Shown here: piece by piece, positions 1-64,000 of the stretch | Layout: every line of letters starts with the position of its first letter | Numbering within the stretch: the first letter of the stretch is position 1 | Sequence record: NC_050153.1 | Source of the DNA: Escherichia phage vB_EcoM-Ro157c2YLVW | Strand: one strand, 5' to 3' | Length of the DNA: 64,000 bases | Made by a program: the position numbers and the translations under genes | Notes under the pieces: generated by a model | What the model saw: only the letters and a program-made list of their open reading frames with translations | Databases searched by the model: none | Told to the model about the DNA's origin: nothing

Positions 1-125
1 TAAAGTTGTTTGGTGATCATGAAGTAGTTGGCAATAACGCCTGGTATATCCCTGGTGCTGATACAGATTGTGTGCTGTTCAATTGCCTCGCTCATCTCTT
101 CACGGGTGACTAATGACGTTCTCAT
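1..125 (-). CDS. Antirepressor-like protein, 5' end only (runs off window start); paralog of the 39863..40900 product
   Basis: Minus-strand translation from ATG at ~123-125 gives MRTSLVTREEMSEAIEQHTICISTRDIPGVIANYFMITKQL, which aligns with the N-terminus of the 345-aa antirepressor at 39863 (MKTPLVTRNEIAEAIALHTTCMPTREIPGAIANYFMITRRF). Start overlaps the stop of the upstream small ORF (ATGA). Confidence 0.6.
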   Translation of the reverse strand, partial: MRTSLVTREEMSEAIEQHTICISTRDIPGVIANYFMITKQL

Positions 126-343
126 AGCCCCTCCTGAGCAGAAGCGTTAACAGGGAGGCACCAGTAACTGAGAGAATTGCGCAAATCGGTAGAAAAGCGG
201 GCAGAGAAAATACAGGGAGCATCCGGAAGCTGAGAACGTGCCTCATCTTCTGTTGGTGCGATAACGAAGTGATAGTGACCTTTCTGGCAGGAGTAAAAGC
301 GCCAGATAAATTCAGGGCGTGCGCAAGGATTGGCATTAACCAT
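122..343 (-). CDS. icd: Icd-like small protein (73 aa), left copy, translationally coupled to ant-like gene
   Basis: 73-aa ORF about 85 percent identical to the 73-aa ORF at 39645..39866; stop overlaps the start of the downstream antirepressor-like gene, as for P1 icd-ant (from memory). Confidence 0.5.
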   Translation of the reverse strand: MVNANPCARPEFIWRFYSCQKGHYHFVIAPTEDEARSQLPDAPCIFSARFSTDLRNSLSYWCLPVNASAQEGL

Positions 344-394
344 AGTTACGGCCTCATGTACAGGTTTAACAACCTGCTACCCGCTGCTAAACGG

Positions 395-560
395 GTGGCA
401 GGACGTGACGGGGTTAGCAGACTGGCGTACATGAAACCAGCAGGCCGAAGCCTCCCCATCACGCCCCACCATAATTCGGGCGTAACGCGGTTTTACGGAC
501 ATAAAAATACCGCAATATCGGAAATCTGCGGTTGTCCGCATGTACATTCAGGCTGCTAAA
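395..560 (-). ncRNA. c4-like antisense RNA and leader region of the left immunity-I-like module (ends not defined)
   Basis: Non-coding leader nearly identical at DNA level to 39430..39644 in inverted orientation; contains one antisense site and two sense target sites that covary between the copies (cores near 357-360, 428-431, 541-544). Confidence 0.4.
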
Positions 561-643
561 CCCGGTCGCAGAATTTGCTACGACGGTGGAACTATAAGCC
601 TGAACGACGATGAGATCAATAGAGCCGTGTTCGATGGTAGGTT

Positions 644-677
644 ATTTGCTCTAATAAATCAAATTTATTAGAGCAAT
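644..677. promoter_or_regulatory. Palindromic pair of C1-repressor-operator-like sites upstream of the left immunity-I module
   Basis: atttgctctaataaatc followed by aaatttattagagcaat, the latter being the exact reverse complement of the P1 C1 operator consensus ATTGCTCTAATAAATTT (consensus recalled from memory). Confidence 0.6.
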
Positions 678-937
678 AACAATCTAGTTGAATGTTTCCT
701 CTCTGAGGTTGCAATGTGCACACTTAGTGTCTTATTTGTATGCACTAATAAATATATTATTTTTAATAATAAATAATTGACAACTGACAAGTGACTTCAG
801 TCAGAATCATCACACGCCCGGTACGGATGGATCCCTTTTCAAATATTCCATGGACGGCACAGTCTGAGTACCGGGCGCTACCTTCAGTTGTATTGCTAAG
901 CCGCCGCTGGTGGCTTTTCTTTTTTGTAGGGGGAGCT

Positions 938-1582
938 ATGGATAAGAAAATATGCGTTGTTTCGATGAGCGTCGGCAAACCGGCGTCAATGACTGCTGCA
1001 TGGATCAATAACGAGCTGATAATGGCTGAGCGGACCAGCTACCCTGAACGCCGCCGCGATATGGAACTCCAGCTGCTGCGCGAATTGCGAGAAAAAGAGG
1101 AGAAGGGTTTTATCGTGCTGGTGGAAGAGGAAAACAGCTTTATTACTGGTCGAGTTGGCCAGCGTGTAAGGTTGCGCGATCCCTTCATGAACGGCAGGCC
1201 GGTACTAATTGAGGCAATGCAGATTTATAAGGAGCTGGAACGCCAGAAAGCAATCAAGTTACCGCGCAAGGAATCCGGCAAATACATCCTCCACCAAAGC
1301 ATCTTCGATTCCGAACACGATAAAAAAGGCGATGAGTTTTTCAACATCAACTGGAGCGAAATAACGACAGAGCACGTTCTGACGTTGTTATGCTGCTTCG
1401 CAACGGAATACAACAACGTGGCAAGCGCAGACTTCATCAGGACAATGACAAACACCATTACTGAACAAGACAACAGATATTCACCATATGAACCATTTGT
1501 AAATATGATAAGAGCATTTTATCGGATGGAGCTCGCTAAAGTTCCTCAAGGTAAATTAACAGGTAAGGATAACATCTTTTAA
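938..1582 (+). CDS. Hypothetical protein (215 aa)
   Basis: ORF track 791..1582; start moved to internal ATG at 938 preceded by gggag; no recognisable motifs. Confidence 0.45.
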   Translation: MDKKICVVSMSVGKPASMTAAWINNELIMAERTSYPERRRDMELQLLRELREKEEKGFIVLVEEENSFITGRVGQRVRLRDPFMNGRPVLIEAMQIYKELERQKAIKLPRKESGKYILHQSIFDSEHDKKGDEFFNINWSEITTEHVLTLLCCFATEYNNVASADFIRTMTNTITEQDNRYSPYEPFVNMIRAFYRMELAKVPQGKLTGKDNIF

Positions 1583-1724
1583 GCATGGTAATGAGGTGCT
1601 TAGACGTTCATATCAATATCCTAACTCTCTGCATCTCATAAATCTGATAGCCACTTACTATCTATGGACTCAATCTCCACCAGAGGAATTGATGGAAAAA
1701 AATATCCCTGGGCACCCCATAGCC

Positions 1725-2324
1725 CTATCCCTTTTGATAGCTTATGACACTCAATGTTTTCAACACCTTCAGCGATGATATTCGGGCATAATTTTTTAAA
1801 TTACTAATAATGACATCAAAATGAGGATTAGTCCCATATTCTTGGAAAAAGGCCTTATCAAGTTTTATTGCATGGTATTTATTTTTAATTAATGTTTTCA
1901 TGGTGGTGTTGCCACTTCCAAAATCATCAAGCCAAACATAGTCTGTCAAAGTCAGGAGAAAGGGTATAACGTAATCCTCATCGCTTAAATCAGGGTAGTT
2001 TTCTGATATCTCAAGAGCTATAAATTTATTGTTTTTAATTAACTCTTGAGTTTGTTTATTACTGTATATATATATACATGTATCATAATCTACATTAATA
2101 GAACATAGTATATTATGGCGTTCAAAAAAACACTTGTATTTCATTATTGTGTTAAGTTGTGATTTAAGTAAATTAATCTTCATCTTATTGGTAAACATAC
2201 CCAATACTCTTTGAGTAGGAAGAGCGACACCATCTTTGGAGCGAAATCTGCTTAACACTTCTACTGCAATCAACTTGTTCGTGCTCGTAGAAATGATTGG
2301 TTCTGCAATGTAGATAACTTCCAT
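1725..2324 (-). CDS. Short EAL-domain-like protein (199 aa), probably non-catalytic
   Basis: Contains AVEVL (EAL-motif variant), LEISE, and WLDDFGSGNTT...IKLDKAFF matching the EAL-domain DDFGTG...KIDRSF core, but lacks the C-terminal EGVE/Q catalytic region; AT-rich relative to neighbours. Confidence 0.55.
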   Translation of the reverse strand: MEVIYIAEPIISTSTNKLIAVEVLSRFRSKDGVALPTQRVLGMFTNKMKINLLKSQLNTIMKYKCFFERHNILCSINVDYDTCIYIYSNKQTQELIKNNKFIALEISENYPDLSDEDYVIPFLLTLTDYVWLDDFGSGNTTMKTLIKNKYHAIKLDKAFFQEYGTNPHFDVIISNLKNYARISSLKVLKTLSVISYQKG

Positions 2325-2564
2325 ATCCCCACCCTCAAGTTTTAAATTGCTTGATTTTGCTCAGATAACGAGCCCCCTATATTTACAAGAGTTACACTCT
2401 ACTTTTGTAGATTAAATGTCAATTTATTTGTTTGTTTGTGATAATATTGAAAAACATCAATTAAAACAATCAAAAAATGTGACATAAATCAATAATTTTA
2501 TTTTTACACAACTTCTTGATTTCTGAGCCTGGCTATCTCTATTCTTATTCAAAGCCTCTTTAGA

Positions 2565-3299
2565 ATGGTGGTGGCCATGTCAGCAGTTTGTTACTTCATA
2601 CTCATAAAGAAACCTATAAGCTTTCAATTTCTTAAGGATTTCTTGATATTAAATTACGGTGATGTGTTGTTGCTTAAGCATTCTGAGCATGAATGCTTAA
2701 AAATGTATTCAGACAAATATATAGAATTCGAACTCAATGATAATACCGTAAGAAACTATTTATTATGCAGCAACAACCTTGGAAACCAATCGCTGGATAA
2801 GTGTCCACATTTGCTAAAAAAGTCTTTTGCCTATCCTGATTTATTAATCAGGATGATCGATAATATAAGCGACCAAAATCATATCCATTCTGATTTTAGG
2901 GAGGCAGTAACTTTTTCATTACTCTCAATTTTTAATGATGTTGATAACTTTAGAGCATTTCTTACGTCTGGTATGCCCACTTTCTCAGGGAAAGTGCGCA
3001 GCATATTTCTTTCAGATGTATCTAAACACTGGAAACTAAGAGACCTAACCGATTATCTCTACATGAGTGAAAGCTTAATAAAGAAAAAACTATTATTGGA
3101 AAACACCTCCTTCAGTAAGTTATTACTTGATACACGGATGGCTTTCGCTATTAAATTACTAAAGCAAAATCATTCAGTCAAACAAGTATCAGAAAGCTGT
3201 GGCTTTAGTAGTACATCGTACTTTGTGTGCCTGTTCAGGCAATATTATAATTGCACGCCACGTGAATATGCAAAACATCAGTTATTATCTGGAAAATAA
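2565..3299 (+). CDS. AraC/XylS-family transcriptional regulator (about 244 aa)
   Basis: C-terminal tandem helix-turn-helix signature typical of AraC family (…LTDYLYMSESLIKKKL…VKQVSESCGFSSTSYFVCLFRQYYNCTPREY); AT-rich gene. Confidence 0.7.
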   Translation: MVVAMSAVCYFILIKKPISFQFLKDFLILNYGDVLLLKHSEHECLKMYSDKYIEFELNDNTVRNYLLCSNNLGNQSLDKCPHLLKKSFAYPDLLIRMIDNISDQNHIHSDFREAVTFSLLSIFNDVDNFRAFLTSGMPTFSGKVRSIFLSDVSKHWKLRDLTDYLYMSESLIKKKLLLENTSFSKLLLDTRMAFAIKLLKQNHSVKQVSESCGFSSTSYFVCLFRQYYNCTPREYAKHQLLSGK

Positions 3300-3337
3300 G
3301 ATGCATTTATCTCCCAGATAATATTGTAATATTAAAC

Positions 3338-3586
3338 TCAGTCAGCATTTAGTAGCAGAGCATTATCTATGATGATCTGCTCCCATTCTTCGAATGCCCG
3401 ATCGCGGACGCCCTGGGGAACACTGTTAGTTTTGAAATCGACGACCGTACGCCATTTCCCGTCCGGACGGTACATGCGCAGAGCTTTACTTCCCCCTTCC
3501 CTGCGCACCTCAACGTTATGCTTGTCAGCAAACTCTTGTAATGCTCGTAGCGTCCCATGCTTTACTGTGTAGTATCGCTTTTTCAA
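3338..3586 (-). CDS. Small protein (82 aa), possibly Lxc/Bof-like C1 co-repressor by size and position
   Basis: 82-aa ORF overlapping the upstream ORF by 4 nt, last gene of the darB-strand operon; assignment to Lxc rests on recalled length and synteny only. Confidence 0.4.
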   Translation of the reverse strand: MKKRYYTVKHGTLRALQEFADKHNVEVRREGGSKALRMYRPDGKWRTVVDFKTNSVPQGVRDRAFEEWEQIIIDNALLLNAD

Positions 3587-4023
3587 GTTTTCTCTCCAGC
3601 CTGTGCCAAGGCTTCAACTTCCAAATCGTAAGACTCAAACTCATAGTCCTGGTCGTCAACTTCTTCAGGCACTGGCAGTAAATGCCAGGCTGAGTATATC
3701 TGACCATTATCAAAACGCTCCTGGCTGTAGAGCGTCGCGGCTATGAGTGTTAGCGCCGGGCGGTCATAACGGTAAATTTTGCGAACGTCACGGTCAACGA
3801 GACGACCGAAATTACCATAACCGCGCTCCAGTAATAATTTTTTAATTTCCGGCCAGTATGGGCCATAGCTGCGGTACAGACGGGGATTTTTCAGTAATCG
3901 CCCGCGTAGCCCTGACAGGAAGAAATCAACGTATTCGTCTTCTGTCTTTCCTAACAACGCTGTACGGAGTACCGCTTCAAGATATGTTTTATTCGGTTTT
4001 ATTGTATCAGATAGTGTGGCCAT
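3583..4023 (-). CDS. Hypothetical protein (146 aa), possibly Ulx-like
   Basis: ORF starting 34 nt downstream of the darB stop, same strand; no motif recognised. Confidence 0.4.
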   Translation of the reverse strand: MATLSDTIKPNKTYLEAVLRTALLGKTEDEYVDFFLSGLRGRLLKNPRLYRSYGPYWPEIKKLLLERGYGNFGRLVDRDVRKIYRYDRPALTLIAATLYSQERFDNGQIYSAWHLLPVPEEVDDQDYEFESYDLEVEALAQAGEKT

Positions 4024-4056
4024 ATTATGCGACGCCCGGCGAACCGGGCGCTCCTG

Positions 4057-7000
4057 TTATGCGTATTGTTGGATGACGGCCAGAACGTCCGCCACGTTGT
4101 GTTTTGTCTCGATAATCCACCAGTTACCCGGGAAATCGCTGTTCTTTGCCTTCGCTGGCAGCCAGCGAGCGCCGAATTTCGCCTTGATTGCGTCTTTCGC
4201 ACGGAAAAGAATGCCTTTCATGCCTGAGGCTTCCTGAAGCCCAAATACCTCGCCAGCGGCGAATTTTGGTGCGTACATCATCTTCAGGTCGGCGGTGGAT
4301 ACGCGATAATTCAGACCAAGAGACTGAGCTATGCTGGTGGCATCACCCTGTATTGATGATAACTCTTCTTGTTTCTCGTTTCTGGCGGCAATTTCTTCCT
4401 CCGTGATGTTGCCAAGGGCTAGGTTTATCCGATCAGCGTCGGCCTGTTTCTCTTCATCGGTGCGCCCGGCAAGAACCGTGTTAATTCTCTGCAATATCTC
4501 AACATGATTCTTGCGCATGCTGAGCATTTCCGGCGTAACCTCGTTAAGATCCACCAGCCCAAGGATGGCAAGGTCAGTAAACATTGATACCAGGTTGTAG
4601 GTCATGCGATAGCTGAGTTGGCCATAGGCTGATGGCAACTGCACCGCATCCATTTTATAGGCATCCATAAATTTAGAGCCGTCGTTTACGACATCCGCAA
4701 TTGCCGGTGTGATTTTTCCTGTGGTGGCGGCCTCCCTGATTGCTGTTACCCACGATTGAGTCAGCGCGGCGACTGCATGATTCAGATTGGCTTTTCGTTC
4801 TGCTGCAATGCGCGCACTTGCTGCGTCCATTGCCTGCTTGATCTCGTCTTTATTGCTGTAAATGCCAATGGTGCCAAACTGTGCTGTGGTGATCTCATAA
4901 TCTGACGCCCGGAACTCATTGGTACCGAAAATGGCATTGGTGACTTCAAGTTCAGAATCCCCGTTACGAGTAGCCCCCTGGCTTGTTTTTTCCGGCATTC
5001 TGGCGATCGCCTCCGCTATTTTCTCCTGAATTGCTTCAGGGGATAGCGTATCTCCGTATGACGCGATTACATCGCCATAATTGGAGCCAAACAATTCAAC
5101 CAGGAATGTTTCTGCCGAACGGATCTGGCGGTTATTCCCTTCCGACATCATACCAAGCACCCATTTTGCAATTGACGACTTCAGCGCGCCGTCACGGCGA
5201 TCCGGGTAAACCGCATGCTTCAGTGGGTCCGTATAGGTACCAACAAAATCAATGCTATAGCCTGACTCTGTAGTCTGAACGCCGTATGAGTCAGTGATTT
5301 TGATCATGCCGCGCTGCTGGAAACGGTAGAAATCGTCACAGGAAATGATGTCGTTAATCCCGGCGATGGAGACGCCACCACTGATTTTCTGCATAACAGC
5401 ATCTTCATCAGGAGTTACATCAACCTGTTTATCCAGCGTCTTCACATCCCAGTTACCCGATTTGGTGCCTTTGAAGGTAAAGATGATCTCCACGTCTGCG
5501 CGCTGGCTGTCGAAGTCCAGCGACTTAATGCGAACGATATCACCGGCACAATCGTAGTATTGGCCTACACGCCATGAGCGATCGCCGATAACAAGGAACT
5601 CACTCGCATGGTTAACCAGATCAGGATCAACATCCAGAATGCCTTTATTTATTGCATCCTCCACCAGCGGGCGCAGGCGTTTGATATCCGTCGCGGCCTT
5701 CTGAGTACGGTTCAATAATTTCTCATAGCGGGAGATGGCCTGAGAGATATTAGCCTTGCGCTGAATGGCGCTTTTCAACGACGCGCGATACTGTGCTAAC
5801 AACGTACGGTCTGTGTGATGGACGCTACCCCAGCGGGCTTTCCAGTCTGCGTTATCAGCTGCTTTGGCCATTACCGCCTGTTTGAATTTAGCTACCTCGG
5901 CGGTGGTCTTTTCAAGTTCCGCTTTGCTTCGCTCTAATTCAGCGGTAAGTACCTCCACATCCTCGCCTGCTGCGTGCTGCGCCTTGATGTAGTTCTGAAG
6001 GTCGATAGTAGCCTGTTCTTTCTGGCGAGCGCGTTGCGCGGCTTTCGCCTTATCCATTTGAACCTGCATCATTGCCAGACGTTCGCCATCATCCTTAGCG
6101 GTATACATCTGCATTTCGATCATATCGTTGGCGTCGGCGTTCTCCATTTCAGACTTATCTGAGCGGAGGATATCGGAGATCCAGCCTGCTTTACGCTTCA
6201 GCGTCTTCAGTCGGTATTCATCGAAAGAACCCTTGCCGCAGTAGTAGTGAACGCGAACGCTTGCACGGTTGGAACCAACTCGGGCACCGCGACCGTTACG
6301 CTGTGCGATACTGGCTGGTGTCCATGGCAACGTCAGATGATGGATGTCAGTCGTTCCTCGATGCAGGTTGATACCCACCTCTGCCTTTTTGGTGCAGATG
6401 ATGATCGGAGTCCGGCCCTCCTGGAAGTCGGCAGCAATCTTTTCCAGCCCGCCCAGCGACATTTCATTTTGCTGCGCGATATAGGCGTCATACAGAGCCA
6501 TTTGCTCGTTGTATTTCGCTATCTGTGCATCTGTTGGTTCATCCGGTAGCTCTTTCGGCGGTTTAACCGCTTTCAGTTTCTTACCGGTTTTACCTGCCTC
6601 GGCAACCGTCTGAGCATTCAGGATCCCCACCTTTGAAGGTTCAAGGTTAAGAGCATTGCAGATAATGCGCTTGAGCTTCTGGTGTTGCGTTTTTTCATCG
6701 GTGAAGATGATTTGCTTCCCTTCCGGGAAAAACTCCTTCAGCGTGGCAATCAGCTTCGCGTATTTGGGCGTAACGGGGTGAGTTACGGTCTGTTCGTCAA
6801 TGCCAAACCTGGCCAGGCGCTTATTCACTTCCTGCTCAAATGCTTCCGGTACCTGCAACTGAATAAACTCGCCCTTATCTATCAGGGAGTATTGCGATTG
6901 CTGCGTGATAGAATCATCACTGTCGTCGTCTTCGCTGGTGGCTTGTTTAGGCAAACTGTCCGCCAGCTGCTGCACCGCATCGGCGTACTCCGGCAGGAAA

Positions 7001-10000
7001 CGATAGGTGATCCGGCGATAGTACAGGTCCATGTCAGTACATACGCGGTCCATATCCCTGATTATTGAGAAGATCGGACGGGCTTTCTCGTGCTCAATCA
7101 CGCCGTCTTCATTGACCGAGGACGTTACGCCATTGTTGGCTTTGGCTGCCGCTTCCGCCTGCTGACGCAATTCTTCATACGCCGCCAGTTGTTCTTCAGT
7201 AAGTGGTGCATCCTGCTGGTGTTCGTCCAGCTCCGGGATCTCCACGGTATCCTTAACGTCTTCCGCCGTTTTAAGCGTTACCCAGCGATGGAATATACCG
7301 CGCAGCGCATCAAGGTTTTCAAAGCCCACCAGCGCCATTTTTTCTTCAACTTCACCGCTGATTTTCTGTACCGTTTCCAGCCTGGTCTTGCCGAAGAATT
7401 TAACGAAGTCATCAGGACCGTAGATCCCCATCTTCTGCCAGTATTCCTTCGGCAGAACATGAGAGAGCATGTTGTATGCATCGATCGGGGTGTTAACGAC
7501 TGGCGTTGCAGTCAGGAGAACCGGTCCGCGCCCGCCATTCTTTTTCATCAGGTACGCGTTTTTGATTGCCATATCCCGCGCCGATTGCGCCACCGCGCTG
7601 GTGGGCAGATAGGCCAGTTGTGACGCTTCGCGACCATTTTTATAGCTATTGCGGTAGTTGTGACCTTCGTCGGCGATCACACTATCGAAGCCCATATCCT
7701 CAAAGTACGGATACTTCTCTGCTTTTTCGGTACCGGTATCTGAATACTCCGACAATACCCAGCGACGCGCCGCCTCTTTACGATGGGAGTCGGAATCCAT
7801 TGCGCTGGCTACGCGCCCGGCGGCAACGAAGTCATAAAGCATGTCTTGTGCATGCTCATCTACGGTGTCATCACGTAGCGGAATGCGGGCGTATTGTTCT
7901 TTGGTAAACACGACTGCACGGTAATTTGAGTGCGGGATCGCGTTCATCCGCGCCGTGATAGTGGCTTCATCTGCCAGCTTAAGAGCATCGCGCATAACTG
8001 GAGTGCCATCAGTACCAAGAACAGGTTTACCGTTCTCATCGAGCACCGGCACCTGGCGAATCTGATCACCATCCATCAGCACATCAAGACCGACGAACAG
8101 GTAGTTACTGAATGCCTCTTCACTCAGGAACTCTTTTGCTTCGTAATACCAGTTTTCCAGCACTGATTTAGGCACTACATAAGCAGTACGGGTGGAGCGA
8201 CCGTTCTCATAGTTGAACGCCTCAAGCGCCAGCGCGGTCGTGGTTTTACCCAGCCCGGTGCCGAAGCCCAGGATGCCGCGCCCATCTTCGGACAGTCGGC
8301 GCACCTCGCTATTCTGGTAATCAAATGGCTGGCGCTTACCGCTTAATCCCTTCAACCCAAGCGGATCGCCAGAGTGTTCATACGGGATATTGCTATTGAA
8401 CACATCGTTGTATTTGGCAACCAGCTCATCGTAGCGATCGTGCGTCTTGATCCACTTATTGAACTGGTCCTCAAGCAGTGCCATCTGCTCGCGGTAGCCG
8501 TTCGCCGTCGCGCTATCTTTGCCACCGATACGCGCACCATTGAGATACTTTTCCAGCTGTGCCGGGAACCCGGTCGCGTTTTCACCTGATTTACGGTCCC
8601 ACTCGTAGCGGATCTCGCCTGTTTCTTTATCCTTGCGCTGGACGACACCGTATCGGTGCCCGACGAACAGACCATCACCACCGTGATAGGTGTCAGAAAC
8701 CATTTCGTCGCCTTCCAGCTGCACTGACTGCACATAGCGCAGATCCGGATAGCCGTTTTCCTGCAAAAACTCCAGAATGACGGAGCGGTCGAACCAACGG
8801 CTATTGAGCTTAAAGCGGATATTCTCTGCTGGCGTCTTGATGCGCTTCTCTTCGATCGCTGCCAGCTGATTAAGGACGTTGTTCTTTACTGGACCGTCGG
8901 GGAGCGTGGCGAGGAATTCCTGTTTTGGAGCCACTATCTCGTTAATGTCGCCGCTGGTGGCGCGGGCGAACGGAACAATCCCGCCATACGGTGAAACCGC
9001 AATGCCAGGGGTGCTGGCCAATAAATTAAGCAACTCATCATCACTGGCTGGCAGTTCGCCGGTAAACGCAAGGCGGAAATCATCGAGCTGGATTGGATCG
9101 CGAGTGAGATCACTGTAGAGATAACGCAGGGTGTCCTGATAGCTGGTGGAGTCATAACTGGCGCTGGAATCATGCGTAACCAGTTTTCCTGTCAGCTCGT
9201 CAGAAATAGTGCCATCCAGCTTAATTGCACCACGGAAAGCAAACCAGGCGCGCGCACCGCTCCCCGATAATTTCGCTATCGGACCGCGACCGGGGTTACC
9301 AAAACGGTCAATCTCTGCCTGCAAACGGGATACCAGAGAAAGGCGCTGCTGTTCGATTTGTTCAGCACTATGCCCGGCGGCCTTCATGTCCTGATATTCA
9401 ATTAACATCCGGCCAATCATCGCCCCGCGATACAAGCGTTCACGGTATTTTTCAGGCTGGCTGTTAATCCAGTCCACCAGCTGCACCATATCGTCGCTGA
9501 TTGATGTGGTGTACTTATCGCGGACATTTGCCATCTGGGTAAATGTCATGCCGAGACGGCCTTCTGTTGTAGTCAGGTTACGCTGAAGAGCCTCCCAGCT
9601 ATCCGCGCCATAACTGGCAGCATCGATCTTAAGTTCCTTCCCGGCATCAGCTTCAATCCAGCGACCACCAGCATATTTTTGCCATACGCCATTAATCAGG
9701 CGCATTTCCCCTTCACCAACAACGTCTGCGGTCGGTGACGGTTCAGCCATATCGAGCAAAGACCAGTCGATACGGCTTTCGAAACGATGAATCAGCTTCG
9801 CTTTAAGAGCCTGGTTATCAATCTGACCGTCGGCACGAACCTCAATACGCCCCCGGAAGCCCTTTTCTTGGGTGCCATGAACAAACCGGCGGCCATCCTT
9901 TTCAAACCACTTGCCAGAAATAAACGTTGGCCAAAGCACATTTGCTGATTCAAGAGTGCTTTCATCCACCAGGGGGATTTTCTCAGCCATCTCTGCCGGA

Positions 10001-21205: not shown

Positions 21206-23121
21206 GCCGCTACCCCCGCTTTCTGGATTGCTACCAGCAGATCAGCCAGGTGGCGAGCAGCGCCATTAACCAGCTCTTCGTTTTCCTCAAAACGCCCGGC
21301 AGCCTGAAGGGCTGCAATCGCTTCCCGGACATTACCCCGGGCGTTACGGATCTCCGCCATGTCAGTGCTTTGCATATCCATCACGTTATTGAGATATTCA
21401 ATGGCTTTATTAGCCTCTGCATCTGCTTCGCTAACCGTTTCATCAGGCTGTGCCGGGGCAGGTTCTGGCTGAGTAATCTCACCGACTTCGGCCTGCAATG
21501 CATTGATCATGCTCTGCACCATTTTCTCGGTGCCAGCGCCCCCCGGAAACGCAATATTGGGGAAAGTTTTTTGAAACTGAGTTTTCAGCATTACGCGGAA
21601 CTCGTCTGGTGAGCTGGTGGCCAGCTCCAGAGCTTTTTGTGCATATTTGCCAAACGGACCATTAGTAAGTGTCTTCGCCAGGAAGTCGAAAGAATCCTCG
21701 CGAGGCAATAACTTCAGGTCGTACTCACTCATTTGCTGATCAGAAAGCGGGGTATCGTAAGTAGCAATGCCGTAGCGTGCATATTCATAATACGGGTCAC
21801 CTTCATCAGGGCGAGGCAGAATTGCTTTGTTACCTTCAGGTATTGCGCCAGGGGCCGCCGGACGCATTTGCAGGGCATATCGATATGCACCTACAGAGAC
21901 TTCTGGTTCAGGCGAAGAGCTACCGGTATCCTCCGCTGGTTCAGGTTCGACGTTTTCCGGTTTATGTTCTTCTGGTTGGACTAGGTATTCCGATACATTA
22001 CCCGCTTTATAGGCTTTAAACAGCTTGCCGATCGCATCTGCCATGTCCACACCCTGTATGGATTTAGCCTTGATCATGTACACGCTGCCATCCGAATCGG
22101 TTAACTGGATATACCCTTCGCCGTCCTCAATGAATTGCTTCATTGATGCACCATTACTGAGCGTCACTTCCCCGTTCATATGCATACGATTTTTGATACT
22201 GGCAAGGCGATCCGTCATCGCGCGAGAGTGTCCACCAGTCATCCCCGCAGGAGCAATGGTATCGCGCCCACCAGTGCGATTGAGCTGATCAATCTCCGTC
22301 TGCAAACGCTCATTCTCTTCATAAAGAGAATCCGCTTCCGATGCAACAGCGTTAATTTTCTGCTCCAGATCTACCTTCTGCCCTTCTACCGCTGCCACCT
22401 GATCCACGAGGTCGCTCATGGCATCCTCTTTCTGGTCACTGTCAGCCTGTAGTTGGGTTATTTCATCAACAAGGGCTTTTTTCTTCTTCTGCGCACGCTG
22501 AAATTTTGCCGAGTTTTTCTCTGCAAGGTTGGCAAGTTTCATGGTGACCTGCGCCAGCGTCATATCACGTCCACTCATCGGAGCAACGGTGTGAGTAACG
22601 TCTTTTTTATTCAGTAAGAACTGGAAAGCAACCAGCGTATCGCTATTGGTGATCCGGTTTTCCGCTGTCGGGCTATGAAACAGAATGCTGATAGTCTGAC
22701 CATCACTGAGCGGAATAATGGCTGGCAGGACCGGCAGCCCGTTAACGTTACGTGCCCGGCCAATTTCAGCACCGCCGATCGCGCGCGCGCCGCTCTGGGC
22801 CACATCCCCCGTTTTATCACTCCCCGCAGAGATTCCGGTACCATTCAGCTTCTGGTTCAATGCCCGGACAAATGCCTGCATGGTCCGGTGTAACTGCAAA
22901 CGAGTAGAACTAATCGCCTCCAGTAAATCCGTAGCACACCAGTGGATCGGCGTGTCATAGAAGAACGTAGCCTCGATTTCCTCCAGGGTGTTGGATTCCG
23001 TCATCAGATAGCGGTCCTCACCGGCCATTAATGCGCGATATTCATCATCAGTCACTGGCGGGGGAAGCACGTCAAGCCCAGGCTTGATCGTCACCCCTTT
23101 ATTGATATTGAACTGTTCCAT
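21202..23121 (-). CDS. darA: DarA-like internal head / antirestriction protein (639 aa)
   Basis: 639-aa ORF in holin-antiholin-hdf-darA order; coiled-coil region; N-terminal region homologous to the upstream 203-aa protein. Confidence 0.55.
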   Translation of the reverse strand: MEQFNINKGVTIKPGLDVLPPPVTDDEYRALMAGEDRYLMTESNTLEEIEATFFYDTPIHWCATDLLEAISSTRLQLHRTMQAFVRALNQKLNGTGISAGSDKTGDVAQSGARAIGGAEIGRARNVNGLPVLPAIIPLSDGQTISILFHSPTAENRITNSDTLVAFQFLLNKKDVTHTVAPMSGRDMTLAQVTMKLANLAEKNSAKFQRAQKKKKALVDEITQLQADSDQKEDAMSDLVDQVAAVEGQKVDLEQKINAVASEADSLYEENERLQTEIDQLNRTGGRDTIAPAGMTGGHSRAMTDRLASIKNRMHMNGEVTLSNGASMKQFIEDGEGYIQLTDSDGSVYMIKAKSIQGVDMADAIGKLFKAYKAGNVSEYLVQPEEHKPENVEPEPAEDTGSSSPEPEVSVGAYRYALQMRPAAPGAIPEGNKAILPRPDEGDPYYEYARYGIATYDTPLSDQQMSEYDLKLLPREDSFDFLAKTLTNGPFGKYAQKALELATSSPDEFRVMLKTQFQKTFPNIAFPGGAGTEKMVQSMINALQAEVGEITQPEPAPAQPDETVSEADAEANKAIEYLNNVMDMQSTDMAEIRNARGNVREAIAALQAAGRFEENEELVNGAARHLADLLVAIQKAGVAA

Positions 23122-23122
23122 G

Positions 23123-23734
23123 TTAATTTCCTGCTTTCAGTTGCTTAAGACGGCGTTTGAGTTCGCCATTTCGGGCCTTTTCGTTATTGAGTCGGCCTGT
23201 CTCCTTATCCAGCTTCGCCCGCAAATCAGTGATCTGCTGTTGATTGAAAGACACCGAGTTCTGCGCTGATTTATAAGCGGCAACCACCTGAGCATTCCGC
23301 TGTTTTGCCTCTTGCAGGCGCTGAAAGTTGGATTTTACTGCCGGTTTCTTGTCTACCGGATTGGCAACACGTTTCGCTTTGGCGATCAGTGATTTCTGGA
23401 ATTTTGCGGAGTTTTTGCGGGCCGCTTGCCCCATGACGGTACCAAGCGTCTTGATATCCGGCGACTGAGCGTTAGGAATAGCTTTTCCATTCAGCCTCAC
23501 AGACGATATATCGCCAGTATCGTTTACCTGTATGGCAAGAATTTGTCCGTCGTTAAGAACCAGCTTTGCGGTTTTAACTTTAACGCCATCTTTCGTTGTT
23601 GCGCGGTTGCTGGAGTCAACCTCAATTACCGTAACACCGGTTTTATTGATCGCCGCGATAAGGGATTTCAGCCCCTTTTCATTAACCTGGTCAAAATCGA
23701 CCGTTGCATACTTATTTTTCGTCATCTGACACAT
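23123..23734 (-). CDS. hdf: Hdf-like protein (homolog of a DarA fragment, 203 aa)
   Basis: Shares segments with DarA-like protein (DGQ…, KNSAKFQ); positively charged C-terminal coiled coil. Confidence 0.5.
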   Translation of the reverse strand: MCQMTKNKYATVDFDQVNEKGLKSLIAAINKTGVTVIEVDSSNRATTKDGVKVKTAKLVLNDGQILAIQVNDTGDISSVRLNGKAIPNAQSPDIKTLGTVMGQAARKNSAKFQKSLIAKAKRVANPVDKKPAVKSNFQRLQEAKQRNAQVVAAYKSAQNSVSFNQQQITDLRAKLDKETGRLNNEKARNGELKRRLKQLKAGN

Positions 23735-24155
23735 CCTGTGCGAGATTTATTACGTAACTTCTGCGGATTTGCTGAGTAACAGGGAAAATCCGATACAACG
23801 GGTTAATGAACGAGTCGCCATGCGTAACCATGACGTTGAAATGCCACAGTCGCTCTCCTTTACCCATATATTCAGTGGGTATGTACAACCATTCACTGTT
23901 TTCGCCCTGTTCAGCCGACGTCAAACAACGTTGTTCGCCTTCAATCACTGTCGTCGGCTTCTGAACATCGCGGATCCAATATCTGACTGTTGCGCCGCGC
24001 AAAAACGGGAATTTAGACCGGTATTTGAACGGCACCCGGATGAAACCCGGTTTAATTTCCACATCACCAAGTTCTAAATGCGTGATGTCCTTGCGTTTTA
24101 GCAAATAGCGATCGGCTAAGGCTAACGCAAGAACGCATACACCCCAGCCAATCAT
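23712..24155 (-). CDS. lydB: LydB-like holin antagonist (147 aa)
   Basis: ORF overlapping the stop of the upstream holin-like gene; assignment by synteny and size (memory). Confidence 0.45.
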   Translation of the reverse strand: MIGWGVCVLALALADRYLLKRKDITHLELGDVEIKPGFIRVPFKYRSKFPFLRGATVRYWIRDVQKPTTVIEGEQRCLTSAEQGENSEWLYIPTEYMGKGERLWHFNVMVTHGDSFINPLYRIFPVTQQIRRSYVINLAQDVSDDEK

Positions 24156-24481
24156 TTCCCGCCTCCCTTTTTCACCAAACTTGTAAGAACATTCAGAATG
24201 CTATCGATATTCACTCGTTTCATCCCTGAAATCACCTCATGACCGTTATTGCTGGCTATCGTTACCATTAAGTACGTAATTGATAACTCCCAGCCCTCGT
24301 GTTGCCCCAATAGGTACGCCACCGCGCCAGCTGTCACTGCAACAAAGATCTCCGTAACCAATCCCAACAAATTGCCAGACTGGCGACCGTCTCGGACATC
24401 CATCAGGAACGTGCCTATCCCACCAATTACTGAAAGCAGGAGCGCAATAGCAACTGGAGCTAATTCCTGTGTGTCAAGCAC
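24152..24481 (-). CDS. lydA: Holin (LydA-like, 109 aa)
   Basis: Two strongly hydrophobic helices (LAPVAIALLLSVIGGIGTFLM; LLGLVTEIFVAVTAGAVAYLLG) and charged C-terminus; first gene of the operon. Confidence 0.55.
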   Translation of the reverse strand: MLDTQELAPVAIALLLSVIGGIGTFLMDVRDGRQSGNLLGLVTEIFVAVTAGAVAYLLGQHEGWELSITYLMVTIASNNGHEVISGMKRVNIDSILNVLTSLVKKGGGK

Positions 24482-24539
24482 AAGTTCCCTCCTACGTTGT
24501 CAGGAGGTAATGGTATGCAAAGTAACTTCTCAACCGGTC

Positions 24540-24746
24540 ATGCAAAGACAACAAGCGGAAAAAGAAAAGCAAAGCCTGCTACAACTCGTCAGGGATAAAA
24601 CTCAGCTCTGGGACTCACAGTTACGGCTAGGCATTATTTCCGTTCAGGGTAAACAAAAATTAACCGAGTGGATTCTCTATGCGCAGAAAGTCGAATCCAC
24701 GGATACCTCCATCCTTCCAGTAACGTTTCCCGAAAAGCCGGAATGA
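24540..24746 (+). CDS. Small coiled-coil protein (68 aa), divergent from the lysis/dar operon
   Basis: ATG at 24540, in frame with the tail of track ORF 24249..24746; followed by hairpin aggcccgggatcgggcct; weak ribosome-binding site. Confidence 0.25.
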   Translation: MQRQQAEKEKQSLLQLVRDKTQLWDSQLRLGIISVQGKQKLTEWILYAQKVESTDTSILPVTFPEKPE

Positions 24747-25080
24747 GGAAAGGCCCGGGATCGGGCCTTAATTAATATCTATAATCCCAACAAATAAGGG
24801 CTAACAATTTTGTTAATTTTCTCTGGATATAATGCATGTGCTTTAATATACCTGAAGTTATATTAAAGAGCGTCATGTAAAAATTAAATAAATCAATTAA
24901 ATCTATTTTCAATAGACAAATCAAAATTTTTAACAGATATGTATAGAAATGGCAAGCCATAAATTAATAATGACATCCTTAATAAGCCCAAAGAAACACT
25001 GAATAGATAAAATATAAATTATTGCATCCCAAAATACAGAAAGTAGTGGCAATCTTGCAACTTATTATCAATACAATATT

Positions 25081-25115
25081 GACATCCCTTTAGTGCTCAG
25101 TTTAAAATTAATATT
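25081..25115 (+). promoter_or_regulatory. Sigma70-like promoter upstream of the acetyltransferase gene
   Basis: ttgaca, 17-bp spacer, taaaat within an AT-rich block about 120 bp upstream of the start. Confidence 0.35.
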
Positions 25116-25234
25116 TGTGTTTACATTGTGCGTTGGTTTAGTTTAGCAGGAACGCAGTAACACACTGATGCTTATTGTTTTAATTATAATGTCGATATAT
25201 AACCATAGAAACCAAAAATATAGGCAGTTGCAAT

Positions 25235-25807
25235 ATGTTATGTTACTTAATAGCTATTCACTTTGTCATCTTTGGGAATTCAAAAGCTCTATTGAGCTAT
25301 TGGATGGCTGAAGTCATCAGGCGAGAAAAAATGGATGTTTGGCGACTATTAAGAGAGAAGAGGCAGCGCAATCGGAATTTCCTTTTCTGGTGGAGATTGG
25401 CTAATGAAATGCATATTAATGGTAATAAATTACATAAGAAAGCAGCCAAAAAGTTAAACAGTAAAATAATTAACAAATTTGGTTGTGAAATTGGATTGGG
25501 CGCAAATATTGGAAAAGGGTTAACAATTCCCCATCATGCTGGAATTGTTGTTCATTTTGCTGTTGATGCTGGTGAAAATCTGGTGTTACGACAGAATACG
25601 ACCATTGGACAGATAGATGGTGACATACCTGGTTCAAGAGTAAAAATTGGTAGCAACGTTGATATCGGAGCTAATTGTTGCATCATTGGATTATCACGTA
25701 AAATTGGGGATAATGTAAAAATAGGTGCAATGTCTTTTATAAATAAAGATATACCATCGAACTGCACATATATTACTAAAAAGAGCGGTGTTGTATTGTA
25801 TAAATAG
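25235..25807 (+). CDS. Hexapeptide-repeat O-acetyltransferase (left-handed beta-helix; CysE/WcaB-like, 190 aa)
   Basis: Repeating [LIV]-G-x-x-x-x hexapeptides (IGKGLTIPHHAGIVVH…VKIGSNVDIGANCCIIGLSRKIGDNVKIGAMSF); gene and flanks are AT-rich. Confidence 0.7.
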   Translation: MLCYLIAIHFVIFGNSKALLSYWMAEVIRREKMDVWRLLREKRQRNRNFLFWWRLANEMHINGNKLHKKAAKKLNSKIINKFGCEIGLGANIGKGLTIPHHAGIVVHFAVDAGENLVLRQNTTIGQIDGDIPGSRVKIGSNVDIGANCCIIGLSRKIGDNVKIGAMSFINKDIPSNCTYITKKSGVVLYK

Positions 25808-25814
25808 AGTACAT

Positions 25815-25852
25815 AAAGCCATCAATATTTCTATCGATGGCTTTATCTTTTT
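25815..25852. terminator. Hairpin terminator between convergent acetyltransferase and tail-fibre assembly genes
   Basis: aaagccatc…gatggcttt stem followed by atcttttta. Confidence 0.5.
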
Positions 25853-26429
25853 ATTGCGGGGCGACTGGCCACTCAACATCCGCTGCTACTGCTGTATCAA
25901 CACGATTCAACAATACCCGATATGTCTTCCATGCAGTCAGTAACGATGCCTCTTCCTCCGTCGCAATATCCAAATCTACGGCATCCTGAAGTGGCGCAAT
26001 ATGCTCACTGGCCATCTGCATCAGGCTGTTTTTTGTTTCTTCCGCCTTCCGGATCCGGAACAGTTTTTCTGCTTCTGCATCTTTCACCCAGGCTGTGCCG
26101 TTCCACTTCTGAAACTCCCCTTCCGGGGATAACCAGGTGACATTTTCCGGTAATGGGCCAAGTTCAGAAATAAATAACGCGTCGCCGGAAGCCACGTCAT
26201 AGACGGTTTTTCCCCGATGGTCTTCAACGAGATTCCACGATGCCTCATCACTGTTGAAAACGGCCACGAAGCCAGCCGGAATATCTGGCGGGGCAATATC
26301 GGTACTGTTTGCAGGCAGACCTGTATGAGGTGGAATGTATGCATCACCTTCACCAATAAACTCATTGGTTCCGGTCAGTAGATTATAAATTTTTATGGTC
26401 CGTGATTGTTCACTCATTCTGAATGTCAT
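25851..26429 (-). CDS. Tail fibre assembly chaperone (Tfa-like, 192 aa)
   Basis: Located immediately downstream of the tail fibre gene, size and acidic composition typical of Tfa/U proteins; start overlaps fibre stop. Confidence 0.6.
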
Positions 26430-29278
26430 TATGCAAGCCTCACAATATAGTTAAATGCGATGTTTTTTACGGTGTTTTCTTCGTTACCCGTAGCGTTAAC
26501 GGTGATGGTGTGTCCGTGGGGACCAATAATGACAGAATGGGCATGAGCACCAATGCCGATAGTGTGGTTATGGGCACCGATATATACATTGTGAGCATGC
26601 CCGCCTGCGCTCGACGTGGTACCAGTACCTAACGCAGCGTTAAAACCGGCTGATACACCATTCCCCGCGCCAGTGTGACCAACAGGTATATTGTGTGAAT
26701 GATTTCCAGCGCTATTCGTAGTTTTTGTGCCGTAATCAAATGAACTGGTCGTTTTAGTACCGTAATCAAACGACGATGTGGTTTTCGTCCCCAAATCCGT
26801 ACTGGATGCGCTGGCGCTGTGGGTGTGCGATTTAATGCCGTCCTGTTCCTGAGACAATACGGCACGACCACTGCCGGGCTTGCCCTTAATCGTCCAGCCA
26901 CGCATATCAGGAATAACGCCTGACGGATAAGCCGCTGCAAGTTTCGGGTATGCAGATTTGTCAAAAGTCTGCCCCTGCATCAGGGCATAACCAGACGGAA
27001 CGGTATCTGATGGCCACGGGATTGGTGCGCCGACTGGGTAGCTTTCTGGTGGAAGATTTTTCGAGGTATAAACTTCTGCCCAGTCTTCCTCAAAACCATA
27101 ACCGTCTCTTGAAGAACGGTAGAACAGACCACCATTTCTGTAATGCGCCTTCATCTGCAAGGTCGGGCAACTTCCGACTCCGGTATAGAAGTTAACCAGA
27201 ATATAGCTGTCGGCAGAGCGAATGACATTGTAAGCGCCTGATTCGGCATTCCAGGGAACGCCCCCATCCGCATCGGCATACGTATCCGTTGCTCTTCTGG
27301 CAAAAGCAGCAACATGCGCAGCGGTTAAAGTGATATCAGTAGAACCATCAAACGAGACGCCATTGATAGTACATGCTGTCTGCAACTTGGTCGCTGTAGC
27401 CGCATTACCAGAGGTGTCCTGATCCCCTTTGGCATTGACGCCGGGAATTGAATCTTTTGACGTATAGACCTGCGCCCATTCAGACCAGTTGGCAGAATCA
27501 GTATCACGCCGCGAACGGATATGTACGGGCGCATGGTCACCGCTCGTGCCACTCCAGCCAATGAATAACTCACCTTCGCCAGCAGCGGTGGCACCTTTAA
27601 GGTGAAGCACATTGCCATAGGTGGAAGGGTAGCCATTGTTGTATGCCTCATACAGCTGAATCCCGGATGTTCCCTGTGCATTCGCCTCTAGGGCCGTTAC
27701 GCGACCGCGAGATACCAGAGTATTGATATTAATGTCAGCCGAACCATCGAATCTGACGCCATTAATGTTTATGGCTGTTTTTAATTTCGTCGCGGTGTCG
27801 GCGTTCCCTGTCAGCGCCCCGGTGATCCCACCGTTGAAAGTCTGGCGTGCACTCCATTTGTTAGCCGTGCTCAACAGGGGGATCTTTTCACCGCTTGTGC
27901 CAAGTTCTCTTAAATCAAGGTATTGGATAACAGCAAGGACGCTTGTTTTGGCCAGAATATCGCGACCGACTGACGTTAAGTCAGTCTGAGAAATAGTGTC
28001 TGTACCGGTAAAGTACGGCAATTTATTTGCGCCTGTAGCAAGACCAGCAAGCGCGGTTAAAGTTGCATCCAGAGGCTGTTTGCCTGCCAGCGCATTTGTC
28101 ATTGTTGTCGCAAAGTTCGGGTCATTACCAAGTGCTGCGGCAAGCTCATTCAGGGTATCAAGAGCTTCTGGTGATGAACCAACCAATGCGGATATGGCAG
28201 CTCTTACATAAGCGGTCGTAGCAATCTGCGTGTTATTCGTACCCTGTGCAGCGGTAGGCGCAGTAGGTATTCCCGTTAATGCAGGACTTGCTAAAGGAGC
28301 TTTAAGAGCCAGAGCATTGTTGATAGTTGTGCTGAAATTCGGGTCGTTATTGATCGCAGCAGCTATTTCTTTAAGCGTATCCAGTGTGCCAGGTGCACCG
28401 TTGATAAGTGCCGTTATAGCTGCCTTAACAAAGGCTGTATTTGCGATCTGCGTGCTATTTGTACCTTGCGCTGCCGTCGGCGCGGTTGGCGTTCCTGTCA
28501 GACTCGGGCTTTCTATTGGCGCTTTGGTATCAGCAAGATCTTTTACAGACTTAACGGCTTTAGGGGTAGCCGCCATTGTTTCGCTGTCGCTGTTAGTTTC
28601 GCTACTGAGCTGAACTAATCCCTTTTGCGTTGTGCTTGCATCCTGCGCCGTATACTTACTGTTCGCCAGATCGTAGGCTTTTTTAACTGCCAGCGAACTT
28701 GCAGCAACATCACTTCTGCTACTGGTTACAGAGTCTGAAATATCAATGCCGATCGTGCGGTTAATACGCTCGGATGTATCAATCATCTCCTGGGTAATGG
28801 CTGATACTCCAGCAGGGATATTCACCGTACAAACAAGCAGCTCCCCATCTCCTAACTGATATGAATCGGTATAGGTTCTGGTAACAAATTCAGCCGCATG
28901 AATATGTGACGCGGTATTAACCTGATAGGTATCCTCTCCAAGGAGGTATCTTCCCTTCAGCACAATTGCATATTTCTTGCCTGCACTAAGTGCAAGAGGA
29001 ATATCCGTACATTGCTGAATAGTTACCTGGTAGAATTCACCAATATCCACCGACGCCGCGCCTGCGGTTTTATCTCCATCCACTGAGGTGATTAACAGGT
29101 TCATCCCACCGCCAGGCTTAGGTAAGAAACCGGCATAAAATCCCGGGTCAACAATCCCCCTGAATTTTCGGTTTAGCGCGGCTGACAGATATGGTTCGTG
29201 GTATTGCACATCAGCAACCAGAGCCAACGACTCGGGTGATGGGTAAGTAACCGATGTAACAACTGTAACGTCATTCAT
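26429..29278 (-). CDS. Tail fibre protein (about 949 aa)
   Basis: Tandem about 60-aa repeats (…[22 protein letters not shown]…NDPNF…), [10 protein letters not shown] x3, His-rich C-terminal repeats ([25 protein letters not shown]); start set to internal ATG (MNDVTVV) rather than the upstream TTG. Confidence 0.8.
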
Positions 29279-29289
29279 CAAGCATATCC

Positions 29290-29724
29290 TTATGCTGTAG
29301 TCGTGTTTATGGCCATAACTGCGGTATATGTTTTGCCCACATACAGCGAGTCTTCCTGGACACAAATAATGGCGATTGGCTTGTTCTCGTTATCCAGAAC
29401 AACCAGAGTGTTGAATGGGTAGTTTTTCCCTTCCTGCAACTGGCTTTGATCAAGGTCCATTCGGACAGTAATTATCCCACCTGAGTAGGTTGGCACGAGG
29501 TTGATGGTACAAAATTGGCTGGTCAGTTCTGCCAGATCGAAAGCCTTTGGCAGTTCTCCAATCTCATAAGTGCCATCTCCTTTCTTAGTAACCAGAGAAC
29601 TGGTACCGAAAACGGCCTTGCTGATTAAAAATCGAGAGCCTTTGTTAATGGACGATTCAGCGCGCCGCTGATAGTAATAGTCCAACAACTGACTCTTATA
29701 GAGGTTTGTTGAGACGTCAGACAT
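29290..29724 (-). CDS. Tail fibre / baseplate-associated structural protein (R-like, 144 aa)
   Basis: Small ORF immediately upstream of the tail fibre gene; synteny. Confidence 0.45.
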
Positions 29725-29802
29725 GATTTTCCCTAATCACTGTTGTGAAGCCTCATTGTAAGAGAAGTAACTTGTCACCCCGCCCTGCGGACGGGGTGAT
29801 TG

Positions 29803-30642
29803 TCAGGCGTCGCTATCCAGCAACAAATCATCTGCGCGGGTGCGATCAAACGTAGGTGTCGCTTTCACAATAGTGCCACCAGGCGTTGCGGTGATCGGGG
29901 CGCTAATCGACGTAACTCCAGTAAGCGAAGTTGTATCCGAAGTTTCAAACCAGCAGAATGCTTTTTCGGTATCAGAAATCTCGTTCAAAGTGATCATGTC
30001 GGCCTGTTCATTTACAACAACCGACAAATAGAGCGTAAGCCCATCAAACACTATATGCAGTGGCAGTAGAGGCTTTACGAACTGATTAAACTTTCTGAGA
30101 ATTTCTTCTGTAATTGCGGACTGATCTATCGTGCCAGTAATACCCATTGTCCGGGCCAGGTCGTTTATGGGAATACTGATCATCCCTCTGGAAGTCAGAA
30201 ACATCTCGCCGAATGTGCCGCCGGTAGTCTCCAATGTGCTTTCTGGTATTAGAACTGTGCCATAGGGATGACGCTCAAGGTCCACCGGTGCATATATCGG
30301 ATCCCATAAAACAGAAATACCGTTAAATTCGCGGTAAATTGTCTGGTTTATAGGACGTTCAGTTCCCTTAAAGTGGATCTCATCAAGCCGCTGTTGTAAC
30401 AACATCGGAACGGAAGATGAGTCCGAGGTTCTGATAGTAAAGAACTGGCCAAGTTCATTTGTCCTGGTCTCCAGATCCTCCTTGCTCATGGAGAAAATAG
30501 ACTTCCGGTTGGTAATTCGCTCCAACCATGGGTCAACAAAGGTGTCCATCATTGACTGAACCAAATCAGCCAATGATTTATAGAGCAATGACTTTTGCTT
30601 AGCTGATGTAAGCCGGTTATTAAACCAGGAACGCTGCATCAC
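29803..30642 (-). CDS. Baseplate protein (279 aa)
   Basis: Position between baseplate J-like gene and fibre genes; overlapping start/stop with upstream gene. Confidence 0.4.
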   Translation of the reverse strand: MMQRSWFNNRLTSAKQKSLLYKSLADLVQSMMDTFVDPWLERITNRKSIFSMSKEDLETRTNELGQFFTIRTSDSSSVPMLLQQRLDEIHFKGTERPINQTIYREFNGISVLWDPIYAPVDLERHPYGTVLIPESTLETTGGTFGEMFLTSRGMISIPINDLARTMGITGTIDQSAITEEILRKFNQFVKPLLPLHIVFDGLTLYLSVVVNEQADMITLNEISDTEKAFCWFETSDTTSLTGVTSISAPITATPGGTIVKATPTFDRTRADDLLLDSDA

Positions 30643-32072
30643 TCCTCCTCATACGAAATATTAAAGGTGGAGTTTTCTGTATCCAGATAAACGAAATCGT
30701 AAAAGCCGTTGGACTCATTCCACTCGACAAATTCCAGATAAAAGTCGCGGAAATAACCCAGCGTTTCGATAAACGCCCAAACGTCTTTTTTCTTAATCAG
30801 GATGTACTTCCCGACGCGGTTCGGATCAAAGAAAGTTGAGTCGCGCCCAAATTTTGTTTCCAGTGCCGACTTCAGCTCATCGGTCACATTCTCAATGGTC
30901 AGGCTTGCCGATATCCGTCCGGTGATGGTTATCTTAAATGGTAGTTTTCTGACCTCTTTATACGAGAATTTCTTGTTCAACTCATTCGGCACCTTCTTAA
31001 AGGCAGCCAGGATCATTTCTTCAAGCTCTGACTGGCTTTTATTTGGATGCCACCCTGAAATAAATATCTTATTGATATTCCGAACATTATAAGCACCATC
31101 TAATTTCTCTTGCTGGCCTTCGCCCCATGCCTTTACCCATGACAGTCCCGGGATGTTACGCACCAGAAAATACGTATAGTCCCCGCCCCATACGACCTGA
31201 TCATCATAGGCAAGGTAATATTGTGCACGATTACGTGTGATCTCCGTTGTTTCGGCATCGGTACCTGCGGTTATGGGTGTCGTTGTCTTAACTGAAATCA
31301 AATTAGCTAAATTAGCCGCAGAATCGACAGGCGTCAGATTTTGGCCAGCAACCAAGGTTATATCTCCGTTGGTGCACCATACCTTAAGTGTAATGGTCGA
31401 GCCTTCTGGCGGTATTTGCCCAATTAGCCCATCACCGAATCGAACCCCCAACTGCTCGGATGGTTTATAAAACTCAACGTAGACTTGGCTTTTACTACCG
31501 GCTAACCGGAACATAGTGCTGGAAGACCACTGCGTGGTCTTACCATCGGTCGTCACGAATACTTCCAGCTTATAGCAGACAGCAGTGAGAGCCTTTGATA
31601 ACACGACTTCCAGAAATTCTTTGGCTGCCGTAACGGTATATGTCACCTCCTGGATTTCCAACTGTGCCACTTCTACCGTACCGGTGCCGTCAACCAACCT
31701 GCATACATCCATAGTCATGTAAGGGTACTGGTCGTCAGATATTAAAGGCATGTTTTTGGGGATTACCGCTGGGGCATCTTCACTTGTGGCGGTGATCTCA
31801 ATCATCCCCGATGACGGTGTTGGCTTGGTACCAACGTAACTATTCGTTTCTGCCGCTGCCAGGATAGAGGAACGCCGCGTCGCGGTCGATATAAAGCCTT
31901 CAGCCAGCGCCGCATCGGCATACTGAAAGCACCTGTAGACAATCTGGGTAATAAACAATGTCAGCATCGAGACAAATTGAGAGCCGACAAACTTCGACCA
32001 GAATGAATCTTTCTCGACAAGCTCTTCAAACTCTGCACGAATACTGTCTTTAGTCGGTGTTGTTTTACTCAT
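30639..32072 (-). CDS. Baseplate wedge protein (J-like, 477 aa)
   Basis: Size and position downstream of a W/gp25-like gene in a myovirus-type tail module. Confidence 0.4.
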   Translation of the reverse strand: MSKTTPTKDSIRAEFEELVEKDSFWSKFVGSQFVSMLTLFITQIVYRCFQYADAALAEGFISTATRRSSILAAAETNSYVGTKPTPSSGMIEITATSEDAPAVIPKNMPLISDDQYPYMTMDVCRLVDGTGTVEVAQLEIQEVTYTVTAAKEFLEVVLSKALTAVCYKLEVFVTTDGKTTQWSSSTMFRLAGSKSQVYVEFYKPSEQLGVRFGDGLIGQIPPEGSTITLKVWCTNGDITLVAGQNLTPVDSAANLANLISVKTTTPITAGTDAETTEITRNRAQYYLAYDDQVVWGGDYTYFLVRNIPGLSWVKAWGEGQQEKLDGAYNVRNINKIFISGWHPNKSQSELEEMILAAFKKVPNELNKKFSYKEVRKLPFKITITGRISASLTIENVTDELKSALETKFGRDSTFFDPNRVGKYILIKKKDVWAFIETLGYFRDFYLEFVEWNESNGFYDFVYLDTENSTFNISYEEE

Positions 32073-32428
32073 AGCACCACGTCCTGTGTGATAGTTATAT
32101 CCCTGATACGAATGGATATTTTCAACTTATCAAAAGCATCTCCCTCGGCTACTGACAAGCCAGAAATCGGTATGTCAGGTAAATCTACCGTCAGTTTTTG
32201 CAACAGCATTGCCTCAACCGCAATTTGAACATGCGACAAGTTGGTCGGTTCGTGTTTAAACTGCGGTAAAACATTGCCCCATGACGGATCTCCGTATACC
32301 TCACCCTGATAAGTGTTTAGCCACTCATATAAACGAGCGCCCCAGGCCTCCTCCTGGGACTCATACGTTTTTACGCCGGATAACTCCAGCGTCAGCAAAG
32401 GATCAATTTCGTTATTGTTGGCCATCAA
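32069..32428 (-). CDS. Baseplate protein (GpW/gp25-like, 119 aa)
   Basis: About 120-aa ORF directly downstream of the tape measure gene with overlapping stop/start. Confidence 0.4.
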   Translation of the reverse strand: MMANNNEIDPLLTLELSGVKTYESQEEAWGARLYEWLNTYQGEVYGDPSWGNVLPQFKHEPTNLSHVQIAVEAMLLQKLTVDLPDIPISGLSVAEGDAFDKLKISIRIRDITITQDVVL

Positions 32429-35400
32429 TCAACTCTCGCGTAGTCATTCATCAACGGATCATCAATTGACAGTGGTACCGTGCGCATAACGCCCGGCTGA
32501 GGCGTGCTGACCTTTACGACAGTTCCCTGGCCTTTCGCCGAGTCTTTGGTGTGCTCTTCAATCCTGGCAAGCAATGAGGTCATCTGCGCAAACAGCCGCT
32601 TCGTTTCACCATCAAGTGAAACGGTATTATCAGCCAACTGCATTGTCGGCTTGGCACCGGAGCCGCCAAGGTCACTAATAACCTGTCCGTCTATCTGCAT
32701 ACGACCGGTTGGTTGCTGCAAATCGTTGACGGCAGTCGTCACCTGGGACGTGGAGGCTGGTTCAGGCGCATTATTTTTCCGCATCCCCGGCGAGTTGCGG
32801 AGTTTATCGAATAGTCCATCAATCCCCATTTGTGCGCCGAGTTGGTCAAAGTAACTTGAGTTGCTGGCCACCGGACGCGCCTCTTCAACTGGCATCGGAG
32901 TATCAACATACACATTGCCAGCTGCTGTTGCGGTCCCCTTCCCTCGTGCACGTTCTTCGAGCGTTCCCTGAACGACTTCCCGACGCATACCCCGGCCATT
33001 CATGAATTTGTTGACCAGATCGTTAACGCCAACAGCATTGCCGATTTTGTCTACCAAACCGCCTTTCTCAAACGGGCTATCACCAGGGGTAAACGCCAGA
33101 CCAGTAGACTGATCGATAACGGCGTTATCAGGTAGTGGTTCCCTCACTCCATATTGCGCCCCACCCTGTGCTCCTGCCCCAGGTGTATAGATTTCACCAC
33201 CTAAATAGCGAGCACGATGAGTATTGACCTTGATCGCGTACTCACGGTTTTCCTTCGATAAGTCACCGGTGCCTTTTTTCCACTTATTAATAGTGCCAAA
33301 CCCAGCGTTATATGCAGTGATGGCCTCGTTTAAGTCTCCATTGGCTTGCTTCAGATACTTGCTCATGAGAAGAGCCGCAGCTTCTGCCGATTTCACAGGA
33401 TCAAACGATTCACCTTCAGCTAAGCCAGTCTCTTCACGAGCAATGCCCGTGAACTGAAACATTCCTAGAGCACCAGTTTGGGATTTTGCGTACGGATTAC
33501 CACCAGATTCAGTTGCAGCAATCGCGTAAAGAGTGCCTTCAGGAAGACCATATTTATTCTCCAGTTCAGCAAAATACGGAGCTAACTTATCGAGATTTGC
33601 CTTACCTTCAGCGCCAAGGCTTCCGACTTTTACATCTAAGTTGCCATTATTGTAGGTATCAGCAGCTTTCTGAATGTCATTCCTGGTGCCGGTGGTATTA
33701 CGCGACGATGATGACGAGCTATTTTGTCCAATAGCTGAATCAATTTTCCGCACCGCGCTATTGCCCGTTTCTACGGCATTTGCATTGATAATCTGATTGG
33801 CAGTTTCTTTAACTGTTTTATTGCTATCTTTCGCCGTGTCCAGTGCCGCATTTATCACGCGGGTAGCAATATTAGTCTGTTTAGCATCGGATTCAGTTTT
33901 AGAATCAGATGTCTCCTGGTGGCTATTAACCGGAGCTTTTAACTCTGGAGTGATTTCTTTTGCATTAGCCTCGCCGATCGGATTGGGTATTTTTGATACA
34001 ATCATTGCCGCAGGGGTATTTTTAACGGCATCAACCGCTGCATCTAATGCTTTACCGGGTAAACTTTTAACCCCATCCCAAATATTACCAGCCGCCTCTT
34101 TAATGTGTTTTCCTGGGTTCTTAATGAAGTCAATTGCACTATCAATTGCATCACTGAAAACCTGTTTCAGGTTATCGACAGTAAAGAAGTCTTTTATGGC
34201 ATCCAGCTTTTCAAGCAACTTATTAGATGTATCGCTAAACCATGCTGAAACAGCATCACCAATCTTTGCTGTGTAATCATCGAACTTGGTAGAAATGGTG
34301 TCGCCAAGGTTAGAAATATATGTTTCTAAGTTGGTAACCCCACTATCAATGGCCTGGGCAATACTTTCCGTCGAAAATGATTGCAACATATTGCCGATAT
34401 CCTCAAATCCAAGTGATTTGAGAACATCACCAATAGCACTGCTAATACCAGATACCAGTCCCCCCATATCGAGAACATTGGCTAACGTATAAGCGGCTTT
34501 TTGCTGGAATGATGGATCTTGTCCTGATTTAAGCCCAAACGCTCGACGTTGCGCTTCTGTATCATTCCAACCGGTTACCGCATCATAAATACCTCCAGCC
34601 ACTGTGCCGACTAGGGGAATTGCGCGTAACGCCCCTTTACCAACTGCCTTTAATCCAAGTTTACCTGCTGCCCGGGCAGCCAAATCTCCGCCTTCATGGG
34701 CGAGAGTCTTCTTGCCACCACCGCGTAGCATTCCTACAAGTTTCTTTGCCCCCAGAGCGCCAAAAGCGAGTGCTCCAGCTTTTTTCAGCATGCCACGCCC
34801 CATTAACAACGACGCGACGCCACCGGCCCCCTTCCCTAACAGGCTAAATAGTTTGGACAGCAAGCCGCCCTTCTTTTTACCGGTGTTTTTGGCTATCTGA
34901 TCAAGGGCGCGGAGAATCTTGTCATTGCCCTCTTTAATTTCGCTGGTCTGCTCCTGAAGTTCCTGAACCGTCCGTTTTTGGGTGTTAACCTGAACGACAT
35001 CGGCACTATTTTGCGATTTACGCCTAAAAAAACCTTTTCTACGGCTGTTATCGTCATTGCCACGAATCACATCGGCAATAGACTTTCTGGCACCATTAAG
35101 CGATCCACCAACTTCTTTTGATATCCCGCCAAGCTCCTTCCCTGCTGCCCACAATGGACCAGCAACGGCATAACCTAACGCATCGACGGCACGAGTCTCT
35201 GAAGGGTTGCCTATGCCTTCAGCTACTTTTGACAGTTTTTTTAATAAACCTGATTCAGCATTTAGACGCTCATCATCCTCTTTGCGCCTGGCCTTTTCAG
35301 CACGTTCAGCACGGGCATCTTCCGCTGCGGCCTTACTCCCTGACTTTCCAATAAAACGACCACGCGCATCGCGTTGGTTTTGGCTTTTTTGCGCACCGCC

Positions 35401-35817
35401 TTTTTGACCGAACATTTCGCGAGCGTGTTCGGCTGCTTCGGTCCGTTGCGCCTTTACATCTTCTGTTATAGCCTTCTTGCGTCGTTTTTTACCCTTTCGC
35501 GTAGTTGATTTGGCCTGCGGTTCCTGTAGAGCAACATCCTCCTGAACTACACGAGAAACGTCCCCTAAATTAAGCCGTTTCATTGCCTCAACAATAGGGT
35601 CCACTGATGGCGCATTGGCCACAAGGTCTGGCCGGGAATTTTCGATTGTGCGATTTAATGCCGACACACTGCGAGAGACAGGATCAACTGTAGCAACTCG
35701 CCCCCCTTTCAAATCTTCAACGGCTTCCCGAATACCTGCAAGCTCTTCCAGCTCTTTTGCGCTGGCGGTTTCAACCGTCCTTATCACATCGTCAATGTTG
35801 GCGTTTTTTCTTTCCAT
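32425..35817 (-). CDS. sit: Tape measure protein with lytic transglycosylase (SLT) domain (1130 aa)
   Basis: SLT signature …YAIAATESGGNPYAKSQTGALGMFQF…; long Gly/Ala/Lys-rich repeats; size. Confidence 0.8.
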   Translation of the reverse strand: MERKNANIDDVIRTVETASAKELEELAGIREAVEDLKGGRVATVDPVSRSVSALNRTIENSRPDLVANAPSVDPIVEAMKRLNLGDVSRVVQEDVALQEPQAKSTTRKGKKRRKKAITEDVKAQRTEAAEHAREMFGQKGGAQKSQNQRDARGRFIGKSGSKAAAEDARAERAEKARRKEDDERLNAESGLLKKLSKVAEGIGNPSETRAVDALGYAVAGPLWAAGKELGGISKEVGGSLNGARKSIADVIRGNDDNSRRKGFFRRKSQNSADVVQVNTQKRTVQELQEQTSEIKEGNDKILRALDQIAKNTGKKKGGLLSKLFSLLGKGAGGVASLLMGRGMLKKAGALAFGALGAKKLVGMLRGGGKKTLAHEGGDLAARAAGKLGLKAVGKGALRAIPLVGTVAGGIYDAVTGWNDTEAQRRAFGLKSGQDPSFQQKAAYTLANVLDMGGLVSGISSAIGDVLKSLGFEDIGNMLQSFSTESIAQAIDSGVTNLETYISNLGDTISTKFDDYTAKIGDAVSAWFSDTSNKLLEKLDAIKDFFTVDNLKQVFSDAIDSAIDFIKNPGKHIKEAAGNIWDGVKSLPGKALDAAVDAVKNTPAAMIVSKIPNPIGEANAKEITPELKAPVNSHQETSDSKTESDAKQTNIATRVINAALDTAKDSNKTVKETANQIINANAVETGNSAVRKIDSAIGQNSSSSSSRNTTGTRNDIQKAADTYNNGNLDVKVGSLGAEGKANLDKLAPYFAELENKYGLPEGTLYAIAATESGGNPYAKSQTGALGMFQFTGIAREETGLAEGESFDPVKSAEAAALLMSKYLKQANGDLNEAITAYNAGFGTINKWKKGTGDLSKENREYAIKVNTHRARYLGGEIYTPGAGAQGGAQYGVREPLPDNAVIDQSTGLAFTPGDSPFEKGGLVDKIGNAVGVNDLVNKFMNGRGMRREVVQGTLEERARGKGTATAAGNVYVDTPMPVEEARPVASNSSYFDQLGAQMGIDGLFDKLRNSPGMRKNNAPEPASTSQVTTAVNDLQQPTGRMQIDGQVISDLGGSGAKPTMQLADNTVSLDGETKRLFAQMTSLLARIEEHTKDSAKGQGTVVKVSTPQPGVMRTVPLSIDDPLMNDYARVD

Positions 35818-35898
35818 GATCTTATCGCCTACCGCTTCGGTTTAAGTTTTTCTTCCAGTTTCTCCAACAGGAAAAACGCATAGGATTCAGTGAGCCTT

Positions 35899-36780
35899 TC
35901 AGCGTCCTGAATCGGTATACCCCCATACAAAACCAGGTTGGACACTAAGGTCTGATAGCTTTTCAATCCCCACCTGTGGAATGAAGTCGGTAGCCCGAAA
36001 GGGCACCCACAGACGGGTATACGCACCCTCTGTGGACTCCTTTGTATCCTGGTTTGGGCATTTGTGCGGCGGGAGACGAAGACGCATTTCGCCTTTATCG
36101 ATGTAGCACGGTAAACCATGTTCGAGCTTTTCATGAGCCAGCCGGATGTGTGCCGCCAGCTTCATAAATTCAGTATCAATGGCCATCCGTTTGATCGTTT
36201 CATAACGACGCTCAGCCTGCTCTTCACGAGTACCGCTAACATCGTTATAAAGTTCACACTGATAAGCGAATTCCCAAAAACGCAAATCAACGATCGCTTC
36301 TTTGAATTCCGCGTCGTCTTCAGGTGGCAATGCTGCACGGCGCATCTCCAGCATTTCCATTGCCCAACCATCAAGCGGCACGATACGCCATTGATAAGGC
36401 ACGCCCTCTACAGACACCTCAATATCGTCAATGAACGGTTCCACTTCCAGGACCTGGATATCTTCAGCCAGAGCATTCATATCGCAATCGTAATAATGCT
36501 CTTTACCGCAATGTTTACAGGTGTAGGTGAATGTCTCGACCGGTGTTTCACGGGAGCCAGTAAATATCCACCATAACGCGGTAATCCGGTCCTGCGCCGT
36601 CCATGTCAGGGGATCATATTTCGCGGGTTCAGCCAGCAAGACTTTTAAATACGCCGTTGTCTGTTGTTCTTGTTCCTCCGGTGTTATCGAGTTGAAACGC
36701 ATCGCATCAGCAATATTTGGCTGACGGAACTGGATCAATTCAGTTGGCCGCGATGGTAGCGGGAAAAGAGGTAAAAGCAT
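35899..36780 (-). CDS. Tail-module protein with Cys-rich putative zinc site (293 aa)
   Basis: CKHCGK…C and HKCP motifs; position between tube-like and tape measure genes. Confidence 0.4.
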   Translation of the reverse strand: MLLPLFPLPSRPTELIQFRQPNIADAMRFNSITPEEQEQQTTAYLKVLLAEPAKYDPLTWTAQDRITALWWIFTGSRETPVETFTYTCKHCGKEHYYDCDMNALAEDIQVLEVEPFIDDIEVSVEGVPYQWRIVPLDGWAMEMLEMRRAALPPEDDAEFKEAIVDLRFWEFAYQCELYNDVSGTREEQAERRYETIKRMAIDTEFMKLAAHIRLAHEKLEHGLPCYIDKGEMRLRLPPHKCPNQDTKESTEGAYTRLWVPFRATDFIPQVGIEKLSDLSVQPGFVWGYTDSGR

Positions 36781-36794
36781 CCTTGCTCCTTAAT

Positions 36795-37406
36795 TCAAAG
36801 AGAAAAACTAAAGCCCAGAAGGGAAGCTAAAGAACTTGAGGATTGGTTAAACGTGCTGTGCAATGCGAAGGTCATTGGGAATGACTTAAATTCCGTAACC
36901 TGATCCCGCGCATAGGTGACATCGCCGGTAGTGACCGGGAATACCGTCATCTCATTTTCCAGTTTGGTTAAACCGGAGGACAGCAACCGATAAATGCGCA
37001 CATTGAGCAAATATTTAGACGGTATATTCCCGGTACCGTCCGGATTGATAACCCGACCTTTTGCCGTCTTAAACCAGTCCAAAACGAGGCCATCAACGGT
37101 ATCCCTGACCATCATTGTTATCTGCCCAGGCGAACGCTCCGTTGGCTGAAGGATATTCCCTCCGCCGATTTTAATCGTTTCATATTCGATGCTGTAATCG
37201 TGGTAGGTAATGTCTTTAGCAAAGAAGTCTGCCCCCTCCAGACCATCAACTTCGACAGAGAACTGCCATCCTTGCGCGAACAGCATTTTGTTCATGATGA
37301 TTGACGTCAGCTTACCAACTTCCCGCTCACCAACGCCGGAGCCAAATAATGTCGTCGTTAATGCCGAAGATACATAAGACTTTACTGAAGCAACATTAAG
37401 CCCCAT
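36795..37406 (-). CDS. Tail tube-like protein (203 aa)
   Basis: Size and location upstream of tape measure gene. Confidence 0.4.
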   Translation of the reverse strand: MGLNVASVKSYVSSALTTTLFGSGVGEREVGKLTSIIMNKMLFAQGWQFSVEVDGLEGADFFAKDITYHDYSIEYETIKIGGGNILQPTERSPGQITMMVRDTVDGLVLDWFKTAKGRVINPDGTGNIPSKYLLNVRIYRLLSSGLTKLENEMTVFPVTTGDVTYARDQVTEFKSFPMTFALHSTFNQSSSSLASLLGFSFSL

Positions 37407-37416
37407 ATCAGCTCCC

Positions 37417-38007
<591 letters not shown>

Positions 38008-38041
38008 TTAACCGATTCTACGAGTAGTCATTTGTGACAGG

Positions 38042-38518
38042 TCATTTTGCGCGCTTCAGGCAGCCATCTTCAGGTGCCGCGTTGAAAAGCTCTGCGGCCT
38101 TACGTAGCGTAAATGTTGCGATTTTTTTTCCGTCTACGTATGCATCGAATGTTTTAACTTCCATATCAGGGGTATCTGACCAAAAACCATACCAGTAACT
38201 ATCACCCACAGAGGAACCGATAGAACTGATAGGATATTCATCATCACCAACTTTCAGCGTTATTTGTTCTTTTTTAGCATCAAATGACTCACCGCCAGGT
38301 TCTGTTTTCATGAGAGTGAGTAGTCGTGTTCCTACTTGATTGGGATCCGTATTATTAAATTCAACATCGCACTCAAATGTAAGCGTATAATTATCTTTGC
38401 TGGAAACAGCATAAGAACGAACACCATGAGTCTCGCCGGTTGACCATTTGCTTACATTTGCCATTGATGAAAACGGAGTAAGCAAAGCAATAACTAGTAA
38501 AAATCGTTTGATGCGCAT
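38042..38518 (-). CDS. Secreted protein with signal peptide (158 aa)
   Basis: N-terminal MRIKRFLLVIALLTPFSSMA signal sequence. Confidence 0.5.
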   Translation of the reverse strand: MRIKRFLLVIALLTPFSSMANVSKWSTGETHGVRSYAVSSKDNYTLTFECDVEFNNTDPNQVGTRLLTLMKTEPGGESFDAKKEQITLKVGDDEYPISSIGSSVGDSYWYGFWSDTPDMEVKTFDAYVDGKKIATFTLRKAAELFNAAPEDGCLKRAK

Positions 38519-38569
38519 TAATTTATCTCCTTTGGATATTAATATTTTAATTAGTTAACCACCATATAT

Positions 38570-39214
38570 TCACCATTCATAGGGTAAATTAAGCGCTTTT
38601 AAACCTTGCTGGAAAGTATTAAGAGATCCGTTTTTTTGTTGTTCCATTTTTTCGCGTGCAGCTTTCTCATACTGCTCCATCCGTTGGTTATACTCTTGCA
38701 ATTCCTCCGGGGAGAGGTTTCCCATTGGGGAGTTTGTACCCGGCCCCCTGGCCCGTTCTTCAAGCGTACCCTGAACGTTTTGATGGCGCATTCCCGGTGA
38801 GTTTCTGATTGAATCAATGCCATTTCTTCCAACGTCTTCTTTATTAACGGCATTGCTCGCCACCAGCACACCCCAGCTAGGAATAGCAAAATCAGGAGCG
38901 GTTTCGCATGCCTTTACCATATAATCGAAAGAGCTTCGATTGATCTCGTTTGCGTCGGGATTTAACAGGCGAGAATATTGATATTTAGCATTTTCGTTGG
39001 TTGCGACTTTATACAGTTCTTGCTGCACCATCGCTTCAGAAAGTTTAAGGCGTTTCATATCTGACAGTAACTTCTTGCGCATGGATTCGTCTTGACTGAC
39101 AGCAAAGCCGTAAACGTGCCCAAGGTATTTCGTATAATCGGTACAAATCTCCTTTACGCTTGATGCTGCATTAACAGTCCCAGCCATAAATAATAACGGT
39201 AGTAATAGTTTTCT
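38570..39214 (-). CDS. Secreted protein (possible Sim-like superinfection-exclusion candidate) carrying a motif shared with the tape measure protein
   Basis: Signal peptide MRKLLLPLLFMAGTVNA (start at internal ATG); C-terminal IRNSPGMRHQNVQGTLEERARGPGT matches two segments of the tape measure protein. Confidence 0.5.
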   Translation of the reverse strand, partial: RKLLLPLLFMAGTVNAASSVKEICTDYTKYLGHVYGFAVSQDESMRKKLLSDMKRLKLSEAMVQQELYKVATNENAKYQYSRLLNPDANEINRSSFDYMVKACETAPDFAIPSWGVLVASNAVNKEDVGRNGIDSIRNSPGMRHQNVQGTLEERARGPGTNSPMGNLSPEELQEYNQRMEQYEKAAREKMEQQKNGSLNTFQQGLKALNLPYEW

Positions 39215-39322
39215 CATTATAACCTCACCTGCCTTATAACTCATTTAGGGTACATATTTTCGCCTTTAAAAAAAAGAGGTTATTAGATCCAGTTGTGTAT
39301 TTACTAATCAGATAATGCTCTA

Positions 39323-39339
39323 ATAGATTTGTATTTTTA
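39323..39339. promoter_or_regulatory. C1-operator-like site upstream of the right immunity-I module
   Basis: aatgctctaatagattt, two mismatches to consensus. Confidence 0.45.
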
Positions 39340-39429
39340 AGTCGCGAATGCTATCTTTTCGCATCATATTGACCTTTTAATCGTTCAGGCTTATAGTTCC
39401 GCCGTCGTAGCAAATTCTGCGACCGGGTT

Positions 39430-39644
39430 TAGCAGCCTGAATGATTGTGCGGACAGCCGCAGATATCCGATATTGCGGTATTTTTGTGTCCGTAAAACCG
39501 CGTTACGCCCAAATTATGGTGGGGCGTGATGGGGAGGCTTCGGCCTGCTGGTTTCACAATCGCCAGTCTGCTAACCCCGTCACGTCCTGCCACCTGTTTA
39601 GCAGCGGGTAGCAGGTTGTTAAACCTGATTGTGAGGCCGTAACT
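39430..39644 (+). ncRNA. c4-like antisense RNA and leader of the right immunity-I module (ends not defined)
   Basis: Antisense element tcacaatc (about 39555-39561) complementary to gattgtg at about 39443-39449 and at about 39627-39633, the latter lying 12 nt upstream of the icd ATG over the putative Shine-Dalgarno; UUCG-tetraloop hairpin aggcttcggcct nearby. Confidence 0.45.
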
Positions 39645-39866
39645 ATGGTTAATGCCAATCCTTGCGCACGCCCAGAATTCATCTGGCGTTTCTATTCCTG
39701 TAAAAAACACCACTATCACTTCGTTATCGCAGCAACTGAAGACGAAGCACGCTCTCAATTGCCTGATGGCCCCTGCATTTTTACTGCCCGTTTTTCAACT
39801 GACTCGCGCAATTCACTTAGTTACTGGAGCCTCCCCTTCTCTGCCAACGTTCAGGGGGGTTTATGA
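39645..39866 (+). CDS. icd: Icd-like small protein (73 aa), translationally coupled to ant
   Basis: 73 aa; stop overlaps ant start (ATGA); paralog at 122..343. Confidence 0.55.
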   Translation: MVNANPCARPEFIWRFYSCKKHHYHFVIAATEDEARSQLPDGPCIFTARFSTDSRNSLSYWSLPFSANVQGGL

Positions 39867-40900
39867 AAACACCTCTCGTCACCCGTAATGAAATAGCCGA
39901 AGCGATCGCTTTGCATACAACCTGTATGCCGACACGGGAGATCCCCGGCGCAATTGCCAACTATTTCATGATAACCAGACGTTTTTATACCCGAACAGAT
40001 AAGGCTGTGATCAACAGGCTACTGATAGCCGAGATCAGGGATTATTTGATTGAACAAGGACGTCTACGTTACGCAACAGTGGCAGCAGAAATGAGAAAGG
40101 AGGCGCGCAGAATGACCGGTAATAATTTGAATGTTGAAAAACCAGCACCTGTTGCTTCAGCTACGCCATCACCAGCAGTGAATGTTATCTCCAACACCGG
40201 AGACACAATCGACAGCCTGACACTGTTAAAGATGGTCAATGAAGCGCGTAAGTTATGTGGGGAACCAGAGGTTCGGAACAACAAATTCATCGAAAAAATA
40301 CTCGATGAGCTTGATGGTGAGCACTACACAAAAAGTGTAGTGGAAAAAATGAACAAAACATCAATGCTTGTCATAACCATGACTTTCAAACAAGCCCTGC
40401 GAGTCGCCGCGCGCGAGTCAAAAGCGGTCCGCCGTTCGCTGATCGACAAACTGGAAGAATTGCAGCAGGCAAACTCCCCTGCCCCATCGATCCCCCAAAC
40501 ATTACCAGAAGCTCTACGCCTGGCTGCCGAGTTGGCAGAACAGAAAATGCAGCTGGAACAACAGCTGGTGGCCGCAGCCCCTAAAGTCGATTTTGCCGAC
40601 CGGGTATCAGTGGCTAATGGAATCCTGATCGGGAACTTTGCAAAGGTCGTTGGACTTAAGCAAAACGCCCTTTTCTCATGGTTGCGCCAGAACGGCATTC
40701 TCATGGCTTTTGGTGCGCGCAAAAACGTACCGCGCCAACAGTACATCAACGCCGGGTATTTCACGGTGAAAGAAGTGGTGCTGGATGATGAAAATGGCTA
40801 CCAGATACGGCTGACGCCCCAATTAACGGGTAAAGGCCAGCAGTGGTTAACTCGCAAGCTACTTGATGCTGGTTTGTTAAAACCAGTAGCAATAGGTTAA
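39863..40900 (+). CDS. ant: Antirepressor (Ant-like, 345 aa)
   Basis: C-terminal about 130 aa paralogous to the C-terminus of the KilA-N protein at 41064 (…PEALRLAAELAEQK…GKGQQWL…LLDAG…), typical antirepressor C-terminal domain. Confidence 0.75.
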   Translation: MKTPLVTRNEIAEAIALHTTCMPTREIPGAIANYFMITRRFYTRTDKAVINRLLIAEIRDYLIEQGRLRYATVAAEMRKEARRMTGNNLNVEKPAPVASATPSPAVNVISNTGDTIDSLTLLKMVNEARKLCGEPEVRNNKFIEKILDELDGEHYTKSVVEKMNKTSMLVITMTFKQALRVAARESKAVRRSLIDKLEELQQANSPAPSIPQTLPEALRLAAELAEQKMQLEQQLVAAAPKVDFADRVSVANGILIGNFAKVVGLKQNALFSWLRQNGILMAFGARKNVPRQQYINAGYFTVKEVVLDDENGYQIRLTPQLTGKGQQWLTRKLLDAGLLKPVAIG

Positions 40901-40904
40901 CAAA

Positions 40905-40940
40905 AGAAAAAACCTGCCAGCAAACTGGCAGGTTTCTGAG
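40905..40940 (+). terminator. Hairpin downstream of ant
   Basis: aacctgccagcaaactggcaggtt stem. Confidence 0.4.
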
Positions 40941-40977
40941 CAGATCGACCAACCCGATCTGGATCGAGTCAGAAAAA

Positions 40978-40994
40978 TTTGCTCTAATAAATTT
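40978..40994. promoter_or_regulatory. C1-operator-like site upstream of kilA
   Basis: tttgctctaataaattt, one mismatch to consensus. Confidence 0.6.
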
Positions 40995-41063
40995 CGTTTT
41001 CTAAGTGCAAAGAATCACCATTTCGAGCTGGTGATTGAAGGTTGATGCAAATTTGGAGAAAAA

Positions 41064-41864
41064 ATGCAACAAACATTCAATGCGGATATGAATATATCAA
41101 ACCTTCATCAAAATGTCGATCCTTCAACCACTCTGCCTGTTATTTGTGGTGTTGAAATTACGACCGACCGCGCTGGCCGTTACAACCTTAATGCTCTACA
41201 CAGAGCGAGCGGACTCGGTGCCCATAAAGCGCCAGCTCAATGGCTAAGAACGCTGTCAGCCAAACAGCTCATCGAAGAGCTTGAAAAAGAAACTATGCAG
41301 AATTGCATAGTTTCGTTCGAAGGCCGTGGCGGCGGCACTTTTGCCCATGAATTGCTCGCTGTGGAGTACGCAGGCTGGATTTCTCCCGCGTTTCGGCTGA
41401 AGGTAAACCAGACATTTATCGACTATCGAGCCGGAAGATTACAACCTGCTATTCCGCAGAGTCTCCCTGAAGCTCTCCGTTTGGCTGCCGACCTGGCAGA
41501 GCAAAAGCAACGGCTGGAGCAAAAAATGCTTATGGATGCACCTAAAGTCGAATTCGCCGAACGCGTTGCTACCGCCAGCGGAGTTCTAATCGGCAACTAT
41601 GCCAAAGTGCTCGGCCTGGGCCAAAACTATCTCTTCACCTGGTTGCGTGATAACGGAATTCTGATCGCAACCGGTGAACGCAGGAACGTCCCCAAACAAG
41701 AATACATATCCCGTGGGTATTTCACCCTTAAAGAAACCGTGATCGATACAAGCAATGGAAGCAGGATTTCTTTCACGACTCGTATAACCGGCAAAGGTCA
41801 GCAGTGGCTGATGAAGCGATTGCTTGATGCTGGTGTGCTGGTACCTGTCGCGGCAACGCGCTAA
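41064..41864 (+). CDS. kilA: KilA-N domain protein with antirepressor-type C-terminal domain (266 aa)
   Basis: N-terminal KilA-N-like region (…GRYNLNALHRASGLGAHKAPAQWLR…) and C-terminal domain shared with Ant; 266 aa as recalled for P1 KilA. Confidence 0.75.
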   Translation: MQQTFNADMNISNLHQNVDPSTTLPVICGVEITTDRAGRYNLNALHRASGLGAHKAPAQWLRTLSAKQLIEELEKETMQNCIVSFEGRGGGTFAHELLAVEYAGWISPAFRLKVNQTFIDYRAGRLQPAIPQSLPEALRLAADLAEQKQRLEQKMLMDAPKVEFAERVATASGVLIGNYAKVLGLGQNYLFTWLRDNGILIATGERRNVPKQEYISRGYFTLKETVIDTSNGSRISFTTRITGKGQQWLMKRLLDAGVLVPVAATR

Positions 41865-41893
41865 CAGACGTAGTAAGAACCACCAGCATTGTA

Positions 41894-42739
41894 ATGCTGG
41901 CTAAAGTCACTTTCCTGAGCTGTATAACGATGAGCGATTTTACTTTTTCTGGCTATGAATTGGCCTGCTTTGTAACACACTCCGGTCTATCCCGTAGCGC
42001 CGGGCATATCCTGTCGCAATGTGCAAATCTCGCGGCAACAACCAGTGAATACTTCATTCACAAGCCTCACCGCCTGATCGCGGCAGAAACTGGTTATAGC
42101 CAATCAACCGTCGTTCGTGCATTCCGTGAAGCTGTAAACAAAGGAATCCTGTCTGTAGAGATTGTTATCGGCGATCACCGTGAACGTCGCGCTAACCTGT
42201 ACCGGTTTACACCATCCTTTTTGGCCTTCGCACAACAAGCCAAAAATGCGCTGATTGAAAGCAAATTAAAGATCTCTTCAGCGGCAACCAAGGTTAAAGC
42301 TGTTCTCGCTAAGACATTGGCTTTATTTAATTTTTTATCCACACCCCCATGTCAAAATGATACCCCCTCCCCCTGTCAGGATGACGTGGCAATAAAGAAT
42401 AAGAAGTCACAAGTTAAAAAAACAAAAAGATCAGTTTCCGGCGGTGCCGGAACGAGCAGACTCAAAAAATTGACTTCATGGATCGCTGAGGCAAAAGCAA
42501 AGGCTGACAATCTGCGGTTATCCAAAAAACGCGCTCAAAAACATGAGTTCAAGCAGAAAGTAGAGGCGGCAGCGCGGAAATATGCTTACCTGAAGGACAA
42601 GCGTTCTCCTGATATTGGCGGGATATCAAACTTCGATAATCTGCCGCATTGCATGACGGTAAACGAAGCTCTTAATGCGGTTTTAGCCAAAAATAAAGAT
42701 AACGAACAATGGGGTATACCGGCAGGATTCAGAGGGTGA
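41894..42739 (+). CDS. repL: RepL-like lytic replication initiator (281 aa)
   Basis: Position directly after kilA, 281 aa as recalled for P1 RepL; helix-turn-helix-like segment QSTVVRAFREAVNKGIL. Confidence 0.55.
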   Translation: MLAKVTFLSCITMSDFTFSGYELACFVTHSGLSRSAGHILSQCANLAATTSEYFIHKPHRLIAAETGYSQSTVVRAFREAVNKGILSVEIVIGDHRERRANLYRFTPSFLAFAQQAKNALIESKLKISSAATKVKAVLAKTLALFNFLSTPPCQNDTPSPCQDDVAIKNKKSQVKKTKRSVSGGAGTSRLKKLTSWIAEAKAKADNLRLSKKRAQKHEFKQKVEAAARKYAYLKDKRSPDIGGISNFDNLPHCMTVNEALNAVLAKNKDNEQWGIPAGFRG

Positions 42740-42789
42740 TAGATTGCTCTAATCTGGAGTCACCTGGCGTTTTCAGTTTGAGGTCGGAG

Positions 42790-43035
42790 ATGCAATCTGA
42801 TTTTTTACAGTTAGCGATCGCTTTTGCAGGATATGTTTGTATTGGCTTCTGTGTATACATGATCAGCCGAAAAATGCTTGTCGATATCGACCGCAAAGAA
42901 CAAGCAGAGGAGATCTTAGTATGGATTTTCTTTGGCGCGGTCTGGCCATTAGGGATCATGTTTGCTGCAACATTTCTTCTGATGTGGATATTCACCCTTC
43001 CAGGTGATTTCTATAGAAAAAAAGCCAGACATTGA
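42790..43035 (+). CDS. Small integral membrane protein (81 aa)
   Basis: Two hydrophobic helices; ATG at 42790 with ggaga upstream. Confidence 0.4.
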   Translation: MQSDFLQLAIAFAGYVCIGFCVYMISRKMLVDIDRKEQAEEILVWIFFGAVWPLGIMFAATFLLMWIFTLPGDFYRKKARH

Positions 43036-43124
43036 TACAATCGTTGCGGGTGCTTGAGGCTATCTGCTTCAGGCATTACCCGAAAAGCAGATAGAAGAAA
43101 GCCCCAGATAACATTACGCGTCCT

Positions 43125-43195
43125 GCAAGACGCTTAACATTAATCTGAGGCCACATCTATGCTTAGCATACGTAGATTAGCCTCTTACCGACCAA
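43125..43195 (-). ncRNA. Predicted Sok-like antisense RNA (position inferred, not demonstrated)
   Basis: By analogy with hok/sok, the antisense RNA covers the mok initiation region; the 5' tac element (gcttgaggct at about 43048) and 3' fold-back region (about 43385-43430) of the hok mRNA are recognisable. Confidence 0.3.
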
Positions 43196-43365
43196 AAGGT
43201 CAAGGAGAAGCAGGCTATGAAGCAGCAAAAAGCGATGTTAATCGCTCTGATCGTCATCTGTTTAACCGTCATTGTGACGGCACTGGTAACGAGGAAAGAC
43301 CTCTGCGAGGTACGAATCCGAACCGGCCAGACGGAGGTCACTGTCTTCACAGCCTACGAATCTGA
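43159..43365 (+). CDS. mok: Mok-like overlapping reading frame of the hok locus
   Basis: ORF overlapping the hok-like gene in another frame, as in hok/mok/sok loci. Confidence 0.45.
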   Translation: MLSIRRLASYRPKGQGEAGYEAAKSDVNRSDRHLFNRHCDGTGNEERPLRGTNPNRPDGGHCLHSLRI

Positions 43366-43369
43366 AAGG
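43217..43369 (+). CDS. hok: Hok/Gef-family type I toxin (50 aa)
   Basis: Translation MKQQKAMLIALIVICLTVIVTALVTRKDLCEVRIRTGQTEVTVFTAYESER, close to E. coli HokD/RelF as recalled; below the 60-aa cutoff of the ORF track. Confidence 0.8.
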
Positions 43370-43446
43370 TAAGAGACCTGGCGGGGAGAGATCCCCGCCA
43401 CTCTTCGTGTGTCAGGTATCCTCAATGCACCCTTTCCTCTCCAAAT

Positions 43447-43472
43447 AAAAAAGCTCCCGAAGGAGCTTTAAA
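43447..43472 (-). terminator. Rho-independent terminator after the minus-strand tail operon
   Basis: On minus strand: hairpin gctccttcgggagc followed by tttttt. Confidence 0.6.
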
Positions 43473-43488
43473 ATACAAGGGATTACTA

Positions 43489-43998
43489 TTAATCCCACTC
43501 AATCCAGTTGTAGACGATACGAAGTGACGGGCGCACAGCGGCAGTCACATCTTCGGTACTAAAGTCGATTGCATCACTGTAGATTTTGCAGTCCAACATT
43601 TCAATTGTTGTAGCAGCTTTTGTCACAGCGTTAACCCCGGAAGATTTGGATTCAGGGGTAGCAGCCATCGTGATATCAACATAGTCCTTCGCCGCAATGC
43701 GATCCTTGATGAACTGAAGAATATCGCCTTCGATAGTCTCCACGCACTGGACCTGGATTTCCCCAGAGTTTCGAATTGGTCCGTGCTGGTTGAACTTCAC
43801 ACCATTCGGACCATAGTCCTCCACATCCTCGCGGGTCATTTCAGGAATTTGCGACGTGCGAACCAGTACGCTGATATCTTCATGGCCTGCAACAGTGAGC
43901 TGGAATTCAGAAGATACCAGTCGTTCGCCTTTGGCCGCGTTGGCAGTATAGCGGCCCTTAATAAATTTACGGTTTCCCTTAGTGTTATTGTGCCCCAT
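43489..43998 (-). CDS. Virion structural protein (169 aa)
   Basis: ORF in sheath-containing operon. Confidence 0.4.
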   Translation of the reverse strand: MGHNNTKGNRKFIKGRYTANAAKGERLVSSEFQLTVAGHEDISVLVRTSQIPEMTREDVEDYGPNGVKFNQHGPIRNSGEIQVQCVETIEGDILQFIKDRIAAKDYVDITMAATPESKSSGVNAVTKAATTIEMLDCKIYSDAIDFSTEDVTAAVRPSLRIVYNWIEWD

Positions 43999-44009
43999 AT
44001 AAAATCCTT

Positions 44010-44591
44010 TTACTGGAACGCCCGAACAATATCGGAGCTGTTATATATCGAAGAACCGGTCAACTGGAGGTTGACGGTGTTTTTCAGGAAATGCCCATTG
44101 CTGTCCCTGGGCGCATCGAGATCGAAACTTATGTCCTGGATAGCGACATCAATGATGTTGATCTGGCGACCAATGTTTAGCGTCACACGCTCCGGGATTC
44201 GACCACCAATACTGGCATCTTTAAGTTCCGGGCTAATCATCGCTGACAATGCGGCGATAGCTCCTGAAACCTCCGTGAATGGATCAAACAAAGCGATGAA
44301 AGTTACTGGCAGCGTGAAAGTTGGCGGTGTTCCCCCCTCCCAAACCATTAAGCTGTTCCAACGGGCCACCGACGTTGTTTCAGTACCAACCTGCGCAAAA
44401 CCACTGAAGGCACCAGCAACAGACCCCATGGACATACCGGTAAACGGCGCTTCCCAATTCTGGGCCATGTTCATTGCTGCCCCCTGGCTGATATATCCGG
44501 TAACCTGGTACTGAGAGTTCGTTAAAGTAACTTTCAGAAATGGCGATACACCGTCAGCCTGGCTGTAAACCCCATAAGGTATAGGTGCCAT
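44010..44591 (-). CDS. Virion structural protein (193 aa)
   Basis: ORF in sheath-containing operon. Confidence 0.4.
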   Translation of the reverse strand: MAPIPYGVYSQADGVSPFLKVTLTNSQYQVTGYISQGAAMNMAQNWEAPFTGMSMGSVAGAFSGFAQVGTETTSVARWNSLMVWEGGTPPTFTLPVTFIALFDPFTEVSGAIAALSAMISPELKDASIGGRIPERVTLNIGRQINIIDVAIQDISFDLDAPRDSNGHFLKNTVNLQLTGSSIYNSSDIVRAFQ

Positions 44592-44626
44592 TCAAGTTAA
44601 AGGCCGGAGTTCTCCGGCCTCCTCCT

Positions 44627-45442
44627 TTAGCCAAGGCGCTTACGGCGCAGTTTCATTGACTTTTTGCGGGCAAGTTTTGCCGCACCCGTCTGGGCTTTTC
44701 GACGCGCTTTTTTCAGCGCCGATTTTTGAGCCGCAGTCAGACGTTTTTTACGCAGGCGTTTACGGATGAGTTTGATCTCACCGTTACGAACAACCTTCTT
44801 AAATGCTTCAGTCAGCATTTCATCAGAAGTGCCAGCAACAACAAACGCCGCTTCCAGTTCGTCACGGTCGTCGCTATCTAAACCAGCGATAGAGGCACCA
44901 ACATCAGCAGCTGCGTCGTCGTCTTCATCGTCAGCCAGTGCTTCGATCAGGTCATCATCTACACCGCATGCTGCGAGGAAGTCAGCAACATTTGCCCATG
45001 CTTCGTTATAGGCATCGTCCTGTTCTTCTTTAACTTCGGAGTCGTCGTCATCAGAGATACCAGCGATAGCCTGAACGAAACCATCAAGGGAGTCGAAAGT
45101 CAGATCACCGCTATCAGCCCAGGCGAAAACGGCGTCGGCCGCATCACTCAACGCATTCTGCATAGCACTTCTATTTGCAGCTTCCAGAATCATCTGGTGC
45201 GCCTGTTCGACGGTCCATTCTTTACCGTCTTTCCCTTCCAGGATTTGCTCAGGAGCCGGGGCAGATGGAACGTTATCGTTAGTCTGTGCCGCCGGTTCCG
45301 GATTATTATTAATAACCGGATCTGTTGGCTGTTCGGCGCTTGCTCGGGCAGACTCCATCAGCTGCACAGGATCAGAGTTCAAAGCGAAACGAGACAGTCC
45401 ATTCCCCAAAAATGCCCCGGATTGAAAAAAGTTTTTGCTCAT
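44627..45442 (-). CDS. Structural-module protein with acidic core and strongly basic C-terminal tail (271 aa)
   Basis: DDDDSEVKEEQDD… followed by RKRLRKKRLTAAQKSALKKARRK…KLRRKRLG. Confidence 0.4.
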   Translation of the reverse strand: MSKNFFQSGAFLGNGLSRFALNSDPVQLMESARASAEQPTDPVINNNPEPAAQTNDNVPSAPAPEQILEGKDGKEWTVEQAHQMILEAANRSAMQNALSDAADAVFAWADSGDLTFDSLDGFVQAIAGISDDDDSEVKEEQDDAYNEAWANVADFLAACGVDDDLIEALADDEDDDAAADVGASIAGLDSDDRDELEAAFVVAGTSDEMLTEAFKKVVRNGEIKLIRKRLRKKRLTAAQKSALKKARRKAQTGAAKLARKKSMKLRRKRLG

Positions 45443-45451
45443 TGTATTCCC

Positions 45452-47041
45452 TTACTTAATAAGCAGCGGTACGCCCTGGATACGACGGGCTACGCCAGTC
45501 GGGCAGCAGGCCCAGACTACTTCCCATTTATCGAATTCCGCCTGCGTAACTTTCAGCACATACGGTTCTGTACCGTCAGCATCAGGATCACGAGGAGCCA
45601 CCAGAGCGCCGGAGGCGACAAAGCGATCTAAAAGTTTGGTCATCCCTTTAGTCAGGCCAGCCGCAGTAATACCGTCCGGGCTATGCTTCATCTGTCGGGC
45701 TAACTGGACAAAGAAACGGCTGATTGCATTCATCAGGGATGGGACGTGCTGGAAGTGCAGATAGTTATCCTGCGTGCAGCAAGTTAAAGCATCGTCGATG
45801 ATCATCTGGCCAGAGGTGCCAACAGATACTTTATTGAGACGGCCCTTGACCATTGCTTCTTCGTCCGGGGTATCTTCCGGATACAGCGGTTGAATTGACG
45901 CACGAGCAATGACGGCACGTTCTTCACCAGCCGGTGAGTAATGCCAACCGCCGACATCAGAGTTTTTCTTGACGCCACGAGCTTTCGCCGCATACGCCAC
46001 GCCAGACAGACCAAAGACCACACGGGATTGGGTCCATTTGTCTTTGCAGGAGAACGGGTAGTGATAGACAGCACAGCTTACATAATCGGTACCAAGTAAA
46101 CCGGTATCTTCAACAGCAGAGAGCGCTTCCGTATACGTCAATGTCGGTTTGACATCAAAGAAGCCATCAATCAGGCGATCAGAACAGATATTACCTAACG
46201 CGGTGATCGCCGCATTGTCATAGCAACCCAGGCCGAGAACAGCGGTGTACATGTACGGCGCATTGTTCAGCACCTTAACCGCACGCAGGTACGCAGCGGT
46301 TGAGATTTTCGACTGATCACCGTTGGTACCACCAGTGAACGCCAGCGATTTTTTATTTGTTACTTTCGCCGTCGAAATCAGCTCTTCATTAACAACCGCG
46401 CGCAGATATTTAGAACGGGCTTCCAGAGCCGTAGGCAGATAACACAAGCGGCCCATGTCATCTTTCGCTTCTTCCGCCAAAGACACAGTGTGTGTCTCCA
46501 GGGTCGTTACCACGCCGAGCGAAGTCGTCTGGGTCAGTTTTAAGAGGAAGCGTTCATTACCCGCGCTGTCCGCTGTTGCCGTTTCGATGGTTAACTCACG
46601 GGTAGGTGAAATACACGGATCACCATCATCAACGTAGATAGCAAAGGCTTCGCCACTATCAAGTTCAATTTCAGAACCGTATGGCAACGCACTGTAAGCC
46701 GGTTCGCCTGATTCATCGAACATAATAATCGGGAACTTCGCATCATCCGGAACAGCACGAACAACATAACCTGACGTTTGCTGAATAGCTTCGTATACAT
46801 GGCGAATTGGTTCGAACTGTGAGCCGGAAGACGGCTTCAGCGGTTCGCCGAGAACATCTTTGTAATTGGACTCAGTAACCGCAAGAACAGTAAACGGCTT
46901 GCCACGCGCAAATACGCCAATACCAGCCCACAAGCTGCTATTTAATGCAACACCGGTAGATAACGTCGCATCGGCATTGATCGGGCTAACCGCGACGCCG
47001 GATGCATTACCTAATGACTGTTGAATTGAATATTGAGACAT
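45452..47041 (-). CDS. Tail sheath protein (529 aa)
   Basis: Size, composition and position typical of contractile-tail sheath proteins. Confidence 0.55.
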   Translation of the reverse strand: MSQYSIQQSLGNASGVAVSPINADATLSTGVALNSSLWAGIGVFARGKPFTVLAVTESNYKDVLGEPLKPSSGSQFEPIRHVYEAIQQTSGYVVRAVPDDAKFPIIMFDESGEPAYSALPYGSEIELDSGEAFAIYVDDGDPCISPTRELTIETATADSAGNERFLLKLTQTTSLGVVTTLETHTVSLAEEAKDDMGRLCYLPTALEARSKYLRAVVNEELISTAKVTNKKSLAFTGGTNGDQSKISTAAYLRAVKVLNNAPYMYTAVLGLGCYDNAAITALGNICSDRLIDGFFDVKPTLTYTEALSAVEDTGLLGTDYVSCAVYHYPFSCKDKWTQSRVVFGLSGVAYAAKARGVKKNSDVGGWHYSPAGEERAVIARASIQPLYPEDTPDEEAMVKGRLNKVSVGTSGQMIIDDALTCCTQDNYLHFQHVPSLMNAISRFFVQLARQMKHSPDGITAAGLTKGMTKLLDRFVASGALVAPRDPDADGTEPYVLKVTQAEFDKWEVVWACCPTGVARRIQGVPLLIK

Positions 47042-47101
47042 AACTTTCCCTGTTATGCGCCCCGCACGGGGGCGCTATGTTAAACGGAGAACTTCCCCTG
47101 A

Positions 47102-48808
47102 TTACTCAGAGTCACCGGCATCAATCGTGTCGCCGCTTATGAAGTTAAGCCCGCCTTTTTTGGCCATTGTCAGCGTTACACGAGTGAAGTAATCAGCGCC
47201 GTTGCGTGGGTGCATATCGTTGATAGCCGAACCCCACAGTGTGGTACGGTTGACCAGCGCCGGAGTGGTCGGATGCTGGAACGGGATAGCCGGGACAGCA
47301 TCACCAGTCACGAAGCCTGCTTTACCCGGATTTTCATCACGGACGTAGCACAGCACATCCATCGAGCTGAACTGAATGTTCTCTGTCGTTAAGTTCTTAC
47401 AAATACCAGCAGGTACTTCGTACACTTTCACGTTACCGAACAGGGTACCGATGTAGTGAACATACGGAGTCTGGATATAGTCTTCGGCTGGCTGGAAGAA
47501 ATCCTTCGGCAACTGTTTGAAGAAAGATGCTGCATCAGCACCAGCAAACATCCCCATCGCACCAGAAGATTTAACGCGCTCAATAATGTCGCGATATACA
47601 GTCTGGAATTTGCCACGAATGATGGTTGCCCATACATTAAAGGACTGGTTAACCGGCAGAGCGATGTCAAAGGTGTCGGTCGCAAGAGTACGCCAGATCA
47701 TGATGCGAAGACGCAGCATATCCTGTTCATGAGACAGGTATTCCTTCAGGGTGCGGAACTGTAGGGAACCCAGGTCCAGACCAAATTCACGCTGTGCTTC
47801 ATACGCCGCCTGTACCGTGTGCTCAGCCGCGATAACGAACTGACTTGGGAACAGGGTGTATTTCTTCATTTCGTGGTTGATCAGCGGGATCAGCTCAGGT
47901 GCGGCTTCAATATTGATTTCCGTCTCAATTGCGATCTCAGTGCCTTTATCCGGCGCTTTGGAGAACGACAGGGCAATCTGACCAATGTTGTAGTTCAGAG
48001 AGCAGGTAACAGTGATTTGCTCACCAGCAGCATTAGTAAACGAGTGAAGTAGGCTGCCGGAACCGTTATCAACAACAGACTTAATACGGTTAACGTAGAT
48101 GTTAGTGCGACCTTTTCGGATTGGTACATTCTGGCCTTCGAAGTCTTCCATCTTGAAGGTTGCGGTTTTGCTGGTGCCATCGGAGCTTGCCACCAGCACA
48201 TAGCGGCGACGTAACTGGCTGTACACACCAACGGATTGCATGTCCAGAACATCACCAGCAGCATAAGAACCAAAAGAGGAACCTGCCACGTTAAAGACTT
48301 CATAGATGTCGGACTGGTCACGCGTAACCGGAATGAAGGTACACGCATCAGCGGTAGCTGCCCCCAACTGAACAGGCAGGATCATCGCGAGGAATAAAGG
48401 CAGACGCATAACACCGTCAGAAACGCTCATCATCTCTGCTGCGACGGATTCCAGCATCGCTTTATTAGTGGCATCCATGCTATTGCGGGTGGACTCAATC
48501 AGGCAGTTTTCCAGCGTCTGGTGGCAGGAGGCCAGAATTTCCGGACGCGGCATAGATTTATGTGCTGCGGCGTAGTCAGCCAGTGCACTTGCCCACGCTG
48601 TAGCGATTTGAGCGGTGGCATTATCAGAGATACCCGCAAAAACCGGGTCTTTACGTGCAGCTTCAAGGATAGATGCGGCACGCGCGGCATCATCTTTAAT
48701 GAATTGGTTATCAGTACCGAACTGCGCAGTGCTTGCCCAGCCAAGCACAGCTTTAGAGCGTTTTGCGATATCTGCAATACGATTCTGGTATTCGCGTAAG
48801 TTACTCAA
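47102..48808 (-). CDS. Major structural protein, possibly major capsid protein (about 568 aa)
   Basis: Large ORF adjacent to parS; start moved to TTG with aggaag Shine-Dalgarno (track start 48829). Confidence 0.45.
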   Translation of the reverse strand: MSNLREYQNRIADIAKRSKAVLGWASTAQFGTDNQFIKDDAARAASILEAARKDPVFAGISDNATAQIATAWASALADYAAAHKSMPRPEILASCHQTLENCLIESTRNSMDATNKAMLESVAAEMMSVSDGVMRLPLFLAMILPVQLGAATADACTFIPVTRDQSDIYEVFNVAGSSFGSYAAGDVLDMQSVGVYSQLRRRYVLVASSDGTSKTATFKMEDFEGQNVPIRKGRTNIYVNRIKSVVDNGSGSLLHSFTNAAGEQITVTCSLNYNIGQIALSFSKAPDKGTEIAIETEINIEAAPELIPLINHEMKKYTLFPSQFVIAAEHTVQAAYEAQREFGLDLGSLQFRTLKEYLSHEQDMLRLRIMIWRTLATDTFDIALPVNQSFNVWATIIRGKFQTVYRDIIERVKSSGAMGMFAGADAASFFKQLPKDFFQPAEDYIQTPYVHYIGTLFGNVKVYEVPAGICKNLTTENIQFSSMDVLCYVRDENPGKAGFVTGDAVPAIPFQHPTTPALVNRTTLWGSAINDMHPRNGADYFTRVTLTMAKKGGLNFISGDTIDAGDSE

Positions 48809-48945
48809 TTTACTCTTCCTTAAACACAAGGCACTTGTGTGAATCCCTTTTCGGAAGAGATTTTATTGAAAGTCACTTGTTGACTTTCTCGTGACAAGCA
48901 ATTTTTTTATTTTTTCGGGAGTAGGGGAGGAAGGTAAAATCCAAG

Positions 48946-49028
48946 GTGAAATCGTGGCGATTTCACCTTGAAATTTTAGATGGATTTACTTTAAAAACAG
49001 TAGGTTAATAGTGAAATTTGAATGGCGA
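48946..49028. other. parS: parS centromere-like site
   Basis: ParB heptamer boxes (ATTTCAC / GTGAAAT) and hexamer boxes (TCGCCA / TGGCGA) flanking an AT-rich IHF-like core; closely matches P1 parS as recalled. Confidence 0.75.
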
Positions 49029-49032
49029 AAGT

Positions 49033-50034
49033 TTAAGGCTTCGGCTTTTTATCGAGGCTCTTTCTAAGGATATGCCCAATCATCCTGTCGAGTTCTTCCT
49101 GTAGCTCTTTTGAAAGTCGATTAAACTCATAAGAAAATGCACGGCCTTTCACGCGCTTCCTTGCAAAGCGATCCTTGTCCTCAAATTTCCATAATTCAGT
49201 AACTACGGACTTATCTTTAGAACCTTTATCCGTGAGTAGTGAGGCTTCCTTTGTTATCAAGCGCAGGATTTTATTTTTAACTTCATCTTCGGCCATTTCT
49301 TCAATGGATAAGATGTCGTTTATTTCCGGGGATATGTTTTGAATAAGCTGATCAAACTCTAAATTCTTGTTCCCCATTTCGTCGCCAACAGCACAAAGCG
49401 TTTTGTAGTCCGAAAAGGTTAATTCCGACTGCACAGGGAAAAGGGCGACTAATTCTTCCGGAGCACTCGCTGCCTGGAGAGCACGCGTGACCTTAGCCTG
49501 AGACAGCCCTTCTTTGGCTGCAATATCCTTCTGACTCATCCCATCATTTTTCATTCGCATCAAACGCAGACCTATTTCTCGAATGCTGTGCTGCAATGCT
49601 GTCTGAACGTCTTTCGCTAAATTTTGCGCTTCCTGAACGCTGATCTCCTGGTCCGTGACTAAAACCCGCAACCCTACGTTCTCTAAGATGGCAGAAGCTC
49701 GACGCCGGGAACCATCCAAAATTTCAATTTTCCCTGTACCCCGTCTAACACCTATTGCAGGGTAAAATTGCTGATGCTTAATAGTGCTTCGGATACTTTT
49801 TAATGATTTTGGCGTAAGAGATGCCTGGTCACGCCCGTTGTTATGCTGATCAACAAAGGTATCGCTTTCTACCTGGTTCGGAGGTATTACCTCTTCAATA
49901 AATGTGGCCTGGCGACCAGTTGATAACTTGAATACCTGCTCGACTCGATCGCCAGAGGCTGAAGAACTATCAAATCCGCTTAATATTGAAGGATTAAGGG
50001 TTCGCCCAATTGTTGGTCTGTTTTTCTTTGACAT
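49033..50034 (-). CDS. parB: Partition protein ParB (333 aa)
   Basis: ParB signature including helix-turn-helix region; 333 aa; immediately downstream of parA. Confidence 0.9.
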   Translation of the reverse strand: MSKKNRPTIGRTLNPSILSGFDSSSASGDRVEQVFKLSTGRQATFIEEVIPPNQVESDTFVDQHNNGRDQASLTPKSLKSIRSTIKHQQFYPAIGVRRGTGKIEILDGSRRRASAILENVGLRVLVTDQEISVQEAQNLAKDVQTALQHSIREIGLRLMRMKNDGMSQKDIAAKEGLSQAKVTRALQAASAPEELVALFPVQSELTFSDYKTLCAVGDEMGNKNLEFDQLIQNISPEINDILSIEEMAEDEVKNKILRLITKEASLLTDKGSKDKSVVTELWKFEDKDRFARKRVKGRAFSYEFNRLSKELQEELDRMIGHILRKSLDKKPKP

Positions 50035-50050
50035 GGGGGTTTCTTACTCC

Positions 50051-51247
50051 TCAGTTAGATCTGATAAATTCAATACGGTCAAAAACTGCTTTAGCAAAAT
50101 CTTCCGCGGCAATTCGCGCGTTCTTCAATGCATCAGCACTACCAACATACGTTGCCGGGTTAGCTGAAATAACAGTGTCAAAAGACTCGCCGCAACGTTC
50201 AAAACCGTCAAGGCGAGGGAGGACGACATCGAGCATATCCCCACCGAACACTTCTTTAGCCAGGCTATGGCAATACTTATGATCTGCCTTGTTACTCAAC
50301 TTGGACATAAAACCAATGTTAGTCGCAAGCTGGCACTCGCAGCCTTCATCCGAAATGAGTTTCACCAACTCAGGAAGGCGGGCAACGTATTTAAGCGATG
50401 AGTGGAAATCGACAGTTGCTGGCGGCAGAGGTGTAAACAGTATATTGGCCGAGGCCAAAGCATTTTTCAGGAAGGCGTCAAGGTGAGGACCACTATCAAC
50501 GAGGATAAAGTCATAATCGCTCTTCAGCTTATCAATCACATTTTCTTTCAGGACAGCATGGATGTTCTGACCCGGTAGATGCTCATTGCACAGCTCTCTC
50601 CAATCGGATGCAATAAAGGCATCGTCAATCGACGCAGGCATAACGTCAACCCCAGGTACAACAGAAGGAACAATAAACTCCTCTAACAGCTCTTCACGGC
50701 TTACATTCTGCAACATAGCCTGTGCAGATGTTGCGTTTACGATACCAATAGAGTGTTTATGGCTTAAAAACATCGTTGCTGAAGATTGCGGATCAAGGTC
50801 AATAACCAGAATCCTTAAATCTTCCATCAGAAGATGAGGGTGAGCACGCATTGCATGCGCCAGAGAAACCGTCGATACAGTTTTTGACACACCGCCTTTA
50901 AGATTGGAGATGAAAATCACATACGCTTCGCTGTAGCGATCCCGGTATTTTGGCACTCCGCGATGTTCATATATGTCAATGATGTTCTGAATTGACATCG
51001 CATATTTCATTGAAGAGCCAGCAGGGCGTTTATCGAAAACATAACCCTTTTCTTCCATTTCACTTACGGCATAGTCAACGTTCGCTCGAGTCAGTAGAGG
51101 CAATTTTGCCAGTGCCGCTTTCGCATAGACCTGGTAAAACTCGTTCGCGTGTAGCTCATCCTTTTGCAACTGTACTTGTTCAGTCAGAACATTGAGCATT
51201 CTGTTTGCTCTTTGAGCAACCTTGTGAAGCTGGCTGGAATCACTCAT
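50051..51247 (-). CDS. parA: Partition ATPase ParA (398 aa)
   Basis: Deviant Walker A KGGVSKT and N-terminal DNA-binding extension; sequence matches P1 ParA as I recall it. Confidence 0.95.
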   Translation of the reverse strand: MSDSSQLHKVAQRANRMLNVLTEQVQLQKDELHANEFYQVYAKAALAKLPLLTRANVDYAVSEMEEKGYVFDKRPAGSSMKYAMSIQNIIDIYEHRGVPKYRDRYSEAYVIFISNLKGGVSKTVSTVSLAHAMRAHPHLLMEDLRILVIDLDPQSSATMFLSHKHSIGIVNATSAQAMLQNVSREELLEEFIVPSVVPGVDVMPASIDDAFIASDWRELCNEHLPGQNIHAVLKENVIDKLKSDYDFILVDSGPHLDAFLKNALASANILFTPLPPATVDFHSSLKYVARLPELVKLISDEGCECQLATNIGFMSKLSNKADHKYCHSLAKEVFGGDMLDVVLPRLDGFERCGESFDTVISANPATYVGSADALKNARIAAEDFAKAVFDRIEFIRSN

Positions 51248-51387
51248 CGAAAGTCATCCTTTATGCTGTATTTTTGAATTTAATTAAAAATGCTGCATAA
51301 AATAATAATGTATGCGTAGATGCTTGTACATGGCATTCTCTGCATGTTTTGTTCATTTTGCACGATTGAGAGTTACAAGAAAGGCAC

Positions 51388-51413
51388 AAAAAAGCCCCGT
51401 TCAGGGGCATCAG
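51388..51413 (-). terminator. Rho-independent terminator
   Basis: On minus strand gcccctgaacggggc followed by tttttt. Confidence 0.5.
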
Positions 51414-51415
51414 TG

Positions 51416-52225
51416 TTATTTGCTAAGAGCAGCGAATAATCGTTCGAAATCGATAGTATCTATAGCACGCGTAAGCGCCGGAAGTTCAGCCTCAAAGTAC
51501 CCGTGTCGATCGTAAAAGAAGGGACCGAAGAGCGAGGCATGTTGGATTCTACTTCGCCCCAGCCCGGACACACAGTTAAGCCCATTACCGGCTAAAAGGC
51601 TAAAAAACTTCTCTGGATTATCGTGGTAAAGCTGAGAATCAATGGTGGCGGTTAACTCTTCCATAGGGAAGCACACCCGCCCTGTCTCCCAGGGATATTT
51701 AGTCCGAAGCATAAACATTGCTTTCAGCAATTCACATTGAGCGTGGATCGCGTCCGGTTCATAGCCAGATATGGAGACATAAGCCACGTCCCTCATTCCT
51801 GCGTCATCTTTGAAAGTCACGATAGAAGTAACATCCAGCTCTTTTTCGAAAGAGCAAGCAGCATCTACTGGACGCTGAAGTAAATCATTCGACTTAATGC
51901 GCTTGAGAATCCCTCCCCACATATCATTTAGATATTCGATATGAGCCAAAACCTTATCAAGACACTCTCGTGTAAACCATTCAGTATGCCCGCCACCGGC
52001 GCTTTTCTCCCACGGCGCATTCCAAGGGAAAAAGGTTGCGTGTAAAGCCCGCTCAAGATTAACCATTGCCAAACGCGTACCACGATAGACCCGTGAAAGC
52101 GCAAAATCGGGACTCACTTGTAGCCCTTTAAACCGTGCCAATGGACCACATGAAATGCCGATTTTAAAAGTATCTCCGTTCTCTGGCACCAGAACGTAGA
52201 GGTAGTGTTGTTTCTCTTCTTGCAT
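51416..52225 (-). CDS. T5orf172 (GIY-YIG-like) domain protein (269 aa)
   Basis: N-terminal YLYVLVPENGDTFKIGIS…GGGHTEWF pattern typical of the T5orf172/MUG113 family. Confidence 0.5.
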   Translation of the reverse strand: MQEEKQHYLYVLVPENGDTFKIGISCGPLARFKGLQVSPDFALSRVYRGTRLAMVNLERALHATFFPWNAPWEKSAGGGHTEWFTRECLDKVLAHIEYLNDMWGGILKRIKSNDLLQRPVDAACSFEKELDVTSIVTFKDDAGMRDVAYVSISGYEPDAIHAQCELLKAMFMLRTKYPWETGRVCFPMEELTATIDSQLYHDNPEKFFSLLAGNGLNCVSGLGRSRIQHASLFGPFFYDRHGYFEAELPALTRAIDTIDFERLFAALSK

Positions 52226-52235
52226 ATCAATACCA

Positions 52236-52516
52236 CTGCTTGATGAGAACCGCGCAAATGTTGACTATGCGCGAAGGTTAATGTGAATAGTTGACTATGC
52301 GCGATGTGACTACAGTCAAAAGTTGACTGTAGTCGATTTAACTCCACCAAAGATCGACTATGTAAGATATTGTCGGGAGAAACGTTGACTATACGCGATG
52401 AAATGACCCTAAAAGCCATCTCAATAGCGACTTGCAGAATATTGACGCCAGCAAAAATCCACCAGCGTCAACGAATGTCGCCTATAGTCAACTTCTCGCT
52501 ATCGCATATAGTCAAT
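52236..52516. repeat. Iteron array downstream of repA (incA-like, about nine copies in both orientations)
   Basis: Repeated units such as ttgactatgcgcga, ttgactgtagtcga, ttgactatacgcga, cgcctatagtcaac. Confidence 0.7.
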
Positions 52517-52517
52517 A

Positions 52518-53402
52518 TTATGGATTGCGCTTATGGATCTGGAAGCCGATTTTCCTGCCGTTTTTTATCTCTGAAAATTTAAGATATTCAATAGATTCCA
52601 AATCTTTCATGGCTTTTCTGATAACGCTATTTTGCACGCTAACGGATGATTTGAGATTAAGCCTCGCTCTAAGGCGCTCAATGCTGACAGGTGCAGGGTT
52701 GGCGGGTAGAGCCTCAAAGAATGTATACAGTACCTTGGCCGTCTCTTTGCGCCCGAGCTTATCCAGCATCTTCAGCTTCAGGATTCGCTTATAGTCAACA
52801 TAGTAAAGTTCAGATAGCTGTTTCTGCGGCTGGATCTCAATAACATCAAGCTCGGTATTCAGGCTGCTATATGCCAACAAGTTGACGTTAATGTTATTGA
52901 GATGACCTTTTGCCGCCGGGAAGCGGAATTTGACAACTGTCTGCTGAATGCGTGTCAGAGAGTCATCAATACTTTTACGGAACGCCTTTGAAAGGCGCTT
53001 ACGTGGATAGCCGCATCGATCGGCAAACTCGGAGAATGGCAGGGTGATGATACCGTCATCATCAGGTGCGTAGTCAAACAACGCGGAGGTTATGCCCACC
53101 CACACCTTAAAATCAGTATCCATATCCAGGCGTGGACCATGAATTTCAATTCCCTCATAGCCTTCCTGCTCAACAATTTTGAGGCTTGATAGTTCTTCGG
53201 TTGCGTTCGTTGTGTTTGTAGTAACTGACGATCCGCGACGTAGTGCCACATTGGTAGATTTTAAGGTTGGCACAAACACACCTAAGCGCAACAAAGCAAT
53301 GGGTTGTATAGTGCTATTGTTATTGGGTTTCAGGCTGTGGATTTCTCCTGTATTTCCTGCAACTTCTTCAACGCTAAGGAAGCCTTTATTTTCTTCCAGC
53401 AT
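52518..53402 (-). CDS. repA: Iteron-binding replication initiator RepA
   Basis: Flanked by iteron arrays on both sides and followed by parA-parB-parS; start chosen at internal ATG (track ORF starts 53459). Confidence 0.8.
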   Translation of the reverse strand: MLEENKGFLSVEEVAGNTGEIHSLKPNNNSTIQPIALLRLGVFVPTLKSTNVALRRGSSVTTNTTNATEELSSLKIVEQEGYEGIEIHGPRLDMDTDFKVWVGITSALFDYAPDDDGIITLPFSEFADRCGYPRKRLSKAFRKSIDDSLTRIQQTVVKFRFPAAKGHLNNINVNLLAYSSLNTELDVIEIQPQKQLSELYYVDYKRILKLKMLDKLGRKETAKVLYTFFEALPANPAPVSIERLRARLNLKSSVSVQNSVIRKAMKDLESIEYLKFSEIKNGRKIGFQIHKRNP

Positions 53403-53469
53403 CGTGGTTTCTCCATATGTGGCGCGGCCTGGCGTCATCTGGATTGCAGTTATCAACAACTGTGAATAG

Positions 53470-53590
53470 TCAGGCTCTAAAATCGCGTACAGTCAATGTT
53501 TCTGTCGCATATAGTCAACAATAAATCGCGTGCAGTCAACAATAAATCGTGCACAGTCAACATAAAATCGCGTATAGTCAATGTTGATCC
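53470..53590. repeat. Five direct iterons upstream of repA (incC-like)
   Basis: Five about 21-bp direct repeats with core aatcgcgt-cagtcaa. Confidence 0.7.
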
Positions 53591-53735
53591 CATTTCAGGC
53601 CAGAAATGGCGCGGCTTACAGCGATCCGGGATCTTCTTTGGATCTTCCTGGGTTCTCTTTAGGATCTGTTTATTGGATCTATGCTGTGGATAAGTTGAAT
53701 AAACCGGCCAACATAGCCGGTTGGAAGGAAGGGTA
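53591..53735. promoter_or_regulatory. Plasmid replication origin region (oriR-like)
   Basis: Cluster of GATC sites (gatccc, gatccgggatct, ggatct x3) and a DnaA box (tgtggataa) immediately beyond the five iterons. Confidence 0.55.
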
Positions 53736-54128
53736 TTATTCTACGCTTTCGATAAGAAGACCATGTTCATAACATTTAAGCTCATCGCCTTCGTACAGGA
53801 ATTGGTATCCAATACCACCATTTTCATGGACATTAGGGAATAACTCATAACTCACTGAAGAGCAAATCACACCAATGCAGCGATCAACGCCTTCTCGTTC
53901 TTCAGTGCTGAAAAAATCCTCTTCGGTAAGAACATGAGTACATTGCTCATCAGCATAGGTCGGAAATACATGCTCGATGCAATCCGGGTGTTTTAAACCA
54001 AGCTGATCGGCAAGCTCGAAAGCATGACGGTATTGTTCAGATCCTGGCTTGCCAACAGTGATGTGCTCAATTTTGTAGATTGAAGTCGCTTTGTTGATAG
54101 TTTGCTTTACTGTTACTTTATCAGACAT
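53736..54128 (-). CDS. Hypothetical protein (130 aa)
   Basis: ORF track. Confidence 0.4.
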   Translation of the reverse strand: MSDKVTVKQTINKATSIYKIEHITVGKPGSEQYRHAFELADQLGLKHPDCIEHVFPTYADEQCTHVLTEEDFFSTEEREGVDRCIGVICSSVSYELFPNVHENGGIGYQFLYEGDELKCYEHGLLIESVE

Positions 54129-54139
54129 AAAAATCCCTT

Positions 54140-54391
54140 TTAGTTACCGCTGATAGCGCGGTTGTAATCATTAACGTTGCGATTCTTCCTGTTAATCCCC
54201 ATCAGCATCGTTTCTGTATCGAGGATATACGCTGGCAGATCATCAAAATATTCACTGCTAAACTCTGGCATCCTGCACATAAACGCACTTTTGGGGGCAG
54301 GGTGGTTAACCTTTGTCGGCGTCGGCGTTAAATTCGCTGATCGACTCCCGGAGCAACCGCTGAGTGTCAGCAGGAATGCGCTGGCGAACAT
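54140..54391 (-). CDS. Outer-membrane lipoprotein, candidate o-spanin (Rz1-like)
   Basis: Lipobox LTLSGC then Pro-rich segment TPTPTKVNHPAPKS; reading frame starts inside the upstream gene in a different frame and extends past its stop. Confidence 0.45.
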   Translation of the reverse strand: MFASAFLLTLSGCSGSRSANLTPTPTKVNHPAPKSAFMCRMPEFSSEYFDDLPAYILDTETMLMGINRKNRNVNDYNRAISGN

Positions 54392-54728
54392 TACCCGCCG
54401 CAACCAGTTGTTTCTGAACTTCAGCTTTTCGTTCCATTTGCCTGTCAGCATATTTGGCTTGTTCTGATTCATTTTTCACTTCCTGGCTGTGAAAATGTTG
54501 CTCTGCTTTGTTCATCGTCTCAATGGTCTGGTTAAGATCCATTATTGACTTATCACGTTCCTTAACAGCCTGATCAAGACTGCCAATTTTCTCCATGGCT
54601 TGCTTTAGCTGATGACGTTCCCATGCAAACCCAGCACCAACAAGTGCGCAAATCAGAACAAGAACACCAGTAGCAGCAAGTTTCTCCTTCAAAGACAAAG
54701 CTGTTTTTAACGTAGAAAAGAATGACAT
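54306..54728 (-). CDS. Membrane-anchored coiled-coil protein, candidate i-spanin (Rz-like)
   Basis: N-terminal transmembrane helix LAATGVLVLICALVGAGFAW followed by charged coiled-coil periplasmic domain. Confidence 0.45.
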   Translation of the reverse strand: MSFFSTLKTALSLKEKLAATGVLVLICALVGAGFAWERHQLKQAMEKIGSLDQAVKERDKSIMDLNQTIETMNKAEQHFHSQEVKNESEQAKYADRQMERKAEVQKQLVAAGNVRQRIPADTQRLLRESISEFNADADKG

Positions 54729-54767
54729 GTCTTCCTCCTGAAGAAAAATTATCAATGAAGTCCTTTG

Positions 54768-55556
54768 TTACCGTGCCGCTTTGTTTAATTCATCAAGAAC
54801 AGAATCAGGAACCAAAGCGGCGACTGCGCTGGCTGTGCTGGCCTTATTTGCTGATGCTTCCGCAAGCGCGGTACCGATAGCATGGTTATAAGCAGTTATG
54901 GCTACGTTGGCGCTTTCATTCGCTCGTTCATACTGCTGTTGTAACGCAGTTGTGGGTGCTGTTGTCTGGTTGAAAACAACCCCAAACTGTTCAGTTGCTA
55001 CTTTCAGAGATTCAATTTGCTCTTCTGTTAGTGCTGGTGGGGGAGTGGCAGTGCCGCCGCCTGAACCAGAGCCTGACGAGCTTTCTGAGCCAGTGTTAAG
55101 GGCCTGGTTAATCTCCCCCATTGCAGCGACTAAACTTGATGTATTAAGCGCGTTAACAGCGTCCTCAAGCGATTTAGTAATATTCACATCACCAATGGCA
55201 ATAGAGATCGGCAGTTCTGAAACTTCTCGCTCATTAGCACGGCAGTAAACATCCCAACCAATATCGAGTTGAAGCAGCATTGACAGATCTGCATAACCAG
55301 CCAACAGGTCCGCGTGCTTAGTTGCCAGTTCTCCAATGTTCGTTAAGCCGGTTGTGGTTGTTCTGATCGTTGAAACATAGCTGGTAATAGTGTCGGGATA
55401 GACAATTGTATCCAGAATTAATCCGGTCAATTCTTCTGCAAGCAGTTTTGCTGTGTTAGCACTGTTTCGTGCCGATGTTATGGCACCAGGTGTTTTCATC
55501 CCACCGGCGGCGGCCAATTTTTTATATGCGGATAACTGGTAGTCTTTTTCCAGCAT
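54768..55556 (-). CDS. Hypothetical Ser/Thr/Ala-rich protein
   Basis: ORF track (start moved to internal ATG). Confidence 0.35.
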   Translation of the reverse strand: MLEKDYQLSAYKKLAAAGGMKTPGAITSARNSANTAKLLAEELTGLILDTIVYPDTITSYVSTIRTTTTGLTNIGELATKHADLLAGYADLSMLLQLDIGWDVYCRANEREVSELPISIAIGDVNITKSLEDAVNALNTSSLVAAMGEINQALNTGSESSSGSGSGGGTATPPPALTEEQIESLKVATEQFGVVFNQTTAPTTALQQQYERANESANVAITAYNHAIGTALAEASANKASTASAVAALVPDSVLDELNKAAR

Positions 55557-55564
55557 GATATCTC

Positions 55565-55849
55565 CTAACTTACCTGAACCAGGCCGTCTCCGGACGCTAC
55601 GGTAGATCCGCATGAAACAGGGTCACCAACGCATACGATCCCTTTACCATTGACGGTAAACCATGCCCTGGTTGATATAGCTTGCCCACCGTGCGTACTG
55701 TTTCCATCGGTATGCTGTGCATATTGCTTACCATCAACTAACACTTCGACTCCGTTGACTTTAAGTAGTGGTTCACTCTCTACAGGAGGCCTGGATGGGA
55801 ATCCTCCGTGCCCCGAACAAATGCTGTCTTTTGTTGCAATGCTTGCCAC
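55565..55849 (-). CDS. PAAR-repeat-like protein (94 aa)
   Basis: Three spaced Gly/Cys-rich repeats (DSICSGHGG…, …THGGQ…, VGDPVSCGSTVASG) as in PAAR spike-tip proteins. Confidence 0.45.
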   Translation of the reverse strand: MASIATKDSICSGHGGFPSRPPVESEPLLKVNGVEVLVDGKQYAQHTDGNSTHGGQAISTRAWFTVNGKGIVCVGDPVSCGSTVASGDGLVQVS

Positions 55850-55930
55850 GCCATCACCAATTATTTGCTCTGATTTTCGTTATTTTAACTTAGGTTATTT
55901 GTGGTCTGTATGGCGTTTACTTATCGCAAA

Positions 55931-55947
55931 ATTGCTCTAATAAATAT
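55931..55947. promoter_or_regulatory. C1-operator-like site in a divergent promoter region
   Basis: attgctctaataaatat, one mismatch to consensus. Confidence 0.55.
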
Positions 55948-56018
55948 TGTTTTTTATGTCGTATTTTCGGTACCATTCAGCCATCGCCCTTCAATGGGCA
56001 TTTGTTTGGAGTCGTCAG

Positions 56019-56303
56019 ATGCAGATGGAGCTAATAAGCCGCAAAGAGTTCGATAGCCGTGTAACCAGCGGTGAACTCGACAACTTGCAGGCTATCAAGG
56101 TGAAAGAAGGCTTTTGCCTCATTGGGAATCAGAGCGGAATAAATCGCGTTTTTATGCTTCGCCGTACGGATTTGAAGCCATTTGTCTGGAAGAACGAAAT
56201 TGGTCCCAGCTCATACGCTCAAACGAGGGGGTGCCACAACCTGGCCTTTTTCTACAAAGACGAGCTTTCTGTGGTTGATATTCAAGGGTTACAACATGTT
56301 TAA
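56019..56303 (+). CDS. Hypothetical protein upstream of the RdgC homolog (94 aa)
   Basis: ORF downstream of an operator-bearing promoter. Confidence 0.4.
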
Positions 56304-57201
56304 GCACTGGAAAAACATTACTATTTATAAACTTTCTCGTGAGGCGGATCTGACCGACTTAGAAGATAAAAAGAAAATGATCCTTTTCACGCCATGCGGT
56401 AGTCAGGATATGGCCAAGTTCGGTTTTGTATCGCCATTTGGTGATAATTCTGAAGTTATCGCTATGCATGGAAATGGTTTTATCCTTGTTGAAGCAAAGC
56501 GCGAAACAAAAATTCTTCCCCCGCCGGTTATCCAGCGAGCTATTCAAGAAAAAATTGAAAAACTTGAGCAAGAACAAGCGCGTAAACTGAAGAAAACAGA
56601 GAAGGACTCCCTGAAAGACGAAGTTCTGCATTCTCTTCTGCCACGGGCTTTTTCAAAGTTTTCTGTTATCCAGGCGATCTACGACGGTTCAACTAAACGT
56701 ATCTATATCAATGCCAGCGCGCGGCAGGCAGAGGATATGCTCGCGCTTATGCGTAAGTCTCTGGGTTCTCTTCCTGCTGTTCCCCTGAGTGTTGAAAATC
56801 CCATTGAATTAACGCTGACCGACTGGGTACGTGATGGTAGTGCTCCACAGGGATTTCAAATGGGGGATGCGGCAGAACTTAAGGCAGTGCTTGAGGATGG
56901 CGGTATTGCCCGAGTGAAAAAGCAGGATTTGGGAAGCGATGAAATTTCCACACACCTGGAAGCTGGCAAGCTCGTCACTAAGTTGGCACTCGACTGGCAG
57001 AACCGCATTAAATTTACACTGGACCATAACTTCAGCCTTACCAGCGTCAAATTTGCGGATGAATTGCTTGAGCAGAACTCTGATATTGATAGTGAAGATG
57101 TTGCGCAGCGACTGGACGCAGATTTCTTCCTGTTGACCAGTGAAATTTCGTGCCTGGTTGATGCTCTGGTAAATGCCCTTGGCGGAGAGGCTAAGCAGTG
57201 A
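56296..57201 (+). CDS. hrdC: RdgC-family recombination-associated protein (301 aa)
   Basis: Collinear similarity to E. coli RdgC (…[11 protein letters not shown]…KILPPPVI…[26 protein letters not shown]…SLGSLP…ENPIELTLT…). Confidence 0.85.
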
Positions 57202-60200
57202 AAGAGCTGTGCTATGGATCTGTTTGCAGTGGAATTGAAGCCGCGAGTATTGCCTGGGAACCGTTGGGTATGCGTCCGGCGTGGTTTGCTGAAATCGAGC
57301 CTTTTCCATCGGCCGTTCTTGCGCTCCGCTGGCCCCATGTTGCCAACCTTGGCGACATGAAAAAACTTGCCAAAAAAGTCTTGGCTGGGGAAATCGAATC
57401 CCCTGACGTGCTCGTCGGGGGAACACCATGTTTTACCGCGGGGCATATGGTTCTTTGTAAAAATGGCTATAAACCAATAGAAAATGTTTGCCCTGGTGAT
57501 TACGTAGTCAGTCATCTCGGGCGGTTACAACAAGTAAAAAGAGTTGGTTCAAAAATAGCTAATACGGGGTTACTTAATGCCGTTGGGCAGCCTTTAGGTA
57601 TAAGAACAACCAATGACCATCCCTTCCTGGCTGTTCGGTGGAAAGCCCAAAACACCCGGAAAAATGGCACATATTTTAAGAGAGAGTTGTTGTCTGAACC
57701 GGAATGGCGAGCAGCATGTGATATGCCGGGATATCAATGGTGCGCTCTAACTAATTTCAATATTGCATTTCCAGATATTTGTTCTCGGTTCTTGTCTGAA
57801 GAACAGGCTATGTATCTTGCGGGCGCTTATGTTGGCGATGGATATATTAGGAGATGGAGAGGTAAATCTAAGAAGGCGGTTGTTTTTGGCATAAATTGCC
57901 AGAAATTGAGAAAGTTTCATTGCCGCATACCAGAAAACATATTTTCCGTGGCAAGCGAAATCCGAGGGAGCATCAAAGTAACCTTGAATGATACGTGTTA
58001 TGCCAATTGGCTTAATGAACATTTTGGCGAGTTAAGCCATGCTAAGCGTATCCCTGCATGGGTGATGTCGCATCCATTGCGTCATGTGTTTTTACAAGGC
58101 TATCTTGATACTGATGGGACACCAAGTGGTAAAGCGGGATTTAGAATTAATAGTGTTAGTTCTGCGCTTGCTTGGGGCGTTGCGGGGTTGTCACAGACTT
58201 GTGGTTATGTTTCTTCGGTCAGCTTTATTGAAGTTGAGCCCAAAAAAGTGATCGAGGATCGCGTGGTAAATCAACGGAATTATTATCAGGTAACAATCTG
58301 CCCGCAGAAATTGTCACGTAAATCAAGATTGGCTCATGGAATGCTTTTACGAACAGTCAAAGAGTTTAAATCGGTAGGCCTAGATACTGTATACAACATA
58401 GAAGTCGAAGGTGATCATTCCTATATCCTCAATGGTGCGGTGGTCCATAACTGTCAGGCATTCAGTATCGCGGGATTACGTGGTGGGCTTGATGATGAGC
58501 GTGGCGCGCTAACTTTAAAGTATGTGGAGCTTGCAAATGCAATTGACGACAAACGGGCTGAGTCATTTCTCAAACCAGCCGTTATCGTCTGGGAAAATGT
58601 CCCAGGAGTCTTGTCATCGGCAGATAACGCCTTCGGATGTTTCCTTGCCGGATTGGCTGGAGAAGATGTGCCATTTGAACCAGGTGATCGACCTGAATCA
58701 GGAAAAAGCAACGCGTTCTGGCGGTGGGATGGCAAAACCGGTTGCCATGTTCCAAAGTGGCCGCAGTGTGGTTGTATTTATGGACCGCAGCGAAAAGTGG
58801 CCTGGAGAATCCTTGATGCCCAATACTTCGGAGTGGCACAACGACGCCGACGCGTGTTTGTTGTCGCAAGTGCTCGAACAGATCTCGATCCCGCAACGGT
58901 ACTTTTTGAGTTCGAAGGCGTGCGCCGGAATATTGCGCCGAGCCGAAAAAAGAAGGAAATCGCTTCCGCCATTATTGCAAATGGCGCTGCAATCAGTGGC
59001 GAAAGCCTAAATCCATGCCTACACGCTGACATGCCACCCGGTATGAAATCGACGAAAGCCGTAAACGCTTTCAGGATGGCAGCATTTGGGGAATATATTG
59101 ACGATGAAACCGCATCGACAGTAAAGGCAAGAGATTTTAAAGATGCCACTGACCTTGCCGTTTTTAGCAGCACAGGAGCAGGTTTTTGGTCAGAAGGGCA
59201 TGGTACATTGCGGGCACGTGAGCAAGAAAGCCATGAGCATCTTGTTACATTGGCTTTTCCTGAGCGTATGAGCGGTACACAACATGCTGCAACTAAGAAT
59301 ACTTCACCATCTCTAATGGCTAAAAATCCAACAGCTGTTTGCTATGAAGTAAGAAACGCAGAAGTAGCTGTCCGCCGTCTTACCCCTGTCGAATGTGAAA
59401 GGCTGCAAGGTTTTCCTGAGGGGCATACGTTGATCCCGACGGAAAAGCGTAAAAAAGTTTCTTCAGATGAACTGGCATACCTTCGCAATCACTATCCAGA
59501 TTTAAGCGAAGAAGAGGCCGCGATGCTTGCAGCTGACGGACCGCGTTACAAAGCGATCGGCAATAGTATGGCAATACCAGTAATGCGCTGGATTGGCGAT
59601 CGGATTACTAAGGCCGTATGTCGGCAGAAAGAAGGAAGTGAAACAAAAGAGCGAAAAGTTAAACCAGCGGCAGAATTCGAACGGTCCATATTCAAATGGG
59701 CTGGTGGAAAATTTGGTGTTCTGGAACAAATCTTTCGCTATTTGCCAGAAGGGAAGCGCCTGATTGAACCTTTCGTTGGTGGCGGAGCTGTCTTCATGAA
59801 TGCCGGATACCAGGAAAATCTGCTAAATGATGTGAATGCTGACCTGATTAACTTTTACAAGACTCTGCAACGCGAGGCGCATTCACTTATCACTCTGGCA
59901 CATCGTTTCTTCCAGGACTACAACACACAGGAAGGATACCTGGCAGTACGGAATGCGTTTAACAAACAAGTCTATGATGATTTACATCGCGCAGCGGCGT
60001 TTTTGTTCCTGAACCGACATTGTTTTAACGGATTGACGCGTTACAACCAGGCCGGTGAGTTCAATGTCGGTTATGGGAAGTATAAAACTCCGTATTTCCC
60101 ATTACAGGAGATGGAAGCCTTCCTCGGTGCGGAAGGGCGGTCTGAGTTTGTATGCGGTGATTTTGCAGCGGTGATTGAAGCTGCCGGAGAAGGAGATGTC

Positions 60201-60485
60201 ATCTTTTGCGATCCGCCGTATGAACCGCTTCCAAATACAGAGGGATTCACGAACTATTCCGGTCATGACTTTAAGTTTGAAGAGCAAAAACGCCTGGTGT
60301 CTCTGTTGACGGATGCTCATCGTCGAGGTGCAAAGGTTCTCATTACTAACAGTGGCGCGCCAAACATCAGAGAGCTTTATCATGACAGTGGCTTCAGAGT
60401 GGAACCTCTTTTTGCCAGACGTTCTGTGTCTTGTAAGGGGGACACTCGAGGTGTAGCTCATGACGTTTTGGGTATATTGCTCTAA
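57198..60485 (+). CDS. dmt: Bifunctional DNA methyltransferase (N-terminal C5-cytosine domain, C-terminal N6-adenine domain) interrupted by an intein; 1095 aa precursor
   Basis: C5 motifs: GGTPC…QAFS (PCQ split by the insert), ENV (VIVWENVPG); N6A motifs FVGGGAV and DPPY (FCDPPYEP). Removing the 341-aa insert leaves 754 aa. Confidence 0.85.
57429..58451 (+). other. Intein with LAGLIDADG homing-endonuclease domain (341 aa) inside dmt
   Basis: Starts with Cys (CFTAGHMV…), block B TTNDHPF, two LAGLIDADG-type motifs ([21 protein letters not shown]), ends …ILNGAVVHN followed by extein Cys, which is the catalytic Cys of PCQ. Confidence 0.8.
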
Positions 60486-60492
60486 TAAATTT
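60476..60492. promoter_or_regulatory. C1-operator-like site, perfect consensus, overlapping the dmt stop codon
   Basis: attgctctaataaattt followed by a partial inverted copy (aaatttattag). Confidence 0.6.
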
Positions 60493-61157
60493 ATTAGTGT
60501 AATATCACCTCAATGAATCGTGATTTATAGAGCGATTTAGCTGTTAGCCGCGACAGGCGCGGCGGTAAGCATGGCTGGGCCTAGTCCTCCCAGACAAACC
60601 ACCGAGTTGCCAGGTTGACCATGCGCCTAAGTGGCAACGCCGAAGTGCGTTACGAGCGTCCAGTTTGCCCATCTTCGGGTGGGCGTTTTTTTCAGGGTTT
60701 TCGTCATGGTTAGCGACTTTGCGGCGGTTTAGAAACTGACCATTAAAGTAAATGCAAACGATGATCTGATGATGGTAGCGGCCTAAGAAGCCAGATGCCA
60801 TGGGGTATGAGTCGTCCCCCGTCAAAAAATCGACCGCAGAGTGTCCCCGTCTGTGTATTAGGGAACGGGGAGGCACAACAGGTAAGGGCGCTGGTGTGAT
60901 TAACCAGATGAACGAGAAGGGGCCATCTGTTGGTCAGCGTCCTTTCCTGTTGCGTTTTCTTTTCAGCGTAACAGCGGTGCTTAACAGCACTTTGGGTACA
61001 GTTCCACGAATTTACGGGTATATCCCGTCATGCTGAAGGCGCTAATCACGCTGGAAGCCAGGGTTATGCATCCCCTGTTACCGAATTGCAGCCAGGGCGC
61101 GGTGCGCCGAAAAGCATACGGAGGTGGAAGCCCTCGCCGGAGACGTACCCGGCAAGT

Positions 61158-61232
61158 GATGGTGTAGCTCAGCGGTAGAGCAGTTGGCTGTTAACCAACT
61201 GGTCGGTAGTTCGAATCCACCCACCATCGCCA
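61158..61232 (+). tRNA. tRNA-Asn (anticodon GTT)
   Basis: Cloverleaf with 7-bp acceptor GATGGTG/CACCATC, anticodon stem GTTGG/CCAAC, loop CTGTTAA, T-loop TTCGAAT, encoded CCA. Confidence 0.85.
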
Positions 61233-61237
61233 CTTTA

Positions 61238-61324
61238 GGGGAGTTAGTCCGTAGGGGTAGCGGGGTAGACTGTAAATCTACTGTCATTGCGACTCGGGTG
61301 GTTCGACTCCATCACTCCCCACCA
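61238..61324 (+). tRNA. tRNA-like gene, class II, reading as tRNA-Tyr (anticodon GTA), atypical D-arm
   Basis: Acceptor GGGGAGT/ACTCCCC, anticodon stem GTAGA/TCTAC with loop CTGTAAA, long variable arm with GTC/GAC stem, T-arm GGTGG-TTCGACT-CCATC, encoded CCA; the D-stem cannot be drawn canonically. Confidence 0.5.
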
Positions 61325-61328
61325 CATT

Positions 61329-61404
61329 GCCGATTTAGCTCAGTTGGTAGAGCAGTCGCTTTGTAAGCGAATGGTCAGCGGTTCGATCCCGTTAATCGGC
61401 ACCA
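61329..61404 (+). tRNA. tRNA-Thr (anticodon TGT)
   Basis: Acceptor GCCGATT/AATCGGC, D-arm GCTC-AGTTGGTA-GAGC, anticodon loop TTTGTAA, T-loop TTCGATC, encoded CCA. Confidence 0.85.
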
Positions 61405-62135
61405 ACATAACAGGTAAGAGCATTCTCCCTTATGGGGCCTGGCTTAAATGCATCGAGTGCTCTTACCGTTGTGATGAAGTGCAGATCTTAGAAGCAACCA
61501 GAAGATAAGCATCTGGCTTCACAACATAAACCGCAGGAACGACCAATAAACGGTAGTCCGTATGGAGAACACCCCGTTGAGGAAGAGGCCTGGCCGGAAC
61601 CGTAACCGGCGACTGGTAATGTGTGTAAATGGAGCGAAATATGTGGGCGTTTAACGGGATACGGGTTGTAACAGCGATTATTAACGGCGAACTTAAGTAT
61701 TCACGTTTCGAGACAAATGAACGTGATGGGAAATGTATTGGTGTGCGGTTAGTAAGAGAATACGCATAACAACTACAACGTTGAGAACACTGGCGTAACG
61801 GGGTCATATCCCAATCTACGAATAAATGTTGCGTTGCCGCGTGACAACCAGTGTTCTCAACATTGTGGTGAATGCACAGGCTGATGTGCCGCAACTACAG
61901 TAGTGCGCGCTTTGCGGGGCTTGCTACAACCCTGTGTCGGAGTTCAGCACCGACCATCACAGTTTGATTCTCTGGCATGAGCATAACGCTGAAATAAGTC
62001 CAGTCTGGTGCGGTCTGATCACCCGCCGTTAGCTCCACGAAACGGAGCACGTAACAGGTAAGAGCATTCTCCTGTAACAATCTACAGGTCCACCAAGAAT
62101 GCTCTTTCCGTTGCGGTGAATGCGGCTAAGCGCAC
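61405..62135 (+). repeat. Three copies of a conserved hairpin-plus-tail element in a largely non-coding stretch
   Basis: Copies at about 61405-61495, 61775-61885 and 62050-62135: long stems (ggtaagagcattct / agaatgctctt; gttgagaacactgg / ccagtgttctcaac), each followed by GTTGYGRTGAAKGC. Confidence 0.4.
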
Positions 62136-62264
62136 GCGGGGAAATGGTTATATCTGTCCATTATTTCTCCTTGTTTCCACGTCCACGGTGGATAACCAGC
62201 CAAAGGACACCGGGAGGAACCCGGCACCGCAGCTTTTTTATTCGTTAAATAATGGAGTGAGAGG

Positions 62265-62501
62265 ATGCAGAACAATCCGAACAAATGTCGAACGCTATGG
62301 GTGCGGTTATATATTTATGCCGTCCTCTGTTTGATTGTGTCACTGGTTCTGTATGTTTGGCTTTTGCCAAATATGATCTCATCTAACAGCACAATACTTG
62401 TATTGTTGGGAGTCCTTCTCGCGCTCATTTACCCGGCTTTCGCAGTAGTCTTTTTTCGTGAAAAAACCAGGAAATTAATTAATGAAAAAAACGTTGATTA
62501 G
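62265..62501 (+). CDS. Small integral membrane protein (78 aa)
   Basis: Two hydrophobic helices; overlaps start of the next gene. Confidence 0.4.
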   Translation: MQNNPNKCRTLWVRLYIYAVLCLIVSLVLYVWLLPNMISSNSTILVLLGVLLALIYPAFAVVFFREKTRKLINEKNVD

Positions 62502-63309
62502 TGCAGCGATTATTTTGGGTTCTTTATGTCTGACCGGATGCGATCGGGTAGAGCCAGGTAACGTAGGGATCAAAGTAAATAAGCTGGGGGATGATAAAGG
62601 TATCGGTGAAGTAGTTGGCGTTGGTCGCTACTGGACAGGCTTGAATACTGAAGTTTATATCTTCCCGACCTTTAAGCAAATGAAGACATACGATGAGCCG
62701 TTCAGCTTCCAGATGAGCGACGGAACAACCATTGGTTACCACATCGGCGTAGCCTACAAGGTTGATCCAGCAAAAGTCACAACGGTATTTCAGACCTATC
62801 GCAAAGGTGTAGATGATATTACTGATACCGATCTACGCCAGAAGGTTGCAGATGCTCTGAACCGATTAGCCAGCAAAATGACCACCGACAAATTTATCGA
62901 CGGTGGCAAATCTGAATTGCTTGATGCAGCCCTTAAAGACATTCAGGAAGAAATGACGCCAATCGGCATTCAGGTGATGAGCCTCTCTTATGTAGGTAAG
63001 CCAGAATACCCGCCAACAGTTATTGACAGTATTAACGCCAAAGTCACGGCAAACCAAAAAACCCTGCAACGCGAGCAAGAGGTCAAACAACGTGAAGCAG
63101 AGGCCAACATGCTGCGCGCGGAAGCTGCCGGACAGGCTGATGCTATTCGCACAAAAGCCCAGGCCGAAGCTGATGCCATTCGTTTACGTGGTGAAGCTCT
63201 GCGCCAGAACCCCGGTGTTATGGACTTGGAAGCGATCAACAAATGGAACGGTACATTACCGCAGTATATGACCAGTAATACCGCTGTTCCGTTTGTTCCG
63301 GTGAAATAA
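62482..63309 (+). CDS. SPFH/band-7-domain lipoprotein (275 aa)
   Basis: Lipoprotein signal MKKTLISAAIILGSLCLTGC; C-terminal Ala/Glu/Arg-rich coiled coil typical of stomatin/prohibitin-like proteins. Confidence 0.6.
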   Translation: MKKTLISAAIILGSLCLTGCDRVEPGNVGIKVNKLGDDKGIGEVVGVGRYWTGLNTEVYIFPTFKQMKTYDEPFSFQMSDGTTIGYHIGVAYKVDPAKVTTVFQTYRKGVDDITDTDLRQKVADALNRLASKMTTDKFIDGGKSELLDAALKDIQEEMTPIGIQVMSLSYVGKPEYPPTVIDSINAKVTANQKTLQREQEVKQREAEANMLRAEAAGQADAIRTKAQAEADAIRLRGEALRQNPGVMDLEAINKWNGTLPQYMTSNTAVPFVPVK

Positions 63310-63336
63310 AAGCGTAAGCAAAATTGGCAGTAATCC

Positions 63337-63412
63337 GGCCCTTTAGCTCAGTGGTTAGAGCTGGCGACTCATAATCGCACGGTCACCGGTTCAAGTCCGG
63401 TAGGGGCCACCA
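63337..63412 (+). tRNA. tRNA with CAT anticodon, most like tRNA-Ile2 (lysidine type)
   Basis: GGCCCTT…AGGGGCC acceptor, anticodon loop CTCATAA, T-loop TTCAAGT; near-identical to E. coli ileX as recalled. Confidence 0.75.
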
Positions 63413-63692
63413 TATTTGGTTGTAACACGGCGTCTGGCACATGCGTCGTTAGCGGTCTGGTGACGTTAAAGGGGTAACCTTTCCCCTAGCTCAGGCAACA
63501 AACCAGGTAGCCGGAATGTGCAAGCCCCGTTCATAGCGTCGGACTGCGGATTCACCATCCTGGCGATTCGGTGTGACAGCCGGGAAGAGTCCGGCGCATT
63601 AATCCTGATTTTCTGGTGATGACTCATATCGTTAGGAGTGATTTGAGTATGCCGATTATATCTGACATTCAGCACGCCTGGGTGGAGTGCTA

Positions 63693-64000
63693 ATGTCTGC
63701 ATCCCCTCTTGAATCCATGCCAAATTCCCTTAGTGCAGAACAAGCTGTACTTGGTGGCTTAATGCTTGATAACTGCCGCTGGGATGAAGTTGCAGATCGT
63801 ATAGTTGCTGATGATTTTTATACCAGTGCTCATCGTGAAATTTTCAGTGAGATGGAGAGGTTATTAAGTCATGGCAAACCGATTGATTTGATAACACTTG
63901 CTGAAGCACTTGAACAGAACGGTAAATTAGAACGCGCCGGTGGTTTTGCGTACCTTGCGGAGATGTCAAAGAACACGCCCAGCGCGGCAAATATTTGTGC
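63693..64000 (+). CDS. ban: DnaB-like replicative helicase, N-terminal part (runs off window end)
   Basis: N-terminal DnaB signature …AEQAVLGGLMLDN…ADDFYTSAHREIF…. Confidence 0.85.
   Translation, partial: MSASPLESMPNSLSAEQAVLGGLMLDNCRWDEVADRIVADDFYTSAHREIFSEMERLLSHGKPIDLITLAEALEQNGKLERAGGFAYLAEMSKNTPSAANIC

What the first reader, a model, noticed from the sequence alone, without database searches (positions are those of the whole stretch)
43040..43440. hok/mok/sok-like type I toxin-antitoxin locus between the lytic replicon and the tail-sheath operon
A 50-aa Hok/Gef-family toxin gene (43217..43369), missed by the 60-aa ORF cutoff, overlaps a mok-like frame. The mRNA 5' element (gcttgaggct…) and a GC-rich 3' fold-back region resemble hok mRNA. 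A P1-type plasmid normally relies on phd/doc for addiction (not in this window), so this would be a second post-segregational killing or abortive-infection module.
Basis: partly seen in the sequence, partly recalled or inferred. Interest (0 to 1): 0.55.

Follow-up and report, generated by a model that had tools for sequence, protein, structure and literature searches.

The report
Ordinary hok/sok toxin-antitoxin in P1-like plasmid

Summary
Window 43014-43470 carries an intact type I toxin-antitoxin cassette. The 51-aa Hok toxin (43217-43372) matches Pfam HOK_GEF at E 2.4e-22. The R1-style overlapping mok frame runs 43159-43365. The hok leader matches Rfam RF01794 at 114.8 bits (cut-off 59). 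An antisense Sok gene lies at 43167->43097 with its own promoter, and the 5' tac and 3' fbi elements pair in the minimum-energy fold (z -8.75). Across five diverged hok loci the structure keeps 88% of pairs, against 37-48% in slid controls. The cassette is about 88% identical to hokW-sokW of phage 933W/Sp5, which was shown experimentally to be a type I TA system. The same sequence is annotated 'hokD' or 'MokW' in hundreds of P1-like plasmid and phage records, and relatives occur in 4739 of 5426 complete E. coli genomes. Compared with canonical P1, a 693-bp segment (42754-43446) replaces rlfA-rlfB-pmgF, a published variable region. phd/doc is outside the window but is present on a near-identical plasmid. 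The most likely role is a second post-segregational killing module, and help with lysis at induction is a serious alternative. Novelty: already known. Interest: low.

The parts
42754..43446 (+). Segment that differs from canonical P1. These 693 bp (ORF81 plus the hok/sok cassette) replace P1 51586-53411, which holds rlfA, rlfB and pmgF.
   Evidence: blastn of the window against NC_005856 shows homology ending at 42753 and resuming at 43447. The P1 annotation is. rlfA-rlfB-pmgF is published variable region 5/E of P1-like phage-plasmids (PMC9603915).
42790..43035 (+). Neighbouring 81-aa hydrophobic ORF of unknown function (108 aa if read from the ATG at 42709). It lies in the replaced segment but is not part of the TA module.
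   Evidence: ORF list. PGAP annotates the 81-aa form as a hypothetical protein. It matches PHROG 3772, unknown function, at E 3e-54, with no Pfam, NCBIfam or PADLOC hit. It occurs without the hok ORF in L012 and is partly deleted next to hok in L011.
43014..43041 (+). hok/mok promoter: -35 TAGAAA, 16-nt spacer, extended -10 TGaTACAAT. The predicted +1 is at 43048.
   Evidence: Promoter scan. The +1 coincides with position 1 of the Rfam model. 933W has a -10-like TAGAAT at the same position. This is a consensus match only and has not been tested.
43048..43472 (+). Full-length hok mRNA (inferred ends).
   Evidence: MFE -168.7 kcal/mol against a shuffled mean of -115.4, z -8.75. Homology with 933W and with chromosomal hokD-type cassettes runs from about 43043/43045 to 43432/43435.
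43048..43059 (+). tac (translational activator) element, GGGUGCUUGAGG, which pairs with fbi in the full-length mRNA.
   Evidence: MFE fold. Duplex of -21.0 kcal/mol with 43419-43433. Helix 1 is conserved in 5 loci, with a UA<->CG compensatory change.
43060..43094 (+). 5' leader hairpin (helix 2).
   Evidence: 100% of cells are paired across 5 loci, and 2 pairs changed on both sides.
43097..43167 (-). Sok antisense RNA gene, about 71 nt. It is complementary to the hok leader, including the mok SD (GAGG, 43146-43149) and the mok start (43159).
   Evidence: Coordinates transferred from the annotated sokW misc_RNA of 933W (L003 1554-1624) through alignment A1. The fold shows a single-stranded 5' tail, a long hairpin and a U-rich tail, at -33.2 kcal/mol, z -5.1.
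43174..43203 (-). Sok promoter: -35 TTGACC (43203-43198), 18-nt spacer, -10 TAATCT (43179-43174).
   Evidence: Read from the minus-strand sequence. The -10 is homologous to the 933W TAACCT that Takada et al. mutated to make the 'pro-less' construct (primer YO-421). It fell below the threshold of the consensus scan.
43159..43365 (+). mok reading frame: 68 codons, SD GAGG 9 nt upstream, +1 frame relative to hok.
   Evidence: ORF list. The geometry matches R1-type mok, which starts at +116, has 70 codons and is in the +1 frame. There is no Pfam hit.
43217..43372 (+). hok toxin gene, 51 aa, SD GGAG at 43204-43207.
   Evidence: Pfam HOK_GEF E 2.4e-22. Identical to RefSeq WP_001313475.1 'HokD'. 47/51 identical to HokW, with all four changes in the C-terminal tail.
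43204..43226 (+). hok SD and start codon, sequestered by pairing with 43340-43363 (helices 6-8).
   Evidence: RNAalifold consensus and pair counts show 88-100% of cells paired and 3 pairs with compensatory changes.
43355..43358 (+). UACG motif at the Tyr47 codon (TAC GAA), the recognition motif for TadA A-to-I editing (Tyr to Cys).
   Evidence: Read from the sequence. The motif is invariant in all 5 aligned loci. Y-to-C recoding at this position in hokC/D/E-type genes is described in preprint 10.1101/2025.08.07.668861. Editing was not tested, and the local hairpin is not significantly stable.
43380..43399 (+). GC-rich hairpin GGCGGGGAGAGATCCCCGCC just 3' of hok. It contains GGGG-N6-CCCC, an insertion hot spot for IS186/IS421.
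   Evidence: Helix 13. In pTetA_020022 a 1336-bp element, 99.6% identical to the IS421-bearing stretch of L013, sits here with a 12-bp duplication of 43384-43395.
43420..43432 (+). fbi (fold-back inhibition) element, CCUCAAUGCACCC.
   Evidence: It pairs with tac. It marks the 3' limit of cassette homology in 933W and in chromosomal copies.
43450..43469 (.). Hairpin AAAGCTCCCGAAGGAGCTTT, the likely 3' end of hok mRNA. It belongs to the P1 backbone and is a good terminator only for the minus strand (bplB operon).
   Evidence: The scan calls it on the minus strand only. It lies in the region shared with P1 from 43447 onward and forms in the MFE fold. On the plus strand only 3 U follow the stem, so the hok 3' end is uncertain.

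Best explanation
This is an intact hok/mok/sok type I toxin-antitoxin cassette of the hokD/hokW (prophage) subfamily, carried by a P1-like phage-plasmid in the variable slot between repL and bplB.

Mechanism, inferred from the anatomy and from established knowledge of R1 hok/sok: a weak constitutive promoter (43014-43041) makes a stable hok mRNA of about 420 nt. Pairing of its 5' tac (43048-59) with its 3' fbi (43420-32), together with sequestration of the hok SD and start codon (43204-26 with 43340-63), keeps this mRNA translationally inert and closed to Sok. Slow 3' trimming removes fbi, the 5' end refolds, and the mok start region is exposed. While the plasmid is present, the short-lived Sok RNA of about 71 nt (43167->43097, with its own promoter at 43174-43203) pairs with the mok translation initiation region. 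This blocks mok translation, and therefore the coupled hok translation, and the duplex is cleaved by RNase III. When the plasmid is lost or sok transcription stops, Sok decays first and the mRNA pool is translated. The 51-aa Hok inserts into the inner membrane and kills the cell. Recoding of Tyr47 (UACG) to Cys by TadA may add a further gate.

Most likely biological role: a second post-segregational-killing (stabilisation) module of the low-copy plasmid prophage, alongside phd/doc.

Shown here: sequence membership, completeness of all elements, and conservation and covariation of the structure. Inferred: transcription, RNA half-lives, toxicity and the role.
For: - The toxin matches Pfam HOK_GEF at E 2.4e-22.
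- The hok leader matches Rfam RF01794 at 114.8 bits, against a gathering score of 59.
- The full-length fold has z -8.75 and contains the tac-fbi pairing.
- An equivalent 5'/3' duplex is found at the equivalent place in five diverged loci, including one that encodes the canonical R1 Hok peptide.
- In the consensus structure, 88.3% of cells are paired against 37-48% when partners are slid, and 18 pairs changed on both sides against 2-7.
- The Sok RNA fold is typical of the family, z -5.1, and its coordinates transfer from the annotated sokW.
- The mok geometry is the same as in R1.
- The cassette is about 88% identical in nucleotides, and 47/51 in residues, to hokW-sokW. For that locus, HokW toxicity, rescue by sokW, partial dependence on RNase III and Hfq, and inner-membrane localisation were shown (PMC8621323).
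- Native R1 hok-sok causes killing after plasmid curing, with survival of 1.5e-2 (PMC10899753).
- The locus sequence (801 bp) is 100% identical to pO111_2 and at least seven other P1-like plasmids where PGAP calls hokD.
- The junction across the IS hot spot is uninterrupted here.
Against: - Nothing in this work tests expression, toxicity or plasmid stabilisation.
- The Sok -10 (TAATCT) and the hok -35 (TAGAAA) are poor consensus matches, and the scan did not call the Sok promoter.
- The plus-strand terminator is weak, with only 3 U after the stem.
- Chromosomal hok loci of E. coli were reported unable to mediate PSK (cited in the preprint), and this cassette belongs to the chromosomal/prophage hokD-type clade rather than the R1 plasmid clade. 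It shares 28/51 residues with R1 Hok.
- For the closest characterised relative, the demonstrated role was help with phage release, not maintenance.
- About half of the hok-bearing plasmids in PLSDB have the 3' region interrupted (448 against 226 records), so the module is dispensable.
- The covariation set has only 5 sequences, and the structure was derived from that same alignment.
Confidence: 0.85

Rival explanations
1. Lysis-assist module. As shown for hokW-sokW in the Stx2 phage Sp5, Sok disappears when the prophage is induced and Hok is made before holin and endolysin. Membrane damage then advances lysis and raises phage release. In this case the trigger could be read-through from the C1-controlled kilA-repL operon directly upstream. 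This is not exclusive of PSK.
For: The closest characterised homologue (about 88% nt, 47/51 aa) does exactly this: sokW is lost after mitomycin C, HokW production depends on RecA, and deletion halves phage yield (PMC8621323). The cassette belongs to the prophage hokD/hokW clade. It lies 300 bp downstream of repL on the same strand, with only a weak 5-bp terminator-like hairpin at 42992-43007 in between.
Against: There are no data for P1-like elements. P1 already has a full lysis set (lydA/B, lyz). Canonical P1 and P7 lack the cassette, and about half of carriers have it interrupted by an IS, so it is not needed for the lytic cycle. The trigger in Sp5 is itself unknown.
Confidence: 0.3
2. Phage-exclusion (abortive infection) module. 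Shut-off of host transcription by an infecting lytic phage depletes Sok, and Hok kills the cell before the phage completes its cycle.
For: R1 hok/sok on a high-copy plasmid reduced T4 plating efficiency by 42% and plaque size by about 85% (as summarised in PMC8621323). The mechanism needs nothing more than the elements found here.
Against: Hok has no hit in PADLOC-DB. A survey found that hok is not enriched near defence systems (preprint 10.1101/2025.08.07.668861, section heading). The reported effect was weak and seen at high copy, whereas a P1 plasmid is at about one copy per chromosome (own knowledge).
Confidence: 0.12
3. Functionally silent passenger. The cassette hitch-hiked into the variable slot by recombination with lambdoid prophages and, like the chromosomal hok loci, neither kills nor stabilises under natural conditions.
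For: Chromosomal hokA/B/C loci failed to give PSK or rifampicin activation (cited). hokD-type cassettes are near-ubiquitous in E. coli, in 4739 of 5426 genomes. Decay is frequent in P1-like plasmids, through IS421/IS186 insertion, leader-only remnants and 3'-only remnants. Resident chromosomal Sok-like RNAs of the same clade, about 88-91% identical, could cross-neutralise it.
Against: Every regulatory element is intact here, and helices keep their pairing. Against hokW there are 6 synonymous and 4 non-synonymous codon changes, all of the latter outside the transmembrane and Cys30 region. HokW from its native locus is expressed and active. 42 of 45 diverse Hok peptides tested were toxic.
Confidence: 0.15

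Closest known systems
hokW-sokW of Stx2 phages 933W and Sp5 (Sakai prophage 5)
   Same: The cassette limits are the same (mRNA +1 to fbi) at about 88% nucleotide identity over window 43043-43435. The tac sequence is identical, the Sok region is collinear, and 47/51 Hok residues match. Both sit on temperate phages of E. coli.
   Different: In 933W a 1-nt deletion puts the upstream ATG in frame with hok, so 'MokW' is an N-terminally extended Hok. Here mok is in the +1 frame, as in R1. Flanks, promoter -35 and terminator are unrelated. The host element is a plasmid prophage rather than an integrated lambdoid phage. No experiments exist for this allele.
hok/sok (parB) of plasmid R1, and flm of F
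   Same: The architecture is the same: tac/fbi, 5' hairpin, mok in the +1 frame starting about 112-116 nt from the 5' end, hok SD sequestration, a GC hairpin after hok, and an antisense Sok with a 5' tail plus hairpin. Both are on low-copy plasmids.
   Different: Only 28/51 residues are identical. The leader is about 20-35 nt different in length (alignment A2). The tac/fbi sequences differ by compensated changes. PSK is shown for R1 but not for this locus.
hokD (relF) of the Qin prophage in E. coli K-12 and hokD-type cassettes of other E. coli chromosomes
   Same: PGAP names this gene hokD. Chromosomal copies are 88-91% identical over 43045-43432.
   Different: K-12 hokD matches only 43203-43432. 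It therefore lacks the leader, the mok start and sok, whereas this copy is complete.
phd/doc of P1
   Same: It is an addiction module of the same replicon type and is present on the near-identical pO111_2.
   Different: It is a type II protein-protein system in which Doc phosphorylates EF-Tu. It is unrelated in sequence and mechanism, lies outside the window, and is core to P1-like elements, whereas hok/sok is accessory.

Membership tests
[quoted passage not shown] | Small (about 50 aa) Hok/Gef toxin with an N-terminal transmembrane helix and a conserved Cys (PF01848). | tested here: met
   HOK_GEF E 2.4e-22, covering model positions 1-42 of 42. Cys30 lies in the DLCEV motif. PHROG 251 E 4.9e-32.
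[quoted passage not shown] | Conserved hok mRNA leader (RNA family RF01794). | tested here: met
   114.8 bits against a gathering score of 59, full model 1-157, at 43048-43222. The hit is on the hok-sense strand and ends at the hok AUG, so it models the leader to which Sok is antisense.
[quoted passage not shown] | Antisense Sok RNA gene with its own promoter, complementary to the mok translation initiation region. | tested here: met
   Homologous to the annotated sokW. The fold has z -5.1. A TTGACC-18-TAATCT promoter can be read from the sequence. The promoter is a weak consensus match that the scan did not call, and transcription was not tested.
[quoted passage not shown] | Overlapping mok reading frame whose translation is coupled to that of hok. 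| tested here: met
   68-codon ORF at 43159-43365, SD GAGG, +1 frame, the same geometry as R1. The coupling itself cannot be tested here.
[quoted passage not shown] | Long-range 5' tac / 3' fbi pairing that closes the full-length mRNA. | tested here: met
   Present in the MFE fold. Duplex of -21 kcal/mol. Conserved in 5 loci with a UA<->CG swap.
[quoted passage not shown] | Sequestration of the hok SD and start codon in the inactive mRNA. | tested here: met
   Helices 6-8 pair 43204-43226 with 43340-43363. 88-100% of cells are paired and 3 pairs are compensated.
[quoted passage not shown] | Toxicity of Hok, neutralisation by Sok, and differential RNA stability leading to post-segregational killing. 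| not testable with these tools
   Toxicity and neutralisation by the antisense RNA are shown only for homologues: hokW-sokW and R1 hok-sok.
hokD/hokW prophage subfamily | High nucleotide identity over the whole cassette and the HokD-like peptide. | tested here: met
   88-91.5% identity to Rac, 933W and chromosomal copies. RefSeq WP_001313475.1 is named HokD. The NCBIfam Hok subfamily model NF007279 scores 49.5 bits, below its cut-off of 73, and the HokA equivalog is also below cut-off, so the PGAP name does not come from an HMM.
P1-like phage-plasmid (Punavirus) backbone | Synteny and high identity with the P1 order c4-icd-ant-kilA-repL ... bplB-pmgG-21-22. | tested here: met
   97-99% identity to P1, P7, RCS47 and SJ46 on both sides of the slot. 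C4 RNA and tRNAs are present in the window.
Anti-phage defence (abortive infection) systems catalogued in PADLOC | Match to a defence-system protein model. | tested here: not met
   No PADLOC hit for Hok or for ORF81.

The most novel reading that the evidence does not exclude
Because the cassette sits directly downstream of the C1-repressed kilA-repL lytic-replicon operon and on the same strand, prophage induction could drive read-through transcription across the sok gene. This would supply extra Sok-target RNA and collide with the convergent sok promoter, depleting Sok and releasing Hok. That would make hok/sok a repressor-wired lysis or 'point-of-no-return' timer in P1-like phage-plasmids. 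It would also supply the missing trigger mechanism for the hokW-sokW effect seen in Sp5.
Probability: 0.12. Interest if true: 0.45.

Novelty: already known. Interest (0 to 1): 0.1.

Why it matters
It matters little as a discovery. The family is the textbook type I toxin-antitoxin system. The exact sequence is already annotated (hokD, MokW) in hundreds of P1-like plasmid and phage records, and a homologue about 88% identical has been characterised experimentally. The practical value is in annotation and context. This lineage of P1-like phage-plasmids, which are common carriers of resistance genes in E. coli and Salmonella, has two unrelated addiction-type modules, phd/doc and hok/sok. The second one occupies the rlfA-rlfB-pmgF variable slot and is frequently knocked out by IS186-family insertion. 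That could be relevant to plasmid-curing strategies and to understanding why these elements persist. In the library I could search, no paper discusses hok/sok in P1-like elements specifically, so a short experimental note comparing PSK with lysis-assist would still be new data.

Tried and rejected
- The consensus promoter scan did not report a Sok promoter on the minus strand. I located it instead by homology to the experimentally mutated sokW -10.
- Pfam and NCBIfam searches of the Mok product found nothing. This is expected, because it is mok translation that matters, not the peptide.
- NCBIfam places Hok only below cut-off, so the PGAP name 'HokD' does not rest on an HMM equivalog.
- PADLOC gave no hit, which gives no support for filing the locus as a catalogued defence system.
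- I tested whether the UACG (Tyr47) motif sits in a stable tRNA-Arg-like hairpin. The local folds are no better than shuffled sequence, so I claim only that the motif is present.
- I looked for a second hok copy or for phd/doc inside the window and found neither.
- Literature searches for hok in P1-like phage-plasmids returned no dedicated description.
- The Gilcrease and Casjens 2018 D6 paper, which reviews accessory genes of P1-like prophages, is not held, so I cannot exclude that it mentions this locus.
- I considered that the cassette might be a decayed remnant like K-12 hokD. I rejected this because the leader, sok, mok, fbi and the IS hot-spot junction are all intact.
- I did not use the large protein-database, structure-prediction or metagenome tools, because nothing in the question depended on them.
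Full report
**Observation**

The ORF at 43217-43372 (stop included) encodes a 51-residue peptide, MKQQKAMLIALIVICLTVIVTALVTRKDLCEVRIRTGQTEVTVFTAYESER. It matches Pfam PF01848 (Hok/Gef) over the whole model at E 2.4e-22, 78.7 bits against a cut-off of 22. It also matches PHROG 251 'MokW-like host killing' at E 4.9e-32.

A 68-codon ORF at 43159-43365 overlaps it in another frame. A gathering-threshold scan of the whole window against Rfam gives one hit to RF01794 'sok' at 43048-43222, with 114.8 bits (gathering 59) and E 2.2e-25, covering the full model. That hit is on the hok-sense strand and ends at the hok AUG. In practice it therefore recognises the hok mRNA leader, to which Sok is antisense.

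There is only one Hok-like gene in the window, and there is no Phd or Doc.

- The peptide is 51 aa, not 50.
- The GC-rich hairpin (43380-43399) is not the fold-back element, which is at 43420-43432.
- The locus extends beyond the given interval on both sides, to the promoter from 43014 and the terminal hairpin to 43469.

**Anatomy**

- *hok promoter.* A promoter-like site, TAGAAA-16 nt-TGaTACAAT, lies at 43014-43041. It would start transcription at about 43048, which is exactly position 1 of the Rfam model.
- *tac and fbi.* The first twelve bases, GGGUGCUUGAGG, are complementary to CCUCAAUGCACCC at 43420-43432. This pairing appears in the minimum-free-energy fold of 43048-43472, which has -168.7 kcal/mol against a shuffled mean of -115.4, z -8.75. 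A two-strand duplex calculation gives -21 kcal/mol.
- *Sok promoter.* On the minus strand the sequence reads TTGACC (43203-43198), an 18-nt spacer, then TAATCT (43179-43174).
- *Sok RNA.* By alignment with phage 933W, where sokW is annotated as a misc_RNA, Sok corresponds to 43167->43097. It folds into a free 5' tail, a long hairpin and a U-rich tail, at -33.2 kcal/mol, z -5.1. It covers the mok Shine-Dalgarno sequence (GAGG, 43146-49) and the mok start (43159).
- *mok.* It starts 112 nt from the mRNA 5' end, is in the +1 frame relative to hok, and ends 7 nt before the hok stop. This matches the geometry in an IncF locus that encodes the canonical R1 Hok peptide, where mok starts at +116 and has 70 codons in the +1 frame. 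In 933W and in a hokC-like locus the equivalent ATG is in frame with hok.
- *3' end.* After the fbi comes a hairpin at 43450-43469. It belongs to the P1 backbone and is a convincing terminator only for the opposite strand. The 3' end of hok mRNA is therefore the least certain element.

**Family-level structure test**

I aligned the window mRNA with four other loci: 933W hokW, a hokC-like locus, a Klebsiella IncF hok and the R1-type IncF hok. The RNAalifold consensus recovers the following (coordinates mapped):
- the tac-fbi helix, with one UA<->CG compensatory pair;
- the 5' hairpin;
- a helix around the mok start;
- a long helix that pairs the hok SD and start (43204-43226) with 43340-43363;
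- the GC hairpin.

Counting pairs gives 88.3% of cells paired, against 37-48% when the 3' partners are slid by 1-3 columns. Eighteen pairs changed on both sides, against 2-7 in the slid controls, and none of 500 shuffles reached the observed covariation score. The set is small and the structure was derived from the same alignment. This result therefore corroborates, rather than independently proves, the folding scheme that Gerdes and colleagues established for the family (own knowledge).

**What it is related to**

The 801-bp region 42700-43500 is 100% identical to pO111_2 of E. coli O111:H- 11128 and to at least seven other P1-like plasmids, where PGAP annotates 'hokD' (WP_001313475.1). In total 261 plasmid records cover at least 80% of it. 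Four records in the phage collection, including three named P1, carry it at 99.1-99.4%, and one of them (MH422554) annotates it as 'MokW'. The window is not pO111_2 itself, since the two are 99.1% identical over 8.8 kb.

Outside P1-like elements, the cassette is 88-91.5% identical to copies in Rac, 933W/Sp5 and many Stx and lambdoid phages. Matches occur in 4739 of 5426 complete E. coli genomes, mostly on chromosomes, with sharply constant limits at 43045-43432. The K-12 hokD copy matches only 43203-43432, so it lacks the leader and sok.

The peptide is 47/51 identical to HokW. All four substitutions are in the C-terminal tail, and there are six synonymous codon differences. It is 28/51 identical to R1 Hok.

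hokW-sokW has been studied directly by Takada et al. 2021 (PMC8621323):
- HokW is toxic.
- sokW expressed from its own promoter neutralises it, with partial dependence on RNase III and Hfq.
- HokW localises to the inner membrane.
- After mitomycin C, sokW disappears and HokW is made in a RecA-dependent way.
- Deletion of the locus halves phage release.

**Genomic context**

Against canonical P1 (NC_005856), homology runs through repL to window 42753 and resumes at 43447. The 693 bp in between replace 1826 bp of P1 that hold rlfA, rlfB and pmgF. This is one of eight published variable regions of P1-like phage-plasmids (PMC9603915).

The replaced segment holds an 81-aa hydrophobic ORF of unknown function (PHROG 3772) followed by the hok cassette. 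The left breakpoint falls inside the C1 operator Orlf/Op55. P1 has ATTGCTCTAATTATAAC there, and the window has ATTGCTCTAATctggag.

phd/doc are present on pO111_2 at 88147-88748, outside the part that corresponds to the window, and are described as core genes of P1-like elements. For this exact replicon, the presence of phd/doc is inferred and not seen.

**Population variants**

These variants show that the copy in this window is the intact form. Of the plasmid records that match 43040-43475, 448 cover at least 80% of it. Only 226 have an uninterrupted 43350-43449 junction, and 516 carry repL.

- *IS-interrupted.* In pTetA_020022 a 1336-bp element, 99.6% identical to the IS421-bearing stretch of another plasmid, is inserted in the GC hairpin, with a 12-bp duplication GGGAGAGATCCC at 43384-43395. 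The hairpin contains GGGG-N6-CCCC, the known IS186 target (own knowledge). IS186 downstream of hokC/gef in K-12 is reported to separate the fbi from the gene (PMC3562002).
- *Leader-only.* Other plasmids, and phage RCS47, keep only the leader and sok part up to about 43185, followed by an unrelated 198-aa gene on the other strand.
- *3'-only.* Others keep only the 3' remnant next to IS421.

The counts are approximate, because not every matching record is a P1-like plasmid.

**Mechanism and role**

The anatomy fits the canonical hok/sok mechanism step by step, as set out under Best explanation. What I have shown is membership, completeness and structural conservation. Transcription, RNA half-lives, processing, toxicity and the biological role are inferred from R1 hok/sok and from hokW-sokW.

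For the role, I rank the options as follows:
1. Plasmid stabilisation by post-segregational killing is first. The element is a low-copy plasmid, and native R1 hok-sok kills after curing (PMC10899753).
2. Help with lysis at induction is a strong, non-exclusive second. It is the only role shown for the closest relative, and the cassette lies just downstream of the C1-controlled lytic replicon.
3. Phage exclusion is less likely.
4. A silent passenger state is also less likely.

A further known layer may apply. The Tyr47 codon sits in a UACG motif (43355-43358) that is invariant in all five aligned loci. That is the TadA editing motif reported to recode Tyr to Cys in hokC/D/E-type genes (preprint 10.1101/2025.08.07.668861). 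I could not show a stable local hairpin there.

**Verdict**

The finding is correct and well supported, but it is an ordinary, already annotated member of a textbook family in a known variable region. Novelty is 'already known' and interest is low (0.1). The most novel reading not excluded is that the cassette is wired to prophage induction by read-through from the repL operon. I give that about 12% probability.

Noticed in passing
window 391-597 (minus strand) and 39391-39597 (plus strand): There are two immI-type c4 modules (Rfam C4 plus c4-a1b1 targets) in inverted orientation, 96% identical over 230 nt. They differ in two 4-nt blocks that are complementary within each copy: target ATTG with C4 loop CAAT in the canonical copy, against target TACA with loop TGTA in the second copy. 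This looks like a compensated specificity switch of the P1/P7 heteroimmunity kind, so the replicon appears to carry both antisense specificities.
   Followed up: partly
window 43380-43399; L011 (NZ_CP032890.1) 3357-4692; L013 (NZ_CP080135.1): The GC hairpin just 3' of hok (GGGG-AGAGAT-CCCC) is an IS186/IS421 insertion hot spot. In pTetA_020022 a 1336-bp IS421-like element sits there with a 12-bp target duplication (43384-43395), separating hok from its fbi. By search counts, roughly half of the hok-bearing plasmids are interrupted here (448 against 226 records). This parallels IS186 next to hokC in K-12.
   Followed up: partly
L005 (phage RCS47) 3437-3610; L012 (NZ_CP059910.1) 2501-2647: Some P1-like elements keep only the hok promoter, leader and sok portion (up to window 43185). 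In RCS47 it still scores above the Rfam gathering score (68.5 bits). The toxin gene is replaced by a 198-aa ORF on the opposite strand. Whether these toxin-less sok remnants still make an antitoxin RNA that could neutralise related hok loci was not examined.
   Followed up: partly
window 42737-42753: The left recombination breakpoint relative to P1 lies inside the C1 operator Orlf/Op55. The conserved left 11 bp (ATTGCTCTAAT) are kept and the right 6 bp are replaced. Whether C1 still binds there, and so controls ORF81 and any read-through into hok, is unknown.
   Followed up: no
window 42790-43035 (or from 42709): An 81-aa hydrophobic ORF (PHROG 3772, unknown function) lies between repL and hok. 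Its stop codon overlaps the extended -10 of the hok promoter. It has no Pfam, NCBIfam or PADLOC hit, and it varies independently of hok among P1-like plasmids.
   Followed up: partly
L003 (933W) 1616-1828 compared with window 43159-43372: In 933W a 1-nt deletion relative to the window (GGTCAAGG becomes GGCAAGG) puts the upstream ATG in frame with hok, so the annotated 'MokW' is an N-terminally extended Hok. In the window, mok is a separate +1-frame ORF as in R1. The two closely related cassettes therefore differ in how the leader ORF relates to the toxin.
   Followed up: yes
window 25888-26086 (minus strand): There is a strong full-length Rfam hit to IS009 (RF02111), at 192.7 bits against a gathering score of 117. 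In pO111_2 the corresponding position is roughly the intergenic stretch between a holin-family gene and a serine O-acetyltransferase gene. I did not examine it.
   Followed up: no
window 61158-63409: Rfam scores four tRNA genes here (three clustered at 61158-61401 and one at 63337-63409). From memory, canonical P1 is described with three. Anticodons were not determined.
   Followed up: no

Follow-up and report, generated by a model that had tools for sequence, protein, structure and literature searches.

Does the overlapping gene pair at 54140..54728 (minus strand) of the Escherichia phage vB_EcoM-Ro157c2YLVW record (NC_050153.1) encode the two-component spanin of this P1-like phage-plasmid, and how is that function to be squared with a place beside the plasmid origin and far from the holin and endolysin genes? 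We analyzed the pair in a 64,000-nt stretch of the record (hereafter the window), for which an initial annotation had proposed that a membrane-anchored coiled-coil protein and an overlapping out-of-frame lipoprotein have the architecture of i-spanin/o-spanin pairs. The upstream gene, the homologue of P1 ppfA and the candidate i-spanin gene, spans 54306..54728 (−) and encodes 140 aa, as defined by its open reading frame (ORF) and hydropathy. The downstream gene, the homologue of P1 mlp and the candidate o-spanin gene, spans 54140..54472 (−) and encodes 110 aa, as defined by its ORF and lipobox. They share a dual-coding segment of 167 nt at 54306..54472 (−), supported by the frame offset and by divergence by codon position, in which the last 55 codons and the stop codon of ppfA are read over the first 55 full codons of mlp in the +1 register. 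The mlp gene starts at nucleotide 257 of ppfA and runs for 166 nt beyond the ppfA stop codon. Position 54728 is the ppfA ATG and 54140 the final base of the mlp stop codon on the minus strand, so that the boundaries first given for the pair were exact. The genes are adjacent with the i-spanin gene first, as in embedded, overlapped and separated spanin systems, and their arrangement corresponds to the 'overlapped' architecture as defined by Kongari et al. 2018 (PMC6139136).

Both genes are preceded by a Shine-Dalgarno sequence. For ppfA this is AGGAGG at 54734..54739 (−), 5 nt before the ATG, and the same hexamer was kept in P1, JK004 and the UViG contig. The Shine-Dalgarno sequence of mlp, AGGAAG at 54479..54484 (−), lies inside the PpfA codons Gln82-Glu83-Val84; in all five P1-like relatives inspected it was AGGAAG or AGGAGG, placed 6–7 nt before a conserved ATG. 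Residues Gln82, Glu83 and Lys85 of PpfA were invariant among the aligned relatives.

PpfA and Mlp were 99.3% and 98.2% identical to the P1 proteins, respectively, differing from them by I45M in PpfA and by S7N and V32A in Mlp, and P1 ppfA (gp064) and mlp (gp063) have the same 167-nt overlap with upfB and upfC upstream and upfA downstream. The 2.3 kb around the pair was 97–98% identical to Salmonella phage SJ46 and several 'P1' phage-plasmid records, 96% identical to RCS47 and, beyond the repA/origin segment, 94% identical to P1. Judged by sequence and gene order, the pair is that of P1 ppfA and mlp. What differs from P1 is the adjoining replicon, which is of the SJ46/p0111 (RepFIB-like) type and not of the P1 IncY type; nucleotide similarity to P1 begins past repA and the origin, while SJ46-type records match throughout, with repA annotated there as 'RepFIB replication protein A'.

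Bednarek et al. 2022 (PMC9025707) credit Summer et al. [quoted passage not shown] The Introduction of PMC9025707 assigns the o-spanin to ppfA and the i-spanin to mlp; the sequences indicate the reverse, with a transmembrane domain (TMD) and coiled coil in PpfA and the lipobox in Mlp. SpaninDB (Kongari et al. 2018, PMC6139136 supplement) lists P1 gp064/gp063 as an 'ovl' pair with the same TMD and lipobox. Both the predicted spanin pair of P1 and its separation from the remaining lysis genes had thus already been published, and what we add here is the conserved 39-aa signal peptide, the remote likeness of Mlp to P2 LysC, the restriction of the family to P1-like elements and the widespread misannotation of mlp. 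The initial annotation had described the P1 genes as annotated as a lipoprotein and a periplasmic protein of unknown function, which fits the original GenBank names mlp (lipoprotein) and ppfA ('possible periplasmic function') and is now out of date: in RefSeq, mlp has the label 'Rz-like spanin', and the pair goes by the name Rz/Rz1 in several P1-like records. The original P1 annotation also carried the remark 'possibly involved in regulation of lysis, by homology', an early hint of kinship to LysC.

The features of PpfA agreed with those of an i-spanin. Residues 17–35 form a hydrophobic stretch with a Kyte-Doolittle mean of 2.35, preceded by Lys8, Lys14 and Lys16, and hydropathy and lysines together predict a single N-terminal TMD with the N terminus inside and the C terminus outside. 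The remaining 104 residues are 36% charged. Between residues 41 and 79, 10 of the 12 heptad a/d positions were hydrophobic, a count reached in none of 5000 shuffles, and an AF2 model was all-helical, with helices at 13–110 and 120–137 and a break at 111–119; this model was built from 11 sequences and is of low confidence (mean pLDDT of 60). The heptads and the low-confidence model point to an alpha-helical, coiled-coil periplasmic domain. The sole cysteine, Cys27, lies within the TMD, leaving the periplasmic domain without any. The TMD and a C-terminal motif (RQRIP..T..L..I.EFN) were kept in relatives down to 47% identity. The SpaninDB entry for P1 PpfA likewise gives a 36-aa N-terminal/TMD part, a 104-aa periplasmic domain and no periplasmic cysteine (PMC6139136 supplement). 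A variant i-spanin gene was seen at 59..481 of the GCA_902825495.1 contig (L008), where the first 23 residues were swapped for unrelated sequence and half of the TMD was gone, which is probably a rearrangement or insertion junction.

Mlp carries a lipoprotein signal with the lipobox LTLSG followed by Cys40, after which come Ser at +2 and Gly. By the Lol sorting rule of E. coli, Ser at +2 directs a lipoprotein to the outer membrane; the rule predicts that Mlp, having no Asp at this position, is an outer-membrane lipoprotein. Across the relatives the lipobox took the form L-[SNG]-[GA]-C. Mature Mlp consists of 71 residues with one more cysteine, Cys66, which was invariant and provides the spanin system with a periplasmic cysteine. 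Such cysteines, available for intermolecular disulfide bonds, were found in 507 of 528 spanin systems by Kongari et al. 2018 (PMC6139136). The mlp ATG, lipobox, Cys66 and C-terminal domain (…DDLPAYILDT.TML..INRKNRNVN.YN…) were kept in all of the relatives examined, down to 47% identity, and a TPTP stretch was retained in the closer ones. The lipoprotein had been described at the outset as Pro-rich; its overlap, its different frame and its lipoprotein signal were confirmed, while the proline content was overstated, with only 6 prolines in the 71 mature residues (8.5%), 4 of them within the first 25.

The signal peptide of Mlp is 39 aa long (residues 1–39, 54356..54472) with a strongly basic n-region of 26–28 aa, and its length and charge were conserved in all P1-like relatives. 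SpaninDB remarks 'Too long signal sequence' on P1 Mlp, with LipoP cleavage at position 39 (PMC6139136 supplement). We considered Met28 as the true start, which would give a signal peptide of normal length, and rejected it. The long signal peptide is judged to be no start-codon artefact because Met1 and its ribosome-binding site were conserved and Met28 was not. One Mlp variant (P0081, E. coli, 109 aa) had residues ∼62–81 out of frame with the frame then restored and both the lipobox and the C terminus intact, a change attributable to compensating frameshifts or an assembly error. When the entire 64-kb window was scanned for lipobox ORFs, Mlp was the only one of the outer-membrane type. The other lipobox ORF encodes a 275-aa protein at 62482..63309 (+), in which MKKTLISAAIILGSLCLTG is followed by CD; the Asp at +2 predicts inner-membrane retention and the protein is not spanin-like.

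An o-spanin reading presupposes that the second frame is real, and the downstream ORF could in principle be a chance open frame over and past the gene of a genuine coiled-coil protein, a reading that would suit the frequency with which gene callers miss mlp or call it as a stub of 46–52 aa only. We aligned the 589-nt pair region with four P1-like relatives whose proteins were 59–68% identical and counted, for each codon position, what fraction of sites differed. In the segment coding for PpfA only, the proportions at ppfA positions 1, 2 and 3 were 0.33, 0.29 and 0.54; in the overlap they were 0.14, 0.17 and 0.34 (corresponding to mlp positions 3, 1 and 2); and in the segment coding for Mlp only, they were 0.47, 0.18 and 0.14 at mlp positions 3, 1 and 2. 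The most variable position was thus the ppfA third position in the upstream-only part and the mlp third position in the downstream-only part, and the overlap was the least divergent of the three segments. This pattern indicates purifying selection on both the ppfA and the mlp frames. The tracking of the mlp third position downstream of ppfA (0.47 vs 0.18 and 0.14) refutes the chance-frame reading, against which the conservation of the mlp ATG, lipobox, Cys66 (in all relatives examined) and Shine-Dalgarno sequence also speaks, and we assign it a negligible probability.

The stub calls of the o-spanin gene, which do not overlap ppfA and lack the signal peptide and lipobox, came from several records and gene callers and were located at 54140..54280 in the window and at 2243..2383, 4431..4589 and 4449..4589 in three other sequences (L002, L006 and L007, respectively). 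In MH422554 the stub is named 'outer membrane lipoprotein Rz1', and in another relative (L005) mlp is uncalled. RefSeq plasmid records mostly give ppfA as 'hypothetical protein'.

Profile searches labeled both proteins as spanins. Among the PHROG families, PpfA matched phrog_89 (E-value of 1.2e-25, residues 21–139) and Mlp matched phrog_30284 (E-value of 2.2e-77, residues 1–110), each with the label 'Rz-like spanin'. Neither protein matched the Pfam spanin families (Rz and Rz1 models) at E-values of 0.1 or less, and both scored below the curated cut-offs of the NCBIfam spanin models: PpfA reached 19 bits against the P2 LysB model TIGR03495 (cut-off of 92.75) and Mlp 14.3 bits against the P2 LysC model NF038368 (cut-off of 27). 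In a profile–profile comparison by hhalign, Mlp aligned to P2 LysC with a probability of 93% and an E-value of 3e-7 over 65 columns, an alignment that is in part signal peptide and lipobox, running from the signal peptide through the lipobox to a PTP stretch and a conserved Cys-x-Met-Pro. Given the sub-threshold NCBIfam match and this profile comparison, Mlp is probably a distant relative of LysC. No relation of PpfA to P2 LysB was detectable by hhalign (probability of 2%).

The pair stands in a leftward string of genes that begins with the upfC homologue at 55565..55849 (−), encoding a PAAR-motif protein (phrog_281) of the kind that caps tail spikes. Next come the upfB homologue at 54768..55613 (−), which is separated from ppfA by a 39-nt gap, the pair itself and the upfA homologue at 53736..54128 (−) downstream of mlp. 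After upfA, a terminator-like hairpin at 53708..53724 precedes the plasmid origin, where about five iterons with 21-nt spacing lie at 53478..53585; a second iteron cluster in opposite orientation (52256..52519) and the first flank repA. The initial placement of the pair as replication-proximal was accordingly correct, with upfA alone between it and the origin iterons and repA. The repA and upfA genes adjoining the pair are among the highly variable regions of P1-like phage-plasmids (PMC9603915). In the slot between mlp and the origin, this element and P1 have upfA, two relatives (L006 and L007) a Phage_gp49_66-family gene and another (L009) ∼2 kb of different genes, while no gene was called in L005; in phage JL22 a 4.2-kb segment with blaCTX-M-55 is inserted in upfA (PMC9603915). 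The slot looks like a cargo hot spot.

A place in or next to the lysis cassette is usual, not obligatory, for spanin genes, and ppfA and mlp have no such place. The SAR endolysin gene lyz lies at 13913..14470 (−; phrog_7, E-value of 2e-68), with lydD at 13666..13920 beside it and the late promoter motif LPlyz at 14558..14575. The holin gene lydA and the antiholin gene lydB lie at 24152..24481 (−) and 23712..24155 (−), respectively. Between the pair and lydA/lydB lie 29.7 kb, and between the pair and lyz 39.7 kb, which bears out the spread of lysis functions over three unlinked loci noted at the start.

We then asked how widely the pair occurs. Word-indexed protein searches and profile searches returned P1-like elements only, in Escherichia, Salmonella, Cronobacter, Klebsiella, Citrobacter and Shigella, on contigs that, where their length allowed a judgement, measured ∼90–100 kb. 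From a full HMMER scan of 1.84 billion representative sequences, 35 matches were obtained, of which only two were distant and full-length (P0106 and P0110). P0106 comes from a P1-like viral contig of 94 kb whose gene order matches the one here, and the i-spanin of this contig matched the family profile only with an E-value of 3e-24; the source sequence of P0110 was not found in viral, genome, metagenome, phage and plasmid collections. None of the word-indexed, profile and HMMER searches found a relative in a conventional lysis cassette. Within the range of these searches, the spanin family is confined to P1-like elements and always at this locus. Relatives of 47–64% identity had the pair at the same locus, and every relative examined shared the synteny of dmt-hrdC-uhr, divergent upfC-upfB-ppfA-mlp, a variable slot and repA-parAB. 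Consistent with this, mlp and ppfA are among the 21 extremely conserved genes in 77 P1-like phage-plasmids, across which the length of the pair is fully conserved (PMC9603915).

For expression, we searched the window for the late-promoter motif AGTGATT-N5-TANNNT, which was modeled on LPlyz and thus on one promoter only; the single exact match was LPlyz itself, with none near the pair. The P1 record carries two predicted sigma-70 promoters within upfB and no late promoter annotated in the region, and a generic sigma-70 scan yielded sites no more frequently than in shuffled sequence. Neither JK004 nor the UViG contig had kept the predicted sigma-70 promoter P1ppfA. Between upfC and the divergently oriented uhr-hrdC-dmt operon, a C1 operator (Odmt) with one mismatch to the consensus occupies 55931..55947; the window as a whole contained nine C1 operator-like sites against 0.3 expected. 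We infer that ppfA and mlp are co-transcribed with upfB and upfC because the gap is only 39 nt and no terminator intervenes, and we assume that the pair is expressed during lysis. A speculative and on balance unlikely extension is that P1-type spanin is transcribed outside the Lpa-dependent late programme, from the upfC-upfA string, to give an early or lysogen-made 'pre-loaded' complex, with the long basic signal peptide slowing or regulating Mlp export.

Taken together, the best explanation of these data, to which we give a probability of roughly 0.85, is that the pair encodes the two-component spanin of the P1-like phage-plasmid, with PpfA as the i-spanin and Mlp as the o-spanin, and that it would fuse the membranes after endolysin action. 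The proposed i-spanin/o-spanin architecture was upheld at the sequence level by the TMD and heptads, the lipobox, the +1 overlap, the PHROG labels and the P1 literature. Following the paradigm of lambda Rz/Rz1 and T4 PseT.3/PseT.2, the C-terminal parts of PpfA and Mlp would bind to each other so as to span the periplasm, passing through the meshes of the peptidoglycan. Since PpfA has no periplasmic cysteine, Mlp probably dimerizes via Cys66, its single invariant periplasmic cysteine. The LydA and LydD holins would release the SAR endolysin Lyz, which would degrade the wall, and with the wall gone the PpfA–Mlp complexes would be free to collapse and to fuse the inner and outer membranes as the last step of lysis. 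Being inactive until the wall is removed, spanins would need no tight timing, which could explain how the pair can lie roughly 30 and 40 kb away from the remaining lysis genes, in the gene string beside the plasmid origin.

Two other readings of the function have to be weighed against this one. The pair could encode envelope proteins of the plasmid prophage with a role in the lysogen, such as exclusion, envelope remodelling or serum resistance in the manner of lambda Bor, and not in lysis. Its plasmid-maintenance neighbourhood beside oriR, repA and parAB would suit such a role, as would the prediction of sigma-70 promoters only in the P1 record and the lack of a late-promoter motif near the pair, but diverged relatives do not share the predicted sigma-70 promoter. 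A genome-wide CRISPRi screen of P1 (PMC10695390), in which ppfA scored 1.3/1.2 and mlp 0.24/0.19 and both were classed as nonessential for plaque formation, adds a knockdown without plaque phenotype on the same side; this is a weak test of spanin function because spanin defects are condition-dependent. A lysogen role is, however, difficult to reconcile with the spanin profile matches of both proteins and the alignment of Mlp to P2 LysC, and with the +1 overlapped architecture of a TMD protein and a lipoprotein, which is a spanin hallmark. Moreover, the 64-kb window contained no second ORF for a lipoprotein of the o-spanin type, and no further spanin is named in the P1 literature (PMC9025707). 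We regard this reading as very improbable.

The pair may otherwise be a spanin by descent that has become redundant or vestigial, with the outer membrane disrupted by other means. The nonessential CRISPRi scores of both genes (PMC10695390) would be expected from this, and the lysis system of P1 is unusually redundant, with several holins (PMC9025707). With decay of function, however, one would hardly expect both frames, and with them the C-terminal domain of Mlp beyond the overlap, to be under strong purifying selection, nor length to be completely conserved across the 77 P1-like phage-plasmids (PMC9603915); relatives of 47–64% identity, moreover, still carry the pair at this locus. A vestigial pair thus appears very improbable, and a working PpfA–Mlp spanin remains the reading that we prefer.

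With the pair read as a spanin, the set of lysis genes in P1-like phage-plasmids is complete; these elements are widespread vehicles of resistance genes. The case of ppfA and mlp indicates that lysis genes need no clustering. Automated surveys of lysis genes in phage-plasmids will under-count spanins because records call ppfA hypothetical, omit mlp or annotate a stub without lipobox. Beyond correct annotation, the significance is small.

Among known systems, the pair was compared with those of P2 and lambda. P2 LysB/LysC is likewise an overlapped spanin pair, of 141 and 96 aa with an overlap of 146 nt, compared with 140 and 110 aa and 167 nt here, but the P2 genes follow Y, K and lysA within the lysis cassette, ppfA and mlp being unlinked, and the signal peptide is 20 aa in LysC and 39 aa in Mlp. 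Lambda Rz/Rz1 shares with ppfA/mlp the predicted topology and the +1 register of the lipoprotein gene. It differs in that Rz1 is wholly embedded in Rz while mlp runs 166 nt past ppfA, in that Rz has two periplasmic cysteines and PpfA none, and in that Rz1 is much richer in proline; moreover, Rz/Rz1 form the last part of the lambda lysis cassette.

Follow-up and report, generated by a model that had tools for sequence, protein, structure and literature searches.

A tRNA-Tyr gene of enterobacterial-phage type in the tRNA cassette of a P1-like phage-plasmid: conserved fold, patchy distribution and a putative counter-defence role

The element at positions 61,238 to 61,324 of the DNA analyzed here, a stretch of 64,000 nucleotides from Escherichia phage vB_EcoM-Ro157c2YLVW (NC_050153.1; hereafter the window), is, as judged from its sequence, a tRNA-Tyr(GUA) of enterobacterial-phage type, a member of the family that includes the T6, rV5-like, Felix O1-like and T5-like copies. 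The reading we prefer, with a probability of roughly 0.6, is that it is a functional phage-type tRNA-Tyr carried in a swappable cassette, where it replenishes the tRNA-Tyr pool against depletion of the PtuAB type. The parts of this reading do not all have the same standing. That the element is a genuine working tRNA-Tyr gene is, on the analyses below, very probable; that counter-defence rather than general tRNA supply is its main benefit is somewhat favored. As a tRNA-Tyr, the gene is already known by annotation, an ordinary accessory gene with a slightly unusual fold; no paper on the P1-like copy was found in the searchable literature.

ARAGORN calls four tRNA genes in the window, Asn(gtt), Tyr(gta), Thr(tgt) and "Met"(cat), all on the plus strand, and its tRNA-Tyr runs exactly from 61238 to 61324, which is where a preliminary description of this DNA had placed an 87-nt tRNA-like gene with anticodon GTA between tRNA-Asn and tRNA-Thr:

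61158..61232, + strand: tRNA-Asn(GUU), 5 nt upstream of Tyr (ARAGORN)
61238..61324, + strand: tRNA-Tyr(GUA), 87 nt, class II, CCA encoded (ARAGORN; RF00005; PGAP on the identical sequence)
61329..61404, + strand: tRNA-Thr(UGU), 4 nt downstream of Tyr (ARAGORN)
63337..63412, + strand: "Met"(cat) tRNA (ARAGORN)

The same description had offered two possibilities, a functional tRNA-Tyr or a tRNA-derived structure. In addition to the ARAGORN call, the Rfam tRNA model RF00005 matches 61238-61321 over its full length (model positions 1-71; cmscan) with 41.9 bits and E=1.1e-6, above the gathering score of 29 bits, and PGAP labels the identical sequence tRNA-Tyr, all in agreement with the first possibility. 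The three neighboring tRNAs score 65-70 bits with this model. The tRNA-Tyr falls about 25 bits lower because the model has to accommodate its long variable arm and an insertion of 2 nt ("gu") after position 9, ahead of the D-stem. It is this obligatory insertion that bears out the earlier remark that the D-arm is non-canonical. The "Met" label at 63337-63412 is probably the usual mislabeling of an Ile2 tRNA, the P1 homologue being annotated as trnI (tRNA-Ile2, CAU) and, according to the P1 annotation, 89% identical to E. coli ileX.

The cloverleaf of the tRNA-Tyr is laid out as follows:

61238..61244, + strand: 5' strand of the acceptor stem, GGGGAGU, pairing with ACUCCCC at 61314-61320 (sequence; covariation)
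61245..61248, + strand: 4-nt connector UAGU from acceptor stem to D-stem (cmscan insertion; family-wide UA+NN)
61249..61263, + strand: D-arm, CCGU at 61249-61252 with GCGG at 61260-61263 and the 7-nt loop AGGGGUA at 61253-61259 (covariation; MFE)
61265..61281, + strand: anticodon arm GUAGA-CUGUAAA-UCUAC, anticodon GTA at 61272-61274 (sequence; ARAGORN; covariation)
61282..61296, + strand: long variable region U-GUC-AUUGC-GAC-UCG, 15 nt (sequence; alignment)
61297..61313, + strand: T-arm GGUGG-UUCGACU-CCAUC with one G-U pair (sequence; covariation)
61321..61324, + strand: discriminator A73 followed by the encoded CCA (sequence)

The stems, the CTGTAAA loop, the long variable arm, the T-arm and the encoded CCA can all be read directly from the sequence, as they had been at first sight. 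The acceptor stem (GGGGAGU/ACUCCCC) consists of seven Watson-Crick pairs, with compensatory changes at six of the seven in the tRNA-Tyr family alignment; the anticodon stem (GUAGA/UCUAC) has five and closes the 7-nt loop CUGUAAA, with U33 and a purine at position 37; and the 3-bp stem of the variable arm holds across the family, 93.5-100% paired. The single-sequence MFE fold yields the shifted D-stem as well, and the thermodynamic significance of the fold is uninformative (z = -0.67). A fifth D-stem pair, U11-G27, can be drawn for the window allele; on inspection of the sequences it is not kept in rV5/T6 or in other P1-like alleles and was rejected.

The register of the D-arm was settled on an alignment of 23 distinct tRNA-Tyr sequences of the family, drawn from IMG/VR and GenBank phages; a first IMG/VR pattern scan had returned mostly unrelated tRNA-Tyr genes, which served as a background set only. 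With the D-stem shifted by 2 nt behind a 4-nt connector, 100% of its cells in the 23 sequences are paired and two of the four pairs show compensatory change, CCGU/GCGG being replaced by CUGU/GCAG, UCGU/GCGA or CCGU/ACGG. The canonical register (2-nt connector, positions 10-13 with 22-25) was rejected, since it pairs only 52% of the cells, includes one pair that never forms and shows no compensation. For the whole cloverleaf with the shifted D-stem, 98.2% of the cells are paired, with compensatory changes at 15 of the 24 pairs across the same sequences; none of 500 shuffles did as well, and slid controls came nowhere near. The 7-bp acceptor stem of the family fold is followed by a 4-nt connector UA+NN (one Epseptimavirus member, CitS1, has 5 nt), a 4-bp D-stem YYGU/RCRR and a 7-8-nt D-loop AGRGGUA. 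The window's tRNA-Tyr has every part of this pattern (UAGU, CCGU/GCGG and AGGGGUA, with GG in the D-loop) and departs from the canonical bacterial D-arm with its 2-nt connector, 3-bp stem with a 13-22 mismatch and large loop. The 2-nt connector is found in E. coli tRNA-Tyr and in about 88 unrelated phage tRNA-Tyr genes, and a 4-nt connector also occurs in about six unrelated genes from IMG/VR. On this alignment, the non-canonical D-arm is conserved as a trait of the family and does not point to decay. The family-wide extended connector, of which no description was found in the searchable literature, is a small structural curiosity that annotation pipelines tolerate.

From this perspective, it is unlikely that the gene is a non-functional or decaying passenger, a poor tRNA with an odd D-arm that came in with the tRNA-Asn allele by recombination from the tRNA array of a lytic phage. 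The D-arm is kept, with compensatory changes, across rV5-, T4-, T5-, Felix O1- and N4-type phages, and the same odd arm is present in tRNA-Tyr genes shown experimentally to work, those of T6 and SP15/T5. Moreover, the common P1-like alleles (24, 11, 9 and 8 loci) vary only in the loops or at position 26. What can be said for a passenger is that its Rfam score is the lowest in the tRNA cluster, that the cassette is clearly mosaic, and that there are rare P1-like alleles (1-2 loci each; L134/L169, L157/L177 and L130) in which the anticodon or acceptor stem is broken, so that selection is not absolute. Copies of this kind, in which the anticodon stem has one or two mismatches or the acceptor stem has an A-C mismatch, may be in decay or the product of recombination.

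The identity of the tRNA can be read with similar assurance. Bacterial TyrRS recognizes an identity set of A73, G34, U35/A36, G1-C72 and a long variable region, the last of which is required for bacterial tyrosylation (PMC6310243). All of these elements are present in the window's tRNA, G 61238 pairing with C 61320 and an A standing at 61321, and G1-C72 is invariant in the 23-sequence family alignment. In principle, the remodeled D-arm might have shifted identity, such that the tRNA is charged with Leu or Ser, or charged poorly, and Tyr codons are recoded or misread. In E. coli, the geometry of the D-arm is one of the features by which enzymes distinguish class II tRNAs from one another, and the connector and D-loop architecture is unlike that of E. 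coli tRNA-Tyr. Nevertheless, a change of identity is hard to credit, since A73, G34, U35, G1-C72 and the long variable arm all fit Tyr and since members of the family restore growth when tRNA-Tyr is depleted.

Within the family, the window's tRNA-Tyr is 93% identical to the rV5-like copy, 90% to that of T6, 82-83% to Tequintavirus copies and 78% to the SP15-type copy of CitS1. A homologue is present in 1,522 records of the phage collection, mostly annotated as tRNA-Tyr, with identities of 93% in Vequintavirus, 90-92% in Tequatrovirus, about 85% in Klebsiella T4-like phages, 80-83% in T5-like phages and 78% in Felixounavirus. The closest lytic-phage copy, that of the rV5-like phages (Vequintavirus, e.g. 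MT884008; 93%), has the same architecture but different neighbors, being flanked by Arg(tct) at 3-4 nt rather than by Asn, and without Thr directly after it. The T6 gene (Tequatrovirus, MH550421 66473-66559) is likewise 87 nt long, with the CCGU/GCGG D-stem, an identical variable arm and T-arm and an encoded CCA; it differs in its connector, UAUC against UAGU in the window (both 4 nt), and in its anticodon stem, GUGGA/UUCAU against GUAGA/UCUAC. T6 is lytic, and its gene lies in a tRNA-rich region beside the homing endonuclease gene segB, which amplifies tRNA-Tyr, whereas the gene in the window belongs to a temperate phage-plasmid and lies downstream of a C1-repressed promoter, without segB. 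In the T5/SP15 type, the CitS1 (Epseptimavirus) copy shares the extended connector and shifted D-stem, and its variable arm matches the published SP15 probe. The T5/SP15-type variable arm is different and longer (CGACUCGGAAGGGUCUCG), whereas that of the window is of the cleavable T6 type; the longer arm of T5 is reported to make T5 tRNA-Tyr resistant to cleavage (PMC13096335). Finally, E. coli tRNA-Tyr (tyrT/tyrU/tyrV), the 5' sequence of which is confirmed by a published probe (PMC11555353), is also class II, with anticodon GUA, the loop CUGUAAA, A73 and G1-C72, and with the same length 5' of the anticodon as the window and family genes. This length is divided differently: in E. coli the connector has 2 nt, the D-stem 3 bp plus G13-A22 and the D-loop 9 nt, and in the window these are 4 nt, 4 bp and 7 nt.

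A bolder reading of the D-arm is that the connector and the shifted, class-I-like arm are an adaptive remodeling, and that the whole is a swappable, C1-controlled anti-defence cassette taken from lytic phages onto P1-like phage-plasmids. The remodeled arm would then alter the presentation of the long variable arm, because its short D-loop is without 20a/20b, the positions that contact the variable arm in bacterial tRNA-Tyr. If this is true, contact with defence nucleases that target tRNA-Tyr could change while charging by TyrRS is kept. We consider this doubtful.

Turning to distribution, of 5,426 complete E. coli genomes 269 contain a 111-nt stretch centered on the Tyr gene, in every case on a plasmid, and PGAP labels those copies tRNA-Tyr, flanked by tRNA-Asn and tRNA-Thr. 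The P1-type ban leader, which directly precedes the cluster, is found in 475-562 genomes among complete E. coli, so that roughly half of the P1-like elements carry the Tyr gene (269). In PLSDB, 244 plasmids have it (Escherichia 230, Shigella 7, Salmonella 6), all but 2 of them (242) non-mobilizable, as expected for phage-plasmids. Chance can be excluded as the source of an element that hundreds of plasmids and 1,522 phage records have in common. Presence in only about half of the close P1-like elements is, moreover, as expected for an accessory trait whose value depends on the host.

P1 itself is among the elements without the gene. P1 (NC_005856) annotates trnA (Asn), trnT (Thr) and, further downstream, trnI (Ile), and P7 (AF503408) has the same layout; no tRNA-Tyr is annotated in either, and in the alignment of window, P1 and P7 there is a clean 92-column gap at its place. 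The preliminary description was correct in giving Asn, Thr and Ile as the only tRNAs of P1, and the Tyr gene is indeed extra, absent from P1 and P7 and from the reference P1 annotation. The slot is the same in all three, downstream of Pban/Oban and the dicF-like region and with both flanks homologous, and Asn and Thr are separated in P1/P7 by 2 nt (ARAGORN, P1 annotation; the P7 annotation leaves out the CCA and gives 5 nt). In one respect the earlier picture of a gene wedged in between its neighbors fails. Simple insertion into a P1 backbone is rejected and cassette exchange favored, since the flanking Asn allele also differs from that of P1 and the Thr alleles are shuffled. The window's tRNA-Asn is 88% identical to the P1/P7 allele, with differences in the D-loop, anticodon stem and T-arm; it is 95% identical to the Asn of an N4-like phage and is linked to Tyr in P1-like loci. 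The N4-like phage, too, has the layout Asn-5 nt-class II tRNA-4 nt-Thr, its class II tRNA being Ser(tga). The window's Thr is 89% identical to the P1 allele, and Thr alleles are shuffled among the Tyr-bearing relatives, P7's exact allele being found in 17 loci. The differing Asn allele and shuffled Thr alleles mean that the tRNA cassette is a recombination mosaic, and the P1/P7 set of Asn, Thr and Ile is one of several cassette variants, which corrects the impression given by the reference genomes.

Among 59 P1-like IMG/VR loci with Tyr, 47 have Asn-5-Tyr-4-Thr, 11 have Arg(tct)-5-Tyr-4-Thr and 1 runs off the contig end; in many P1-like loci from IMG/VR, Ser(tga) follows 195-650 nt downstream of Thr and is itself followed by Ile2 ("Met" cat). 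Elsewhere the gene order is Arg(tct)-3/4-Tyr in rV5-like phages and Tyr-segB-Arg(tct) in T6. The Ser(tga) of P1-like loci and P7 is 90% identical to the rV5-type (Vequintavirus) Ser(tga). Since the nearest lytic relatives of both Tyr (93%) and Ser (90%) are rV5-like alleles, sequence comparison suggests exchange between the tRNA arrays of lytic phages and the P1-like slot. Import of an Arg-Tyr pair as such from rV5-like phages or T6 was considered and rejected, because identity between the P1-like Arg(tct) and theirs is no higher than 65-71% and the P1-like gene instead has both ends in common with the P1-like Asn. This Arg(tct) gene (L044, L081, L126, L153, L171 and others) matches the P1-like Asn exactly in acceptor stem, T-arm and discriminator and differs from it only in the D-loop and anticodon arm; it looks like a remolded or chimeric tRNA gene. 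Two further tRNA calls are missing from the database records. In P7 (AF503408 about 72257-72343; L002:2359-2445), ARAGORN finds a tRNA-Ser(tga) that is not annotated in the P7 record, with identical or 98-99% identical copies in P1-like IMG/VR loci and none in the window or P1. In the Vequintavirus MT884008 (L005:1891-1989), it reports between Ser and Thr a 99-nt "tRNA-???" with a 4-base anticodon (atcc), a call made for further rV5-like loci too and absent from the annotation of MT884008.

Two features upstream of the cluster bear on its expression:

60476..60505, + strand: C1 operator Oban (ATTGCTCTAATAAATTT...), overlapping P1ban/P2ban (homology; alignment with annotated P1)
60666..60692, + strand: terminator-like hairpin with T-run that closes the dicF-like region at its 3' end and separates Pban from the tRNAs (sequence scan; P1 annotation)

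Oban and P1ban/P2ban are intact and identical to those of P1, and in the ban leader that they share, window, P1 and P7 are identical in 93% of the columns. By homology, the tRNA cluster would be part of the leader of the C1-repressed ban operon and would be switched on by induction or infection. No promoter close to the tRNA cluster came out of a strict sigma-70 scan, which also misses the annotated Pban. Given the hairpin at 60666-60692 and no closer promoter in the scan, either read-through or an unrecognized promoter is needed.

As to why such a gene is carried, the classical view of phage tRNAs is one of general supply: a working tRNA-Tyr would speed the synthesis of late proteins or offset the loss of host tRNAs, with no specific defence in play. 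Codon use in the window (44 ORFs, 17,025 codons) was compared with that in one 50-kb E. coli chromosomal sample (38 ORFs, 14,287 codons), the ORFs of both being called with a single crude caller. Against this host sample, the codons of the companion cassette tRNAs are enriched in the window, AGA (Arg-UCU) by 3.3x, ATA (Ile2-CAU) by 3.1x, ACA (Thr-UGU) by 2.8x, TCA (Ser-UGA) by 2.05x and AAT (Asn) by 1.6x, which fits general supply. Tyr codons (TAT + TAC, read by Tyr-GUA) are not, at 31.0 per 1000 in the window and 30.8 in the host sample, or 1.01x. Tyr is the one cassette tRNA without a codon-bias explanation, with the proviso that the host sample is small. Some ORFs of the window are Tyr-rich, up to 8.2%, which is again a point for supply; on the other side, close P1-like genomes differ in whether they carry the Tyr gene, and codon mismatch does not readily explain this. 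For these reasons, codon supply was set aside as the reason for the Tyr gene and kept as a lower-ranked alternative, one that is possible although less probable than counter-defence. The combination of no Tyr codon enrichment and patchy presence among close relatives would instead favor a host-dependent accessory role, such as counter-defence.

Such a role has been described for relatives of the gene. In Retron-Eco7, the PtuAB effector depletes tRNA-Tyr of the host, and the tRNA-Tyr of SP15/T5 rescues phage from this system; mutations in the anticodon or the stems abolish the rescue by SP15 tRNA-Tyr, and from the effect of the anticodon change the authors concluded that function in protein synthesis is required (PMC11555353). 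The T6 tRNA-Tyr is seen on Northern blots, and it rescues T6 from the Septu system EcB88 if it is overexpressed or if SegB amplifies it; the site at which Septu cleaves the T6 tRNA is C48, in the variable arm, and in E. coli tRNA-Tyr it is C48/A49 (PMC13096335). Purified PtuAB, however, did not cut tRNA-Tyr in vitro, so that depletion may come about indirectly (PMC12819146). The variable arm of the window's tRNA is identical to that of T6 (UGUCAUUGCGAC), with GUCAU at linear positions 46-50, as in E. coli by our own counting. Because the T6 arm is still cleaved, the window's tRNA should be cleavable, and any benefit would come from dosage or from action as a decoy, not from resistance.

The counter-defence reading would then run as follows. 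The Asn-5 nt-Tyr-4 nt-Thr array would be a swappable cassette that a P1-like phage-plasmid carries behind its C1-repressed ban promoter, and Tyr would be transcribed with its neighbors once C1 repression is lifted. The tRNA would be released by RNase P and 3' trimming, charged by the host TyrRS and used in translation, topping up the tRNA-Tyr pool in lytic growth when PtuAB-type defences (Septu, Retron-Eco7) deplete that of the host. Alternatively, decoding might not be primary at all, the gene acting mainly as an RNA decoy or sponge for a nuclease that targets tRNA-Tyr, or as a module for processing or for recombination. In favor of this, the gene still has the GUCAU cleavage motif, and tRNA genes are the recombination joints of the cassette. 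Both proposals seem to us very unlikely: a change of anticodon in SP15 abolished rescue, and all the TyrRS identity elements are conserved here. Replenishment by a charged, translating tRNA-Tyr stays our preferred reading, and the gene is a plausible, if putative, counter-defence marker in temperate phage-plasmids, elements that matter as vehicles of antibiotic-resistance and virulence genes.

Downstream of the cluster, several smaller features were noted in passing. Beyond tRNA-Thr, in a stretch with no convincing ORF, lies an inverted repeat (61772-61793 / 61848-61869) whose 22-nt arms are 54 nt apart and show 91% complementarity, and 62112-62231 gives a sub-threshold Rfam match to the sRNA STnc100 (38 bits against a gathering score of 47). 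The interval 62265-63309, between tRNA-Thr and the Ile2 tRNA, encodes a 78-aa hydrophobic ORF, possibly a membrane protein, and a 275-aa SPFH/Band 7 protein (Pfam PF01145, E=1e-30). P1 carries plp/upl and tciABC where the window has these ORFs, which marks this as a variable accessory region.

What the first reader, a model, noticed from the sequence alone, without database searches (positions are those of the whole stretch)
61405..62135. Three paralogous structured elements in an about 850 bp non-coding stretch after the tRNA cluster
Three copies of a long hairpin followed by a conserved GTTGYGRTGAAKGC tail occur where the only ORFs are short or antisense and overlap the stems. The first copy begins immediately after the CCA of tRNA-Thr. 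Conserved structure without coding capacity suggests small RNAs, processing sites or protein-binding sites.
Basis: seen in the sequence. Interest (0 to 1): 0.45.

Follow-up and report, generated by a model that had tools for sequence, protein, structure and literature searches.

The report
Phage RNA-processing hairpins with tRNA-like tails
The repeats are real sense-strand RNA modules in the leader of a P1-type phage operon: a hairpin also found in phage lambda, and at a known RNase III cut site in E. coli, is followed by a tRNA-like small RNA, which makes two annotated P1 "genes" on the opposite strand doubtful.

Summary
The window is a P1-like phage-plasmid, and the finding lies in the + strand leader of the C1-controlled ban operon. 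There are four copies of the hairpin (H), not three: 60874-60954, 61406-61473, 61764-61875 and 62050-62115.

A covariance model built only from lambdoid prophage copies ranks these four first in the 64 kb window (E 7e-17 to 3.5e-6). H is widespread. It occurs in phage lambda just after tR', in more than 120 viral contigs, and in about 680 P1-like plasmids. A divergent copy lies upstream of dicF in E. coli K-12 Qin, where a published RNase III-made 5' end maps into its 3' arm.

Covariation and a 118:5 excess of G.U over A.C cells place the selected structure on the + strand RNA. The "tail" is H's basal 3' strand plus the 5' strand of a second, tRNA-shaped domain. In relatives that position holds real tRNAs. 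Copy 3's domain is an STnc100-like sRNA scaffold.

The P1 ORFs plp and upl on the opposite strand are not conserved as proteins.

Best reading: these are RNase III punctuation hairpins flanking tRNA and tRNA-like sRNA cassettes. This is a new member of a known kind and of moderate interest.

The parts
60477..60505 (+). P1ban/P2ban promoter and C1 operator Oban (context: start of the transcript that carries all the elements)
   Evidence: Position transferred from the NC_005856 annotation through a 98% identical collinear alignment, L001 1401-2233 = window 60400-61232. Accurate to about 1 nt. Not tested here.
60556..60694 (+). dicF-like leader RNA segment ending in an intrinsic terminator (stem 60663-60685 plus a T-run)
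   Evidence: P1 annotates a 'dicF-like region' at the corresponding coordinates. Window 60556-60575 and 60600-60638 are collinear with Qin L126 19272-19291 and 19317-19355, which form the 190-nt DicF precursor just downstream of the Qin H hairpin. The terminator scan finds the stem and T-run.
60874..60954 (+). H0: fourth copy of the hairpin, upstream of the tRNA cluster, followed by the U-rich run 60955-60964
   Evidence: Inverted repeat I3 and direct repeat D4. Fold -46.8 kcal/mol, z -5.2. Model R1 46.6 bits. Independent model R2 37 bits, E 1e-8.
61158..61404 (+). tRNA-Asn, tRNA-Tyr and tRNA-Thr cluster, flanked by H0 and H1
   Evidence: ARAGORN. Rfam tRNA scores 69.9, 41.9 and 67.8 bits. tRNA-Tyr is absent from P1.
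61406..61473 (+). H1: hairpin copy 1. Base CAUAAC/GUUGUG, bulged A, GG/CC, then a 13-bp upper stem.
   Evidence: z -4.15. R1 78.1 bits. R2 61.4 bits, E 4e-16.
61470..61526 (+). D1: short second domain. Tail UGUGAUG..., an internal hairpin 61475-61521, then CUUCACAAC.
   Evidence: Fold of 61402-61535. The same unit is found in many P1-like loci.
61611..61771 (+). 161-nt insertion absent from P1, RCS47 and MH422554. It carries a small ORF (ATG 61641 to stop 61769, GGAG at 61631-34). Its right edge abuts H2.
   Evidence: blastn breakpoints. phrog_8025 E 9e-25. No Pfam family.
61764..61875 (+). H2: hairpin copy 2, the most divergent, with a 22-bp main stem 61772-61793/61848-61869
   Evidence: I1. 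Fold -50.4 kcal/mol, z -6.5. R1 47.3 bits. R2 28.4 bits, E 3.5e-6.
61864..61961 (+). D2: tRNA-shaped domain. Closing helix UGUGGUG (61864-70) / CAUCACA (61955-61). D-arm-like hairpin GCAC-AGGCUGAU-GUGC (61874-89). T-arm-like hairpin GUCGG-AGUUCAGCA-CCGAC (61936-54) abutting the closing helix.
   Evidence: Sequence. Family-wide architecture. ARAGORN calls exactly 61865-61961 as a tRNA only at an 80% threshold with an intron allowed. Rfam tRNA gives no hit at E<=10.
62032..62048 (+). Conserved mini-hairpin GCUCC-ACGAAAC-GGAGC immediately 5' of H3, part of a spacer shared with lambdoid tRNA-to-H spacers
   Evidence: Alignment A2 of the window and P1 with L014, L062, L102 and L093.
62050..62115 (+). 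H3: hairpin copy 3. Base CGUAAC/GUUGCG, which covaries with H1. U.U mismatch. 13-nt loop deletion relative to P1.
   Evidence: z -5.96. R1 70.7 bits. R2 64 bits, E 7e-17. Deletion shown.
62112..62240 (+). D3: STnc100-like structured sRNA domain. Closing helix UGCGGUG (62112-18) / CACCGCA (62225-31), T-arm-like hairpin CCGGG-AGGAA-CCCGG, then GC plus a U-run (62234-39).
   Evidence: Rfam STnc100 38 bits against a gathering score of 47, E 5e-6, model positions 31-147. Fold of 62045-62250. Same scaffold as the true STnc100 of Sakai Sp5.

Best explanation
**What it is.** The elements are sense-strand RNA modules in the long leader of the C1-repressed ban operon of a P1-like phage-plasmid. Each module has two parts.

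1. Hairpin H has about 18 basal pairs: a 6-bp base CRYAAC/GUUGYG, a bulged A, 2 bp, a 1x1 mismatch, then a 10-bp stem. A variable apical insert sits on top.
2. D is laid out like a tRNA. After the closing helix come a 2-3 nt linker, a 4-bp/8-nt D-arm-like hairpin, a variable centre, and a 5-bp T-arm-like hairpin abutting the 3' strand of the closing helix.

**Proposed mechanism.** The structure, the strand and the family membership are shown here. The cleavage steps in P1 are inferred.

- On derepression, one transcript runs from Pban through the dicF-like RNA, H0, three tRNAs, H1-D1, H2-D2, H3-D3, the cargo genes and trnI to ban.
- Host RNase III cuts the H stems. This punctuates the transcript and releases the tRNA block and the tRNA-like RNAs from the mRNA.
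- RNase P, RNase E and exonucleases then trim the ends.
- D3 resembles the Hfq-associated sRNA STnc100 and ends in a U-run, so it is probably a stable small RNA.

**Side effect.** The repeated H and D scaffolds also act as homology patches at which cassettes and downstream cargo genes are exchanged.
For: **The structure is real and lies on the + strand.**
- The consensus has 18 pairs, 8 of them with compensatory changes. G.U/U.G cells number 118, against 5 A.C/C.A cells, which would be the wobbles of the other strand.
- Sense hits score 46-78 bits and antisense hits 18-30 bits.
- Folding z-scores are stronger on the + strand.

**Family membership is independent of the window.** Model R2, built from lambdoid copies only, finds the four copies at E 7e-17 to 3.5e-6.

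**Breadth.**
- The family is in lambda at 44789-44860, 8 nt after tR'.
- It is in more than 120 IMG/VR contigs and 681 plasmids.
- P1-like loci carry 4-6 copies each, always co-oriented.

**RNase III link.**
- The Qin hairpin L126 19173-19258 has the same architecture: 7 bp, a bulge, 2 bp, a mismatch, 10 bp.
- It scores E 2.5e-5 with R2 and E 1.7e-4 with R1.
- The 190-nt DicF species has an RNase III-dependent 5' end (Ragunathan & Vanderpool, doi 10.1101/2023.04.14.536235).
- Counting 190 nt back from the DicF 3' end (L126 19435) gives about 19246, inside the 3' arm at 19239-19248.
- Window 60556-60638 is collinear with the Qin sequence just after that hairpin.

**The tail is the start of a tRNA-like domain.**
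- 35 distinct D scaffolds show the covarying closing helix UGUGGUG/CACCACA, UGUGAUG/CAUCACA, UGCGGUG/CACCGCA and UGUGCUG/CAGCACA.
- Their D-arm-like stems also covary: GCGC/GCGC, GCAC/GUGC, ACGC/GCGU, GUGC/GCAC.
- In L093 and L054 the sequence starting at the same position is called tRNA by Rfam above threshold, at 46.4 and 45.4 bits.
- In L007 and L048, H abuts tRNA-Arg(UCU).
- D3 shares its scaffold with the true STnc100.

**Not coding.** RefSeq-derived plasmid tables list no CDS under the match.
Against: - There are no transcript or cleavage data for P1 or this window. Transcription from Pban through the region is inferred from annotation and orientation only.
- RNase III cleavage is documented only for a divergent family member (25.6 bits). 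I placed it in the hairpin from the reported 190-nt size, not from a mapped nucleotide.
- The 1988 lambda paper on late-leader RNase III sites could not be read. Only its title was confirmed, in a reference list.
- The near-invariance of the H sequence across phages could reflect recent horizontal spread rather than selection.
- The closing helix and T-like arm were used as search criteria, so their pairing is partly ascertained.
- D2 and D3 fail the Rfam tRNA model at E<=10, and D3 is below the STnc100 gathering score.
- True STnc100 in Sakai Sp5 has no H upstream, so H and D are separable.
Confidence: 0.6

Rival explanations
1. The region encodes proteins on the minus strand (Plp, a putative lipoprotein, and Upl), as annotated in the reference P1 genome. 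On this reading the hairpins are incidental.
For: NC_005856 annotates plp and upl with predicted promoters. RCS47 annotates them too. The window has equivalent ORFs at 61463-61894(-) and 61895-62080(-). PHROGs holds families for Upl-like ORFs: phrog_14500 and phrog_7444.
Against: - Plp of the window, P1 and RCS47 share only the first 41 residues. The remaining 85-100 residues are unrelated because indels shift the frame, and P1 Plp runs antisense into tRNA-Thr.
- The ATG of Upl lies in the H3 loop and is removed in the window by a 13-nt deletion.
- Two PHROGs, of 63 and 109 aa, reflect inconsistent ORF calls.
- The Upl region aligns with non-coding tRNA-to-H spacers of lambdoid prophages, with 1-nt indels.
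- The recurring motif ENALTC is simply the antisense translation of the H 5' arm.
- There are no Pfam hits.
- No CDS is listed under the match in the 25 sampled plasmid records, apart from one 'hypothetical protein' under a 42-nt match.
Confidence: 0.04
2. The elements are primarily DNA-level features: repeated linker or boundary sequences (or decayed miniature mobile elements) at which homologous recombination shuffles tRNA, sRNA and moron cassettes. On this reading the RNA has no function.
For: - Homology breakpoints coincide with element edges. The 161-nt insertion ends exactly at the H2 base.
- RCS47 has an extra D+H unit between the two H1 variants, of which P1 keeps one and the window the other.
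- Three different downstream cargo regions start right after the D3 closing strand CACCGCA, and two alternative central inserts sit inside a constant D3 scaffold.
- Coverage across 681 plasmids is mosaic.
Against: - A pure DNA inverted repeat would tolerate A.C as often as G.U. The observed ratio is 118:5 in favour of + strand wobbles.
- All copies are co-oriented with the operon and the tRNAs.
- Compensatory changes maintain the pairing.
- A family member coincides with an RNase III-made RNA end.

Recombination at the repeats is best seen as a consequence, not the selected function.
Confidence: 0.14
3. The hairpins are transcription-control elements: attenuators or terminators, or cis-acting antitermination RNAs (boxA/nut-like or put-like). 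They would govern read-through from Pban to ban, or from PR' into the late genes.
For: - H0 is followed by UUUUCUUUUC, and D3 is followed by a U-run.
- In lambda, H sits 8 nt after tR'. In other prophages it sits right after isrJ.
- The 3' arm reads GUGCUCUUUCC, which resembles the boxA consensus YGCUCUUUA. This comparison is from memory and was not tested.
Against: - H1, H2 and H3 lack U-tracts, and the terminator scan flags none of the H copies.
- The boxA-like sequence is locked in a stable stem. Compensatory variants such as GCUGC/GCAGC, GAUCA/UGAUC and GGGUA/UACCC change its sequence while keeping the pairs, so the structure is what is conserved, not the motif.
- Several copies per leader, flanking tRNAs, fit processing better than polymerase modification.
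Confidence: 0.08
4. The D domains and tails are decaying tRNA pseudogenes, and H is an inert leftover spacer of an ancestral tRNA array. On this reading there is no present function in P1.
For: - There is a graded series from true tRNAs to T-loop-bearing but unrecognised forms to derived forms.
- ARAGORN calls D2 only at relaxed settings.
- tRNA-like fragments occur at 61552-61618, and a T-arm-like GGGUUCGAAUCCC sits in the loop of P1's H1.
Against: - Scaffold helices keep pairing through compensatory changes in many lineages.
- One derived scaffold is STnc100, a curated Rfam sRNA family that the Pas-sRNA preprint treats as a prophage-encoded sRNA.
- H is maintained at 4-6 copies in about 680 P1-like plasmids at 95-99% identity.
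Confidence: 0.12

Closest known systems
RNase III processing site upstream of DicF in the dicBF operon of E. coli K-12 prophage Qin (Faubladier et al. 1990; Ragunathan & Vanderpool 2023)
   Same: It has the same hairpin architecture (base helix, 1-nt bulge, 2 bp, 1x1 mismatch, 10-bp stem) and is detected by both H models. It sits in the leader of a repressor-controlled prophage operon. The adjacent downstream sequence is homologous to the start of the P1 ban leader. RNase III makes the 5' end of a 190-nt sRNA precursor there.
   Different: The sequence is divergent (25.6 bits, against 28-64 for the window copies). It is a single copy. It is followed by the DicF precursor rather than a tRNA-like domain. 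Cleavage has not been shown for the P1 copies.
Phage lambda late-leader hairpin just downstream of tR' (6S RNA terminator). [quoted passage not shown]
   Same: The basal stem is nearly identical to H1 and H3 (ACAACAGGUAAGAGCAUUG...CAGUGCUCUUUCCGUUGUG). It is followed by a small domain closed by GUGCUG/CAGCAC.
   Different: It lies in a Q-antiterminated late operon rather than a C1-controlled early operon, and is present as one copy. Whether the published lambda RNase III sites are in this hairpin could not be checked: the paper is not held, and neither lambda record annotates the site.
STnc100 (Rfam RF02076) and the related PasD prophage sRNAs of the Q-to-holin region of lambdoid prophages
   Same: D3 shares the scaffold of STnc100. 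D3 has the closing helix UGCGGUG/CACCGCA and STnc100 has CAUGGUG/CACCAUG; both have the linker AAU and a near-identical 3' hairpin CACCGGGAGGNACCCGGCACC. Both lie in phage leader or moron regions.
   Different: D3 scores 38 bits against a gathering score of 47 and matches only model positions 31-147 of 206. Its central insert and 3' extension differ. True STnc100 in Sakai Sp5 has no H upstream.
RNase III punctuation of polycistronic RNAs: T7 early-region sites R1-R5 and the rRNA operon stems flanking 16S/23S and spacer tRNAs (established knowledge)
   Same: These are long imperfect hairpins with internal mismatches. They sit between functional units of one long transcript and are cut by host RNase III, after which other nucleases finish the ends.
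   Different: There is no sequence relationship. The H family has a specific conserved sequence and a fixed partnership with tRNA or tRNA-like domains.
T4 tRNA cluster with stable RNAs C and D; the mitochondrial 'tRNA punctuation' model (established knowledge)
   Same: In both, tRNAs and tRNA-shaped RNAs within one precursor serve as processing signals and yield stable non-tRNA small RNAs.
   Different: Those systems rely on RNase P/Z recognition of tRNA shape alone. Here an additional dedicated hairpin precedes each unit.

Membership tests
H hairpin family (lambda late-leader / Qin dicF-upstream type; not in Rfam) | Basal helix architecture: 6-bp base CRYAAC/GUUGYG, bulged A, 2 bp, 1x1 mismatch, 10-bp stem, variable apical insert | tested here: met
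   Folds. Consensus structure with 18 pairs, 8 of them compensatory. The independent model R2 gives 64, 61.4, 37 and 28.4 bits for the four window copies.
H hairpin family (lambda late-leader / Qin dicF-upstream type; not in Rfam) | Sense orientation within a phage operon leader, next to a tRNA or tRNA-like unit | tested here: met
   All four copies are on the + strand, with the tRNAs and ban. H abuts tRNAs in L007, L048, L093 and L054 and follows tRNA-Thr by 5 nt in several loci.
H hairpin family (lambda late-leader / Qin dicF-upstream type; not in Rfam) | Cleavage by RNase III in vivo | not testable with these tools
   Only indirect evidence. The RNase III-dependent 5' end of 190-nt DicF maps into the 3' arm of the Qin member.
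STnc100 (RF02076) | Score at or above Rfam's gathering threshold (47 bits) over the model | tested here: not met
   62112-62231 scores 38 bits, E 5e-6, model positions 31-147 of 206. The positive control in Sakai Sp5 scores 207.7 bits. The scaffold is shared. P1-like D3 variants give no hit at gathering.
tRNA (RF00005) | Cloverleaf recognised by the Rfam or ARAGORN models | tested here: not met
   D1-D3 give no Rfam tRNA hit at E<=10. ARAGORN calls D2 (61865-61961) only at an 80% threshold with an intron allowed, together with false calls on the other strand. Positional homologues L093 605-712 and L054 4283-4382 do pass, at 46.4 and 45.4 bits.
P1 Plp / Upl proteins | Reading frame and protein sequence conserved among homologous genomes | tested here: not met
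   Plp is conserved only over 41 N-terminal residues. The ATG of Upl is deleted in the window. There are frame-breaking indels against the lambdoid spacers, and no Pfam family.
Intrinsic (Rho-independent) terminator | G+C-rich stem followed directly by a U-tract | tested here: not met
   The scan flags only 60663-60694 in this leader and none of H0-H3. H0 has a U-rich 3' flank, but H1-H3 are followed by GAUGAAG or GGUGAAU.
boxA/nut or put antitermination RNA | Accessible boxA (YGCUCUUUA) plus boxB, or a two-stem put RNA acting on RNA polymerase | tested here: inconclusive
   There is only a sequence resemblance, GUGCUCUUUCC in the 3' arm. It is base-paired in every copy and is replaced by compensatory variants in some.

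The most novel reading that the evidence does not exclude
H plus D is a previously unrecognised, modular RNA cassette system of temperate enterobacterial phages (lambda, P1, Qin and many prophages). A dedicated RNase III hairpin precedes a tRNA-derived scaffold that displays a variable central insert. This yields families of stable phage small RNAs, of which STnc100 and PasD are members. The conserved H and D edges double as recombination joints that move tRNAs, sRNAs and morons between unrelated phages. The P1 reference genes plp and upl would then be annotation artefacts over such an array.
Probability: 0.4. Interest if true: 0.65.

Novelty: new member of a known kind. Interest (0 to 1): 0.5.

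Why it matters
- It would correct the reference annotation of phage P1. The ORFs plp and upl look like artefacts lying over structured RNAs.
- It ties together three observations that appear unconnected in the papers and annotations I could check: lambda's late-leader hairpin, the RNase III site that makes the long DicF precursor in E. coli K-12, and a repeated element in P1.
- It gives a testable route by which phage tRNAs and small RNAs are cut out of long operon leaders.
- If the tRNA-derived scaffold reading holds, it offers an origin for prophage sRNAs such as STnc100 and PasD. It also gives a search handle (hairpin plus closing helix) for finding more of them. One example is an unannotated cassette between cspB and essQ in E. 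coli K-12.

Tried and rejected
- **Rfam.** Scans of the region at E<=10, and of lambda and 27 related loci, found no family covering H. The only relevant hit was a sub-threshold STnc100 match on D3.
- **Tail motif as an independent signal.** It is not above chance on its own.
- **Coding tests.** Pfam gave nothing for the antisense ORFs. The PHROG hits only mirror earlier ORF calls. A dN/dS-type analysis was abandoned because P1-like copies differ at too few sites.
- **Lambda RNase III sites.** I could not verify their coordinates. The 1988 paper is not held, neither lambda record annotates them, and no other held paper discusses them.
- **P1 genome paper.** Not held.
- **Genome-wide RNase III data.** The papers hold no supplementary tables here, and their main text does not cover the Qin sites.
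- **Sy et al. 2020.** No supplementary files are held, so the reported transcription start site between tR' and the Stx2 tRNAs could not be compared with H. The Sakai Sp5 region itself has no H.
- **Representative-genome scan.** It mostly returned noise: 52 chance matches and 21 lambda-DNA contaminants. Only 6 hits were genuine, all in Enterobacteriaceae.
- **Promoter inside H.** Rejected. The loops vary between copies and the scan found no sigma-70-like site in 60300-63500.
- **Sequence-string literature search.** It found only an unrelated paper.
Full report
**Context.** The window is a P1-like (Punavirus) phage-plasmid. Region 60500-62500 matches P1, RCS47, P7, D6 and SJ46. By collinear alignment with NC_005856, the finding lies in the leader of the C1-controlled ban operon. 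The order on the + strand is:
- Pban/Oban (about 60477-60505)
- a dicF-like segment ending in an intrinsic terminator (60556-60694)
- tRNA-Asn, -Tyr and -Thr (61158-61404)
- the stretch in question
- a 78-aa membrane-protein ORF and an SPFH lipoprotein gene
- tRNA(CAU), then ban (by homology; ban is annotated in P1 and RCS47)

**Observation.** They fold stably, and better on the + strand than on the - strand. A fourth copy, H0 (60874-60954), lies upstream of the tRNA cluster. A covariance model built from 70 copies finds exactly these four in the 64 kb, all on the + strand. A second model was built only from 35 lambdoid copies, with no window or P1 sequence. It still ranks them first: E 7e-17, 4e-16, 1e-8 and 3.5e-6. 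The tail motif alone is not above chance. Its meaning comes from its position, as described below.

**The hairpin is a widespread family.**
Most are of lambdoid prophage size.
- The family is in phage lambda itself, at 44789-44860, 8 nt after the tR' terminator of the 6S RNA.
- In one-genome-per-species representative genomes the genuine hits are all in Enterobacteriaceae. The other hits are chance matches or lambda DNA contamination.
- The P1-type region occurs in 681 plasmids, with mosaic coverage.
- P1-like loci carry 4-6 co-oriented copies.
- No Rfam family covers it.

**Structure and strand.** The consensus has a 6-bp base CRYAAC/GUUGYG, a bulged A, 2 bp, a 1x1 mismatch (usually U.U), a 10-bp stem and a variable apical insert. 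Eight of 18 pairs show compensatory changes, even though part of the stem was fixed by the search pattern. One-sided changes keep pairing through G.U on the + strand. There are 118 G.U/U.G cells against 5 A.C/C.A cells. This argues for selection on the + strand RNA rather than on a DNA palindrome.

**The tail.** GUUGYG is the 3' strand of the hairpin base. The overlapping UGYGRUG is the 5' strand of a 7-bp helix that closes a second domain, D, of 54 to about 214 nt. Across 35 distinct scaffolds D has this layout:
- a covarying closing helix: UGUGGUG/CACCACA, UGUGAUG/CAUCACA, UGCGGUG/CACCGCA, and UGUGCUG/CAGCACA in lambda
- an AAU linker
- a 4-bp hairpin with an 8-nt loop whose stem covaries (GCGC, GCAC/GUGC, ACGC/GCGU, GUGC/GCAC)
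- a variable centre
- a 5-bp hairpin directly abutting the 3' strand of the closing helix, often followed by ACC(C/A)

This is the layout of a tRNA. In L093 and L054 the sequence starting at that very position passes Rfam's tRNA threshold. In L007 and L048, H abuts tRNA-Arg(UCU). The last-hairpin loops form a series from UUCGAAU through AGUUCAGCA to AGGCA.

In the window:
- D2 (61864-61961) is called a tRNA by ARAGORN only at relaxed settings.
- D3 (62112-62231 plus a U-run) is a sub-threshold STnc100 match (38 bits against 47). It shares the scaffold of the true STnc100 of Sakai Sp5.
- D1 is a short version.

Neither D2 nor D3 passes the tRNA model. 'tRNA-derived' is therefore an inference, not a membership.

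**Coding alternative.** P1 annotates plp and upl on the - strand.
- Plp of the window, P1 and RCS47 share only 41 N-terminal residues. P1 Plp runs antisense into tRNA-Thr.
- The ATG of Upl lies in the H3 loop and is deleted in the window.
- The Upl region aligns with non-coding tRNA-to-H spacers of lambdoid prophages, including a conserved mini-hairpin, and with 1-nt indels.
- There are no Pfam families.
- The PHROG hits only mirror inconsistent ORF calls.
- The plasmid gene tables list no CDS there.

The coding reading is therefore rejected. One small + strand ORF (42 aa from ATG 61641, phrog_8025), in a 161-nt insertion, may be real.

**Mechanism.** Both models detect a hairpin of identical architecture in E. 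coli K-12 Qin, between ydfC and dicF. Published work shows that the 190-nt DicF species has an RNase III-dependent 5' end. Counting 190 nt back from the DicF 3' end lands in the 3' arm of that hairpin. The sequence immediately after it is homologous to the start of the P1 ban leader.

A 1988 paper reports RNase III processing sites in the lambda late transcript. I could confirm its title only, not the coordinates.

I therefore propose that H is an RNase III punctuation hairpin. It would free tRNAs and tRNA-like small RNAs from long leader transcripts, with other nucleases finishing the ends. The structure, the strand, the family membership and the Qin coincidence are shown. Cleavage in P1 and the fate of D1-D3 are inferred.

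**Recombination.** Homology breakpoints among P1 relatives fall at element edges.
- The 161-nt insertion abuts H2.
- RCS47 has an extra D+H unit.
- Cargo regions diverge right after the D3 closing strand.

The repeats evidently also serve as recombination joints. I regard this as a consequence rather than the selected role.

**Verdict.** It is a new member of a known kind: RNase III processing hairpins and prophage sRNA scaffolds. Its wider significance is as a shared lambda/P1/Qin module. It also argues against two annotated P1 genes.

Noticed in passing
window 57198-60485 (+): The dmt methyltransferase (1095 aa) carries an intein (Hint, LAGLIDADG and intein-splicing domains). It is inserted at the catalytic PC(Q) motif of its C5-methylase half: GGTPC|FTAGHMV...VVHN|CQAFSIAG. 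P1 dmt lacks it, and RCS47 has the same long form.
   Followed up: partly
window 391-597 (-) and 39391-39597 (+): There are two separate C4 antisense RNA loci, each with its a1/b1 target (Rfam C4 71.7 and 69.6 bits; c4-a1b1 55.7 and 55.5 bits). This suggests two immI-type immunity modules in one element.
   Followed up: no
window 61611-61771 (+): A 161-nt insertion, absent from P1, RCS47 and MH422554, carries a small ORF: ATG 61641, GGAG 6 nt upstream, 42 aa, phrog_8025 E 9e-25, unknown function. Its right end abuts hairpin H2, like an inserted moron.
   Followed up: partly
L126 about 10990-11232 (-) = NC_000913 about 1640989-1641231: E. coli K-12 Qin carries a divergent H hairpin, a tRNA-like domain (UGUGGUG...CACCACA) and an intrinsic terminator between cspB and essQ. 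No feature is annotated there on that strand. It is a candidate unannotated small RNA.
   Followed up: partly
L128, L131, L137, L140 and 17 other genome-contig loci: Twenty-one representative genomes of unrelated taxa (Pseudomonas, Oceanobacillus, Shewanella, Bradyrhizobium and others) contain a hairpin identical to lambda's. It lies on contigs that, where the record title shows it, are short, of about 1x coverage, or about 48.4 kb long. This is almost certainly lambda DNA contamination of the assemblies.
   Followed up: partly
L038 2710-2786 (-), L114 6520-6596 (-): The Salmonella-type sRNA isrJ (Rfam, about 60 bits) sits immediately upstream of an H hairpin. This is the position that the 6S RNA/tR' occupies in lambda. 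It suggests that IsrJ is a terminated late-promoter leader RNA.
   Followed up: no
L206 2923-3182 (Sakai Sp5, downstream of stx2B): True STnc100 (207.7 bits) has the same tRNA-like scaffold as the D domains but no H upstream. The preceding sequence GAGCATTTG may be a remnant of the H 5' arm. AsxR lies antisense just after it.
   Followed up: partly
L001 2310-2400 (phage P1, copy H1): The apical loop of P1's H1 contains GGGTTCGAATCCC, a perfect tRNA T-arm motif. The window's H1 has an unrelated loop. The apical inserts of H may themselves be tRNA fragments.
   Followed up: no
window 61238-61324 (+): tRNA-Tyr(GTA) lies between tRNA-Asn and tRNA-Thr. It is absent from P1, RCS47 and MH422554, whose clusters have only Asn and Thr. 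D6 and N4-like phages have a Ser gene in a related cluster. tRNA content varies as cassettes.
   Followed up: partly
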